A DNA stretch of 63,307 nucleotides, the filler included, from Craspedostauros australis (taxonomy: Eukaryota), in NCBI GenBank assembly GCA_030167865.1. It is 11 parts of 11 records of this genome, joined end to end, with 100 filler letters (N's around TTAATTAATTAA, not from the genome) between each part and the next. Parts side by side here need not be neighbours in the genome. Positions count along the whole stretch, not along the records: positions 9,155 to 35,675 come from JALAGF010006310.1; 10 more parts are not named here. One strand, written 5' to 3'. The translations under genes were made by a program, and so were the position numbers. The notes beneath the pieces are model-generated. The model was given only the letters and a program-made list of their open reading frames with translations, did not search any database and was not told the DNA's origin. This document shows positions 1-63,307 of the stretch, piece by piece. How positions within the stretch are numbered: position 1 is the stretch's first letter; each line of letters starts with the position of its first letter.

Positions 1-3000
1 ATCTGCATTCCCACAGCCACCTCCTGTATTGTGAGCTCCATGGTGAGCACCCTCTGTGTATTGGTGAGCTTGCCTGCCACCCGTCGTTGCACGCTTTTGT
101 TGGCATCACCACCGATCACCTTCATGCCTCGCTCCCACCTGACCCTCGCCATGTCCGCCTCCACCACATCTCCAACGACACTGGCATACATGATGCTCGA
201 CCTGCGAACGCCTTGTCTTGCAATGTGCCACGATCACGTCCCTGTGTTCTGGTGAGAGCTCCACGCATCGCCCTCTTCGAGCATTCGTCATCGCTGTAAT
301 GCGATCCGGTCCGTAATGACATCCATATGCTCCCACACATCAAGTTCGTCAGGCTTCTTGTGCTCGGCCTGATGCCCACGCACATGTCATCCCACAAATG
401 TTGTACCTAACTGGCTTCGGACCCTCATGGCAGCCACCATCATGTCGTGACCAGGACTTGCCAGATCCGGTTCATGTATCCACTCCAGCGCCTTCAGGGC
501 TTACAGGTTGTCACAGCTTCAGCGCCCCCGTCCACCTTGTATTCCAAACCTCTCCTCCATTTCCCAAACCGTCATCAGTGCACCGTAGATTCCCGCCAAC
601 TCCGCTCGCTGGGACGATGTCAGGCCCTCCCTCCACGGAGCCTCAAAGGTTCCAAACACCATCACCTCCAGAGTCTCATCAGTGGCCATCGCCCATGCCG
701 CCATTCCCTTGCCATTTCTGGCAGACCTGTCACTTCTGCCAACCGCTGTCTCTTCTCGTATACTCTGGGCCATATCTCTCCAGTCGACCTCGCATCTGAT
801 GTGTTTCCCAGCCCATGACTTGGCCTTGCCAAGATCTCCCCAGACATTCTCCATCCCCTGGGTATCTGCCACCACGGTATCATACCATTCGCCAACTGTC
901 AGCATCAGTATGCCATCTCCTTGATTGTAGCTATCCAAAGGGACCCTTCTCCATTTCCCACCACTCCTGGCACTTGCCAAAACAGCTTCCTTCTTGACTT
1001 CGTCGGAACCTCCCTCCCTCCATTCCATCCATCCATCCATCGCCATGGACCTGAAGCCTCCTAGTTTGCTCATTCTGCCTCATGGAGGCCGCACTGCCTG
1101 CACTGCTCCACTTGCCCAGCTGTAAACGATCCTGAAGCACGCTATTCCGACCCAGCATCTCCTTGAGCTTGGACCTCCATGTTGCCCAATACGCTTGCTT
1201 GAGCCGCCCAACTGTAGGCACGTTCACTTCACTGGCTTCCACCATCGCTCCATCATCTTCAAGGACCACCTTCAGAATGCCTGTTCCGTCCGCCGTATCG
1301 ATCTCAGACATCCAGAACAACTTCATTGACCTTCGACACAGATTCACTTGTCGCATTTCCTCCCTGTTGCACAGCTCCGCAATGGCTTCCATTATCGGGC
1401 AATCACCCTGCCTCCTCGGTTGTATAAGATCCTCCACCATTCGCACTTCCAGCTGTGCTGCAGATGTTTATTTGGCCACACTTGCCCACCACGACTGTGG
1501 AACCACCATTGACCACTTGCTTCCTACCGCCTGGAAGATTCGCATCATACCTGCATTTGTCGCCACGGCCTGGTAGGATGCTCGCAGGAGCCTCCACCAT
1601 GCATCGCTTCATGACCAACTTGATAGGCTTGCCGAGCGCCGTCCTTTTTGACTGGTGTGCGTTGTGAACGAGTATCCTTTTTGTCGTCAAGCGCCAGCAG
1701 TCAAAATGACGATCCTTCGACCACTTCGAGTCCTTTGATCTCGACATCCAGAAATTCGTCTGCCACCATCAACATCGATTCGATCTGGAGCACCACGTAC
1801 TTCCCGGTCTCCTTGTCATACTGCACCTGATGCACCTTGGCTTGCTCAGTCAGAGTGAACCAGTTCGCGCTGGCAGCTCCCACTTCCCACGTGCACCTCG
1901 CTGCCAGGGTGTTTATGATCCCCTCTGCCCTCACCAGATGCTCTGGGAGCATGTATGTGTAGGCGATGTCGGTCTTTCCATTCCAGGGCACCTCCTGCTT
2001 GTCAACGTGGATAAACACTGGTCTCTTCATGATTGGATGCACCTGATTGGCGAGGTTCGATCTCAGTGGTTCCTTGGATCCGTCGTGTCCAGCTCATCAA
2101 GGTCTTCGACCCCTCTGATCCGCACTTCCATCATCCTTCCCAATACCACTTTGTGTTTCTGTAGCATCTTCTTCATGGCTGCCACTCCATCTGGGCCCAA
2201 CGTCATTGCCATTGGATGGGGGATGAATCTGTTGCAGAGTTCTCCTGGCCCAATCTTGGAGATGTCATTGAACATCTCACAGAGGATTTCGGCGATTCTC
2301 ACATGGATGCGGATGTCAGCTTCAAGCCTGAGAGCTTGCCAAGGTTGCACCTTGAAACTCCTCCCCATAGCTTTCTGAGCATCTTGCCATTCCTGGCTGA
2401 TCATTCCGTCCGCCCTGACTCTTCCCCCAACTTCGCCTTCGACTCCTGCAGCCTTCAGACGCTTGTTGATGATGGCACATATAGCAGGTCCATTGGAAAA
2501 GTTCCCCATGTAGGTGAGCATTNNNNNNNNNNNNNNNNNNNNNNNNNNNNNNNNNNNNNNNNNNNNNNNNNNGGCGATTCTCACATGGATGCGGATGTCA
2601 GCTTCAAGCCTGAGAGCTTGCCAAGGTTGCACCTTGAAACTCCTCCCCATAGCTTTCTGAGCATCTTGCCATTCCTGGCTGATCATTCCGTCCGCCCTGA
2701 CTCTTCCCCCAACTTCGCCTTCGACTCCTGCAGCCTTCAGANNNNNNNNNNNNNNNNNNNNNNNNNNNNNNCCATTGGAAAAGTTCCCCATGTAGGTGAG
2801 CATTCCAATTTGCTTTGTGTACTCCGCTTCATCCAGCAGTCTCTTGTACAGAGTCTGTCCAGTCAACTGGTAGAAGAAACTCAGCTGCAATTCTGACTTC
2901 GACACGATGTCCTTTGGATCACATGTCATAGCAATACGCACTTGTGCCGCCACCGTTCGATCATTCAATGTCGCCTTCGATGTGCTCATGTACACCATCA

Positions 3001-4213
3001 GCTCCTTCTCAGTTGTTGGGAATTGGTTGGCATTGCCAATCGCCTTGTTGGTGTCTTGTGCCTTCACACCATGATGAAGATTGTGTCATCATGATCCTTG
3101 AGCGCCCCTAGCCATTGTTAAGTGGCTTCAGATACCTCTTCACTGGACTGCCGCCTGATTTGACCAGTACTGTCATGTCAAATCTCTTCACTACCATGCC
3201 TTTCTTCAGCGTATGCGTGGTCTTGCTCTCCACGGATGCATNGCTATCACTGTCTTCATCCGTTTTCGCACTGCTTGTGCTCCCTTCACTCTTGCATGAC
3301 TCCTCATCTTCGTCGGACTCCTCACTCTCACTACTTGTGTTGTGCTCCATCGCCTTTGCCAAATGCTGTCCCTCCACCTCTATCGCGGTTGGTGTGCTGA
3401 TCATGAATTTGATTTTCTTCTGCTTGAGGTTTCTTGGTTGGACGATGTCGCTATCTCTCGTCTTTCCCTTCTTTCTGTTCCCTTCTGCGGTTGTGCTCAT
3501 CATGCTGCTTTCGGTTTCCCCCATTACCGCATCTTTGCCTTGGGGAACGAACGTGATGTCTGGGTACCGTGACNCCAACACATTCACAGCCNCTCTCCGC
3601 GCAATGGTGATCTCAGTCTTCCTCAGGAGCCCTCCTGAATTGGGAATCATCATGTCTTTCAGCATCATGTTTGGATCTGCTGTCGTCATTCGTCTGTTTT
3701 GGGCACTTGCGCTACACCGAATTTTTTTCTTCCATTGATGACCATGCTGATGAACACCTGCACTTCCTGCACCAGGATGGCGTGTCTTGTTTTCGCAGTC
3801 GCCTTCCCAGTCCACCTTTATTGTTGATTCATCATCCCTTTCACCAGGATATGGATCGACCTGCCTTCCTCTGCCATCACTTCACGGTAGGAGAACGAAA
3901 CAGCTACCTTGTGGATTTCTTCTGGCAGAGATTTCCACATGCTTGTCGTTGTCTTACGTGCAATGGAGACTCTTGCCTCGTTTTCTCCTTCCACAAGTGT
4001 CAGCATCTTATCCCATTTCTTGCTCCCAGCCTTCCTTGGCATGGTCTTGACAGCCCTTGTTTGTGACTGTCCTCCTCCGCGTATGCCGTTGGCAGTCTCC
4101 TTATGATGTACCATTGCTTTGCCTGCCATTGTCGCTGCTGTTGGCCTCACTTCTGTATCTTTTCTACGGTTGACACCTGTTGACGTCGGTGCTATTTCGG
4201 TGTTTGCATTCAT
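1..4213 (-). mobile_element. Degenerate non-LTR retrotransposon with RNase H (Ambal-like); ORF1 remnant plus ORF2 C-terminal half, internally deleted
   Basis: Minus-strand ORF2 motifs: post-RT 'RQVNLCRRSMKLFWMSEIDTADG' (931-1446), RNase H 'SQRAELAGIYGAL' (519-1073) and 'HVRGHQ' (~370-390). Upstream, a broken ORF1-like frame series (4213-3818, 3815-3108, 3067-2063, 2042-1701) with stops and a frameshift. Confidence 0.7.
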
Positions 4214-5979
4214 TTTGTAGAATACTATCTTTACATGTTTCTACTGTGTTTGTTTTCCTGGTCCCTGGTGTTATGCTCNNNNNNNNNNNNNNNNNNNNNN
4301 NNNNNNNNNNNNNNNNNNNNNNNNNNNNNNNNNNNNNNNNNNNNNNNNNNNNNNNNNNNNNNNNNNNNNNNNNNNNNNNNNNNNNNNNNNNNNNNNNNNN
4401 NNNNNNNNNNNNNNNNNNNTCATATTCGCAAGTGTTGCTATTGCCATGAACGTGGAAGTGGACGTGTAGGGATGCCACCACCAACACCGTGCTGTTTGAC
4501 ATCTCACGCACAAAGGAGGTAACGCACACCAGAGCCAAACCATCGACAACGCAAGGAATGAACGTGACACCGAACCTTTCACAACATCACCATCGAGGCC
4601 GCTGGATACCATNNNNNNNNNNNNNNNNNNNNNNNNNNNNNNNNNNNNNNNNNNNNNNNNNNNNNNNNNNNNNNNNNNNNNNNNNNNNNNNNNNNNNNNN
4701 NNNNNNNNNNNNNNNNNNNNNNACAACACGAAAAATTGATGTCTAAAAATATCACGTTTCAGTATCTCAAATCCGCAGAATAATACTCGACTTCGCTGAA
4801 TGGGGCCTTATGACCCGTGGCAGCGAACGATTCTGCATTCTCGCCTAGTCGTGACTCAGATTGTCAAAAACATGTATAATGTAAAATATTATACAAAACA
4901 TAATCGATACCACCGTGCGATCTTGTACATATAACAATGGTCTTCATCCGACCTTTGCTTCAAAAGTTATAGACCTTTATCTGTCACGCACAACGCCGTC
5001 TTATTTTCCACCTCATATTTCGGAAATGGATCTTGGTTGTTCGTGACTTACGATGTTTCATGGTGTCATTTCGGTTAATTACGGTTGAATGTTAGCGATA
5101 CATACCTCGCCAGCATCTCTTTCATCCACGACGACATCATCTAGATCTATTCATGATGGGCATTTCATTGCGCTATTCTCAGGCTTCTGCGCTTGGTTGT
5201 CTCCCTTCTCCTGCAGCTTCTTGTGCATGCGAATTGCCTTGTTCGCCACAGGCTACGTGATCCTCGTAGTCATTCCATTTGTCTATGGTATCACACACAC
5301 GAAACACATTTCAGGAATGGAAAGGCCATAAAGATTCAGACTATGAGGGTTATCGGGTCGTGTGGACCCGCTATATCATTCATTGGCTACTACATTTGGG
5401 CGACACGGGCGTTCGCGTGAAAACCCTGTTCTAACCGTTTCACACGTATCTTTGGTTGTGTCAACAACCCTTAATTGGTATCACCCATGCCATCGACAAT
5501 AAATAATCAGAGGTCTCAATCCAATTCAACCATCAACCTACACTTCTTCAACTTGCTCATGAAGATCTACATCCACCATTCCATTTTGACGATGGCAACC
5601 CCAGACCGCACATGAAGGTACTACTCCTATTTCATGATGGACATGGCAACGTCCACGATGCATTCGATGGTCACGATGATGCTGGCAGCGACGGTGGTGT
5701 TGATTGTGGCGGTGGTGGCATAGACAGCGGTGATGACGCCCAGGATAGCGTTGGCGGTAGCGATGGTTGCCGCCATGGCATTGAAAGTGATGGTACCCAC
5801 AATGATTCTGTCATCAAAGGCAATGGGGGCAATGGGGGTGATGGCAACAAAGCTGGTGATGGCAAAAGCAACCTGAATGATTCCGTGATGGAAGGCAATG
5901 GTGATGGCAATGAAGGTGGTGTTAGCAAGAGAAATGATGGTGATGATGGATGGGATGGCAATGATGATGAGAGAACGGG

Positions 5980-6774
5980 TGTTGGCAAGTTCCGTGATTG
6001 GAAGCCTACGATCGTGGAAGACGGTGTTGTTGATAGTCGGTCTATTTTCTATTTCATTCCGTTGAGCACTCTGATCCTCTCAGTGTCTGTTCGTTCTCTT
6101 GCCCGATGCTCTCAGTGGTTCAATCTGTCTTGTAGATTCGGTCTCCGACTATGAGTCAGTGTGCAAGATGCTCTCTTGCTACTCTTCGTATTCTCTCTCT
6201 CTCAATATCGTGTACTCGTGCTACACGATACTCCGTGTTCGATGTGTACTCCGCATTCGACACTCTGTTCATTCACTACTGGTTCCTACTCCATGAGTAT
6301 TTACCATTTGAACTTCACCTCTCATATCCATGATCCTGATGCCCTTTGGTCATTGGATCTTTGCCTCCTGCTCTGACTTGGAGACAGATGTCGACGTGGT
6401 GACATGATGACATCCTGTCGACGTCAGTAGGTGTCCTTCTGCTCTCCAGATGTCACGTTCCATTGGTGATGCAGNNNNNNNNNNNNNNNNNNNGTCATCT
6501 GAGGTTTAGTTGGGAAGTACCTCGAGATTCTCTTGGTACCATTGATGGATGGACGGACGATATTTCCAATTCTCTCAGAAATCGTCATTTGCAAATTTCC
6601 TCCAGAAATCTTGCTCATTTTTGTGTGTTCCATTTCCACCGGAATTCTGACAAATCACAGTGTACTATTGACACGAATGTAGTTGTACCGTCCAAGCATG
6701 TATGAGAGAATAACGGGTGAACAATGCACGTATACACGTATATCTTGACATATACTCACATGTACATCTCGGCA
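5980..6774 (-). mobile_element. Copia-type LTR (family A), apparently solo
   Basis: Reverse complement of the LTR at 19404-20201 and 8811-9054. Read on the minus strand it runs TGCCGAGATG...GCCAACA (TG...CA termini). Confidence 0.8.
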
Positions 6775-6807
6775 CTTGCTCGCCACATCGAATGCACCCA
6801 TCACACC

Positions 6808-7531
6808 TGTTGGAAATCCGGGGTTATAGTTAGTACTAAGTTCTAATCTGCTGTTAGAAACTGTACTGTTTTAGAACTGTGAGCACAATCTCACTTTCTC
6901 TTCCGATTTCGTTTTCTTGGCAGGCATCTGTCGCAGCAACGACTCGGGGCGTCCTGTTGTCTCTTAGGTGCTTTCCCCTTCATTCATCATGCTCTGTTCT
7001 TGCTTCCTTGTCTCTGCACTGTCGTAGCTGTCTACGTTTGCATGGTAGGGATCTGCAGTCCTGAGCACTTGCCTGTCTCATGTTTCTTTCGTTGATCCTC
7101 ATGACGCCATCGTCTCATAGCCGATGTCACCTTTGGTGATGTTCCAAACCTGCGGATGGTCTGATCCTCTCTGATGTTTCCAAACCTGCGGATGTTCTTG
7201 TCCGCAGGAGGGGCGCGTGCTGTCCTCTGAAGAAGGTGCGTCACTTGCCCATGGACATGCTGTTCTGATCGACGTCGTCGTCTGGATGGTTGCCATGGTT
7301 GGCGCGGTATCGGGACCTCCTGATCCGCCATGGGTGTCGTCCTTACGTTACCGGAGGACAGGCTACCCTCCTCGCGGTTATACAGGTATCAATCGCGTCC
7401 GTATGCTTAGTCATAGTCATAATGACATGGTATACAAAGGTGTGACAAATAGTCTCCGAACATGTGACGAATAATATTCAAAGCTGTGACGAATAATGTT
7501 GGGAGGTGCGGCAATTACGGGTATTCCGACA
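6808..7531 (-). mobile_element. Copia-type LTR (3' LTR of the gag-bearing element at 7550-8810)
   Basis: Minus strand runs TGTCGGAAT...TTTCCAACA. It has the same TGTCGGAAT start as the LTR at 12427 and internal short tandem repeats. It is preceded on the minus strand by purine-rich AGGAATTGAGGG (PPT-like). Confidence 0.65.
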
Positions 7532-7549
7532 AAGTCGTACCCTCAATTC

Positions 7550-8810
7550 CTAACACACACCGATGGTCATCATCATGAAGTACACGCTCCGCACTTCCAT
7601 GCGGTTCTCGTCGATGCCTTGGTATGCCTCCATCGCGTCATAGCAGATGAGCGAGAGGTCGGAGCGAACATCATTCGCAGGCATCACATTGGACAGCGAG
7701 CATCTCACCGCGTACGGAGGATTGTCGCTTCCAAGGATTTGGCAGCGGCGGAGTTTCTCGGCTGGGGTTACAGGCACGTCTCCCTTTGGTCCTCCTGGAA
7801 TGAGGATCAGGAATGGGCAGAACGGGCAGTCAACACACCACGAGAACAAAGGCCCTTTGGTCAGGCACAGTGGGCACCACGCGTTGTCGTTGTCTCGCCG
7901 AGATGCGGTCTCGATCAATCCGTCCAGGTAGGAGCGGATGGGGCGCACGTTGTAGATCGGCCCTGGTGGGCTCGCCGAGGCCGTATGGTGGAGGCCAATG
8001 CCAGGCATCGCGATCTCGTCGCTTTCGGTCTCGTCAACTTCGCTCTCATCGGACGAGAACAAGTTGTCGCTCATCATGCGCCTTGCGTCGACTTGCGGTC
8101 CGTAGTAGCCGTAGTCGTTTGGGTTGCGAATCCCAACCACCTCAACCGACTCTTCGTCTTCGTTGTTGGTACCGTTGTTGTACCCGTTGGTCAAGTCTCC
8201 GTCGACGACCATGAGAGCCATGTCCTCCATGAGGTCTTCGATGTTGCTCTCCGCGTCGTTGATGTGTGTTGTCACGATTTCGTGGTTGGTGAGAATTTTG
8301 TCTTCGCTCACATTTTCGATGTTGCGCGCGATTTCTCCATCCTCCACAATTTCGTGACACAACATCACATCATCGATGGTGACCAGCACGACGTCGTCCA
8401 TGCCGTCCATCCCATCGGTAGCTACATTGGCTGAGTCTGCGTCCTTCATCGCCGCTCTCAACTTGAAGCACTGCACGATCTTGTGGCCGGTTTTGCCACA
8501 GAACTTGCACTTGCCGTTGAATCCGCCGACGGTGAAGTTGCCCTTGCCACGGTTGCCGTTCTTCTTGGCACCACCGCCTTGCTTGCCGTTGCCGCTCTTG
8601 GTAGGGGAGCGACAGTCCGTTTTCTTGTGCCCGTAGACGCCACAGTTGCGAAAGTTGCCCTTGAACCCGCCGATTGCGGCCAGGGCCATCTCCTCCTTGC
8701 CATGGCTGCCTCCTTCGCGCTTAGAACCATGTTTGGTATGGTGGCGGTCGGAGGTGAGGCACACGGCCTCGCGGATGTCTTCAACTGTCATCTTGTCTTC
8801 CTTTCCTGCG
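7550..8810 (-). CDS. Copia gag C-terminal part (zinc knuckles) with long acidic and Cys-rich extension; 5' end interrupted by an LTR insertion
   Basis: Knuckles 'FRNCGVYGHKKTDC' (degenerate) and 'CKFCGKTGHKIVQC'. Homologous to the gag at 37785-39071. The frame is open up to the LTR at 8811. Confidence 0.75.
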
Positions 8811-9054
8811 TGTCGAGATGTACATGTGAGTATGTGTCGAGATGTACGAGTATATGTGCATCGTTCACCCGTTATTCTCTCATACGCACTTGGACGGTAT
8901 AACTACATTCGTGTCGATAGTACGATGTGATTCGTCAGAATTACAGGGGAAATGGAACACACGAAAAGGGGCAAGATTTCTGGAGGAAATTTGCAAATGA
9001 CGATTTCTGAGAGAATTGGAAATATCGTCCGTCCATCCATCAATGGTACCAAGA
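8811..9054 (+). mobile_element. Copia-type LTR (family A) 5' part, nested in gag, truncated by scaffold end
   Basis: Starts TGTCGAGATG and is near-identical to 19404-19645. Confidence 0.8.
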
Positions 9055-9098
9055 NNNNNNNNNNNNNNNNNNNNNNNNNNNNNNNNNNNNNNNNNNNN

Positions 9099-9110
9099 TT
9101 AATTAATTAA
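9099..9110. other. Artificial scaffold linker TTAATTAATTAA in an N-gap (also at 35720, 37727, 39120, 45563, 47209, 50897, 52971, 54973, 59595)
   Basis: Identical 12-mer with stops in all six frames, centred in ~100-nt N runs, ten times. Confidence 0.97.
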
Positions 9111-9154
9111 NNNNNNNNNNNNNNNNNNNNNNNNNNNNNNNNNNNNNNNNNNNN

Positions 9155-12100
9155 GGCTGCAGCAGCCAACGTCGCGACCGCGGTCGCCAACATCACCGTG
9201 GCGAAGGGACAGACCAAGTCGCCACACAACCTATTCTTTGGAGAGGATCCGAAGTACGCGAGCGGACTCCGTACCTTCGGCGAAGTCGGAGTCGTCAAGA
9301 CGGCCTATGGAGGCATGACAGCGAAACTCCAGAACAGAGGCGAGGCGATGTTGTTCGTCGGATATGCTCCACAGCATGGATCCGGCGTCTACAATATGTA
9401 CCGTCCATCCACCAAGTCCATCATCTGCACCAGAGACGTGAAGTGGCTCAACAGATCGTACGGGCACTTCAAGGGTTGGACCTACGGCTCGGACGATGGG
9501 AAGCCGGAAGGGAGTCAGATTGTCGCAACTGACGCCGAGCACCCAACGGAGACTGACGATGATGGATTCATCCTGGTCGGAAGGGAAGGGACAGCACCGT
9601 CCCACACAGCTTGAACCAAGCCAAAGCGACGCTCCGTGTCATTCGCCGACGCGAATTCCTACCACGTCCTCTCAGATGACGACGATGAGGACGATGACGA
9701 CACCAACAACAACACGAGTGCGAAGGAGGACTCACCAGGTCTCGCGAGCGAGACGGCGACCACACCAGTGGACGAAGGGACTGCGTCCGAAGAAGAGGTT
9801 GACGCGATCCCTGTCGACGACAACACAGTGACCGACATTGAAGATGTCGCCCCACCGAGTGTCCCGCCAAGCATCCTCCGCACTCCGCCAACATCACGCA
9901 AGCGTTCGCACGAAGCGAACGATGATTCGAAAGCTAGTCGCACCACGACAGCTGATCCCCCAAAACGACCAAGCAAGCGCGATACCACTCGCAGCGAACG
10001 ACAACAGCAATACATCGAGCGAAGCAAGCATCAAGCAAAAACAAATGCGAAGTCGCGTGCATCGCTGCCATCCAACGTGAAAGGAAAGAGCGAATTGCGC
10101 AACCTTGCGAACTACAACAAGCCAGGAAAGAAAGAGAAGCATGAAGGCAAGCGGTTCACTACAAACCTATCCGTCTTCAATAGGGGAAGCGACACCGACG
10201 ACGACAAGAGCAACACAGACCACGATCAGGACAGCAGCGAGGAGGCCAACGACGATGACGAAACCAATGGCGACACCACCGACGAGAATGAGGAGAACAA
10301 CGAAGCTACGGACGACAAAGACAGCGATTCTCCTCCATCAGATATCACCAACGCAGTCACAGATGCTCTATTCGGTAACAACGCAATCAGCACCGACGAC
10401 TTCGAGATAGAGATCTGCGCAACCACCCAAGATGAGACAGGAGAGACATCGACGCACATCGAGCCATCAACCTTCGACCAAGCATTCAACCATCCGAATG
10501 CAACACACCGGAAGGGCTACAGAGCTGCCATCGCAAAGGAGTTCAGTTCGATGGATGCTCGATCCGTCTACAGCAAGATCAAGCGCTCATCGATTCCAAG
10601 GGACCGCAGATGCTGCAAGTGCAAATGGGTGTTTAAATTAAAGCGCAATGGAACCTATCGAGCGCGTCTGGTGGTGTGTGGCTACTCGCAGATCGCAGGA
10701 GTGGACTACCAAGAGCACCACTCGCCTGTCATCCACGATGTCACGTACCGTGTGATGATGGTGATCATGATGCTGCAGAAGATGGACTGCGCACTCGTGG
10801 ACGTCGTCACGGCATTCTTGTACGGCGANNNNNNNNNNNNNNNNNNNNNNNNNNNNNNNNNNNNNNNNNNNNNNNNNNNGGATGAAGCGCTGCTGCTACA
10901 CAAGCCAATCTACGGGCTGGTCCAGAGCGCACGCCAGTGGTACAAGATGCTGGTGTCAACACTAAAGGGAATGCGATTCGACCAGAGCGCGGCGGATCCG
11001 TGTCTCTTCCATCGCAAGACGAAGAACGAAACAGTCATCGTGGCGATCTACGTTGACGACTGCTTCTGCTGCGGACATCAGAAGGCACTCGAACAATTCA
11101 TGGTGGACATCCAGAAGAGCAAGTTCAAGGTCACCATCGAGAAGGGTTTGGGTGACTACCTCAGCTGCAACATCCAGCTCAACGCAGACNNNNNNNNNNN
11201 NNNNNNNNNNNNNNNNNNNNNNNNNNNNNNNNNNNNNNNGGATGAAGCGCTGCTGCTACACAAGCCAATCTACGGGCTGGTCCAGAGCGCACGCCAGTGG
11301 TACAAGATGCTGGTGTCAACACTAAAGGGAATGCGATTCGACCAGAGCGCGGCGGATCCGTGTCTCTTCCATCGCAAGACGAAGAACGAAACAGTCATCG
11401 TGGCGATCTACNNNNNNNNNNNNNNNNNNNNNNNNNNNNNNNNNNNNNNNNNNNNNNNNNNNNNNNNNNNNNNNNNNNNNNNNNNNNNNNNNNNNNNNNN
11501 NNNNNNNNNNNNNNNNNNNNNNNNNNNNNNNNNNNNNNNNNNNNNNNNNNNNNNNNNNNNNNNNNNNNNNNNNNNNNNNNNNNNNNNNNNNNNNNTCACC
11601 GAGTTTGGTGCAGAGGTGGAGAAGATGCAGCGCTACGCGACGCCAGGGACGCCAAGCCAGAGCATCGTTCGCCCATCCGAAGAGAACGGATTGCAGAAGG
11701 TAGGTGCAGCAGAGCATGCTGACTATCGCAAGGGAGTGGGAATGCTTCTTTTCTTAATCAAGCATTCACGTCCCGACATCGCCAACCCTGTCAGAGAGCT
11801 GACGAAGGTACTCGACGGACCGACCAAGGCTGCAACCAAGGAGATGCGGCGTATCATCAAATACGTCATCGACACGAAGCACTACGGTCTGAAGATCCAT
11901 CCNNNNNNNNNNNNNNNNNNNNCATGGAACATGGAGATGTTCTGCGACAGCGAATACGCCGGAGACAAGGACACTCGCATCAGTGTCGGCGGATTCATTC
12001 TCTACCTCTGTCAAGTCCCTATCCTCTGACGATCCAAGGCGCAGAAGGCAGTGACACTCAGTTCATCAGAGGCAGAGTACATCGCGCTATCCGAAGCGAC

Positions 12101-12426
12101 GAAGGAGATCTTCTTTGTGATGCAACTCCTGGAGAGTGTGGGAGCGCCAGTGAAGACTCCAATCACCGTGAGAGTTGACAATGTTGGAGCCATCTTCATC
12201 GCGAAGAATCCCTCAACATCGCAACGCTCCCGCCATATCGACGTACGCCATCATTACGTCCGCAACATGGTGAATGACAAGCTNNNNNNNNNNNNNNNNN
12301 NNNNNNNNNNNNNNNNNNNNNNNNNNNNNNNNNNNNNNNNNNNNNNNNNNNNNNNNNNNNNNNNNNNNNNNNNNNNNNNNNNNNNNNNNNGCGACAGCAG
12401 CGAATGACTGACGCCTACAGGAAGGG
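9155..12426 (+). pseudogene. Ty1/copia pol remnant: integrase C-terminus, reverse transcriptase, RNase H
   Basis: 'KLQNRGEAMLFVGY' (post-integrase); 'CKWVFKLKRNGTYRARLVVCGYSQ', 'KPIYGLVQSARQW', 'AIYVDD' (RT); 'FCDSEYAGDKDTR', 'LSSSEAEYIA', 'RHIDVRHH' (RNase H). In-frame stops at ~9612 and ~12027. Confidence 0.95.
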
Positions 12427-12907
12427 TGTCGGAATGTGTGTACTCGGATGTGTATGCATCAGTCACACTTGCTTGCCGCCATCATCCAGAATATTTGGTG
12501 GCGGAATCACGACCCAAAACTATGACGTCACAGGGATACCATCGCTGTACCACGAAGACACCGCGATACTACGACACGAGGATACCGCGATACCAGCGGA
12601 TACCACAGTATCCATCACACGTGATGTCACATCGAGACCTTAACTACCAGGTCTACAGGAATGAAATATGTTGTGAATATTCCATCAGATTCGATCAATC
12701 ATCAGATTCAACAAAACCCGAGAATGGAACAACGACGAGACAACGAGAGAGAAACGACAACGTTGACGATGAAGTCAACATCAACGAGCAACATGAGAGC
12801 AATGTGCATGAAGGTGCAAGAGGATTGCACCAAGCAATGAGAGCAAGGAAGAGATGGATCAAGAGAGCATCTTGATCATCTCATTTCCCCACGCTCGCTC
12901 ACCAACA
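12427..12907 (+). mobile_element. 3' LTR of the Copia element
   Basis: PPT AGGAAGGG immediately before TGTCGGAATG; ends CACCAACA; contains short internal repeats. Confidence 0.75.
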
Positions 12908-13354
12908 ATCAATAGCAACAACAGTAACAGTAACAGAAACACTTTCGACAAAGAGTGTTGACTACTACCGATTCTCCGTGCGCGGAGCCTTCCAACAGAC
13001 TAGTTGACACTCTTCCCTCAGTGGCAGGGGATGCCGAGATCTGTTCCGTTCTCGCTGCCTCTCTTGGCTCCACGAGACGAAGCTCTTCGTTTGTTGTGAC
13101 ATTGAGGATAGCTCGTAGTCGTACGGATGTTGTGATTGCCACACTCACCGTCACTCTGGTGCGATACGAGTCGGGACATCCATTGAGCCTCTTCCTCCAC
13201 AACCAAACCAATACGCAGCCATCATATCATATCATATGATACTTGCAAAACAGGAATCAATCCGGGACGATCGCCTGCGCTGGCGGTAACACACAGAGTT
13301 GGTTCATCCATGCGTCCAGTAGATCTTTCTGCAGAATCAACATCACGGTGGATC

Positions 13355-14773
13355 ATGTCAAAACGCCCTCGTGTCAACTCCATCTCCAGCTCGTCAGAGC
13401 CTGGCTTTCAATACGAAGAACGCACTATCGGAGAACGCACTATCGATCAGGGCGTGAAGGTTGTGCACGTCAACAAGCGAGCAAAGAGGGCAGATTGCAG
13501 TGATGACAACAACGACAACGACAAGGACTGCGACAACGATAACGACAACGACCATGAGAAAGATGTGATCGTTGTCAAGTTCCATCAGTTCTCAAACATC
13601 GATTTCAAGGCAAAACAACGCACATACATATCCTCTCCTGCCTTCGAGTGCGGTGGTGTGCGATGGAACTTGAAGCTCACTTCCTCAACGGACAGCACAC
13701 TGTCAGGAGAAGGGCCCAACTCATCCCAAACCTACCATCTTGGAGTGTACCTGTTTCTTGACGACGCGCCATGGCTATTGGGAGAAGAGTATGCTGTCAT
13801 CAGTACAATATCGATCCCCAAGCTTGCCATCTCTGATCGCGGGGAAGGGCCAGACTTGTATCGTGTGGATACCAATGGTGCATGGGGAAGCGACGATTGC
13901 ACGACCGTGAACAAAGTGCTCGATGATGGGCTCGATGACGACACCCTCTCTGTGCACGTCAAGTTCCATCAACTTCAACACATCCACAATCGCTGGACAC
14001 CATCCCTCGCCTTCAACAGGGACAGGCTCAAGATGCTTCGGACCGAGACGCATGCCGACATCACCTTTGTGGTCGGCACCGGTGATGAACAGCAACGCAT
14101 CAAGGCCAACACCATGTTCATACTGGTGGGAAATCCAGCCATGCGATTGATCATGGCTGGAGCCACACCCGTGGAAACTACGTCTGCACCCGCGACAGCT
14201 GTTGGTGGCAGCATTGGCGATGAAAAGTGCATCTCGCTGCCAGAAACCAATCCACGCCACTTTCGATCCATGCTCCGATTCATCTATGCGGATGATGTAT
14301 CCTTCATCACAGATGATACCACACAAGCCGAGCTGCGAGATCTGTTGCTTGTCGCCCATCTCTTCGGTTGCTGGAAGCTCAAGATCGTGGTGGAGACGAG
14401 ACTCGCAGCAAAGTATCTGGATGTGGCTTCATGTGTCGATCTGCTGGTGTTCGCAGATGCGCACAGGTGCTGTGTGTTGGAGGAAGAGTGTGTCAAGGTG
14501 GTCCTCAAGAACTTGACTGAGGTGTTCCAGCGTGGCCATCACATCCAGCTGGCCAGATCAGGCGAGTTGATGAAGAAGATAGCTGAGAGTCCCGGTCACA
14601 AGCGCAGCAGCGGAGACGACAGGTTCGATGGAATGCGAATCGATGAGCTGTACAGGTGGTTGGATGAGAGGGAGGATGTGGTGTTGGAGGGGGATATGGG
14701 GCGGGGATGTTTGTTGGAGAGGGTTCGATCACTGGAGAGCAAGGGGCAGAGTGCGAATGGGAGAGCCGATTGA
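13355..14773 (+). CDS. MATH-BTB/POZ domain protein (SPOP-like Cullin-3 adaptor), paralogue 1
   Basis: MATH-like 'SSPAFECGGVRWNLKL...LGVYLFL'; BTB 'ADITFVVG...IKAN...FRSMLRFIYAD'; BACK-like 'CVDLLVFADAHRCCVLEEEC'. Intronless ORF; the start could alternatively be 13310. Confidence 0.88.
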   Translation: MSKRPRVNSISSSSEPGFQYEERTIGERTIDQGVKVVHVNKRAKRADCSDDNNDNDKDCDNDNDNDHEKDVIVVKFHQFSNIDFKAKQRTYISSPAFECGGVRWNLKLTSSTDSTLSGEGPNSSQTYHLGVYLFLDDAPWLLGEEYAVISTISIPKLAISDRGEGPDLYRVDTNGAWGSDDCTTVNKVLDDGLDDDTLSVHVKFHQLQHIHNRWTPSLAFNRDRLKMLRTETHADITFVVGTGDEQQRIKANTMFILVGNPAMRLIMAGATPVETTSAPATAVGGSIGDEKCISLPETNPRHFRSMLRFIYADDVSFITDDTTQAELRDLLLVAHLFGCWKLKIVVETRLAAKYLDVASCVDLLVFADAHRCCVLEEECVKVVLKNLTEVFQRGHHIQLARSGELMKKIAESPGHKRSSGDDRFDGMRIDELYRWLDEREDVVLEGDMGRGCLLERVRSLESKGQSANGRAD

Positions 14774-16647
14774 TTGGATGTGCCAAGAATGAGATGGGGA
14801 TGTAGAGGAGAGTGAGGAGCAGAGCGAAGTAGGTGATGAAGTGGGCAATGGGGTAAGAGTGCGCACTTCACACAATGCAGATACACAAGCATTGATAAGC
14901 GTGAGTACTGTGCGTTGGGATGTATCATACCTGTAGAGCATACTGGGTTATTCTCTTGTTGTCTGCTCAATCCGAGACGAGGACATGCATCAACCAATGG
15001 CTGTGTCAACCAATGGTTGTGTCAATGGGTTGCTCGCGCCTGAAGACGTCGTCGTTGTGGAGCACAGAAGATGGTCCAGATCTTTACTCCTGCAGGCATG
15101 GGCCCCGGCAGCAACCATCATGTCCGACTCACGCTCGCAGAGATCTGATACAACTAGATGTATTATATAATACTGTACTATTATATAATATGATATGATC
15201 TATAGTTGTCAAACTGAATGTCTCTGGACAGGGGATGCAGTGCACAAGAGTGCGTCGCAGCGATTTCGGAAGGTGGCACATTTGAACTTGTTAGTTAGGA
15301 TTCGGGCGTAGTCGGCGCGAATCGGTGGGGGATGCCTCGTGAATCTGCTGGGTTCGAGATAGCCGTGTAATGCAGTTCAAGAGAGGTGTACTGATTGAAG
15401 AGTTGTTACTGTAACAATGAGTAGAAGAGTGCTTTGTAGCTAATCCTTGTCTGTTTATTATGAGTTAGCTTGTAGTGTTAGTAGGGTGAAGAAACAATGC
15501 CACACAACTTGGCAAGACCCTGCACTGATGTACTTGGTTCAGTGCTTGAGGGTAGACAATCATTACAGTGCCTTGCTCTCCATACATGTAGATACACTGT
15601 AGTGTAGGTCATGACACTCAATAGTGACAGTCATGAAGCAGTGGCTGTGGCTGGAGCTTGCCCTTGGATTCCATTGCTCAAGTTGAAGCGGATTGGATAC
15701 ACGCGTCAAGAGTACAGCAATGGTGCAGTAGTCATTATCATGGAGGGAATCGAGGTGTGTTGTAGTCAAAGGATCTGAGGAGCATATAGTTCCCAAGGTG
15801 AGGTGTGAGTCAGATCGGTCATGTTTGAGTCATGATGGACTTGTGAATGGAGGAGAGAAAGGAGGAGAAAAGACTTGGTGGTCGATCAAGTCGGAAGATT
15901 TCGCGCCAAAACAAGAATTTCTCCCATCGGGGTCGATACCGTGTCCGGTAATAGTCTGTCCCTTATTCAATCTCAGCACCAGCCGTTGAATCAAATCTGT
16001 GGATGACAGGCATGTCCTTGCTCCGTCCGGTGTCTGTCCCGGTAGCATTGTTCCGATCAGAGTCAACCACACCAACAGAGGAGCTGAGGGGTCGCACGTT
16101 CGACCAACATCGAAGAAATGAAAGGAATCAGTTGGACATTGCAGCCACCGGATACATGAAATTAAAGACCGTAGATTGTTCCTTGGCAGTTACATTGCGC
16201 GAAACAGTTGGGAGAGGCAGCTTCCTATTCATAATCGCTCTCCAAACAACAACAAGCAAAAGTAGAGAGTGTCTGGGATAGAATGCACACAAAAGCACGC
16301 GATATTGTGTGGAGCAACAAACAACACGAAGAACCGGGTGGTGGTTTGAGAACCCAAAACAACATGAAGAAACACGCGATGTGGGAAGGGTGTTGTTTGC
16401 CATTTGGTCGCACAACCCTACCACGATAAAACGTCGCGACAAATCGTCGCGGTATGTTTCGTTTGTGTCAGGACGCACCAGTTCACGCACACCGCTAGTA
16501 GAAGTGTGCGACCTGACACAAGGGGTCCTCCATCGTGGGGAAAAATCATAATGGATATCCTTCGTCTGCCTCCCTTCCAGGCATCCGTCTCTTCCTCCAT
16601 CCCTCACTTACTCTCATTCTCGCTTCAGAACCACATCATCTTCGACG

Positions 16648-17940
16648 ATGTCTCAACCACTCAACAACAACGAGACCGTGAAGGTCGTTCACGTCAACAA
16701 GCAGGGAAAGAACGAGAATGACGACAACAACGACGATGATCATGAGAAACACTTGATTGTCGTGAAGTTCCATCAGTTCTCTGAGATCAACTACAAGAAA
16801 GACACAGACAAGTACTCTCCTGTCTTTGAGCGTGGCGGTGCTCGGTGGAAGTTGCTACTACGATTCTCAAAACAAGGTGCACAGTCAGGGGAAGGCTCTG
16901 ACTCACCTCTAGGATATTGTCTTGGGGTGTATCTTTGTCTCGACGAAGCGCCATGGTTGTTGGGTGAAGAGTACTCTGTGAAGTACACAGCCTCGATTCC
17001 CAAGTTGGGTATCACCAACACCATGGGAGAAAAAACATATCCACATCGTGCGGACAATTATGCCGGATGGGGATGGACTAGAGTTGCGACCATGAAACAG
17101 GTGCTCGACCATGGACTCGATGATGACACCCTCTCTGTCCACATCAAGTTCGATCACCTCCAACACATCAGCAAGCGCTGGACTCCATCCCTCAGTTTCA
17201 ACAAAGAACGGCTCAAGATGATTCGTACAGGAACTCTCGCCGACATCACCTTCGTTGTTGGCACCGGCGATCAGCAACAACGCATCAAGGCGAATACCAT
17301 GTTCGTGTTAGCAGGAGCACCAGCCATGAGGTCATTCATTGATGAAGCTACAACTGTCGAGGAGGAAGATGGTGATGGAAAGTCCATCTCGTTTCCAACG
17401 ATCGACCCTGACCATTTCCGATTCATGCTTCGTTTCATCTACGCTGATGACACATCCTTCCTCACAGATGACACGACCCAACGTCAATTGCAAGATCTGC
17501 TGATCGTCGCCAACCGCTTCGGTTGTTGGAAGCTCAAGATCTTGCTGGAGACGAAGATGACAGCGAAGCATCTCCACCTGTCATCATGCGTCGATCTTCT
17601 GTTGTTCGCAGATGCGAATAGCTGCTATGTGCTGAAAGAAGAGTGCATCAAGGTGGTTAGGAAGAATATTGCCAAAGTGTGGCAGCAACGTGAGGTCGGT
17701 CAACTAATCGAGTCTGTTCAGTTGATGAAGGAAGTCCACAAGGCCGGAAGGGACCCCTTGTTCATGTACGGGGGGCACAGTTGCGCTGAATTCAACAAAA
17801 TGCGGATCGATGAGCTGTACGAATGGTTGGAGAAAAGAGATGATGTGATGTTGGAAGAGGACATGGACCGGTCCTCTCTGTTGAAGAAGATTCGATCATT
17901 GGAGACCAAGCAGCAGAACGGCAATAGCGAAGCCAATTGA
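16648..17940 (+). CDS. MATH-BTB/POZ domain protein, paralogue 2
   Basis: Colinear with paralogue 1 (for example 'LDDDTLSVH', 'ADITFVVGTGD', 'MLRFIYADD'); 3' flanks are also homologous. Confidence 0.9.
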   Translation: MSQPLNNNETVKVVHVNKQGKNENDDNNDDDHEKHLIVVKFHQFSEINYKKDTDKYSPVFERGGARWKLLLRFSKQGAQSGEGSDSPLGYCLGVYLCLDEAPWLLGEEYSVKYTASIPKLGITNTMGEKTYPHRADNYAGWGWTRVATMKQVLDHGLDDDTLSVHIKFDHLQHISKRWTPSLSFNKERLKMIRTGTLADITFVVGTGDQQQRIKANTMFVLAGAPAMRSFIDEATTVEEEDGDGKSISFPTIDPDHFRFMLRFIYADDTSFLTDDTTQRQLQDLLIVANRFGCWKLKILLETKMTAKHLHLSSCVDLLLFADANSCYVLKEECIKVVRKNIAKVWQQREVGQLIESVQLMKEVHKAGRDPLFMYGGHSCAEFNKMRIDELYEWLEKRDDVMLEEDMDRSSLLKKIRSLETKQQNGNSEAN

Positions 17941-18634
17941 TTGGATGTGGCAAGGACGAGATTGGGATGAGGTGGGTGATAAAATAGGAACGTACACTCC
18001 ACGACGCACTCCACGACATGCTGGCATTGATAAGCATTGATAAGCTTGAGCACCTTGAGGCACCAATCCAGCATGGAGTGGAGTGTTGGTACTTTGCTCT
18101 GTTCTCTGTTCATTCTGAAGCAGGAGCATGGACGACTCAGTGGTTATGTCAGAGGCTTGCTCGCAGTTGAAGATGTTGTTGTTGTGGAGCACAGAAGATG
18201 AGCCAGATCCTTCCTCCTCCATGCATGGGCCCCAACAGCAACCATCGTGGCCGACTCACGCTCGCAGAGATCTGATAGATGTACTATTCTATTCTACGAT
18301 CTACTATGTAGAACTGAGTGTCCCAGGACAGGGGATGTAGTACACACAGAGCGCATCGTGACGGTTTTGGATTGTGGCACATTTGAACTTGTTCTCCAAA
18401 CGTCTTTAACGGCTGGATCTGTTGTGTTCTGAATTGCCCCAACAAACAACAACCAACACAGTCGCTCTGGGGCTTCCGGTAAAACGGACTATCGGACTAA
18501 CGAACAGCATCACTATTTGGTTAACGGACAATCTTAGTCGTGAATGAGAAATTCTTAGTCCTGGTTGGAATGTCGTACTTGACATTTATTGTTTTATCAA
18601 TACGTGATTGAACTGTCTCTAGCCTACAGCGAAA

Positions 18635-19085
18635 AAAAGATGCCCTAAAATAGGGCACCTTTTTAAAAGATGCCCTATTTAGGGCACGTTTTGAAAAGGT
18701 GCCCTATTTAAGGCACGTTTTGAAAAGATGCCCTATATAAGGCACGTTTTGAAAAGGTGCCCTATATAAGGCACGTTTTGTTTCACAATAGCCCAGCCAC
18801 GATGGGCACATTCCACAAACCCATCAACGGGGAACGATGTGGACGTCACTGAATGACGAATCAGAACACTAATACTTATCGTCATCTTGGCGTGACATGC
18901 CTTTGATAATCCTCTGTCGTCGCGTTGTTGCGCGGGATTTGCTCTTGCTCTTTCTGTCGTCCAATCGGCTGCGAACAGCGACGTGTGGATGAGGGAGAAA
19001 AGGTGCCCTATTTAGGGCACGTTTTGAAAAGATGCCCTAATTTAAGGCACGTTTTGAAAAGGTGCCCTATTTTAGGGCATCTTTT
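18635..19085. mobile_element. MITE/foldback-like element with palindromic ~29-30-bp terminal tandem repeats
   Basis: Perfect 29-bp terminal inverted repeat AAAAGATGCCCTAAAATAGGGCACCTTTT / AAAAGGTGCCCTATTTTAGGGCATCTTTT; 5 units at the left end and 3 at the right around a unique ~220-bp core. Confidence 0.7.
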
Positions 19086-19403
19086 GACATCGCACAAATA
19101 CGAGTCGCGAGTGGCGACGACAGTGTCTGAAGGACATGGCAACCAAGACTAATAAAATCTCATTCACGACTAACATTGTTCGTAAGTCCGTTAAAATGCA
19201 CCCGAACCACCATGTCCGGCAGTTTACCGGAAGCCCCTGTTGTGATGTGTCACCATGATCCTCATCTGCGATCTGCACAACACATGGCAGACAACAACGG
19301 AGACAACTTGCTGGATCGTCGCAATCAGAGCAAACGTCCGCGGATCCATGGCATAGTAGTACGACTACGACTACGAGCACGTACGGAGAGGCCACTTCAG
19401 AGA

Positions 19404-20201
19404 TGTCGAGATGTACATGTGAGTATATGTCAAGATGTACGTGTATATGTGCATCGTTCACCCACTATTCTCTCATACGCACTTGGACGGTATAACTACA
19501 CTCGTGTCGATAGTATNCTGTGATTCGTCAGAATTACAGGGGAAATGGAACACACGAAAAGGGGCAAGATTTCTGGAGGAAATTTGCAAATAACGATTTC
19601 TGAGAGAATTAGAAGATCGTCCGTCCATCCATCAATGGTACCAAGAGAATCTCGAGGTACTTCCCAACTAAACCTCAGATGACAATATGATCTGACAGAC
19701 TGCTGCATCACCAATGGAACGTGACATCTGGAGAGCAGAAGGACGCCTACTGACGTTGACAGGATGTCATCATNNNNNNNNNNNNNNNNNNNNNNNNNNN
19801 NNNNNNNNNNNNNNNNNNNNNNNNNNNNNNNNNNNNNNNNNNNAGATCATGGATACTGAAGGTGAACTTCAAATGGTAAGTACTCATGGAGTAGAAGCCA
19901 GTACTGAATGAACAGAGTGTCGGATGCGGAGTACGCATCGAACACGGAGTATCGTGTAGCACGAGCGCACGATGTTGAGAGAGAGAGAGAATACAGAGAG
20001 GAGCGAGAGAGCATCTCGCGTACCGACTCATAGTCGGAGACTGAATCTACAAAACAGATTGAAGCGCCGAGAGCATCGGGCAAGACAACTGGTGTACACC
20101 GAGAGGATCGGAGTAACCAACTAATGAAATAGCAAACGAACGACTATCAACCACCACCATCTTCCACGATCGTAGGTTACCGTGAGCGGAACTTGCCAAC
20201 A
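19404..20201 (+). mobile_element. Copia-type LTR (family A), apparently solo
   Basis: TGTCGAGATG...GCCAACA; homologous to 5980-6774 (minus strand) and 8811-9054. Confidence 0.82.
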
Positions 20202-22240
20202 ATCTTTCCGCAGTCTCCCATGACGTCAAGGGAAGCCATGTCCTCGTTGTTTCAATGCAATGGGATGAGATGACACTCTGCCATTGTCGCCTCGTCCGCA
20301 TTCGAGGATGTCTGCATGATGTGGTGATGTGGTGGTGATACGGTGATTTGGTATTGCCATCCTGTTCAGAACATCGCCGTGCTTTCACATTGCGCGCCAA
20401 TTCTAACACAAGAATGATTGCTCTTCTTGTCTTTGAATGACACATCTCACATCACATCATCTCATACTGCTCCACTCTATTCTCATGCAATGGGATACCG
20501 CCACCACCATTGTCACCACTCTTACATTGCAGCAACAGTGGCAATGTAAGAATAAAATGCATTCAACCTCTACCAAATATATCCACATCCAGTAATCACG
20601 ACGACGACGCAGCGGCTGCACCCGTCAATGTCAATGTCATTGTCACCATCTTCTCTTCGCGAATTCCACACGCATCTGATGGTTTGCAAGGAGATCACAT
20701 GGCGGATGATGACAGCTGCATGCCGCATCGCATGCCGCGCATCCGCCCAAATACAGCAATGGGATTGGCAGTAGCGGCAACATCAGGAACTGCAAGAAGA
20801 AGAGCACCAACAACAGCGGCGCGGCCCCATTAACAAGCTGCATATCACACACACAGCACAAGCAGATCGATCTACTCCTACTTTGCACATCAATCAACAC
20901 CAACTGCTGTTCAGATGCCTGCGTTGATTCAAATATCATCCCAATCCATGGAATCATAGTCCTGCATCAATGGTCAACGTCAATGGTGACACTCACAATC
21001 CACTTTGTTATGCCACAGCTGCCTCCTTGCTGAGATCGAGAGCTGTGGATCTCACATCGTCTCCATCGACTTCAGCAGGTCCGTATACTCTGCCCACATT
21101 CGAGTGGTGCACGCACATCTCTCAACTGCACCATCAAACCAGTTGTCGACAGCAGCATCAATCCCACTGGTGTGGCCGTCTTTGTGAACTGCGGCATGCA
21201 GTGGGTCGCCATCTGAAGCTCGATGTCGCCTCGCACATCACCCCAGATGAGTACTCGTATTCCATATCACTTTTACGCGCTCACCTCCGCACATCATTAT
21301 CTTCCGCTGCCACCGACCTCGAGATGCACTCCGTACATACTCGGCAAGCATGACTACGATCGTATATGGAAACACCGTGCTCGTCGCTTCGTCAATGTTT
21401 CGCATGAGCGCAGTCAGCAACGACAATGACTTCGACTTTGATGTGTTGTGGCTCAAATGATTGGCTGGGAGGGAATGATTGTGGACGCTGCTCGCCATTT
21501 CTCACAACACTCTGCTGCTGCGGTCCACTGTTCCTCTTTTCTGTCACACCATCTCATTTGGAATTTCGCATCTATGTGCCTGCCCTCCTTGTATACCATC
21601 CTATCCTTGCATGTCACAATGCGCAACCAGACATCATTGTCAACAACAGCAGAACAGAACAGTGCAGCACTGGGCAGAGAAGAGCGGGACAGGACAGGGC
21701 ATGACATGTTGCAACATAATAGCAAAATGCATGTTATCCATTCTCCACTCTCCTCTCATTGACTCCAGATTACTCCATTGCAGTCGCTGAAGAGTCACCA
21801 ACACAACAACAACAACAACAATCACCTTCCTCATTGTTCCATGACCAGATCTCCAAAACAGTGACGCTGCTGGTAACGTTGCACAAACGAAGCAGCCACA
21901 GCCAACATTCCTCTGGCCTCATGCTGCAGCATGTTTTCCAGTCCATCCCAGCACGGTCGTTGAAAGGCTGTAACGTCGACGCCACGCAAAACATGCACTT
22001 TTCTTTTCACCCAAGGTGAGTTGCTGAAGCTGGTTTCTCTCGTTGCATATCGATCGTTTCGCCATTGTGCCACCTGATTCGCTACAGTGTTGCTTTCCTC
22101 GGCTCCAGGTATTACCTCTGCTCCAAAATTTCCACTTGGTCTGGCTTTGCTCCATCGCTCCTTCACACAAGGCGACACGTTGTCAGTGTACTGCACCGAA
22201 CTCGTACGTCACATCACAATTCACGAATATACTATTTTGC

Positions 22241-23905
22241 TTAAATATCTCCCTCTGTTTCTTCTTCCACATCAACGCCGATCAAATCAATGATCTCTGC
22301 TGATCCAGGATTGTTATCCATGGCATCATCCATCTTTGCTGTCTCATTGTGATGGAAAGGAGGATCGTCAGTTGAGAGACCAATCGTTTTCGCGCTGGTC
22401 TGATTGACAGCAGCATTGGAATGCACCTCCCGGGTAAGGACAGCAGCTGGGTTTGATGAGTGAAACTTAGATGCATCGATTACCACCTTCAGCCACTCGC
22501 GTTGTCTCAGCATCTTCCACTGTGCTGTGCTCAATTTCGCGAAATTGTACTGTTTGTCTCCAACTGAGATGAAGCCAATGTTTCGCTCACGTGCTCGACT
22601 GGATAAGTGTTGGTGGAACAGGTCAAGGCTGGTTGAATTGGACGCATCATATCGTTGTCTTGGCCTTGGTACTTGGCGAGCCTCCTTTGATGGCTGTTGA
22701 GGAAGGAGGAAGTAGCGCAGGAAATGTGGAGACACATTGATTGAGTGGTTGGAGATCAGCATTTCCCTTTTCAACTCACCAGCTCCAATCATGAGTTTGA
22801 TGATATTGCCAATTCTTCTTGGATGGCTGCATTGCTTTGACGTGTACAGCTCTGTGCATTGCAGCACCTGTTTGTGAAGGTGGCCACTGGCCTCAAGCCG
22901 AAGGCCAGCTTCTTCAAACACCACATTGGTCCGCCAGGAGTTGCCCTGTGCGCGCCACCAATCGTCCAATTGCCAAGAGGAATCAATTTCGTTGCAAATT
23001 GCAACAGCCTCCTTGTATACGCCGTTGCTGTAGGACACCCCACAAGATGGGTGCTGTCGAGTGATTGGTTGCAGCATGTTGTGTAGATTCCGATGCAGTT
23101 GCAACACAGTCAGATGCAAAGTGTCCTTTGCGTGCCCCTTGTACTGCTTGATGGTGTTCGACACGTCCCTGTAGTACCATCTCATGCATTCAGAGTTGGT
23201 GGCGAAGTCTCCCAGAATTGTTGCATTTGCTTGGCCGACAGAAACTGGCTTCCCAGCCAGAATGGCATCGCATATGGCTGTGTTTATTGCACCAGCTAGT
23301 CCGGAATGCGCAGAGAAGTACTGCTTGGGGTAGCCTGCGCTCAGACAAAGGTGCCCAAGGAACTTGCATATTGCATTGGGCGACTGGATGCAGAATGTAT
23401 TCCCTTTCTGTGTCCAATCCACGTTGTGGCGACATCTCCAAAATTGTTCAAATGCAGTTGATGCCTCCTGCGACAATATGACGTGCCTGTAGTCAAGGCG
23501 GCTTTCTCCAACCTTCACATTTGGATATGTGATGGTCCATCGGCCTGTCAAGTGATCTTTCCTGGGAGCCTTCTGACTTGGTTGACAAAATGCGACGCTC
23601 CTGGCTCCAGTCTCGAACATAGTGTAGAGCAGGGCGATGTTCCTGTACGTTTCTGGATTGGGTGCAGCGCACTTCTGAAATCTGCGAATGTCAGCCAGCA
23701 TGATCGGTTCCGCCCGGAGCACGTCCTGTGAGCTGTTCATTTGGACGCCCCTGAGGTTCAGTTCGATCTGAGCGTAAGTGTGCGATTTCAATCTCACTGC
23801 TCCAATTCCTTTTGCGTAGGCGATGTCTCTCCAAGACGGGAATCGCCGAATTAACTCGTCATAGGCCCAACACACCTTGACATGGGCACAAGTCAGCCAT
23901 TTCAT
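22241..23905 (-). CDS. Tyrosine recombinase (phage-integrase fold) with long C-terminal extension; Crypton-like, probably catalytically impaired and 5'-truncated
   Basis: Box I 'RNIALLYTMFETGARS', catalytic-Lys region 'YPNVKVG', box II 'GYPKQYFSAHSGLAG', then 'LGDF...SECMRWY' with the putative nucleophile Tyr. 554 codons are open. Confidence 0.8.
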   Translation of the reverse strand: MKWLTCAHVKVCWAYDELIRRFPSWRDIAYAKGIGAVRLKSHTYAQIELNLRGVQMNSSQDVLRAEPIMLADIRRFQKCAAPNPETYRNIALLYTMFETGARSVAFCQPSQKAPRKDHLTGRWTITYPNVKVGESRLDYRHVILSQEASTAFEQFWRCRHNVDWTQKGNTFCIQSPNAICKFLGHLCLSAGYPKQYFSAHSGLAGAINTAICDAILAGKPVSVGQANATILGDFATNSECMRWYYRDVSNTIKQYKGHAKDTLHLTVLQLHRNLHNMLQPITRQHPSCGVSYSNGVYKEAVAICNEIDSSWQLDDWWRAQGNSWRTNVVFEEAGLRLEASGHLHKQVLQCTELYTSKQCSHPRRIGNIIKLMIGAGELKREMLISNHSINVSPHFLRYFLLPQQPSKEARQVPRPRQRYDASNSTSLDLFHQHLSSRARERNIGFISVGDKQYNFAKLSTAQWKMLRQREWLKVVIDASKFHSSNPAAVLTREVHSNAAVNQTSAKTIGLSTDDPPFHHNETAKMDDAMDNNPGSAEIIDLIGVDVEEETEGDI

Positions 23906-24406
23906 GGGACTTGTGCCATCCTCCTGTAGTTGGAATGTGTTAACAATAGTTCATTTGATGTTGACAGATAGTTCATTGTGTGTTGACTGTTGTATCACGG
24001 TCTCACATGTTGTCGTGTGTTGTGGCTGGTTGTACCATGTGGCAGTGTGTGTGTGTGAGCACGTGGATGTGTGAGTATCACAGTTGATGGTGTTGACTTC
24101 CCCCTCCTCTCCCACAAGCCAGCCATTTCATGGGACTTGTGCCATCCTCCTGTAGTTGGAATGGTGTTGACTTCCCCCTCCTCCCCCACAAGTCAGCCAT
24201 TTCATGGGACTTGTGCCATCCTCCTGTAGTTGGAATGTGTTAACAATAGTTCATTTGATGTTGACTGTTGCATCGTGGTCTCACGTGTTGCTGTGTGTTG
24301 TGGCTGGTTGTACTGTGTGGCAGTGTGTGTGCATGTGTGTGTGTGAGCACGTGGATGTGTGAGTATCACAGTTGATGGTGTTGACTTCCCCCTCCTCCCC
24401 CACAAG
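23887..24406. repeat. Modular tandem array (A ~74 bp, B ~21 bp, C ~110-120 bp)
   Basis: Repeated GCCATTTCATGGGACTTGTGCCATCCTCCTGTAGTTGGAATG; module junctions at TGTTRAC. Confidence 0.9.
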
Positions 24407-24759
24407 NNNNNNNNNNNNNNNNNNNNNNNNNNNNNNNNNNNNNNNNNNNNNNNNNNGTTGTTTGTGTTGTACTCATGCATCACTATCTCCATCACCAAGT
24501 TGATTCAGAGTGTGGTTCTTGTTGTCACACATGCGTATGGACATGGTGAACACGTGTATGTGCGTACATGTACATGACACTGTGTATTGCAAGTACTGGT
24601 TGATGTTGAGTACTTTGATCATCAATATCTCATGTCGTAGTGGTCCGTTGAAGGTGGTAGAGGTGTTGACGTGTACGTATGGACGTGGTGCGTGTGTGTA
24701 TACACACAGATGTACGTGAACATGTGTACATCATGGTGTAGCGTGGTGTACATGTTTAA

Positions 24760-25100
24760 CACGGTGTATCGCGTGGCTCGTACTATCACGTGTTGTTTGG
24801 GAGTTGCGGATGATGAACATTCGTCCGCACTTTCGGGGAGTTGCGGATCATCGACATTTTCCATACATTTACGTCTGTACGTCGACCGTACGTGTACGTG
24901 TGCCCATACAAACGTCTGTACGTCGACCGTCCACTGACCCAAACATCGGTCTGACCGTCGTACGTGGAGTTGCGGAACATGAACATTTTCCATACAAATA
25001 CGTCCGTCCTTCGACCGTGTGTATTGCGTGCCCATACAAAAGTCTGTACGTCGTCCGTCAATCGACCCAAACTTCGGTCTGGCCGTCGTACGTCACCGTG
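24760..25100. mobile_element. Putative piggyBac-type non-autonomous element
   Basis: TTAA|CACGGTG ... CACCGTG|TTAA; CpG-rich interior with a ~130-bp internal tandem duplication. Confidence 0.5.
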
Positions 25101-25148
25101 TTAAATCCTCGTACATTAGGGTTTGATTCGTTGCACCTGCGGAAACTA

Positions 25149-25395
25149 TTAGGGTTAGGGTTAGGGTTTACAGTAACCTGTAAGCTTAATTGTCCCACCG
25201 TGTTATTTCGAAAAGTGACATTTCAACGCAATCGAAGACTGGTGATCACAGCTACTGACCTGTATCCATGCACTGTCATGTCAACACTGTTGAGCCTGTT
25301 GTATCCCATTATTCTTGTGTGATATTATGTGTCATGGTGTGCAGTGTCATAGTCACATGTGGCATACTGTGTTATCATGTGTGTTGTGGTGTGGC
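25149..25395 (+). repeat. ~230-bp direct repeat copy 1, starting with (TTAGGG)3 and a hairpin
   Basis: Aligns by eye with 35363-35605. Confidence 0.85.
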
Positions 25396-25815
25396 AGTGT
25401 GTGAGCACGTGGATGTGTGAGCACGTGGATGTGTGAGTATCACAGTTGATGGTGTTGACTTCCCCCTCCTCCCCCACAAGTCAGCCATTTCATGGGACTT
25501 GTGCCATCCTCCNNNNNNNNNNNNNNNNNNNTTCCCCCTCCTCCCCCACAAGTCAGCCATTTCATGGGACTTGTGCCATCCTCCAGTAGTTGGAATGGTG
25601 TTGACAGATAGTTCATTTGGTGTTGACGGTTGCATCACGGTCTCACATGTTGTTGTGTGTTGTGGCTGGTTGTACCGTGTGGCAGTGTGTGCGTGTGTGT
25701 GAGCATGTGGATGTGTGAGTATCACAGTTGATGGTGTTGACTTCCCCCTCCTCCCCCACAAGTCAGCCATTTCATGGGACTTGTGCCATCCTCCTGTAGT
25801 TGGAATGGTGTTGTT
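25396..25815. repeat. Second modular A/B/C tandem array
   Basis: Same modules as 23887-24406. Confidence 0.9.
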
Positions 25816-26171
25816 CCCCCTCCTCCCCCTCTTATATCCAACCCCATTCTCCTAATTTTGCATCTCGGACACACTCCAGGACAAGAACAAACTAAAAAAT
25901 ACGAACGAAAGGACAGACGCGCCGCAAAACAAAACAAAAACAAAACGAAAACAAAATCACCGGGAAATCACCACGACAATGATCACGTCAATGATCACCA
26001 GCAACTCTGGCCACACGTCAACAGTCATCACAACGTCTCACAGCATCGTCCATTCCCATCAATTGGTCCCTCGTGCAACACTCCAACATGCTCATTCAAC
26101 GCTGGAACGACTGCCTTCGCCTCCACACACACAAGCACAAAGCACTTGGGAAGGAACTGTGGTGGATATCA

Positions 26172-26283
26172 CCAGCATCGGCATCAGCACCATCATCAGC
26201 ATCATCATGAGCATCATCATCAGCATCATCATCAGCATCATCATCAGCATCATCATCAGCATCATCATCAGCATCATCATCAA
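26172..26283. repeat. (CATCATCATCAG)n microsatellite
   Basis: Directly visible 12-bp period. Confidence 0.95.
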
Positions 26284-28009
26284 TACGAACATGAACTGTT
26301 TTGTCAACACCAACAACAACGGTAGCAGCAGCAGCAAGCTCCAAACTGTCTCGAGCTCCAACCATGACAACGACAACAACGACAACGATGGCATGCAGCA
26401 ATTGCATCCTCCACCATGGCCTTGGCTCCAAAGCCACGAATAATTTCACTGCACGCTTGAGCCACTGTGGCTAAGGCTGCCACCGACGCCGAACTACACT
26501 TGGTACGTCCGGAGGTGCTGAAGCACCGTGCTTATCGTCACGTCCGCACTCCATCCATCATGCGTTGTGCTGCTTTGCCTTGCGCTGTGTTGCGTTGTAC
26601 TACAATTGAATAATTTCCCACACTGCACGTCATTTCTCACAAAGCTCTGTTGTGCTCGCTTTTCCTCTCATCGTCACACTGTCCCATTTCGCATCTCGCC
26701 TCTCCGTGCCACACCATCCACCCTTGCATTGTGCGAAATGAGGCATCCTTGTCAACAGCAAAGGCACAGCACATGACAGAGAACAATACGTATACTGTAA
26801 AATATACAGAATAGTGATCTCTTCGTATTCTACTCTATTCTACTCTATTTCACTCCTCTTGCCGGTTCTCCATTGCAATGGCTGAACAGACGCAAAGATC
26901 ATGATATCATCCACTGCAGCCATCAAACCAACATCGACCGCAACACTACACACAACAGCGACTTCAGCAACAGCACTGTCGCCAAGATGACTGACAATCT
27001 CTGCACCAACACCAATTCCAACAACAGCAGCAGCAGCAATCTCCAATGTGAATCCAATGTTGTTGGCAAGAATGGTGCACAGCATTGCAACCATATCAAT
27101 AGTCGTCTCGCCTCTGAAGCAACGATCGGCTTTATCGACTCTTTGCGCTGGATCGCGAGCAAAACGCAAGCATCCAAAACTGCCACAAGCGCACAATGGC
27201 TATGCAGACCCCTACTAATTGTACTAATTGTACCAACTGCACTACTGCACTCGTGTGCGACTACACGGCGCAGCAACAGATGCACAACCATAGATGTGTG
27301 CGTGTGTATCCAGCGACGGCCAATACGCTTTTCGAGACAGACACGACAAGGAAGGCATTACGCATGATCCGCGGATCGCCATTCAACTTGTCACGGTATG
27401 GTGGCAGCGGCGAGCATGCCATTGCATGAGAATAGAGTGCTGCACTTGCACTTTGCTGCAACAATGATGGCAACAATGGTGTTGATGTCAATGCAGATGC
27501 AGTCAACAAGGCAGCTGAGTTCAGTTCCATGGTGTGATTAGAAACAGGTCGAATAGATGGTATCAACGTGTGGTACTGATGGATGACCCATGCATCCATT
27601 GCTGTGGCATCCACAGTGGATCGGTGTTGTTGCTGTTGCTGATGCTGCTGTTGCACTTCGCATTCCGTCCGCTGCGTCTGTCGCAGCAACTGATCGGTGC
27701 CAAACAACATGCGCCATCATGCTGATCAACGTACGTATCCATCATGGGCAGCCCATCATGGGCAGCCCATCACCATGTTTGTATTGCGAATAATGCTGCA
27801 TCGGAATATGCCAGCAGACCTTCAAAATACAAATTGCACCATCGTGCTCGTGACCCTCCAATTGGTCCGTCCATGGCAACGCGCATAGCCACGCGCATAG
27901 CCACGCGCACATTTTCGACGCGAAACACGCATTGTACCACAGCTGATGTACAATGGCGTGCAAACAAGGATGTCCCTATAGCACCTACACTAAATCCGAC
28001 CGTTAAATC

Positions 28010-28772
28010 GTGACCGCCACCTCCCAATTAGTCTATCCACACTGACGCGCGCATTTATGATCACATATCCAGAGCACGAGTGGCTGGTATGTGTGGTATG
28101 CGAAAAATACGTGGAGAAATTCAGAAATGCAGAGATGATCATGTTCTCGGTGTCACAGAACAATACCGATTGCTCCACCGTGTTCGCCACCTCCAAATTA
28201 CTCTATCTGTACTAACATGAGCAGTTACGATTACATATCCAGAGCACGAGTGGCTGGTATGTGTGGTGTGTGACAAATACGTGGAAAAATTCAGAAATGC
28301 AGAGATGATCATGTTCTCGGCGTCACAGAGCAATTACAGTTGCTCCACCGTGTTCGCCACCTCCCAATTAGTCTATCCACACTGACGCGCGCATTTATGA
28401 TCACATATCCAGAGCACGAGTGGCTGGTATGTGTGGTATGCGACAAATACGTGGAGAAATTCAGAAATGCAGAGATGATCATGTTCTCGGTGTCACAGAA
28501 CAATACCGATTGCTCCATCGGGACCGCCACCTCCAAATTACTCTATCTGTACTAACACGAGCAGTTACGATTACATATCCAGAGCACGAGTGGCTGGTAT
28601 GTGTGGTATGTGACAAATACGTGGAGAAATTCAGAAATGCAGAGATGATCATGTTCTCGGTGTCACAGAACAATACCGATTGCTCCATCGTGACCGCCAC
28701 CTCCCAATTAGTCTATCCGCACTAACATGCGCAACTGCGAGTACATATCCAGAGCACGAGTGGCTGGTATGT
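28010..28772. repeat. 170-bp tandem repeat, ~4.5 copies, alternating two variants
   Basis: CGCCACCTCC recurs at 28015, 28185, 28355, 28525, 28695. Confidence 0.95.
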
Positions 28773-29699
28773 ACGTCAAAAAAGCACTTTCGACGATAAC
28801 TCAAGACTGAGACATGTTCAGAGCACGGCGATATCGGCGCTGAAGTCGCGCTCGCCGTTTTAGTCGGTTGTACGTGTTAGATGCGAAATCCCACATGAGG
28901 CAAGGAAGCACCCATTCCAGTACTTTTTGCACGGTGGACGACGTAGCCACAATTGGGAGTGATGAATGACATTCCCGGACCTCCCAGAGCTCATGACGTC
29001 GCACACGACAAAGGCTGTTATTGATCGGACATGCCAAAGATGTTTCCAAGCCATTGGCGTTTCAATTAAATTAATTAAAAAACAAGCGTGCGTGAGTACC
29101 GTTCAGACGAAGTTCCTCCGTGTCACGCACGAACTCACAATGACCTGTGATTCACACTGACATTCGTTGAGGATCGCCAACGTTAAGTTCGCGTGCTCAC
29201 AATTTCTCCTTTGGTGATGTGTGACAACAACGATTTCGCTTTCGCGGTTCTCCATGATTATGTACGGATGTGACGCCGTTGTTCGTCGCACGGACACCGT
29301 GACTCACAACACTTATCGGCGGCGGGTTCTGACAGTTCTCTTTGTGTCGCGACGACAAACGGCGAATTGAATCAACAGCTTACTGGCTACCGTTATAATA
29401 GACGTTATAATCAATCAGACTGGTCGTACTTTCGACACGATCGACTTTGAAGCTCACTTTTGGATCACGTGAGTGCGGGGATGACCGTGATTCAATAACG
29501 GCAGTCGTTAAATTACGCATGACTGACTGGATTGAGTCGAGTGAGTCAAACATAAAACGGCAAAATAACGGTCGTTCGCGACTTAGCGCTAGCTCTTGTG
29601 TCACACCTGATCAACAAGTGTTGAGAAGTGGCCATCTCGCGTCCCAGGCTTGCGTGGTGTCACATAGGCCCTCCCCAACGTAGTCGAGTGGCCAAGAAT

Positions 29700-32600
29700 C
29701 AGCGGGGTGCTCGTTGTGGCCTTTGTTTTGCATATGTCAGTGGCAGTGAGAATACCTGTGAAATGGCGAATGTTTGTGCGTACCAACCAGCACCATGGAT
29801 CAGCCAGTCTGATGTGCAATGCTTGTATCATGTACATAAACATTCATGGAGAGTGTGTGCATTTGTTCTTTGTGTGAGATATGCTCGTTGTGGCCTTTGT
29901 TTTGCCTGTGGAGAGACAGTGAGAATGCGCGTGCAGTAGTGAATATCTGTGCGTACCAACAAGCATCATGGAGCAGCCAGTCCAATGTGAAACGCTTGCA
30001 CAATGTCCAGAGACGTCGATGGAGTGTGTTTGTATTGTTAGTTGTGCGAGTATTATAGTTGATTGTGTTGAGAGGGGGACTGGCAGTGGCTGCATTGGTG
30101 AAATCTGTGATCCATCATGGTCCTTCATTGATTGTGTCAAAGATCATCATGGAGTAGCTCAACTAGTGTGCCACTCGCCTACCATGTCCAGAGGAATCCG
30201 CAGACTGTGTGATCATTGATGGTTGTGTGATAGATGCTGTTGACGGTGTTGAGAGAGGGACCAGAAGGGACTGCATTGGTGAGGCTTCGGGATCTATCAT
30301 GGCCAATCTTTGAATGTGTTAACGAGCACGATGGAGTAGCTGCCCATATGTACCATGCTTGGACCATGTCTAAGGGGCTGCGGGATGTGTGTTTGTGTTG
30401 TGGGATGTGTGATAGATGCTGTTGATGATGCTGAGGGGGAGGCCGGCAGTGACTGCATTGGTGAGATCTGTGATCCATCATGGTCATCCATTGAGTGTGC
30501 TAACGAGCATCATGGAGTATCTGACCGTAGGTGTTGCGGATGTATCATGTCATAGGGGATATGTGACGTGCGTATGCATTATGGGATGTGTGATAGATGC
30601 TGTTGATGATGCTGAGGGGGAGGCCAGAAGTGACTGCATTGGTGAGATCTGCGATCCATCATGGTCATCCGTTGAGTGTGTTAACAAGCATCACTGAGTA
30701 GCTGTTCGCATGTGCCACTCTTGCGTCGTGCCCAGGGGTGTGCAGGTTTTTACGTGACCGGAGGTGTTGGGGGGTGAAACCTGTCTGTTCCGAAAAAAAT
30801 TATGACTGTGCGGAGCGGTCATTTGCTCAACAAGGATCCTACTCGTTGTTTGTGCGGTATCGTCTGTCCATCGACACTCTTTGCTCTGATTCGGCCAGAT
30901 TCGGGAATTGGCACTAAATCTGCAAAAGGGGGCTATGCAACGTGTGAATGCGATTTGTGGGAAGTGTGAGTATTGTAGTTGATGGTGTCGAGAGCGAGCG
31001 TGGCAGTGACTGCAGCTGTGAGACTCAACAATACGCTATGCTCAGCCTTTGATTGTGACAACGAGCATGATGGAATGGCAGGCTGCATGCGCCACGCTTG
31101 AGCCATGTCATGCAGGCTGTGCGATGTGTGTATGTGTTGTGGGATGTGAGAATATCGCACTTGATTGTTGTGTTGACAGAGAGAGAGAGAGACCATCAGT
31201 TGCTGCAGCTGTGGAATCCATGATCCACCATGGCCTATCTTTGAGTATCACAACGAGTGTCATGATGGAGCTGGCCTCATGTGCCGCGCTTGTACGACTT
31301 CTAGAGGGATGAGGGGATATGCATTTTGTTGTGGAATGTGCGATTTTCGCAGTTGATGGTGTTGAGGGGGCACACAACTCCAGATAGCATTTGAGGAGAC
31401 CCAGACAGGAACCACCACGGACAGATGGTGGAATGCTCGATACAGGCGCTGAAAGAAGAATTGGGGGTCCATCAGTCTCTGTTCGAATATCCATACGACA
31501 AGATGAGTCGTTGCGTCACTCACTGCTGGGTGGCTGGACTGTGGAAACAGCTGCAAGACACAGGTGTGATGATACATGAGACAACTGGAGGGTCACTGTT
31601 ACAGTGCAAAGGAGATGAACACCTGATGGATATCTGCCTGCGGCAGGGGTTCAAGGGATCCCAGCTGTATCACCTGAGCATGTGCCGGTTGCAGCTAGGG
31701 GTGAGCCGAATATTGGACATCTCCTCGGCGAGCGGGATCCGCAAAACAGCCGAAGCTCATGACGGGCTGTCTGCCCCCCAAATTCCCAGGGAATGGGCCC
31801 ACACTCCCCTGACAATTCTGGGCGGTTGGTGGAGAGAATGAAAGAAGTGGTGCAAGCGCATGTGCTACCAAGGCCTGAAGCTTCACTGAACCCTCGGGCT
31901 TTGGCACTCCGACGATGCTAGCTGGAGATGGTGGAAGTCCACACTGATGGACCACATCTACGATACAGCGAGGAGCCCAATACGGAAGTACAATCTGGTT
32001 AGGAGCTCACGGACGAGGGCCAGCGCATATCGCTCAGCGGAGACGGCTGAGGCCTTTCCAGACTAGTGCAGAGGTGTCAGTGACGACTACAGAGCGAGGG
32101 ACAACGTGGAACGGCCATGCAGGCCTTACCACGGAAGCTCCCTCGGTTCCCCTCTCCTATGACCCCATTGAAGAAGTGCAAGGCGACCTCACCCATGATT
32201 CAGAAGTGGCGTCCGCCCAGAGAGGGAACCTCTTGGTGATGAGCAACAGGTCTTTCAAGGAGTCCCAAGGCACGTCTGCTTCCATCATGTATGACACGGC
32301 TTCGAAGCACCAGCTATGTTGCCACACCTTCGTCCCAGGGCCGAGCGACGTACACAGGGCCTACCGCAGCAAGCTGGCGGGGATATGGGCCTCCCTTTCC
32401 ATGGTTGAGGCGCTTGGCGGCCTTGACAGCTGGTGCACCATTACTCTGGCACTCAACGGTAGTCAGGCCCTGCAGCAATCTCAAGAATACCGGCTGCGGC
32501 CCACCCAACGAGACTGGGACCTGCCTATGGCGACACAACGGCTGCGACACAGTACTCTGGCTACCCTCAAATGGGAGTGGGTGAGGAGCCACCAGGACGA

Positions 32601-35340
32601 CACAGGCAAGGACCTCTTGACTCTGGAGGAGCTGAATGTTGTTGCTGATCACAAAGCAAAGGAACACTGAGAGCGCACCAGACGGCAGCAGCACGTCCGT
32701 CAATGAACATGTGCACCAATCGATGGACGATCTTACTGTACCGACGGCATCCCTCGCACGTGGATTCAGCCGCTATGAATGCCCTGCTCCAGTCCTCTTC
32801 AGCCGCTGAATATTGGGCGTCGAAGTTCCAAGAGAGCGAGGTGCAGGTGGCTCTTGTCGACTGGAAGTCGTACCAAGCCGCTCAATCGGCACTGAAGAAC
32901 CAGGACCTTGCCCAGTTCATCATGAAGTGGTTGTCGAGGTTCTTTGGGTTCAACAGGAAGCTCCACCAAACTGGGCAGAAAGAGATGGCTGCGTGCCAGT
33001 TCTGCTCCTGGGAGGAGACCACCCACCACATTCTGGAATGCCCAGAACATGTCGAAGCGCGGACACGAGCGAGAGAGGAGTTCCATGACCGCATGGTGAG
33101 AATCGGCACAAACCCACGAGTGATACAAGGGATTTGGCACAGGTGGGTGGAAATGCGCCGGCGCGCAGCCCAGAGCGACGCTCAGGGCATGATTGGCTGG
33201 CATCAATTCATCCTGGGGTTCTTGCATAAAGATTGGCAACGTCAATAGACAACTTGGATGACCAGCCATGAGTGTTGTTACCCGGACGAAGGCACGTGGG
33301 CGAAAGAGGTGATCAGGTGGATATAGAACGTCCCCTGGGAAGTCTGGAAGGCCTGCAACGATAAAGTTCACGATGAGGAGCAACGCCCATCCGTGGCAGA
33401 GTTCCGGCGATGGGTGAGGCGTTTGGTGTTGGGGGACCAGCCAGGATATGACGAAGGAGAAGCTCCATCTGCTCTGCGAGGGCAGGACGGTTGAGTTCAG
33501 CATGGAAGCACAGATGACGCAGTGGGTCCACTCCATGACTGCCGTTCATGCAGAAGTCAGGGCGCGACGCCGATCCAGGTCAATGCATGTCGAAAGGCGA
33601 TCAATGGCATCTTGGCTCAGGCTGGGTGAGTAAGGACGCTCTGAAAGCTCGCTCAAAGCTGGGCCCCATGAGGCCTGGTGGTAGTGAGGGTAAAACCTAT
33701 TGGCACATTTCTAATGTAATCTCTGAGTTATTATTATTGTTGGGGGGGGGGGGNNNNNNNNNNNNNNNNNNNNNNNNNNNNNNNNNNNNNNNNNNNNNNN
33801 NNNGCAACTGTGAGACTCAGCAACGCGCTATGCTCAGCCTTTTGAGTGTGTGTACAAGCATCATGGAGTAGCTGGCCATATGCGTCACGCTTGTGTCATG
33901 TCATTCGGGCTATGCTGGGTATGTGTATGCGTCATCGAATGTCTCACTATCATGGTTGATGATGGTGAGAGCGGGACTGGAAGTGATTGCAGCTGTGAGA
34001 ATTGTGATTCATCACGGTCCATCCTTGAGTGTGACAATGGGCATCACTGAGTAGCCTCCCGCATGTGTTGCGGCTATGCCATGCCATGCAGCCTGTACAA
34101 GGTATGTGTATGCGTCATGGAATGTGTGACTGCAACAGTTGTTGGTGTTGAGAGTGGACCTGGTATTGGCTGCAACTGTGAGACTGAACGAGCAATCATG
34201 GTCCTCCATTGACTGTGGCAACTAGCATCATGGAGTAGCCAACCACATGTGCTATGGATGTACCATACCCAGAGGGCTGATAGGTATGCGTATGCAGTGT
34301 AGTATGTGTGATGAATGTTGTTGATGGCTTTGAGAGCGAGACTGAAGTTGACTGCAGCAGTGCGACTCAACAATGCGGTATGCTAACCCTTTGATTGCGA
34401 CAACAAGCATCATGGAGTGGCCGGTCGCACGCACCATGCTTGATCCATGTCATGCTGGCTGTGCGATGCGTGTATGCGTCGTGGGATGTGTGATACATGC
34501 TATTGATGATTCTGAAATGGGGACCAGCAGCGACCGCAACAGAGAGATATCATGATCCACCAGGACCAATCTTTGAGTGTGTTAAGAAGCATCATGAAGT
34601 ATCTGGCCGCACATGCCATGCTTGAGCCATACCCAGGGGTCTGTGAGGTATGATCATGCGTTGTGGGATGCGTGATAGATGCTATTGATGGTGTTCAGAG
34701 GGGGCCATCACTGACTGCGGCTGTGAGATTTGGTTGTCCATCATGGTCAGCTGTTGATTGTGATAACTATGATCATGGAGTAGCTGACAACCTGCACCAC
34801 ACTTAATCCATGTGATGTGGGTTGTGCGATGTGTGCATGCGCTGTGAGATGGGTGACTATTGCAGTTGATGGTGTTGAGAGAGGGGGACTGGCAGTGACT
34901 GCATCTGTGAGACTTGGATATTGATAATGGTTTATGTTTGAGTGTGACAGTGATTATCACAGTGAAGCCAGGAGTATGTGCAATGCTCATGCGATGTCAT
35001 GCATGCTATGGGACGTGTGTATGCATTGTGGGATTTGTGAGTATCGCAGTTGGTGTTGAGAGGTGGGCCATAAGTGATTGCATGTGTGAGACTTCGTGAT
35101 CCACCATGGTCTATCGTGTGGTGTGACAACGAGCATCATGGAGTAGCCAGCTGCATGTGTCACATTTGTATCATGTTAAGGGGGTTCTGAAGTGTATGTA
35201 TGCGTTGTGAGACGTGCGAATGTTGCTTGTTGGCGGTGATGAGAGAAGCAACAGAGGTGACTGCAAGTGAGAAACGTCGTGATCTGTCATTGTCCATTTG
35301 TGAGTGTGACAATCAGCATCATGGAGTAGCCGACCATATG
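29700..35340. repeat. Degenerate ~181-bp satellite array, interrupted by a LINE
   Basis: GCATCATGGAGTAGC-like motif recurs with ~181-bp spacing (~29963, 30144, 30325, 30506, 30687 ... 33857, 34223, 34405, 34587, 35131, 35314); TG/CA-rich. Confidence 0.8.
31371..33748 (+). mobile_element. 5'-truncated, decayed non-LTR retrotransposon with RNase H and C-terminal zinc finger (Ambal-like)
   Basis: 'LSMCRLQLGVSRILDISSASG'; RNase H 'MSNRSFK...AYRSKLAGI...WEWVRSHQDD...LNVVADHKAK'; CCHC 'CQFCSWEETTHHILEC'; 'AQGMIGWHQFILG'; 3' (TTA)n tail; several stops. Confidence 0.8.
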
Positions 35341-35362
35341 TATTGGGGATGGTGCATGTAAT

Positions 35363-35596
35363 GTTAGGGTTAGGGTTTACAGTAACCTGTAACCTTAGGG
35401 TAACAACCGTGTTATTTCAAAAAGTGACAATTCAACGCAATCGAAGCCTAGTGCTCACAGCAGCTCATCTGTATCCAAGCACTGTCATGTCGACACTGTT
35501 GAGCGTGTTGTATCCCATATTCTTGTGTGATATAATGTGTCATGGTGTGCAGTGTCATAGTCACATGTGGCATACTGTGTTATTGTGTGCATAGTG

Positions 35597-35605
<9 letters not shown>
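35363..35605 (+). repeat. ~230-bp direct repeat copy 2, starting with (TTAGGG)2 and followed by (TG)n to 35675
   Basis: Homologous to 25149-25395. Confidence 0.85.
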
Positions 35606-35675
<70 letters not shown>

Positions 35676-35776
35676 NNNNNNNNNNNNNNNNNNNNNNNNN
35701 NNNNNNNNNNNNNNNNNNNTTAATTAATTAANNNNNNNNNNNNNNNNNNNNNNNNNNNNNNNNNNNNNNNNNNNNG

Positions 35777-37380
35777 ATGGACGAGGCCATCTCGACTCAC
35801 ACCAGCATCAAGGCGCACAAAGTCCGTCCACTGCCATCAAGGACAATCTTTGTCTGCTCAGCAGACTTGAACATCTACAACCTCAGTCGCCAGCACTTTT
35901 GCTCTCCCTTCATCTCCAGCTCAATCCTCCATATCTTCAAACTTCGGCATGCAACACACACCTCACTGAAGAAGCTGCAGCTGCAGCATCTGCACCCAAG
36001 ACTTCAGGCTCACCTGCCTCACAATCCACATNGTCCACATTCAACACACCAACCCCTTGCACATCAGGCACGCCAGCTTCCAACACTGCAGCATCGAGCA
36101 CATCTGCCTCTGGTCCANCCACTACTGCCACATCCGCGTCGAATGCAGGTGCTTCCAGTAGAGCAGAGGCTGCAGACACATCAGCATTCACTGACGCATG
36201 CCTACCAGATGATAGCACAGCTGCACGCAAAAATAGAGGTAGCTCAGAGCACAGCAATCCTTCATNNNNNNNNNNNNNNNNNNNNNNNNNNNNNNNNNNN
36301 NNNNNNNNNNNNNNNNNNNNNNNNNNNNNNNNNNNNNNNNNNNNNNNNNNNNNNNNNNNNNNNNNNNNNNNNNNNNNNNNNNNNNNNNNNNNNNNNNNNN
36401 NNNNNNNNNNNNNNNNNNNNNNNNNNNNNNNNNNNNNNNNNNNNNNNNNNNNNNNNNNNNNNGCTTTGCAGGCATGGTTCATGAAGGCCTGGCATGGTAA
36501 ATCCTATGCCTACACACGTCTGGGACACGCAAACGAGGAACTACTGATGAGAGCAGCCATGGACTGCGAACATGTGGGTGGAATCAACACGACCATCAAG
36601 GCCGCATTTCATGCTGGCCTTGTCCGGAACAGATCAAAACCTACGTACGTGCCTCCATCGATTTCCTGAGCATTGTGGGGGATCCAACCAATGATGCACA
36701 CAATGAGGTATTCATTGTAGAGATGAAGACGAGAACAACTCAGAACACAAAAACTGAAAGGGGAGTCGCATCGGAAATGTGGAACGTTTGCACAATTTCC
36801 CAACTAGCACCCATCTATATCTGAATGCACAAGATGTAATGTATCGCTCACTCTTCCGGGCAGACGAAGAAATGATTCAGGTGCTTCACCATGCATATGT
36901 GTCTATGGTGTGAGAGGAGCTCTGNNNNNNNNNNNNNNNNNNNNNNNNNNNNNNNNNNNNNNNNNNNNNNNNNNNNNNNNNNNNNNNNNNNNNNNNNNNN
37001 NNNNNNNNNNNNNNNNNNNNNNNNNNNNNNNNNNNNNNNNNNNNNNNNNNNNNNNNNNNNNNNNNNNNNNNNNNNNNNNNNNNNNNNNNNNNNNNNNNNN
37101 NNNNNNNNNNNNNNNNNNNNNNNNNNNNNNNNNNNNNAGGTTTTCCCTTGGCCTCTTGCATCATTCTGAGAACGTTCCTGAAGATGTATCCCGTTTGCTC
37201 TTGGCGTTTGCCTTCCCCGAAATTCCAGAGGTAGATCAGCAATCATCCAAGACGCTCCATACAGAGTTTCTCAAGCTGAACCCAAAGACGAACAAGTGCT
37301 GCAGGGCAAGCAAGAACCTGCGGAACATCACAGGGGATGGTGTATTCCATCACAAGAAGACTTGACAAACCCACCACAAC
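35777..37380 (+). pseudogene. YqaJ/lambda-exonuclease-like PD-(D/E)XK nuclease remnant, probably transposon-borne
   Basis: 'RLGHANEE', then 'GLVRNRSK' / frameshift / 'YVRASIDFLSIVGD...IVEMKTR', then 'EMIQVLHHAYV'. Gapped and frameshifted. Confidence 0.55.
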
Positions 37381-37784
37381 ATNNNNNNNNNNNNNNNNNN
37401 NNNNNNNNNNNNNNNNNNNNNNNNNNNNNNNNNNNNNNNNNNNNNNNNNNNNNNNNNNNNNNNNNNNNNNNNNNNNNNNNNNNNNNNNNNNNNNNNTCCC
37501 CACTCATTGCAACAATCCATTGCATAGCAGTCGGTTGACAGCTACAAACCATGTTTGTGGCACTGCATTGATTGATTCACTACGCAACAGAGGCACAATC
37601 CGAGCGTGAAATTGAAGCAGGCCACACTGGCACCATCGAACATTATCCCAGCAGAGTAAATCATGAGTGAAGCCTGAACAAGNNNNNNNNNNNNNNNNNN
37701 NNNNNNNNNNNNNNNNNNNNNNNNNNTTAATTAATTAANNNNNNNNNNNNNNNNNNNNNNNNNNNNNNNNNNNNNNNNNNNNCT

Positions 37785-39075
37785 CCATGATGTCTCCGAC
37801 GTTGAGGGGTTCATCCTCGTAGACGATCCCGTCGAAGAGGTTGTCTTCGTCGGTGTAATCGTCTTCCTCGCTTGATGGGAAGTGCTCGCGGTTGATAGTC
37901 TCAACTGCAGCAACTGGGGGCCCGTAGTATCCGTACACACTTGGGGTGTGGGCCTCTCGTTCCTCTTCAGAGTACTTGTCCTCTTCTTCGAGGTCGAGTC
38001 CGGTCATGTCTTCGTCGGTGGTTGCGAGAGCCATGTCGTTGATGGACGGCTCGTGGTGCGCCATGTTGGTGGTGTTGATTGTTTGGTTTTTCTTGATGTT
38101 CGTGATTTCGTCGATTGTCACGATTCTTGGGTTGGTCACATTTTTGACCTCAACGGGGTCGCTTTTGGCCTCGTCGGTGGGGAAACACACCAGTTCTTCG
38201 TTGTTGACCGACTTGTCTTCGTCGGGTAACCACATGGATTCGTCGGTCATCACTAGACCGATCTCGTCTTCTTCGTCGTCAGCGGGCATCCACATGGGTT
38301 CATCTACCACGACGAACGCGGTGTTGTCTGCCGCAGCGTCTTCGGGTAGCCACATCGGTTCTTCGACCATCACGAGGGCGACGTCGTCTGTTCCGTCCAT
38401 GCCGTCGGTGGCCACGTTGGCGGCGTCGGCTGCTCTCATCGCTGCCTTCAACTTGAAGCACTCGAGGATCTTGTGTCCCTTCTTACCGCAGTACTTGNNN
38501 NNNNNNNNNNNNNNNNNNNNNNNNNNNNNNNNNNNNNNNNNNNNNNNNNNNNNGGGCTTGCCTCCTTTGTTCTTAGGCGCAGAGCGGCAGTCAGCCTTCT
38601 TGTGCCCGTAGGCGCCGCAGTTGCGGCAGTGGCCCTTGAAACCACCAGTGGCGGCGAGAGCCATTTCTTCCTTGCTATTGTGCTCGCGCTTACTACCTCC
38701 TTGCTTGATGTGACGTGCGTCGTAGGTTGCACTCACTGCTTCGCGGATGTCTTCGATGGTCATCTGNNNNNNNNNNNNNNNNNNNNNNNNNNNNNNNNNN
38801 NNNNNNNNNNNNNNNNCTTGCCTCCTTTGTTCTTAGGCGCAGAGCGGCAGTCAGCCTTCTTGTGCCCGTAGGCGCCACAGTTGCGGCAGTGGCCCTTGAA
38901 CCCACCTGTGGCGGCGAGTGCCATTTCTTCCTTGCTATGGTTCTCGCGCTTACTACCACCTTGCTTGATGTGACGTGCGTTGTAGGTTGCGCTCACTGCT
39001 TCGCGGATGTCTTCGATAGTCATCTGCTTTTCGATGTTCTCGAACTTGAGCTCGATGAGCTTCACATCCATTTCG
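37785..39075 (-). mobile_element. Copia gag fragment with zinc knuckles and acidic extension (partly duplicated across gaps)
   Basis: 'HCRNCGAYGHKKADC', 'YCGKKGHKILEC'; homologous to 7550-8810. Confidence 0.8.
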
Positions 39076-39978
39076 NNNNNNNNNNNNNNNNNNNNNNNNN
39101 NNNNNNNNNNNNNNNNNNNTTAATTAATTAANNNNNNNNNNNNNNNNNNNNNNNNNNNNNNNNNNNNNNNNNNNNCAAGACAAAATTAGGAAGATGATCC
39201 AAGAGGATCAAAGAGACTCTATTAGACCTCCAAACATGTGTCATAGCACATGTTTGGATACAGATACACTAATTAGCAGGAGTAACCAGCAGTTTGGCAT
39301 GGTTACAACACGATGGACAATGGTGAATAGCACCATTAGTGGAGCCAAGAAGTAGAAAACAGGAAGATGATGAGCTNNNNNNNNNNNNNNNNNNNNNNNN
39401 NNNNNNNNNNNNNNNNNNNNNNNNNNNNNNNNNNNNNNNNNNNNNNNNNNNNNNNNNNNNNNNNNNNNNNNNNNNNNNNNNNNNNNNNNNNNNNNNNNNN
39501 NNNNNNNNNNNNNNNNNNNNNNNNNNNNNNNNNNGCTGGTGATTGTGTGAAGGTGGCACCTCACACGGACTCGAATGACAAGATCCGTGACCTGGGCGTA
39601 TGTCATGTTGAGTTTGCAATGAAGCAGACCACGGATGGCACTACAATCAAACGTGATGGACCTCTTGCACCAGGAGAGGTGGCAATGGTCATGGTGACCC
39701 CAGTGATGGGGCAGAGCCGAATGTACATTGTTTGTGAGGATCTGTGCGCGCCACACAGCCTTGCTACCTTCGCACGGACTCCAAACGCTGGTGGCCTTGC
39801 TAAGCCTTCCCTCCTTTCTCCNNNNNNNNNNNNNNNNNNNNNNNNNNNNNNNNNNNNNNNNNNNNNNNNNNNNNNNNNNNNNNNNNNNNNNNNNNNNNNN
39901 NNNNNNNNNNNNNNNNNNNNNNNNNNNNNNNNNNNNNNNNNNNNNNNNNNNNNNNNNNNNNNNNNNNNNNNNNNNNAG

Positions 39979-42019
39979 ATGAAGAGAGGCGCGAAAACAA
40001 AAGGATGGTTGCGAAAGGATGGAGGGCGTACCAACACTAAGCCCACCAATACAAAGAAACAACTTCGCACAGATGAACATCAAAACTACATCGTTCTCTA
40101 TTTCAATTTGGGTGGGATCCCAGCCAACATGAAATTGATCGCCCACGCATGGGATATTGGCACTNNNNNNNNNNNNNNNNNNNNNNNNNNNNNNNNNNNN
40201 NNNNNNNNNNNNNNTCAACAACAAGGCTGAGCCCCCAACACCATCCCCCACTACCACGGAATCGCAAGAAGCCAAAATCGCAGCTTTTCTCGAGGTCTTG
40301 CGGCAGCAGAAGGCAACAGCAATCGCCCGTCTCAACAAGCAGATGAAGAGAGGCGCGAAAACAAAAGGATGGNNNNNNNNNNNNNNNNNNNNNNNNNNNN
40401 NNNNNNNNNNNNNNNNNNNNNNNNNNNNNNNNNNNNNNNNNNNNNNNNNNNNNNNNNNNNNNNNNNNNNATTTGGGTGGGATCCCAGCCAACATGAAATT
40501 GATCGCCCACGCATGGGATATTGGCACTAGCACTGTCGATCGCAACATCAAGAAATTCCAACAGAACAACCTGGAACGGAAGAAGCGCAGCGATGCGGGC
40601 AGCACCATCTTCACCTGCTCCAAGAAGCAACAGCAATACTTCACGCCGCGTGCCATCTTCGCAAAGCAACTGCGGCTTAAGCATCCAAGACAACGGTTGA
40701 CGACTGAGGACATCTCTTATGCCTTTGACCATGCTTCGCCTGAAGAGCTGNCATCCGCAAAATCCCTGTCTGATTCGTGGTTGGAGCGTGGTCCCTTCCT
40801 GCAAGTTGAGCTCCAGGATGTGTTGCGACGATGCAATGGCGCAATCTCGTGAGACGATGTTGCACGCGAACTAGCAGGAAACAGCAACATCCAATGCGTC
40901 TGCAAAGACACCATCCAAACATACGTGATGGGATTGGAGGGCAGCAAATACCGTTCTACAGCAATACTCCCCAAGATCAAGGGCGACACGAAGGCAAAGC
41001 GCGAGATCTGGGCCAAGGACTTCTGTGTGTTCTGGGAAGCAGCTGAGCAGTTCGAGAATACNNNNNNNNNNNNNNNNNNNNNNNNNNNNNNNNNNNNNNN
41101 NNNNNNNNNNNNNNNNNNNNNNNNNNNNNNNNNNNNNNNNNNNNNNNNNNNNNNNNNNNNNNNNNNNNNNNNNNNNNNNNNNNNNNNNNNNNNNNNNNNN
41201 NNNNNNNNNNNNNNNNNNNNNNNNNNNNNNNNNNNNNNNNNNNNNNNNNNNNNNNNNNNNNNNNNGGTCAGCTTCGAACGTGTTGGGCGCAAGGTTCGAG
41301 CGCAAAAGACTACATACAAGCGAACTTGGGTCTCGCCAACCAAGTACAAGCACCTTCCTGACAAGAACAAAATCTCTCGCAAGAAGGGTGAACTGTACTT
41401 TCAACCACTGGAAATCACAGGCAGCAAGGAAACAGATGGCCATTGTGTTAAGCCCAAGCCGAAATACAGCCTCAAGAAATTCTTCCGCGAAAAAGAACTC
41501 CCAGCACTGGATTCGCTTGCCAGCAAAATCAAGGCCGAAACGGGAAAAAACGTGGTGATTCGGTACCAGATGGATGGCGCAGGGCCACACAGAGACACAG
41601 AACTGCTCAGGTTCATCAATGAGGAGTTCGACAGTCGCGGGTGGCACCTCCGATTTCAACCATCGAATTCTCCCATCACGAACGTGAAAGACGATACGAT
41701 ATTCCCAGCGATGTCGAAACACGTGTCAGCGCATCAAGGTAAGCACAACGGGAGTCGCATGTTCACCACTGATGCGTTGTGGGGTGCTTGCAAAACCTGT
41801 TGGGAGCAATTTGGGCTGGACAAGGTGGCTTGCGCGTATGTTCGCCACCATCAGATTGCCTACGCAATTTGTGCTGCGGAAGGAGGTGACGAATTTGTGA
41901 CGGAGCACAAGGGCCTGAGCATGAACGTGCGGAAGCAAACGTTCACCGAAACTGACAAGAACGGCAACGAGATCGGTGTGACTGTCTCACACGGACTTCA
42001 CGTTGGAGGAGGAGGATGA
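39979..42019 (+). pseudogene. Tc1/mariner-superfamily transposase, plant-mariner-like, with in-frame stop
   Basis: HTH-like 'IAHAWDIGTSTVDRNIKK', 'RKKRSDAG', catalytic 'YQMDGAGPH...QPSNSPITNVKD'. Stop at ~40850; the first catalytic Asp falls in an N gap. Confidence 0.8.
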
Positions 42020-43010
42020 GGCAACCAACAATGCTTCCAAGAAACCAACTGCAACAGGCAAGAAAGACGAATCAGCTGGCTTCAAATACGCCAAGCCCAA
42101 CATCAAAGGTATGTACAATGATGCGCTCAAGGTGATGGCTGTCAGTGGTCTGCAATGCCTTAAAACGAACCTGCGAACAACCAGCAGCCTCATTCCGTTG
42201 CTGGAGAAGCAAATCGTCGCGACCACCAGAGCCAATGAGGAGGCTGAGCAACAGAAGAAAGGCAAGAAGAGAAAGAAGATGCCCAGCAAGAGCAAAGCCA
42301 ACATCATTGAGCCTCGCAACAACAACAGCAAAGCCAAAGCAGCACCCACCATGAACACATTCGAAGTGGCCATGTTCGTTGGCAAGACCGAGCATCACAG
42401 CAAAGCAGAGCAGGATGCCAACACAGCAGAGATGTAACTGCAAATTGTATTAGTAGTGATTATATGTTATAGGCACACCTGTGATTGGAGTGCCTATGTG
42501 CGCATCGTCTGCTTGATGGCATGGAGGATTGTGGTGTGATGTGTTGTGTTTGAGTTTTTTTGTGACGAGGACCGTAATTTTTGTGTCGCGGTTGGTGCGC
42601 GTCGCCACACGATCGGTGTGTTGTGTCGCGGAGCCGTCACGTTGTGTTGTGGCACGGTCCGCGTGTGTTGCGGCGCGATTGGTGTGTGCTGCACAGCCAT
42701 CACGTTGTGTCGCGAAGCAAGGGCCACGTGCTGCGAGACGCACTCACATCTTGTGTTGTGAGTGGTTTCGCATGACGTCGAATCCGTCCTGTGACGTAGG
42801 GGACGGATCATGGAGGGACAACACGAAATAGCTCTAAATGTACAATCGCCGTTGCTCCCAAAAGCAAGCAAACCAGTGGCAACAAGGGGCCAAAACTCTA
42901 CAACTAGTGCTATCGTGACCCCATTTTACATTCTCTGCAGCTAGTACTTCTGAGGGCGATGGCAGTGGCGCTGACTGTGGCACTCACAGAGACCATCCCG
43001 CACAAGCGTT

Positions 43011-45029
43011 TCAAGCGGTGTAGATTTGAAGCTCGGGTGGGCCGTCTTTGGCCAGTTTCTGCTTCTCTTCTGGTGTGAGATAGTTGACGAAGCGGATGCC
43101 TCGATCCGTGTCTACAAGACCGATCCGCGTGGCCGCTTCTGCCCAGTACTGTTTTCCAGCACCGGAACTGGAGCGCTTTGTCGTCGAGAGGCGGCTGAAC
43201 TCTTCGATGACTTCTGTGGGCAACTCGCTGCATGCTCTGCTCTGCATGTGCGATTTGTACATGTTCTGCGCAGCCTGATATATCCCTCGGATGCATCCGG
43301 GGAAGTAGGAGGCGCCACGGCCGCGATATCCCAATGGCAAATTCTTGCAGTGGCGGCAACGCATCCCAACTTGACCGTGCGCGACGGGATTGTTGCTTCC
43401 TCGTGAGCGCACGTTGGGCTCGTGCTCTCCAGAGATGAAAACCTCGATCTGGAGGCGGAGTAATACTTGGTTCGGGGTGAGCCGTTTGTAATCTGACAGC
43501 AGGCAGAGAATGCGTGGCAGTTCGCGCATCTGGCTGTCGACGCTTGGAATTGCTTCGTTGGTGGGGCTTGTGTTGGATGTGGACTCGAGGTCTCGTGAAA
43601 GGAAATCCTTGGTCAGTTTCAGCTGGAGTTCGTAGTCGGGGTGTCTGTACAACCCTGGTCGACCTGGGTTGAGCATGTCGATATCAATCGTGTTGCAAGG
43701 TGAGAGGAAGTGGGGCAGGCCGGCATTTTGTGCCCAGATCTCTGCTGTCGATGACGCCTTTTCTTGTGATGCCGCCACTGGGTCAGGAATTGACGATCGC
43801 TCCGCTTCAGTATCATCTGCGTTGTTCTGGGTTGATCCCTCGGTGGCCAACGGTGGTGATGAAGCTGCGGATGAAGCACTAGATTGGTCGTCCAAGTGCT
43901 CATCTCCCACGGTTGCATCGCTTTGTGCTGGTTCCTTATGCTCGATGGGTCTGTCAGAAGTCGTTGCGAGTGTTGTTGGTGGCGCGGCCATCGTCGGTGG
44001 CGTTGGCCGTGGCGATGCTCGTGCATGAGGAGTCGGCACAAGCACAGACACAGGCACAAGAGCTTGCGGCGCAGGCCGTCGATACGTCACATCGCGTGTC
44101 TGGTTAGCGAAATGCGTCGGCGGAAGCCGCCTCACGCAGATTCGTTGCTGTGGTGGCTGAATGTAACGAATCTCTCGCACGTTGCTTGCGGGCACCTGAG
44201 CGTACACCTCAGATTCGTTGGGAGGTGGGCCTCGAACGATGGAGAAGTTGTCCTGCGTGCGTGCATTCGTTGGTGGCAAAGAATGCATGACGGAATAGGT
44301 ATGGGGGTGTCCTGGCGCCCCAGATGGATAGGTCAGAGTCGGCGCAAATGGCTCATTCAGAACGTTCGGCTGGAAAGAGGCTGGAGCTGGAAGGTACAGC
44401 TCCCCCCTTTCTCCAACAAGAAGCTGCTGGGCAGGCATTGGAGCTGGACGGAGTATAACAATTCTTGGGCTGCTGTCTCTGCTCTGCCCGTATGGCTCTG
44501 CGAAGGCTTGGTGATGGAACGAAGAAGGAACAACCAGATTTTCGTTTGCCTGGTATGCTTGGTGCCCTGTTGCGATATGTGGCTGTGCAGCGTAGCTGTA
44601 TGCTTCGGGCATAACATGCTCTATCAATTCATGCGGTCCTGCACCATCATAGTGCTCCACAGTCAGAGACCTCACAGTATCCGAGATGGCGCCGTATTGA
44701 TTCGCCTGCGGTGTTCCCGTTGCTGCATTTTCCGTTGGTCTGACGTGTTCGGGTTGGTGGTAGTGGTGTTGCTGATGATGGAGGTACGGCTGGTACTGCT
44801 GGTGCTGTTGGGGTTGGCGGTGTTGGTTTGGAGTGCCTGGGTTTGAATGAAATCGCACACTCGGTGAAAAGGGTGGGGGCGCCGCTTCACCGGGGCGAGA
44901 AGCAGCGAGATCTCGCCGTACCTTCTTCGTCTTCTGTCGAGAGGGGCCGTGTTGCTGGCGACCTTCGGAGCAAGAAGGGAAATGAGAATGCAGAATATAC
45001 CCATGCGATTCGAGATGCAGGGTAGGCAT
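43011..45029 (-). CDS. Diatom-type protein with a C-terminal Cys/His domain (putative nucleic-acid or zinc binding) after a long Pro/Gln-rich disordered region
   Basis: 'RLQIEVF...GQVGMRCRHC...GASYFP...GIYQAAQNM...C...GKQYWAEAA...GLVD...GIRF' resembles a motif pattern I recall from diatom hypothetical proteins. Start and introns are uncertain. Confidence 0.75.
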   Translation of the reverse strand: MPTLHLESHGYILHSHFPSCSEGRQQHGPSRQKTKKVRRDLAASRPGEAAPPPFSPSVRFHSNPGTPNQHRQPQQHQQYQPYLHHQQHHYHQPEHVRPTENAATGTPQANQYGAISDTVRSLTVEHYDGAGPHELIEHVMPEAYSYAAQPHIATGHQAYQANENLVVPSSFHHQAFAEPYGQSRDSSPRIVILRPAPMPAQQLLVGERGELYLPAPASFQPNVLNEPFAPTLTYPSGAPGHPHTYSVMHSLPPTNARTQDNFSIVRGPPPNESEVYAQVPASNVREIRYIQPPQQRICVRRLPPTHFANQTRDVTYRRPAPQALVPVSVLVPTPHARASPRPTPPTMAAPPTTLATTSDRPIEHKEPAQSDATVGDEHLDDQSSASSAASSPPLATEGSTQNNADDTEAERSSIPDPVAASQEKASSTAEIWAQNAGLPHFLSPCNTIDIDMLNPGRPGLYRHPDYELQLKLTKDFLSRDLESTSNTSPTNEAIPSVDSQMRELPRILCLLSDYKRLTPNQVLLRLQIEVFISGEHEPNVRSRGSNNPVAHGQVGMRCRHCKNLPLGYRGRGASYFPGCIRGIYQAAQNMYKSHMQSRACSELPTEVIEEFSRLSTTKRSSSGAGKQYWAEAATRIGLVDTDRGIRFVNYLTPEEKQKLAKDGPPELQIYTA

Positions 45030-45619
45030 GGCAAAGCACGGTGAGGCGAAGTAAGGCAAGGCCAGAAGAAATGAACGGGGTGATCGTTATACACATGAAG
45101 TCAAACGGGTTGTCGCGGACGAGAGGATGGGAGGATCAGGGCTCAGTCAAGCAAGATCCTCCAACACCGGTATCCGTACGAGTACTTGCGAGTGTGCAGA
45201 TGCAACATTCGCCGAACCCTTCGCATGATCCGAGACCGTGCAATCGTGATCGTAGTCATCAGTCTTACCATGACATGCGTCCCGTTTCGGAGCTCTGAGT
45301 GAAACGCTCCCATCAGCATCGGCGTTGGTGGCCATGGTATGCATGCGTGGTTCGTTCCATCGAGGATCTGCAGTCCCCACTTCCGCGTCGACTCGGCGCG
45401 CTCCTTGCTCATCGTACTGAACGCTGGGTGCTCGTGTTCGTCCTCTTGGTGCTTCCATGGCTCTGGCAACTGGTTGCATCACAATTGGTCTCGGGAAAGC
45501 CAAAGCCGGTTGCCGGTTNNNNNNNNNNNNNNNNNNNNNNNNNNNNNNNNNNNNNNNNNNNNTTAATTAATTAANNNNNNNNNNNNNNNNNNNNNNNNNN
45601 NNNNNNNNNNNNNNNNNNC

Positions 45620-47164
45620 ATGTTGTTCTACAACATGCAGAACAGGTACTTGTACTCTGTTCTGAGCCTCCATGTCAAGACTTCGCGTGGCGACCAACTC
45701 CTCCGCAAGCATCAAGCGAGCAAGGACGGTCGAGCTGTGTATCAGAGTCTCGTAGAGATTTACACCAATGGTGTCAACGGTGAAAGCGCGGCAATGGCAC
45801 TTCGTGCTCGCATCGCCTCTTTCACCTTGGATAACAGCTGGAAGAAGAACCGCGAGAACTTCGTGGACACCTGGCAGGGAATCATCTCCGATATCGAAGA
45901 TATGGAAGATGANNNNNNNNNNNNNNNNNNNNNNNNNNNNNNNNNNNNNNNNNNNNNNNNNNNNNNNNNNNNNNNNCTCAATGCTCTCACGAGCACTTCC
46001 TACGTCCGCGACGAGATGCTCGCAGCCATGCCCTCCGGTTTCGAGATCAAGGCGGCTGGATTCGACCACCATCTCAACTCGGTTCGGATCCATGCACAAC
46101 GCCTCGATTCTTCCCACCCTCGTCAGACGCAAAAGCGTAACGTCAACAACGCTGCGACAGGGAAAGGAAAGGGTGGTTCTNNNNNNNNNNNNNNNNNNNN
46201 NNNNNNNNNNNNNNNNNNNNNNNNNNNNNNGAATCATCTCCGATATCGAAGATATGGAAGATGACGCTCTGCCGGACAACACGAAGAAGACGTGGTTGCA
46301 CAACTCGATTGCTCTGGACAAGGATCTCCTCAATGCTCTCACGAGCACTTCCTACGTCCGCGACGAGATGCTCGCAGCCATGCCCTCCGGTTTCGAGATC
46401 AAGGCGGCTGGATTCGANCACCATCTNAACTCGGTTCGGATCCATGCNCAACGCCTCGATTCTTCCCACCCTCGTCAGACNCAAAAGCGNAACGTCAACA
46501 ACGCTGCGACAGGGAAAGGAAAGGGTGGTTCTTCGGGCAAGTCTCCTGCCAAAGGCAACGGCAAGACTTACACCAACGACAAGCGCGGCCGCATTCCAAA
46601 TGAGGAATGGGCAACCATGTCTTGGGCCCAGAAGAAGGACTACATGCACAACAACCCCTCCCGTAGTGCTGGCAAGGGCGACACCTCGCATGCCGCTAAT
46701 AAAGCCAAGTCCTCGGGTAACTCTTCGTCCACTCCGGCGACCAACGCTCCCGCTTCCTCCGACGCTGGCGGCAATGCGGATTCAAAGGGCGGTCCTCCGG
46801 GATCTGCTATCAACCGCATGCTCGCGCAGGCTCGTCAGTCTGGTCANNNNNNNNNNNNNNNNNNNNNNNNNNNNNNNNNNNNNNNNNNNNNNNNNNNNNN
46901 NNNNNNNNNNNNNNNNNNNNNNNNNNNNNNNNNNNNNNNNNNGACGGGTGCGCTCGTCGACAGTGGCGCCAATGGCGGCCTCGCTGGCGACGACGTGCTA
47001 GTTCTGTGCAAGACGGGCACCACGGCAGACGTGAGCGGCATTGGTGATTCCACCATTGCGAGTCTGGACATTGGTACGGCCGCGGCCCTGCTTCACACGA
47101 GCAGCGGCCCGATCATCGCCAAGTTCCATCAGTACGCTCTGTACGGGAAGGGCAAGTCCATCCA
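45620..47164 (+). mobile_element. Copia (CoDi-type) gag-protease fragment
   Basis: Gag-like helical region, then protease 'ALVDSGANGGLAGDD'; segment duplicated across gaps. Confidence 0.8.
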
Positions 47165-47264
47165 NNNNNNNNNNNNNNNNNNNNNNNNNNNNNNNNNNNN
47201 NNNNNNNNTTAATTAATTAANNNNNNNNNNNNNNNNNNNNNNNNNNNNNNNNNNNNNNNNNNNN

Positions 47265-50200
47265 AGGACTCCCACTCGCTTCAAGCGGGGGTCTCACACA
47301 GATCCAAGTGAACATCAGAGTCTCCGTCACAACGGTAACACAAGCGAAACACAGTCCCATGGATACACAGGCACCAGTCTAATTACCAACGCCTACCACA
47401 CCCTCGCAACAACCTTCGGTTTCCAACATGCCTTCGCCGCACCCCACAAGGTGGAAGGCATCATCCCTCAAGACGGCTCCTTCGATGTGGTATGGGACAC
47501 CGGCGCCTCCATCTGTGTGACCAACGATATTAACGACTTCGTGGGCCCTACGTCTGCTCCAACCTCGCCAACCTTCCTCAACGGGTTTCTTCGCCGCACC
47601 AAGGTAAAGACGAAAGGCAGGGTTGAATGGTCCATCCTCGACGTCGACGGCAACCCTCGATCCTTATCCCTTCCGGCTTTCTATGTGCCGGAGTCCTCAG
47701 TCAAGCTCATCAGCACCGCATGCCTCCTTAATGAATACAAAGGGGAGAATATTGTCGTGGAAGCGAACAACATCCAGCTGAGCGGCATCCCTGGAAACGA
47801 CGAACGAGGTCCCATCATCGCCCACAACAAGAAATCGAACAACCTTCCGACATCACGTGCATATCGCACTGGCGACCTCACCGAACTCCCAGCGGCACTC
47901 GCCACAACTGTAACTTCCGTGGCAGAGCAGAACCAAAACCTATCTCAACCGCAGAAGGAGCTGCTCAAGTGGCACTATCGACTCGGGCACCTCTCCTTCA
48001 GACGAGTGCAGTTCCTACTCCGATCCGGCGCCCTCGTCAACACTGAGGCATCACGGAAGATGCAAACAGCTGCCGCCCGCGTACAAGAATGCCCACTGTG
48101 TGCGGCTTGCCAATTTGGCAAACAACACCGCAGAACCACACCAGGCACAACGCAACACGCCGTCCAAGACCGACAGGGTGTGATAAAAACAGATCACCTC
48201 TTCCCGGGTCAGCAAGTCTCAGTGGACCACTTCGTGGGACGCACCTTGGGCCGCCTCTTCACAGGAAGAGGCAAGTCCGATGCGTCGGAGATGTACAAGG
48301 GTGGCGCAATGTTCGTGGACCACGCGTCCGGCTACATACATGTGGAGCCAGTCGCATCCCTCACGACCCACGCTACGTTGGAAGCCAAGGAACGCTTCGA
48401 ATCCATGTGCCGCGATGTGGGTGTGCCTGTGCGCTCGTACCTCTCTGACAACGCCACCACCTTTACATCGCCAGATTACGCCGAACACCTCAAACGGTTT
48501 CATCAAGTGCACCGCTTTGCTGGAGTCGGCGCTCACCATCACAACGGAGTGGCCGAGCGCAGCATCCGCACGATCATCTCTATGGCACGAACAATGATGA
48601 TGCATCAAAGCATTCATTGGCCTACGATGTTCGATGCCCAGCACTGGCCCATGGCCGTCGTCCATGCCGCTTACGTACACAATCGTGTACCAAGCGCAGC
48701 AACAGGACTCACGCCTTTGGATATTCTCTCGCGCACGCGCATGCCCCTGAAACAGCTACACAACCTACATGTGTGGGGCAGCCCCGTCTACGTCTTAAAC
48801 AAGGCGCTCGGCGACGGCCGCAAGATACCAAGATGGGAACCACGTGGGGAGCGCTATGTAAACATGGGACTCTCCNNNNNNNNNNNNNNNNNNNNNNNNN
48901 NNNNNNNNNNNNNNNNNNNNNNNNNNNNNNNNNNNNNNNNNNNNNNNNNNNNNGCTGACCTCCCAGACTACAATTCAACGGAATGGACACACATGTTCGG
49001 CGATACTACGTATCAAATACCGTTCGATGACGACGATATCATTGCTATGGAAGAGCGGGACATCGAGCGAGAGGATGAAACCGACCATCAGCGATTCCTT
49101 CCCTCACATGATGACGATCCGCCAGCAAAATTGTTGCCAGAAACGCCAAACACAAGAACCCCGATTGTGAGTGAACAAAATTCACCAACTCACATTTTGA
49201 GGCAACCTGTGACAACACACACGAAGGACGATATCACCCCAACTGACCAAGTGCAGCCACCTCAACAAATCAGTCGTTCGCCAACAACCACCGATACCAA
49301 CAAGCCGACGCCACCAATGCCGTCGACAGAGGGAGCCGAAGAGACTCCGACAAGTCTCCCTAAACCGTTGCCACCGACAGAGGGAGTTGCCAACGACAAC
49401 AGTGACGACGACGTGCAATCACCGATCAACTCTCCTCCAACTTCACCGCTGCGCAAACCCATCACTGCACCAACAGAACAACCGACGATTAGAAAGGCAA
49501 AGCCGCCTCCACTACGCCGCTCTGAACGCATCAACAAGCGCACACCACGAGAGCGACGGACCGTCGAGCGCCTCACCTACGACACCTTGGGCGGAAAAGT
49601 GGTTTGGGCCGACGACATCACACAACCATCCAAAACCAGCGCAAACGTAACCACCATCGCGACGAGTGAACCCAGCAAAGACCAAGCCGTGGAAGACATG
49701 AAGCACGCTCTCCAGACCTGTCGTGCGACACTCAGGCAGTACGTTACTCATCAAGATGGCGCAGTAACAAAGAAGGCCAATGCTCTGGTGCGCGATACTG
49801 ACTCCATGCTCCGAAATCTAGCAACAATCGACACCACAGAATTGACCCGGGAAGAACGGCGCTGGGCGCAGGGCGACCTCGAGATGGAGAGGATGCTTCG
49901 CATCCAACAACTCGAAATCCGAGCCAGAATGCGCCAAGAACAAGAGGACGCAGTGACAAGCGGAGGAGCGCCAACCAACGAACACCACATCCTAATGGCA
50001 AGTAATCCGCCCGAAACACTCGCGGATGACGACGATTCTTCTGACGATTCTGAGATGGGACCCACGGAGATGGCAACCCTGTGGACCCAACTTCCACGCG
50101 TTGTCCAATACATGGAACACTACTTCGACAATGTAGTGCGCTTCCGATTTCCGTCGAGGGACGCCCGCATGCAATGTCTCTACTACGCCATTCGCCGACT

Positions 50201-50852
50201 GATTGATACTCTCGACGACCTCATCCTTGCTGATGAATACGAACTGCCTGTCTCCTACTTTGACTTCATCCCACGGACGGAAGGAGAGCCATACACCCTT
50301 GAGCGAGCAATCGCGGCAGTCAACAGCGGCATGCGGCCGCCCGACGACAGCGAAAGACTGTACAACTTCATGACTCGAGCCAGCTGCGTTTGGAATATCG
50401 CCACACACAACGAACGCTACGAAGTCGCCCTACATCACCTGCTCGTCCAGCTCGGAGTGGCTCCGGCGATCCCACCGAACATCCCAGTCCCTCCAAGTGA
50501 GTTCGAGCCTCCTGAACGCACCGAGCATCATGCGATGGCAGCCATCCTCGACCGTGACAACAACGACAACGGCGAGCACAACGCTCTCATCACATACGAC
50601 CTACTCAGCTTCTTCACCAGCGGCGGTGACCTCAGCCTCACAGACCGATACTTCAGCTACAAGGCGTCAAAAGCCGACCCAGACACGCTTTCCTTCAACG
50701 AGGCAATGAACGACGACAACAAGAGTGAATGGATGGCCGCCGCACACAAGGAAATTCACGACCTCACGAAGAAAGGGACATGGATTGAGGTACCAAAGTC
50801 CTCCACCACCGACCGCATCTTTCCAGGCACGTGGGTATTCCGACGCAAGCGA
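47265..50852 (+). mobile_element. Copia (CoDi-type) pol: protease, integrase, long linker with extra domain, RT start; frame open
   Basis: 'VVWDTGASICVT'; 'WHYRLGHLSF...CAACQFGK'; DDE 'VSVDHF...YLSDNA...NGVAERSIR'; RT 'DPDTLSFNEAM...KEIHDL...GTWVFRRKR'. Confidence 0.95.
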
Positions 50853-51370
50853 NNNNNNNNNNNNNNNNNNNNNNNNNNNNNNNNNNNNNNNNNNNNTTAA
50901 TTAATTAANNNNNNNNNNNNNNNNNNNNNNNNNNNNNNNNNNNNNNNNNNNNATCAACAGGCGAAGCGATATCGTGCCGCCTCCACTGTTTCTGCCTCAC
51001 AGACCACCAACATATCATACCATGCGCATTCTATCCACAGGCATGAGCGCCATCGTCTTGGCTTGCGACTTGCAGAGCATCGATGCTCAACCGAGGTGAT
51101 TGACAGGAACATCCGCCTCACAAATGAAGTTGGGAACACCACAAAGGAGGACATGTGGGTATACGGTGCTCATGGGCCATGGATTGCTGACCATGTGCTT
51201 CTTCTACCATACGGAAACTCTGTGTCAACCATGATCCGCAATACTGCACTCGCACTCTGCATGGGGTTGCTGGTTGGTTCGTTGGTTGATTCGTTGGTTT
51301 CTTCTNTTGCTCGTCAAGCTCTCTGGATGGTTGGACTGGGCTGGCTCGTCGGTTCCTGTCTTTCCGCCAC

Positions 51371-52570
51371 ACTGGCACTGGTCGCTTCGAAGATTGGAAT
51401 GGATGGTGACCCCGGAATTTGTTGCTTCAACAACGAGTGATCGCTCCTCCTGGGACTTGGTGAGGGTCTCGACTGCAGTGTTGGCGTAATGGCGGAAGTG
51501 CAACTCCGGGAAAGATGAGAACAATAGCGTGATACGGGACGGTCGATAGAACCGCGCAGCAACCATGCTCCTCGTGGCTTCTCATCATTTCCCTCTGCCT
51601 TGTTCGCCATGTGCTCTTCGTAGATTGCCTCTTCCAGAATCTTGGATCGGCTGGCACCGGCACTGTCGCTTTGGATCTGCTTGGCAGTGTGACTTGGAGT
51701 AGAATGCTCTGTGTGCGAATCCGGCGGCACGGTGACGACCGCACGGCTTGTGAAAATGGTGCTGCCATGTGTCCATTGTCTGTGCAACGAACCAACAACG
51801 ATGCTCATGGCGGGGCATGGATGGAACCACGGACGTCCAATCTGCTGGTGAATGACATCGGCAACATCCCTGTGCGTATGTACTGTAGAGAGCACACCAG
51901 AGTAGTCGTAGACAAGGAGGAGGTAGCGTGGNNNNNNNNNNNNNNNNNNNNNNNNNNNNNNNNNNNNNNNNNNNNNNNNNNACTGGCACTGGTCGCTTCG
52001 AAGATTGGAATGGATGGTGACCCCGGAATTTGTTGCTTCAACAACGAGTGATCGCTCCTCCTGGGGCTTGGTGAGGGTCTCGACTGCAGTGTTGGCGTAA
52101 TGGCGGAAGTGCAACTCCAGGAAAGATGAGAACGATAGCGTGATACGGGACGGTTGATAGAACCGCGCAGCAACCATGCTCCTCGCGGCTTCTCATCATT
52201 TCCCTCTGCCTTGTTCGCCATGTGCTCTTCGTAGATTGCCTCTTCCAGAAACTTGGATCGGCTGGCACCGGCACTGTCGCTTTGGATCTGCTTGGCAGTG
52301 TGACTTGGAGTAGAGTGCTCTGTGTGCGAATCCGGCGGCATGGTGACGACCGCCCTGTGACGACCGCCCTGTGACGACCGCACGGCTTGTGAAAATGGTG
52401 CTGCCATGTGTCCATTGTCTGCGCAATGAACCAACAACGATGCTCATGGCAGAGTGCGGGTGGAACCACAGACGTCCAATCTGCTTGGGAATGGCATCGG
52501 CAGCATCCCTGTGTGCGTTTGTACTGTCGAGAGCACACCAGAGTAGTCGTAGACAAGGAGGAGGCAGCAT
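51371..52570. repeat. ~610-bp tandem duplication with substitutions, separated by an N gap
   Basis: 51371-51931 matches 51982-52570 with scattered differences; may be two haplotypes. Confidence 0.8.
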
Positions 52571-55500
52571 GGGAGCAGTATCCAGGCCTTCGATCTCTTC
52601 AAACATCTGGTCACTTCATCACAGCATTCTATTGGACACGCAGATATAGTACTGTGCCCTCATCCTCGTCTACAACCTTGTACAGCTCCACCATGGACAT
52701 ACGGCTGTACTCATCATCGATACAATCACTCTCCGTTCTCCCACCGCGGAGGACAAAAATACTTATCATCAGTTGGGGGTTGTAGAATCAGTTTGCTTAA
52801 ATCTAGATGAGTGGACATATCTTTCTCACTTTCAGCTGCCACTCTCATTGCTGTATCGTTCGACACCACGCAGTTGTGTTGATCAGCGAATATCAACGCA
52901 TCTATCGTGGTGTCCTCTGTGAGATGNNNNNNNNNNNNNNNNNNNNNNNNNNNNNNNNNNNNNNNNNNNNTTAATTAATTAANNNNNNNNNNNNNNNNNN
53001 NNNNNNNNNNNNNNNNNNNNNNNNNNAAAGTGCGTCTGAGCAGGTCTTGTTGCTAACACACACCACATCACACGTAACAGGCAAAACAAGCGCACCACGT
53101 TGTAGTGCCGGACAAACATGTCCGTCACAGAATTTGTTCCTTGCTGATGGTCATTATGTGTGGGCATTGATGGTAGCGGAGATACGCGCAATGGAAACAA
53201 TTGTTGTCACAATCACCTGTTGTGACCATGGCAAATGTCTCGTAGTCGTGCATCTGCGAACAAAATTCCAACTTGGCACATCAATGTACAGAAAGACGGT
53301 CATTCTTCGCCGACACCAGTTCGNNNNNNNNNNNNNNNNNNNNTCCGTTACCATCGAGCCGGTGTCAAGTTCATCCACGCGTTGTGGGATACTGGCTGTC
53401 TGCTGCTTCGTGTTTCTTGGATGTGTGTGTGATGTTGGTGTGCCGCGCCTTTCCAACACCCTGCTTGGGGAAGACGATGTCGTTGCAACATCCGACCAAA
53501 GTCGTACCTTCGTCGTATCATGCCATCTCAACAACCAACCTACGTCATCTGACGTCCGATCAATGTTTGACCAATGTCAGACCAATGTTACCGCAATGTA
53601 TGACTTTGCGGTGACAGGTTTTTTCCACGTTTCGAAGNNNNNNNNNNNNNNNNNNNNNNNNNNNNNNNNNNNNNNNNNNNNNNNNNNAAGGCTCAACTTG
53701 CCACCCCCCTCTGCAGTCACTGAGTATGATTCGTTTGCAACTAGACACATAGAATAACCAAAGAAGGCCTCCCCTATCACGTAGTGGAACTTTTGTTGCC
53801 ATTAATATTATAGTTATCTCTACAGAGGGTGTCTAAATTTGCGTGATTAGCCTTACTCCTAGCAAAAATGTCAATAACGGTTGTAACATGTCAGACATAC
53901 ATCATACTGATGTATGATGTTTGTCGGCTGATTGCATACTGACGTCGGATGTTGATCAGCTTGCTGTGCATGCTGGTCCGACCAACGTCGTACGACGTCG
54001 ACTGGACCTCATAGCGACGTGACTGTTTGCCACAACAACGCACATGTGTCTGTCTAGTGCGGAAACATGCCTACATACACAACATCAACGAAGCAACGAT
54101 GTTCATCATCCTCGTGGTAGCAAACGAGTTGTTCTTGCATGACACATGTCCGTTCTGTTCCACACCACAGAAGCACAACAATTAATCATTCACATCTCGC
54201 CATCACCGCAGCGGAGGATTCGCCACACACAAGGTCGAGCAGAAACTGGCATTCTCTTGCGGTTTGACATTCGACGGCAGTCACGGCAAACCAACAGAAG
54301 TAAAAGTGCTTTATCTTTACGACCAGGTAGTTTGCATTGTTTTCTGTCAATAGTCATAGGTCAGCAGAGGTGGGCGATCACGATTTGCGCATGTCATTTG
54401 GGCGCGGAACGGAGGCAGCCCAACAAGAGCGGAACTGCGCACGTGTCTGTGTACTGGGCGCTATCACACCAACACCAGAAATGGGATTCGTGCAACATCT
54501 ATCATCCACGACATCACAAGCAACATCGATTTCCAGACAGATGTATCACCAGGCAACTACATTTGCAGCACGACTGCGAACGACCACGAGCAACACTCCT
54601 CTCTCCAACAATGCTGTACTCTAGACACGATTAATAGTATTCTGGTGAAGCGCAGTCATCTCACGAGACACAGCGATGAACACGACAGCGGGCTGGCTCC
54701 GTCGCAATCACTGTTGTGTGCTTTGCGGTCCTCAGTCACACAAGATGGTCCGTTCGCATGTGTTGTTGCCACCTGTTTACGCAGACAACTCCGCTTCTGC
54801 AGGTGATGGTGCCGTGGCGGTCACAGTGACATTCCCCCAACCACTGATGCAATGGCTGTTGTGTGGTTCACTCAAACATCATACAAGCATTGTGCGGGTA
54901 CGGTTTGACTTGACATTTCCTCTGTGTTNNNNNNNNNNNNNNNNNNNNNNNNNNNNNNNNNNNNNNNNNNNNTTAATTAATTAANNNNNNNNNNNNNNNN
55001 NNNNNNNNNNNNNNNNNNNNNNNNNNNNCACAAGAACAGAAGATCAACCAAGATGCCTCCGCAACACTCGCAATGGATGCATGGCGTCATGAAGCGCTCG
55101 CTGTCCAATACGCCAGAGACATGGAGTTGTGGCGAGCGTACTCCATGGTGGTCTCACATCACAACGGAAGTTGCCAGACTGTTGGTACATCCAAGATGTT
55201 AGAGTACAAGTGCGAGTGCGAGCACATCATGACAAGCAAGGGAAGAGCTGCGCTCGTGTCGCACATAGATGGGCAACCGATTGGAAAAGCACACCACTTT
55301 GCTGTGATGTTCATAAAGTTCCATTTACAAGCAGGCAGGGCGCACTCGGATCACTTTCATGCAAGTATAATATCTGCTTGTTTGTGGAATGATCTACTCC
55401 CACTGACACATATCATACATATCATGCATGTAATTTGCACGGTGCCTACTCGAACCAAGCGATCCCTCCATTTCCATTCGATCAGTGATTGCGCGATCCA

Positions 55501-56816
55501 ACTCGGGTTGTCAGCTGAGCATCCGTGCGCCACGGATCTTTCTCTTTCTGTGTTTGCTGTTTGTCTTCCATTACTTGGAGCCGCCACAACAGATACCTGG
55601 GCGAGGTTACCCATTCGCATCCGTGGAACCCATGTCCCAGATGGCTGTGACTCGCGGTTGCTCAGATGTTTGCTCCAATCCTCCAACTTTCTCCTCCCTG
55701 TTTGTGGCGTCCTCGCGGTTTCGCATAGCAATGAATGGTGCGTCGCGTGGACACGTGCTCTGTTGCGAATTCGACAAGAGGGCGCGGCATCGCCGATAAT
55801 TCCGTCTGTCCGTCCATCACGACACGTTGTTTCGCGGGAAAGAACGCACAACTTTGCTCGATTTGGGCACAGATGTTTGCAAACGACTCAATCGACCACC
55901 ATTTACCTCGGCACAGATGTGCGTTCCATTTCTTGTGCACGGACGTTCGCGAATGATTGATGAAGTCTGTTCATGTCGCAGTGACCCACGTCGACGCGTT
56001 GGCTTCGGGGGAAGATGTTCGTGCTTCGTATGAGAGAGTCGTCGAATAGGGGCGTTCTGGGCCTTTAAATGCCAAACGGGTGCTGTGACCCATCGTTCAA
56101 TCATCAACGAGCTAAGAGCCACACGCAACCCATGAGTATTTAGAGTAGTGTGAACGATGTCGATTTACGTATCAAGAGGAACGCAAGTGACGAACTGCCA
56201 GCAGGCGCGGCTTCTTCTTGGGTAGAACTGCAATGTGGGTGTTGCTGACGCTCCTGGTGCATGTTCATCACAGAATCCATGTCATGTGGTCCCAACGCTG
56301 CTGGTACCGCTGCAGGTGTGGCTCCTACTCGTACTGCCGTGGAGTGTGGAGTAGGCGCACTTCCAAGCAGCGACCTCGATTCGTTGGTCCGAGAAACGCA
56401 GAAACCGCTGTGATGGTGGCGACCAACGCTCATCAATCACACACGGCAAGCAGACAGCAACCGCGAAATCAAATCGTTGCTCTCCGCAGCGCTCGCGCAG
56501 CGTAGCCTCGGTTTCTCGTCTCAGCATTCACCGCAGTCATCGCAGTCACCGATGTACTCTATTCCATTGTACCGTCATAATACACTCTCCATACATACCA
56601 ATGCTCGTACAAACTCTACGAGCACTCTGCGTACGATCAGCAGCCCACCAGACAGACAGACCAATCAGGCAGCCAATTGATCGGTCTCATAAAAATCGTA
56701 TCGATCAGCTCTCAACACAAACACAGCTCATCAAACCAACCCAAAGCACTCCACAACAAAGCAATCCACAACAAAGCAATCCACAGCAAGACAGACAAGA
56801 CAGAACCACACGCAAC

Positions 56817-58127
56817 ATGAGCGCCTTCCTCCATAACCTCGATCTGAACAAGATCAAGACCATCCAGCGCAGCAACCAGCACAAGATTCCATATCTCCCA
56901 TTCCCAATCAAGCTCCACCAGCTCCTCACCGACGTCGAAGAACAAGGTTTCGAGGACATCATTTCTTGGATGCCTGACAACGAGAACGCATTCCGCGTCC
57001 ATGATCGAAAGCGGTTTGTGGAACTCGTCATGCCAAGGTACTTCCGCCAGACGCACATGCGGTCCTTCACCAGACAGCTGAGGAACTACGGTTTCGTGAG
57101 GATGACGCGTGGCAGGGGCAAGAACAGCGCATACCACCATGAGCAATTCTGCCGCAACGACTTCGAGTCCGCAAAGCGCGTCGGCAACCTCAACTCTCGC
57201 CACAATGCCGCCGTCGCATCCGCTGATACATCGCCATCCTCGGCGAAGGCTGCATCGGCGGTGTCGAAGAATGTCCAGAAACTCAAGAAGATGCCCAAGT
57301 TCGCACCTATTAGACAGTCAGCGTGTCCCTTGACGACGCTCAGCGAGAAGACGTACAGCGACATGATCGCATCAGCGGTGCTCTCCAACGCGAAGGTCGG
57401 CAACAGGAGCGTTCAAGCCGACGACGCTCTTCCATCTTCCGTTGTCCCCATCAACTCAATCGTTCAGATCTTCAGCAAGCGGGTGAGCGATGCCTCATCT
57501 TCCAGCGTATCCGTTCTTCCTCCTCCAAGCCAGCAGATCGCATCCGATCCAGAGAACGACGATGCCAGCCAAGCTTGTTCCATGCAAGACTGCACGTCAA
57601 TGAAAGCGCCGCTGGATGTTGATGGCCTGTCAACGTTAGATGCAACCCACATCGCGCGCAAACAGTCCGCGGTGGCATGTGGCCCTGTGAGACCATCTTG
57701 TTACAACAGCGCCACCACGCAAAGAGACGACTTTGAAGGCCAGGGTTACTTCCCAATCCCATGCGCCACCACGGGCAGCAGCATCGACACATTGTTGAGC
57801 CGCCATGAGAGTTTGGCGTTGCCTAATATCTTCCCGTTGGCTGGTACCGAACAGGATATCGAGGCCGGAAAAGAAGAGCGTCGACCAAGCTTGGTGTCAC
57901 TAGAAGGGTGGGATGAAGTTATTGATACTGTGAAGGAGCCCGCCTGGGATGGTGATACCAACGGTAATTCCAATGGCGATGGTGACGATGACATGGATAT
58001 CCAGAAAGGACCATTCTTGCTGGATGATGCCTTGCCGGTGCCAGTAAGCACTTGCTCGTACAGCGACACTCAGGCTGTGCCGATGCACCAGCTTAGCTCG
58101 GTACCTTCCTGCATCGTGGAGTTGTAG
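56817..58127 (+). CDS. Heat shock factor (HSF) family transcription factor
   Basis: HSF DNA-binding domain 'PFPIKLHQLL...IISW...AFRVHD...FVELVMPRYFRQTHMRSFTRQLRNYGF' followed by a disordered C-terminus. Confidence 0.93.
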   Translation: MSAFLHNLDLNKIKTIQRSNQHKIPYLPFPIKLHQLLTDVEEQGFEDIISWMPDNENAFRVHDRKRFVELVMPRYFRQTHMRSFTRQLRNYGFVRMTRGRGKNSAYHHEQFCRNDFESAKRVGNLNSRHNAAVASADTSPSSAKAASAVSKNVQKLKKMPKFAPIRQSACPLTTLSEKTYSDMIASAVLSNAKVGNRSVQADDALPSSVVPINSIVQIFSKRVSDASSSSVSVLPPPSQQIASDPENDDASQACSMQDCTSMKAPLDVDGLSTLDATHIARKQSAVACGPVRPSCYNSATTQRDDFEGQGYFPIPCATTGSSIDTLLSRHESLALPNIFPLAGTEQDIEAGKEERRPSLVSLEGWDEVIDTVKEPAWDGDTNGNSNGDGDDDMDIQKGPFLLDDALPVPVSTCSYSDTQAVPMHQLSSVPSCIVEL

Positions 58128-60291
58128 AATGCTCTTGGACCAATATGTATTTTGTTATACATTATTAATAGTACTCTTAGGATGCATCATTCCAGATCCG
58201 AACTCGCATCTGCTCGTACTTGTGGCCATCAGCAAGAATGCTCTTCTCTCTGGAGGAGTATGGAGACCACGCTTCAATGATATGGTATTCTGCATGGTAT
58301 GATACGAGCTTCAGTACCGCTCTGCTCTAGTCATATGGCATCGGAGAGAGTATCTTCGTATCACCAGATGAATGCCAACATGTGGCTTTAGCGTCATATA
58401 GTAGGTATCCAGTTACCGGCGTGAATCGCAGCCGTTCTTGCCGTGTACTTAGACTGCCAGCCTTCTCAGGCAACTCCGGTTGCGGAAGTAACCAAGTGAG
58501 AGAATACATGTTGATGTGTTGCTGTCTATTGATGCCATCGTCCTATTCTTGGAAGTGGCTGATTGATGATGAAGGGAAGAGCCCTGGTGGCAGATATCAT
58601 AGCTGATCTGAACCGGGCAGCATCGTCTGTCGATTTGGGAANNNNNNNNNNNNNNNNNNNNNNNNNNNNNNNNNNNNNNNNNNNNNNNNNNAAAAAGTTG
58701 GAAGTTGCAGAAACTGGAAGTGACAAAGACTCGAAGATGCTCATGGCATGGACGCGCATGCAGGGATGGGTTGCTGCATTCTAGCACAATTGGGATGGTA
58801 GGGTTGGCGAATCCCACATGGCGAATTGTGAAAAGCAACACAAGGTTTCGGATGCATACATCTCGGACACACTATTGCAGACATTCNCNGAGCGATCCGT
58901 TTGCTGGTGCCGCAACTATTACACGNTGGAGTATGTTGGTCCATGCTAATGGTGAGACGGCTTCTNGTCCTGTGTTGTTGCNGAGTATTCATTTGCTAAT
59001 TTAGCTTTACTTTGCGTACAATTCGTTGTCACGTTGCTGTTACATAAAATCTGGTCCCCCAAAAGTGTCTCCATCGTGGGAGATAGGGGAACAGGGGTGA
59101 TCGATCTGTCCTGTGGCTGTTTGGCTGTCGTGGTAGACGACCTGCCTGATGCACTGCAGATGATGATGAGGCTGATGATGGCGTTCAGCGCAAAGCGCTT
59201 ACTTCTGCACACCCATCTCTTCATCGCTCTCGCCAACGCTGTCGTTCTCAGCCTGGTTCAGCTTGTCCATGGCAGCNNNNNNNNNNNNNNNNNNNNNNNN
59301 NNNNNNNNNNNNNNNNNNNNNNNNNNNNNNNNNNNNNNNNNNNNNNNNNNNNNNNNNNNNNNNNNNNNNNNNNNNNTCGCGACGGACGGAGTAAGACTCG
59401 TTCTGTGTGGCCAAGGCCTTCTGGAGCTCGAGGTACTCGCGTGGGACGGCGGTGGAACCGGCCTCACCGACAAGCACGTTGGTTCCCAAGTGCATGTTGC
59501 GGTTGCTCTGGTGGTCTGGCTTCATGCCGGCTGCGCGCTCCTCTGGGGTANNNNNNNNNNNNNNNNNNNNNNNNNNNNNNNNNNNNNNNNNNNNTTAATT
59601 AATTAANNNNNNNNNNNNNNNNNNNNNNNNNNNNNNNNNNNNNNNNNNNNCAGTGAGGACAAGCCATGTATTAGTGTTGTAAGAGCTATCTAAATATATC
59701 TAACCCTACTGGACAACATTGACAGGATTATGCTTGACCTCGCTGAATGGGGTCGTATGTTGACACATTCACAGCTTCAGTGTCGCACATCTCTTGCTGC
59801 TTCACACATTCACAAATACATGTGTCTTGCCTAAGTGCAGTTTTCAACTGCCATNNNNNNNNNNNNNNNNNNNNNNNNNNNNNNNNNNNNNNNNNNNNNN
59901 NNNNNNNNNNNNNNNNNNNNNNNNNNNNNNNNNNNNNNNNNNNNNNNNNNNNNNNNNGTCTTCCTTTCTCCATTGGCTGTGCTGCTGGTGTCCACTCCTT
60001 CATTCATTGAACGCTCCACGTACCTATCCCAACCATCGCAGCATTCAGGGACACCCGGCAAGTCCATTGAAACGTGTGTCGTTTGACTCATTTGACCAGA
60101 GAGATGTATCGAGACTGTTTAATCGAATTAGTCTTGCCTCCACAATCTGTGTCGTTGCATTCGCTGAAAATGACCAATACATGTCTTGTCGTTAAGTATC
60201 ATATTTAACGAGATCGTCTATTAGTGTCCAATGACCGCCGTTGTGACTGTAGTTGTTTTAGTCACGAATCAATCTGATGCACAACTGAAAG

Positions 60292-60470
60292 TGCATTTAA
60301 TGCACTCCAAATGCATTTAATGCACTTCAATTGCATTTAATGCACTTCATTTGCATTTAATGCACTTCAAATGCATTTAATGCACTCCATTTGCATTTAA
60401 TGCACTTCAATTGCATTTTTTGAACTCCAAGTGCATTTAATGCACTTCAAATGCATTTTTTGCACACCAA
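60292..60470. repeat. 20-bp minisatellite (TGCATTTAATGCACTTCAAA) x9
   Basis: Directly visible; near-palindromic core. Confidence 0.95.
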
Positions 60471-62315
60471 GAGCATTTTTTGGTGGAAGCGCACAGGTGG
60501 CGGGACTCGCTTGAGCTGTTTGTGTGTGGGTTGGCGATTGGTGTGCAGGCCCCAAGGACAGGATTGTTCGCGAAAAGATGGTGCGAAGTTCAAGAGCCGC
60601 GCTCGCTGCCGAGCGTTTGAACTGCCGAATCAAGAACTTGAAGACCACGAGCGACACTGTCCACCAATGCCATGTGCACCCACCCATTCGAACCTCTGTG
60701 TGTGATTCTCCAACACCAAATGGACAACGGACTCGAGTTGTTTGCTGTGTGGACCCAGCGTGAGCACAAGACCCATTCAGGATACGATTGTAACTTCGTT
60801 ATGATACAATATTTTAGCACTGAATTCATCCTGTTATGCTTTATTGGGTGTGCATGAAGTTATAGACTCCTCAGCCTTATAGTTACAAAGTTATATTTTT
60901 CGCATTAGCCTTTGCCTATTAGCGTCAAGCGTGCGGACGGTGCACGGCAAATGGGGTTCGGAATCGTCAGTCGTGTTTCGACATGCTGTCCAGTCGTGTC
61001 TATCATCGACACACTCACATTTCACGTGGGTGAGGCGGTTACTTGTGACGAAAGGTTGAGGATTGCGTGGTGGCGGTGGGCATGCCGAGGCTGCTGCTTC
61101 GTCTGGGCTTTGGATAAATGAAACCCATGTGGAGAAGAATACATATGGTGGTGAGCGGGTTGCAGGCTCCATGCTACCCACAGGGGGTACACCCAAATTC
61201 AACCTTTGCTCTCTCCCTTAGCTTGACCTGCATCATGCCTTGTGCTCGGCCTGCCGCTGTTCATGATTCAGGACATTCAGCTTCGTCCACATCTCAATCA
61301 GCACATGCTGCCTTCCCTTCATATGCCTACTCTATAGTACAGCCTCGTCCTTGCTTCGGGTCTATTCTCTGCCTGTGTGTTTGGACCTCCTCTCTGCTTG
61401 TCGTCGCCAATGGCCATCATTGGCTTCGAACCGTTGCTCATCTGCTCCACCTCTTTACTTCTTGTTTCAGTGGTATTGAATCCACGAGCACTTGAATCAT
61501 GATGCAAGAAACAACAAGGATAACAACACTACTGTCACCAGTCTCTTTCTGCACCATGTCAACAGCTCAGCAGATGATCATGGTGTCCCATGTCCAAGGG
61601 GAACAAAGCAGGTTGTGCAAGACTTTGTAGAACATTCACAAACTAAGCCAAGTATTATTTAGTATTGTATGTTGTTGTGCATAACAAAGGATAAGTCACT
61701 GCCCTCCATTACATTACATAATATTATGTTGTGTAGCATTCACACGTGTGGCTGGTGTGGCCGACATGTAGGGATGACACCACCAATGCTTTGCTGCTTG
61801 ACACAACACCGGCAGGAGGAAACACCCAAAGGAGCCAAATCACCAACAGCGTGAGCAACCGACATGGCACTGGACCTGTCACAACATCACCGTCCACACC
61901 ATTGAATACAATTTCGGTCTGTCATCGACCGTCAATGACGTCATGTGTTGTTTTCTCGTTGAGGACAAGCCAGCCAGTATTTGTGTCGTAGAAGCTAGCT
62001 AAATATGTCTAACCCTAGTTGACAACACGGTGCATCGCCATCTAAGAAAGAAGTGTTTTCCTATTATTCACCTTCAGGAAAACATGATGGTACCCAGCAA
62101 GGGGCTTACAGAAAACATGATGGTACCCGGCATGGGGCTTACGATCACCACTGAATTGGCAGCAGGAGAATTGTTCTTGCTCACCATGACCATCTTCCGT
62201 TCGCAAACAGTACATCTGGCTCATGCAACCACCAGTTTTGCGCCCAGCGGTTGGATGTGGCGAGTTAACGCCAGGAGGATCCATTCACGAATTGTGGACA
62301 GCAAAACCGATGAAG

Positions 62316-62488
62316 TGCATTAAATGCACTTCAAATGCATTTTTTGCACTCCAAATGCATTTAATGCACTTCANNTGCATTTAATGCACTTCATTTGCAT
62401 TTAATGCACTCCAATTGCATTTAATGCACTTCAAATGCATTTAATGCACTTCAAATGCATTTTTTGAACCCCAAATGCATTAAATGCA
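62316..62488. repeat. Second 20-bp minisatellite array x9
   Basis: Same unit and orientation as 60292-60470. Confidence 0.95.
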
Positions 62489-63029
62489 AAAGGAAGCAGG
62501 TTCGACGGGACTCGATGACACTTCAACCAAACGGAAGCAATGACTAAATTTGTCCGAGTAGCACCGGTTGATAAAGTAGTAATATCAATGAATCAAACGA
62601 AGACGTCGCTGCGACATTTTCTATGTCAACATCTCACAAACAACGAAGAAACACAACAAATGACAAAAAGCACTTTTGAGTCGTACTAGTCGTAAACCGA
62701 AGTATTTGATGCACTTGCCGGGTGTCCCAGCGCATTCATTTGCTTGCCTATTATCTCATTGTTAATGCTTTGATGATACAAATGGCCATTGTAGCTTCCC
62801 ACTCACACCTTCTTTGCTTCTGGGTATCGTTGATGTATTCCACATCTTCCTTTGCTTTCTTTTTAAGAGCCATCACTTCGTATGTCAGGTTACAATTGTC
62901 ATCCATAGTCCCTGTTTCGCGAGAGTGCTCTTCCGTTGCCTCAACTTCAGCCTCTGCCATTCCATTGCTCCCTACGTCCTCCAAGATCTCTTCTGACCTT
63001 CCAACAAAGGCAGATCCTACCAGAAATGG

Positions 63030-63307
63030 TTCTACAATTCTGACTTGGAAGCCAGATACTCCATTGCAATGGCAGTGACATTGATGTAGTCAAACTTACA
63101 ACAGAGAATATATGATGGTCATGGTGGCGCCGTGTCTCACGGATCGACGGGCAACGCTTCAATGCCAGGCTATAGCAGTTATGCCAATCGATCGAACGAT
63201 GGCCTGGTAAGCCCAATGAAGTTGTAGAACTCCATGGAGTCACCATACTCTCAAATCAAAGACCTGAAAGATAATGCTTGATGATGGAAGATGCTTGAGC
63301 TGAGGTA
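63030..63307 (-). pseudogene. Possible PIF/Harbinger transposase N-terminal remnant
   Basis: Reading through stops gives 'YGDSMEFYNFIGLTRPSFDRL...VTAIAMEYLAS', resembling the HTH region of Harbinger DDE transposases. Confidence 0.35.

Follow-up and report, generated by a model that had tools for sequence, protein, structure and literature searches.

The locus and its surroundings

The DNA analysed here, referred to as the window, is a stretch of 63,307 nt from Craspedostauros australis, a gap-rich draft sequence with about 70 runs of N. On the minus strand, positions 22241..23905 encode a protein of 554 aa (P0001) in one uninterrupted frame, as the earlier note on this DNA had reported; from stop to stop, the open frame extends from 22241 to 23950. 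The ORF is single-copy within the window. Among the 105 other stop-to-stop ORFs of at least 110 aa, the only Pfam matches were two MATH-BTB proteins, one HSF-type protein, and one weak CCHC knuckle. The ORFs with MATH and BTB domains (13187-14770 and 16552-17937, both on the plus strand) are neighbours and likely tandem paralogues. The HSF-type DNA-binding domain (E 1.2e-17) is in a 590-aa ORF at 56355-58124 (plus strand). Both kinds of ORF are compatible with a protist host such as a diatom, although neither is diagnostic. The zinc knuckle is borderline (20.7 bits versus a cut-off of 20.8) and occurs in a 450-aa ORF at 7553-8902 (minus strand) with no reverse transcriptase (RT) nearby; this ORF is possibly a gag-like remnant. 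A 691-aa open frame at 43014-45086 (minus strand) has no Pfam match. No tRNA genes were identified in the window.

The window also contains repeats other than those that adjoin the ORF. At 18524-19183, 51-nt inverted repeats (84% complementary) surround two arrays of 29- to 30-nt palindromic tandem repeats; the arrangement, about 660 bp long, resembles that of a small TIR element or MITE. A 170-nt tandem repeat is present in 4.5 copies at 28009-28772 and shows a higher-order periodicity of 340 nt (93%).

Architecture of the encoded protein

The unique part of the ORF (22241..23886; residues ~8-554 and the stop codon) has neither stop nor frameshift and is homologous to a family of tyrosine recombinases (YRs). 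All parts of the ORF described here are on the minus strand. Residues ~8-59 (23729..23884) resemble the distal helices of the Cre N-terminal (core-binding) domain, based on hhalign and an AlphaFold model, at low confidence (pLDDT 50-59). They are followed by a Cre-like catalytic domain (residues ~60-255; 23141..23728), supported by hhalign, AlphaFold, and Foldseek. The next region (residues ~256-485; 22451..23140) is conserved across the family and is modelled as a helical part plus a small alpha/beta module. The protein ends in a non-conserved acidic tail (residues ~486-554 and the stop codon; 22241..22450) that is disordered in the model, with pLDDT below 50 from residue 493.

The motifs that had been proposed as the recombinase signature, in the order R (TGARS), K (VKVG), HSGL, LGDF, and Tyr (MRWY), each occur at the place previously named. 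By hhalign, the codon for R102 in TGARS (23600..23602) corresponds to Cre R173 (Arg-I) and that for K131 in VKVG (23513..23515) to Cre K201. HSGL is encoded by CAT TCC GGA CTA and contains H200 (Cre H289) and Leu203, which occupies the Arg-II position (Cre R292). The Leu203 codon, read directly at 23297..23299, is CTA, one base from the Arg codon CGA as had been pointed out. Phe234 in LGDF (23204..23206) is at the Trp/His-III position (Cre W315), and Tyr244 (TAC; 23174..23176), in MRWY, is at the position of the catalytic nucleophile (Cre Y324). The catalytic set R-K-H-R-(H/W)-Y is incomplete in P0001: R102, K131, H200, and Y244 are kept, and Leu203 and Phe234 replace the other two residues.

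Assignment to the tyrosine recombinases

Sequence-library searches gave little. Pfam returned nothing above noise for P0001, and PF00589 (Phage_integrase) did not match at E<=10. No Pfam YR model scored above its threshold in any family member; in two of 18 PF00589 gave sub-threshold scores, the best being 18.5 bits versus a cut-off of 27.1. P0001 had no match in a sequence search of the PDB, and the family profile retrieved only a chance antibody match (E 1.6).

Profile and structure comparisons point to the YR fold. We compared the 18-sequence family profile (A1) with P1 Cre using hhalign, which gave Prob 38.9 and E 3.2e-4 over 222 columns. In this alignment all six Cre catalytic residues (R173, K201, H289, R292, W315, and Y324) fall on conserved family positions, and a second profile made without P0001-P0005 gave the same register. 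The same comparison with lambda Int gave no match (Prob 0.15). The AlphaFold model of P0001, built on A1, has a mean pLDDT of 73.3 and a pTM of 0.72. Foldseek against the PDB returned 15 matches to this model at E<=1e-3, and all of those listed are Cre or Cre-derived (Tre) chains. Cre chains head the list (E 1.7e-4 and weaker, prob 1.00); XerH, XerA, XerD, an MRSA integrase, lambda Int, and topoisomerase IB come next. In the viral library BFVD, the matches are generic phage integrases. Protein-language-model neighbours, which we treat only as a lead, are clusters with Phage_integrase, ALOG, NDC10_II, and GCR1_C; the score of whole P0001 to the NDC10_II/GCR1_C clusters is 0.93. Overall, the modelled fold of P0001 is that of a tyrosine recombinase (Cre/Xer/Int). 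The YR identity proposed earlier from motifs is thus upheld by the Cre/Xer fold in Foldseek and the catalytic register in hhalign; integrase-fold matches, whose absence was to have counted against it, were found.

Relatives of P0001

An exhaustive phmmer search of 1.84 billion representative proteins identified 24 relatives at E<=1e-3; of these, 16 reach E<=1e-10 and 5 reach E<=1e-30. The best relative (E 4e-71) is 32-34% identical and covers query residues 11-484. Family counts, like profile A1, refer to 18 aligned sequences, P0001 included. Word-index homologue searches with P0001 and with A1 gave no match, and with A3 only P0006 (JGI) and P0026 (Logan) were retrieved. A related-locus search with family profile A2 identified no relative in metagenome or viral (IMG/VR) contigs. 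The corresponding search with P0006, a full-length relative, retrieved the contig of P0006 itself (L003) and a bacterial contig (L004) that is spurious.

No other ORF on the 3308-nt contig of P0006, the one relative followed to its surrounding DNA, exceeds 81 aa. The end of that contig (3211-3308) carries five copies of a 21-nt tandem repeat. A distant relative, P0011 (1283 aa), has a WW domain (E 4.4e-9) upstream of its YR region; either a fusion or a faulty gene model may be the cause. The maximum-likelihood tree places P0001 as the sister of P0002-P0004 (support 99/95), and its tip branch is long (1.26 versus 0.23-0.43 for the sister tips).

The family as a whole has the catalytic set. Across the alignment, Arg-I is R in 17 of 18 members, Lys is K in 15 of 18, and Tyr is Y in 17 of 18. 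The two positions at which P0001 departs from the canonical set behave differently. The Trp/His-III position is W in 10 of 18 members and F in 6 of 18, and the latter include all five members of the closest clade (P0001-P0005). Because Phe is common to all five, LGDF is a character of the whole clade and not damage. Arg-II, a transition-state-stabilising residue in tyrosine recombinases, is R in 13 of 18 members, and within the closest clade its change to Leu is private to P0001. Since this residue is replaced in four of the 17 other aligned members (by Cys, Lys, Ser, and Gln; the Cys is that of P0006), its loss may not always mean a dead copy.

The C-terminal region

The earlier note had described about 300 aa of unrecognised C terminus. 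The lack of a Pfam or known-fold match holds; residues ~256-485 (~230 aa) are conserved, and the last part is the acidic tail. Folded alone, residues ~256-485 reach a pLDDT of 79.8. Foldseek against the PDB gave no match to this model at E<=0.001, the best rows having E about 1 or weaker. The best VIA-align result (Z 6.1) covers 48 residues of a helical hairpin and is generic; the comparison barely extended to model residues about 110-238, with the small alpha/beta module at the end. The language-model score of the C-terminal part to the GCR1_C/NDC10_II cluster is 0.76, below any useful threshold. At E<=10, none of the 18 members matches PF12550 (GCR1_C), PF16787 (NDC10_II), or DUF3504 (PF12012), so the absence of GCR1_C that had been noted for P0001 extends to the family. 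There was also no match at E<=10 to the Starship captain domain DUF3435, whose accession we take to be PF11917.

Truncation at a satellite array

The 5' end of the ORF does not belong to the family. Its ATG and first six codons (MKWLTC; 23887..23905) come from a copy of a satellite repeat (23887-23965) that is 100% identical to 24187-24265. The homology of P0001 to its relatives begins directly below 23887, which places a junction at 23886/23887. This junction is within contiguous sequence, and the nearest N gap is at 24407. The satellite block that abuts the ORF (23887..24406) has units of ~74 and ~280-300 nt and ends at that gap. A second block at 25389..25830 is 86-88% identical to the first. 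An adjoining 285-nt sequence (25154-25438) has an 85% identical copy at 35363-35641, 10 kb away, and is a dispersed repeat unrelated to the YR ORF.

What precedes the junction in the relatives is missing here. The relatives' matches to P0001 start at residue 269 in P0002, 506 in P0003, 135 in P0004, and 97 in both P0005 and P0006, and alignment A1 has a conserved block of ~85-100 residues ahead of the P0001 start point. We searched the 63-kb window with all 24 relatives by tblastn; 22 had matches, all at the ORF locus only. An HMM of the N-terminal block, run against all six-frame segments of the window, had a best E of 0.093, on the wrong strand. As the ATG and first six codons are in satellite and the window does not contain the conserved N-terminal residues, the gene is 5'-truncated at 23886/23887, with ~85-100 codons gone. 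The Cre alignment of P0001 begins at Cre residue 84, so the protein presumably lacks counterparts to the first helices of Cre's core-binding domain.

The satellite had also been proposed as the body of the element. In the window comparison, satellite-like sequence occurs only on the 5' side and nothing similar recurs downstream of the ORF; it interrupts the ORF and does not bound an element. The proposal is not supported: the satellite marks where the gene was cut, and nothing shows that it is part of an element.

Beyond the junction, the damage is slight. The remaining 547 codons contain no stop and no frameshift, and P0001 has the conserved residue at 71 of the 105 columns that do not vary among its four closest relatives; the corresponding figure for intact P0005 is 71 of 106. 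GC3 is 0.55, versus 0.56-0.61 in neighbouring host-like ORFs. Because what remains of the frame is still open and shows no greater divergence than an intact relative, the damage is limited and probably recent, or else sampling is sparse. With the first ~85-100 codons lost and Leu in place of Arg-II, it is very unlikely that this copy recombines DNA. The earlier view of a probably recently inactivated copy is upheld: the truncation and Leu203 point to inactivity, and recency is probable given the open frame.

Comparison with known systems

The best structural matches of P0001 are Cre of phage P1 and XerH, XerA, and XerD, and the six Cre catalytic positions align. Unlike Cre, P0001 is eukaryotic and carries an extra C-terminal region of ~230 aa without a recognised fold; identity is about 16%, and Leu and Phe occupy the Arg-II and W315 positions. 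Like CryptonF of fungi and oomycetes and the Ndc10/Gcr1-type derivatives, it is a eukaryotic RT-less YR with a C-terminal extension, but unlike CryptonF it has no GCR1_C. It shares with DUF3504 and other CryptonA-derived domesticated genes the YR fold and the loss of a catalytic residue; it differs in that PF12012 is unmatched and most of its relatives keep the full catalytic set. The lack of a PF11917-type match separates it from Starship captains.

Unlike DIRS, Ngaro, and VIPER, neither P0001 nor its relatives are linked to RT or RNase H (RH). By Pfam, RT, RNase H, rve, capsid, and polymerase domains are absent from all 105 other window ORFs, a count read from sequence with ~70 N runs. RT, RNase H, and rve domains are absent from all 24 relatives, and the contig of P0006 has no RT. 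The earlier statement that no RT is linked is borne out within the limits set by the scaffold gaps.

In current use, according to the available passages of PMC13465315, a Crypton is a eukaryotic RT-less YR element. The combination found here is the same, with a YR present and RT and RH absent from the window ORFs, the relatives, and the P0006 contig, as far as scaffold gaps allow. As a eukaryotic RT-less YR, P0001 is a Crypton-type recombinase by definition.

Within the Cryptons, the closest description is that of CryptonS. As described in the available parts of Kojima and Jurka 2011 (PMC3212892), CryptonS occurs in seven oomycetes and the diatom Phaeodactylum tricornutum. Its YR protein has no GCR1_C and a C-terminal region conserved within the group, its terminal direct repeats are 5-6 bp (mostly TATGG; CTGTAAG in the diatom), and the elements are mostly 2.8-4.7 kb. 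The P0001 family likewise lacks RT and GCR1_C and has one YR protein whose C-terminal region is conserved, a likeness to CryptonS by description only. Relatives with lengths of 549-602 aa would fit CryptonS-like elements of about 2.8-3.3 kb. We searched for short motifs of CryptonS ends (TATGG, CTGTAAG, and TTACTG), and their occurrences are uninformative with a single copy. For diatom YR DNA elements we found no further description beyond PMC3212892: the words 'diatom', 'stramenopile', and 'oomycete' are absent from the available text of PMC13465315, and the available passages of PMC12130899 are on other subjects.

Origin and state of the locus

We infer that the source of P0001 was a transposon. 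The reading that we favour, with a probability of roughly 0.6, sees in the ORF what is left of a Crypton-type element, possibly CryptonS, after 5' truncation and mutation of Arg-II. The source element would have been an RT-less, single-ORF tyrosine-recombinase element. Intact members of the family have an N-terminal region of ~100 aa, a Cre-like R-K-H-R-(W/F)-Y domain, and the conserved ~230-aa C-terminal region. If they act as Cre does and as the published Crypton model proposes, they would cut and rejoin DNA via a 3'-phosphotyrosine at the equivalent of Tyr244, so that the element would be excised as a circle and inserted at a short matching core sequence. The copy in the window would have lost its first ~85-100 codons at the junction with the local satellite array, in which an ATG happens to lie in frame. 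Leu in place of Arg-II would add to the truncation, making this a dead-end copy.

The earlier note had gone further and suggested a new YR DNA-element family. That was an overreach, given that a eukaryotic RT-less YR is a Crypton by definition (PMC13465315, in the passages available) and that the architecture is as described for CryptonS (PMC3212892, likewise, and by description only). A narrower form of the idea is that the 24-member family is a separate, undescribed lineage of eukaryotic RT-less YRs, not CryptonS. This lineage would have its own N-terminal region, a ~230-aa C-terminal module without a known fold, and one clade that uses Phe for Trp/His. We hold this to be possible and offer it tentatively.

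A feature that counts against the remnant reading is the open frame, as 554 codons is long for a dead gene. The ORF could instead be a domesticated, host-retained gene derived from a YR, its protein made from the satellite ATG or another start and serving a non-catalytic role, for example in DNA binding. DUF3504 genes, which derive from Cryptons and are without catalytic residues, are a model for such a fate. The frame is open and has diverged no further than that of an intact relative, its GC3 is close to that of the neighbouring host-like ORFs, it is single-copy in the window, and it has lost Arg-II, a loss also described for domesticated YRs in the available parts of PMC3212892. These observations are set against a start codon that is an accident of the repeat, an N-terminal domain that is missing a part, and the long terminal branch of P0001, and on balance we consider domestication unlikely.

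The gaps in the scaffold also count against the remnant reading, as those at 24407-24456 and 25513-25531, both within 2 kb upstream, could hide sequence. The gene could then be complete, with its N-terminal region in an upstream exon beyond a satellite-containing intron, or lost from the assembly in gaps or a mis-join; a living Crypton-type copy with Leu at Arg-II would then be possible. An AG is present just before the start of homology, and the homology of P0001 starts at the same alignment column as P0015, so an exon boundary at this place is conceivable. However, the junction is in contiguous sequence away from the gaps, no N-terminal homology occurs anywhere in the 63 kb, and a satellite-filled intron of more than 2 kb would be required, all of which makes a complete gene quite improbable.

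Least credible, and to our minds barely tenable, is an origin of P0001 as the integrase of some larger element, whose remaining genes would be lost or in gaps. That element could be a retroelement of the DIRS/Ngaro type, or virus-like and integrated (a polinton-like virus, a virophage, or a piece of a giant virus). YRs do occur in such elements and the ORF with the weak CCHC knuckle is 14 kb away along the window, but RT, RH, capsid, and polymerase domains are absent from the other window ORFs and RT from the relatives, no relative is found in IMG/VR contigs, the BFVD matches are generic, and P0006 is alone on its contig.

On the favoured reading of a Crypton-type remnant, this copy alone is one more inactive transposon remnant in a repeat-rich scaffold. 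Were the family indeed a separate lineage, the window copy would be its first genomic anchor. The wider value is modest and comes from the family, a eukaryotic YR group that Pfam models do not detect, with a C-terminal region of no recognisable fold and a clade that carries Phe. The family could help in the annotation of Crypton-type elements, which are usually overlooked in protist genomes.
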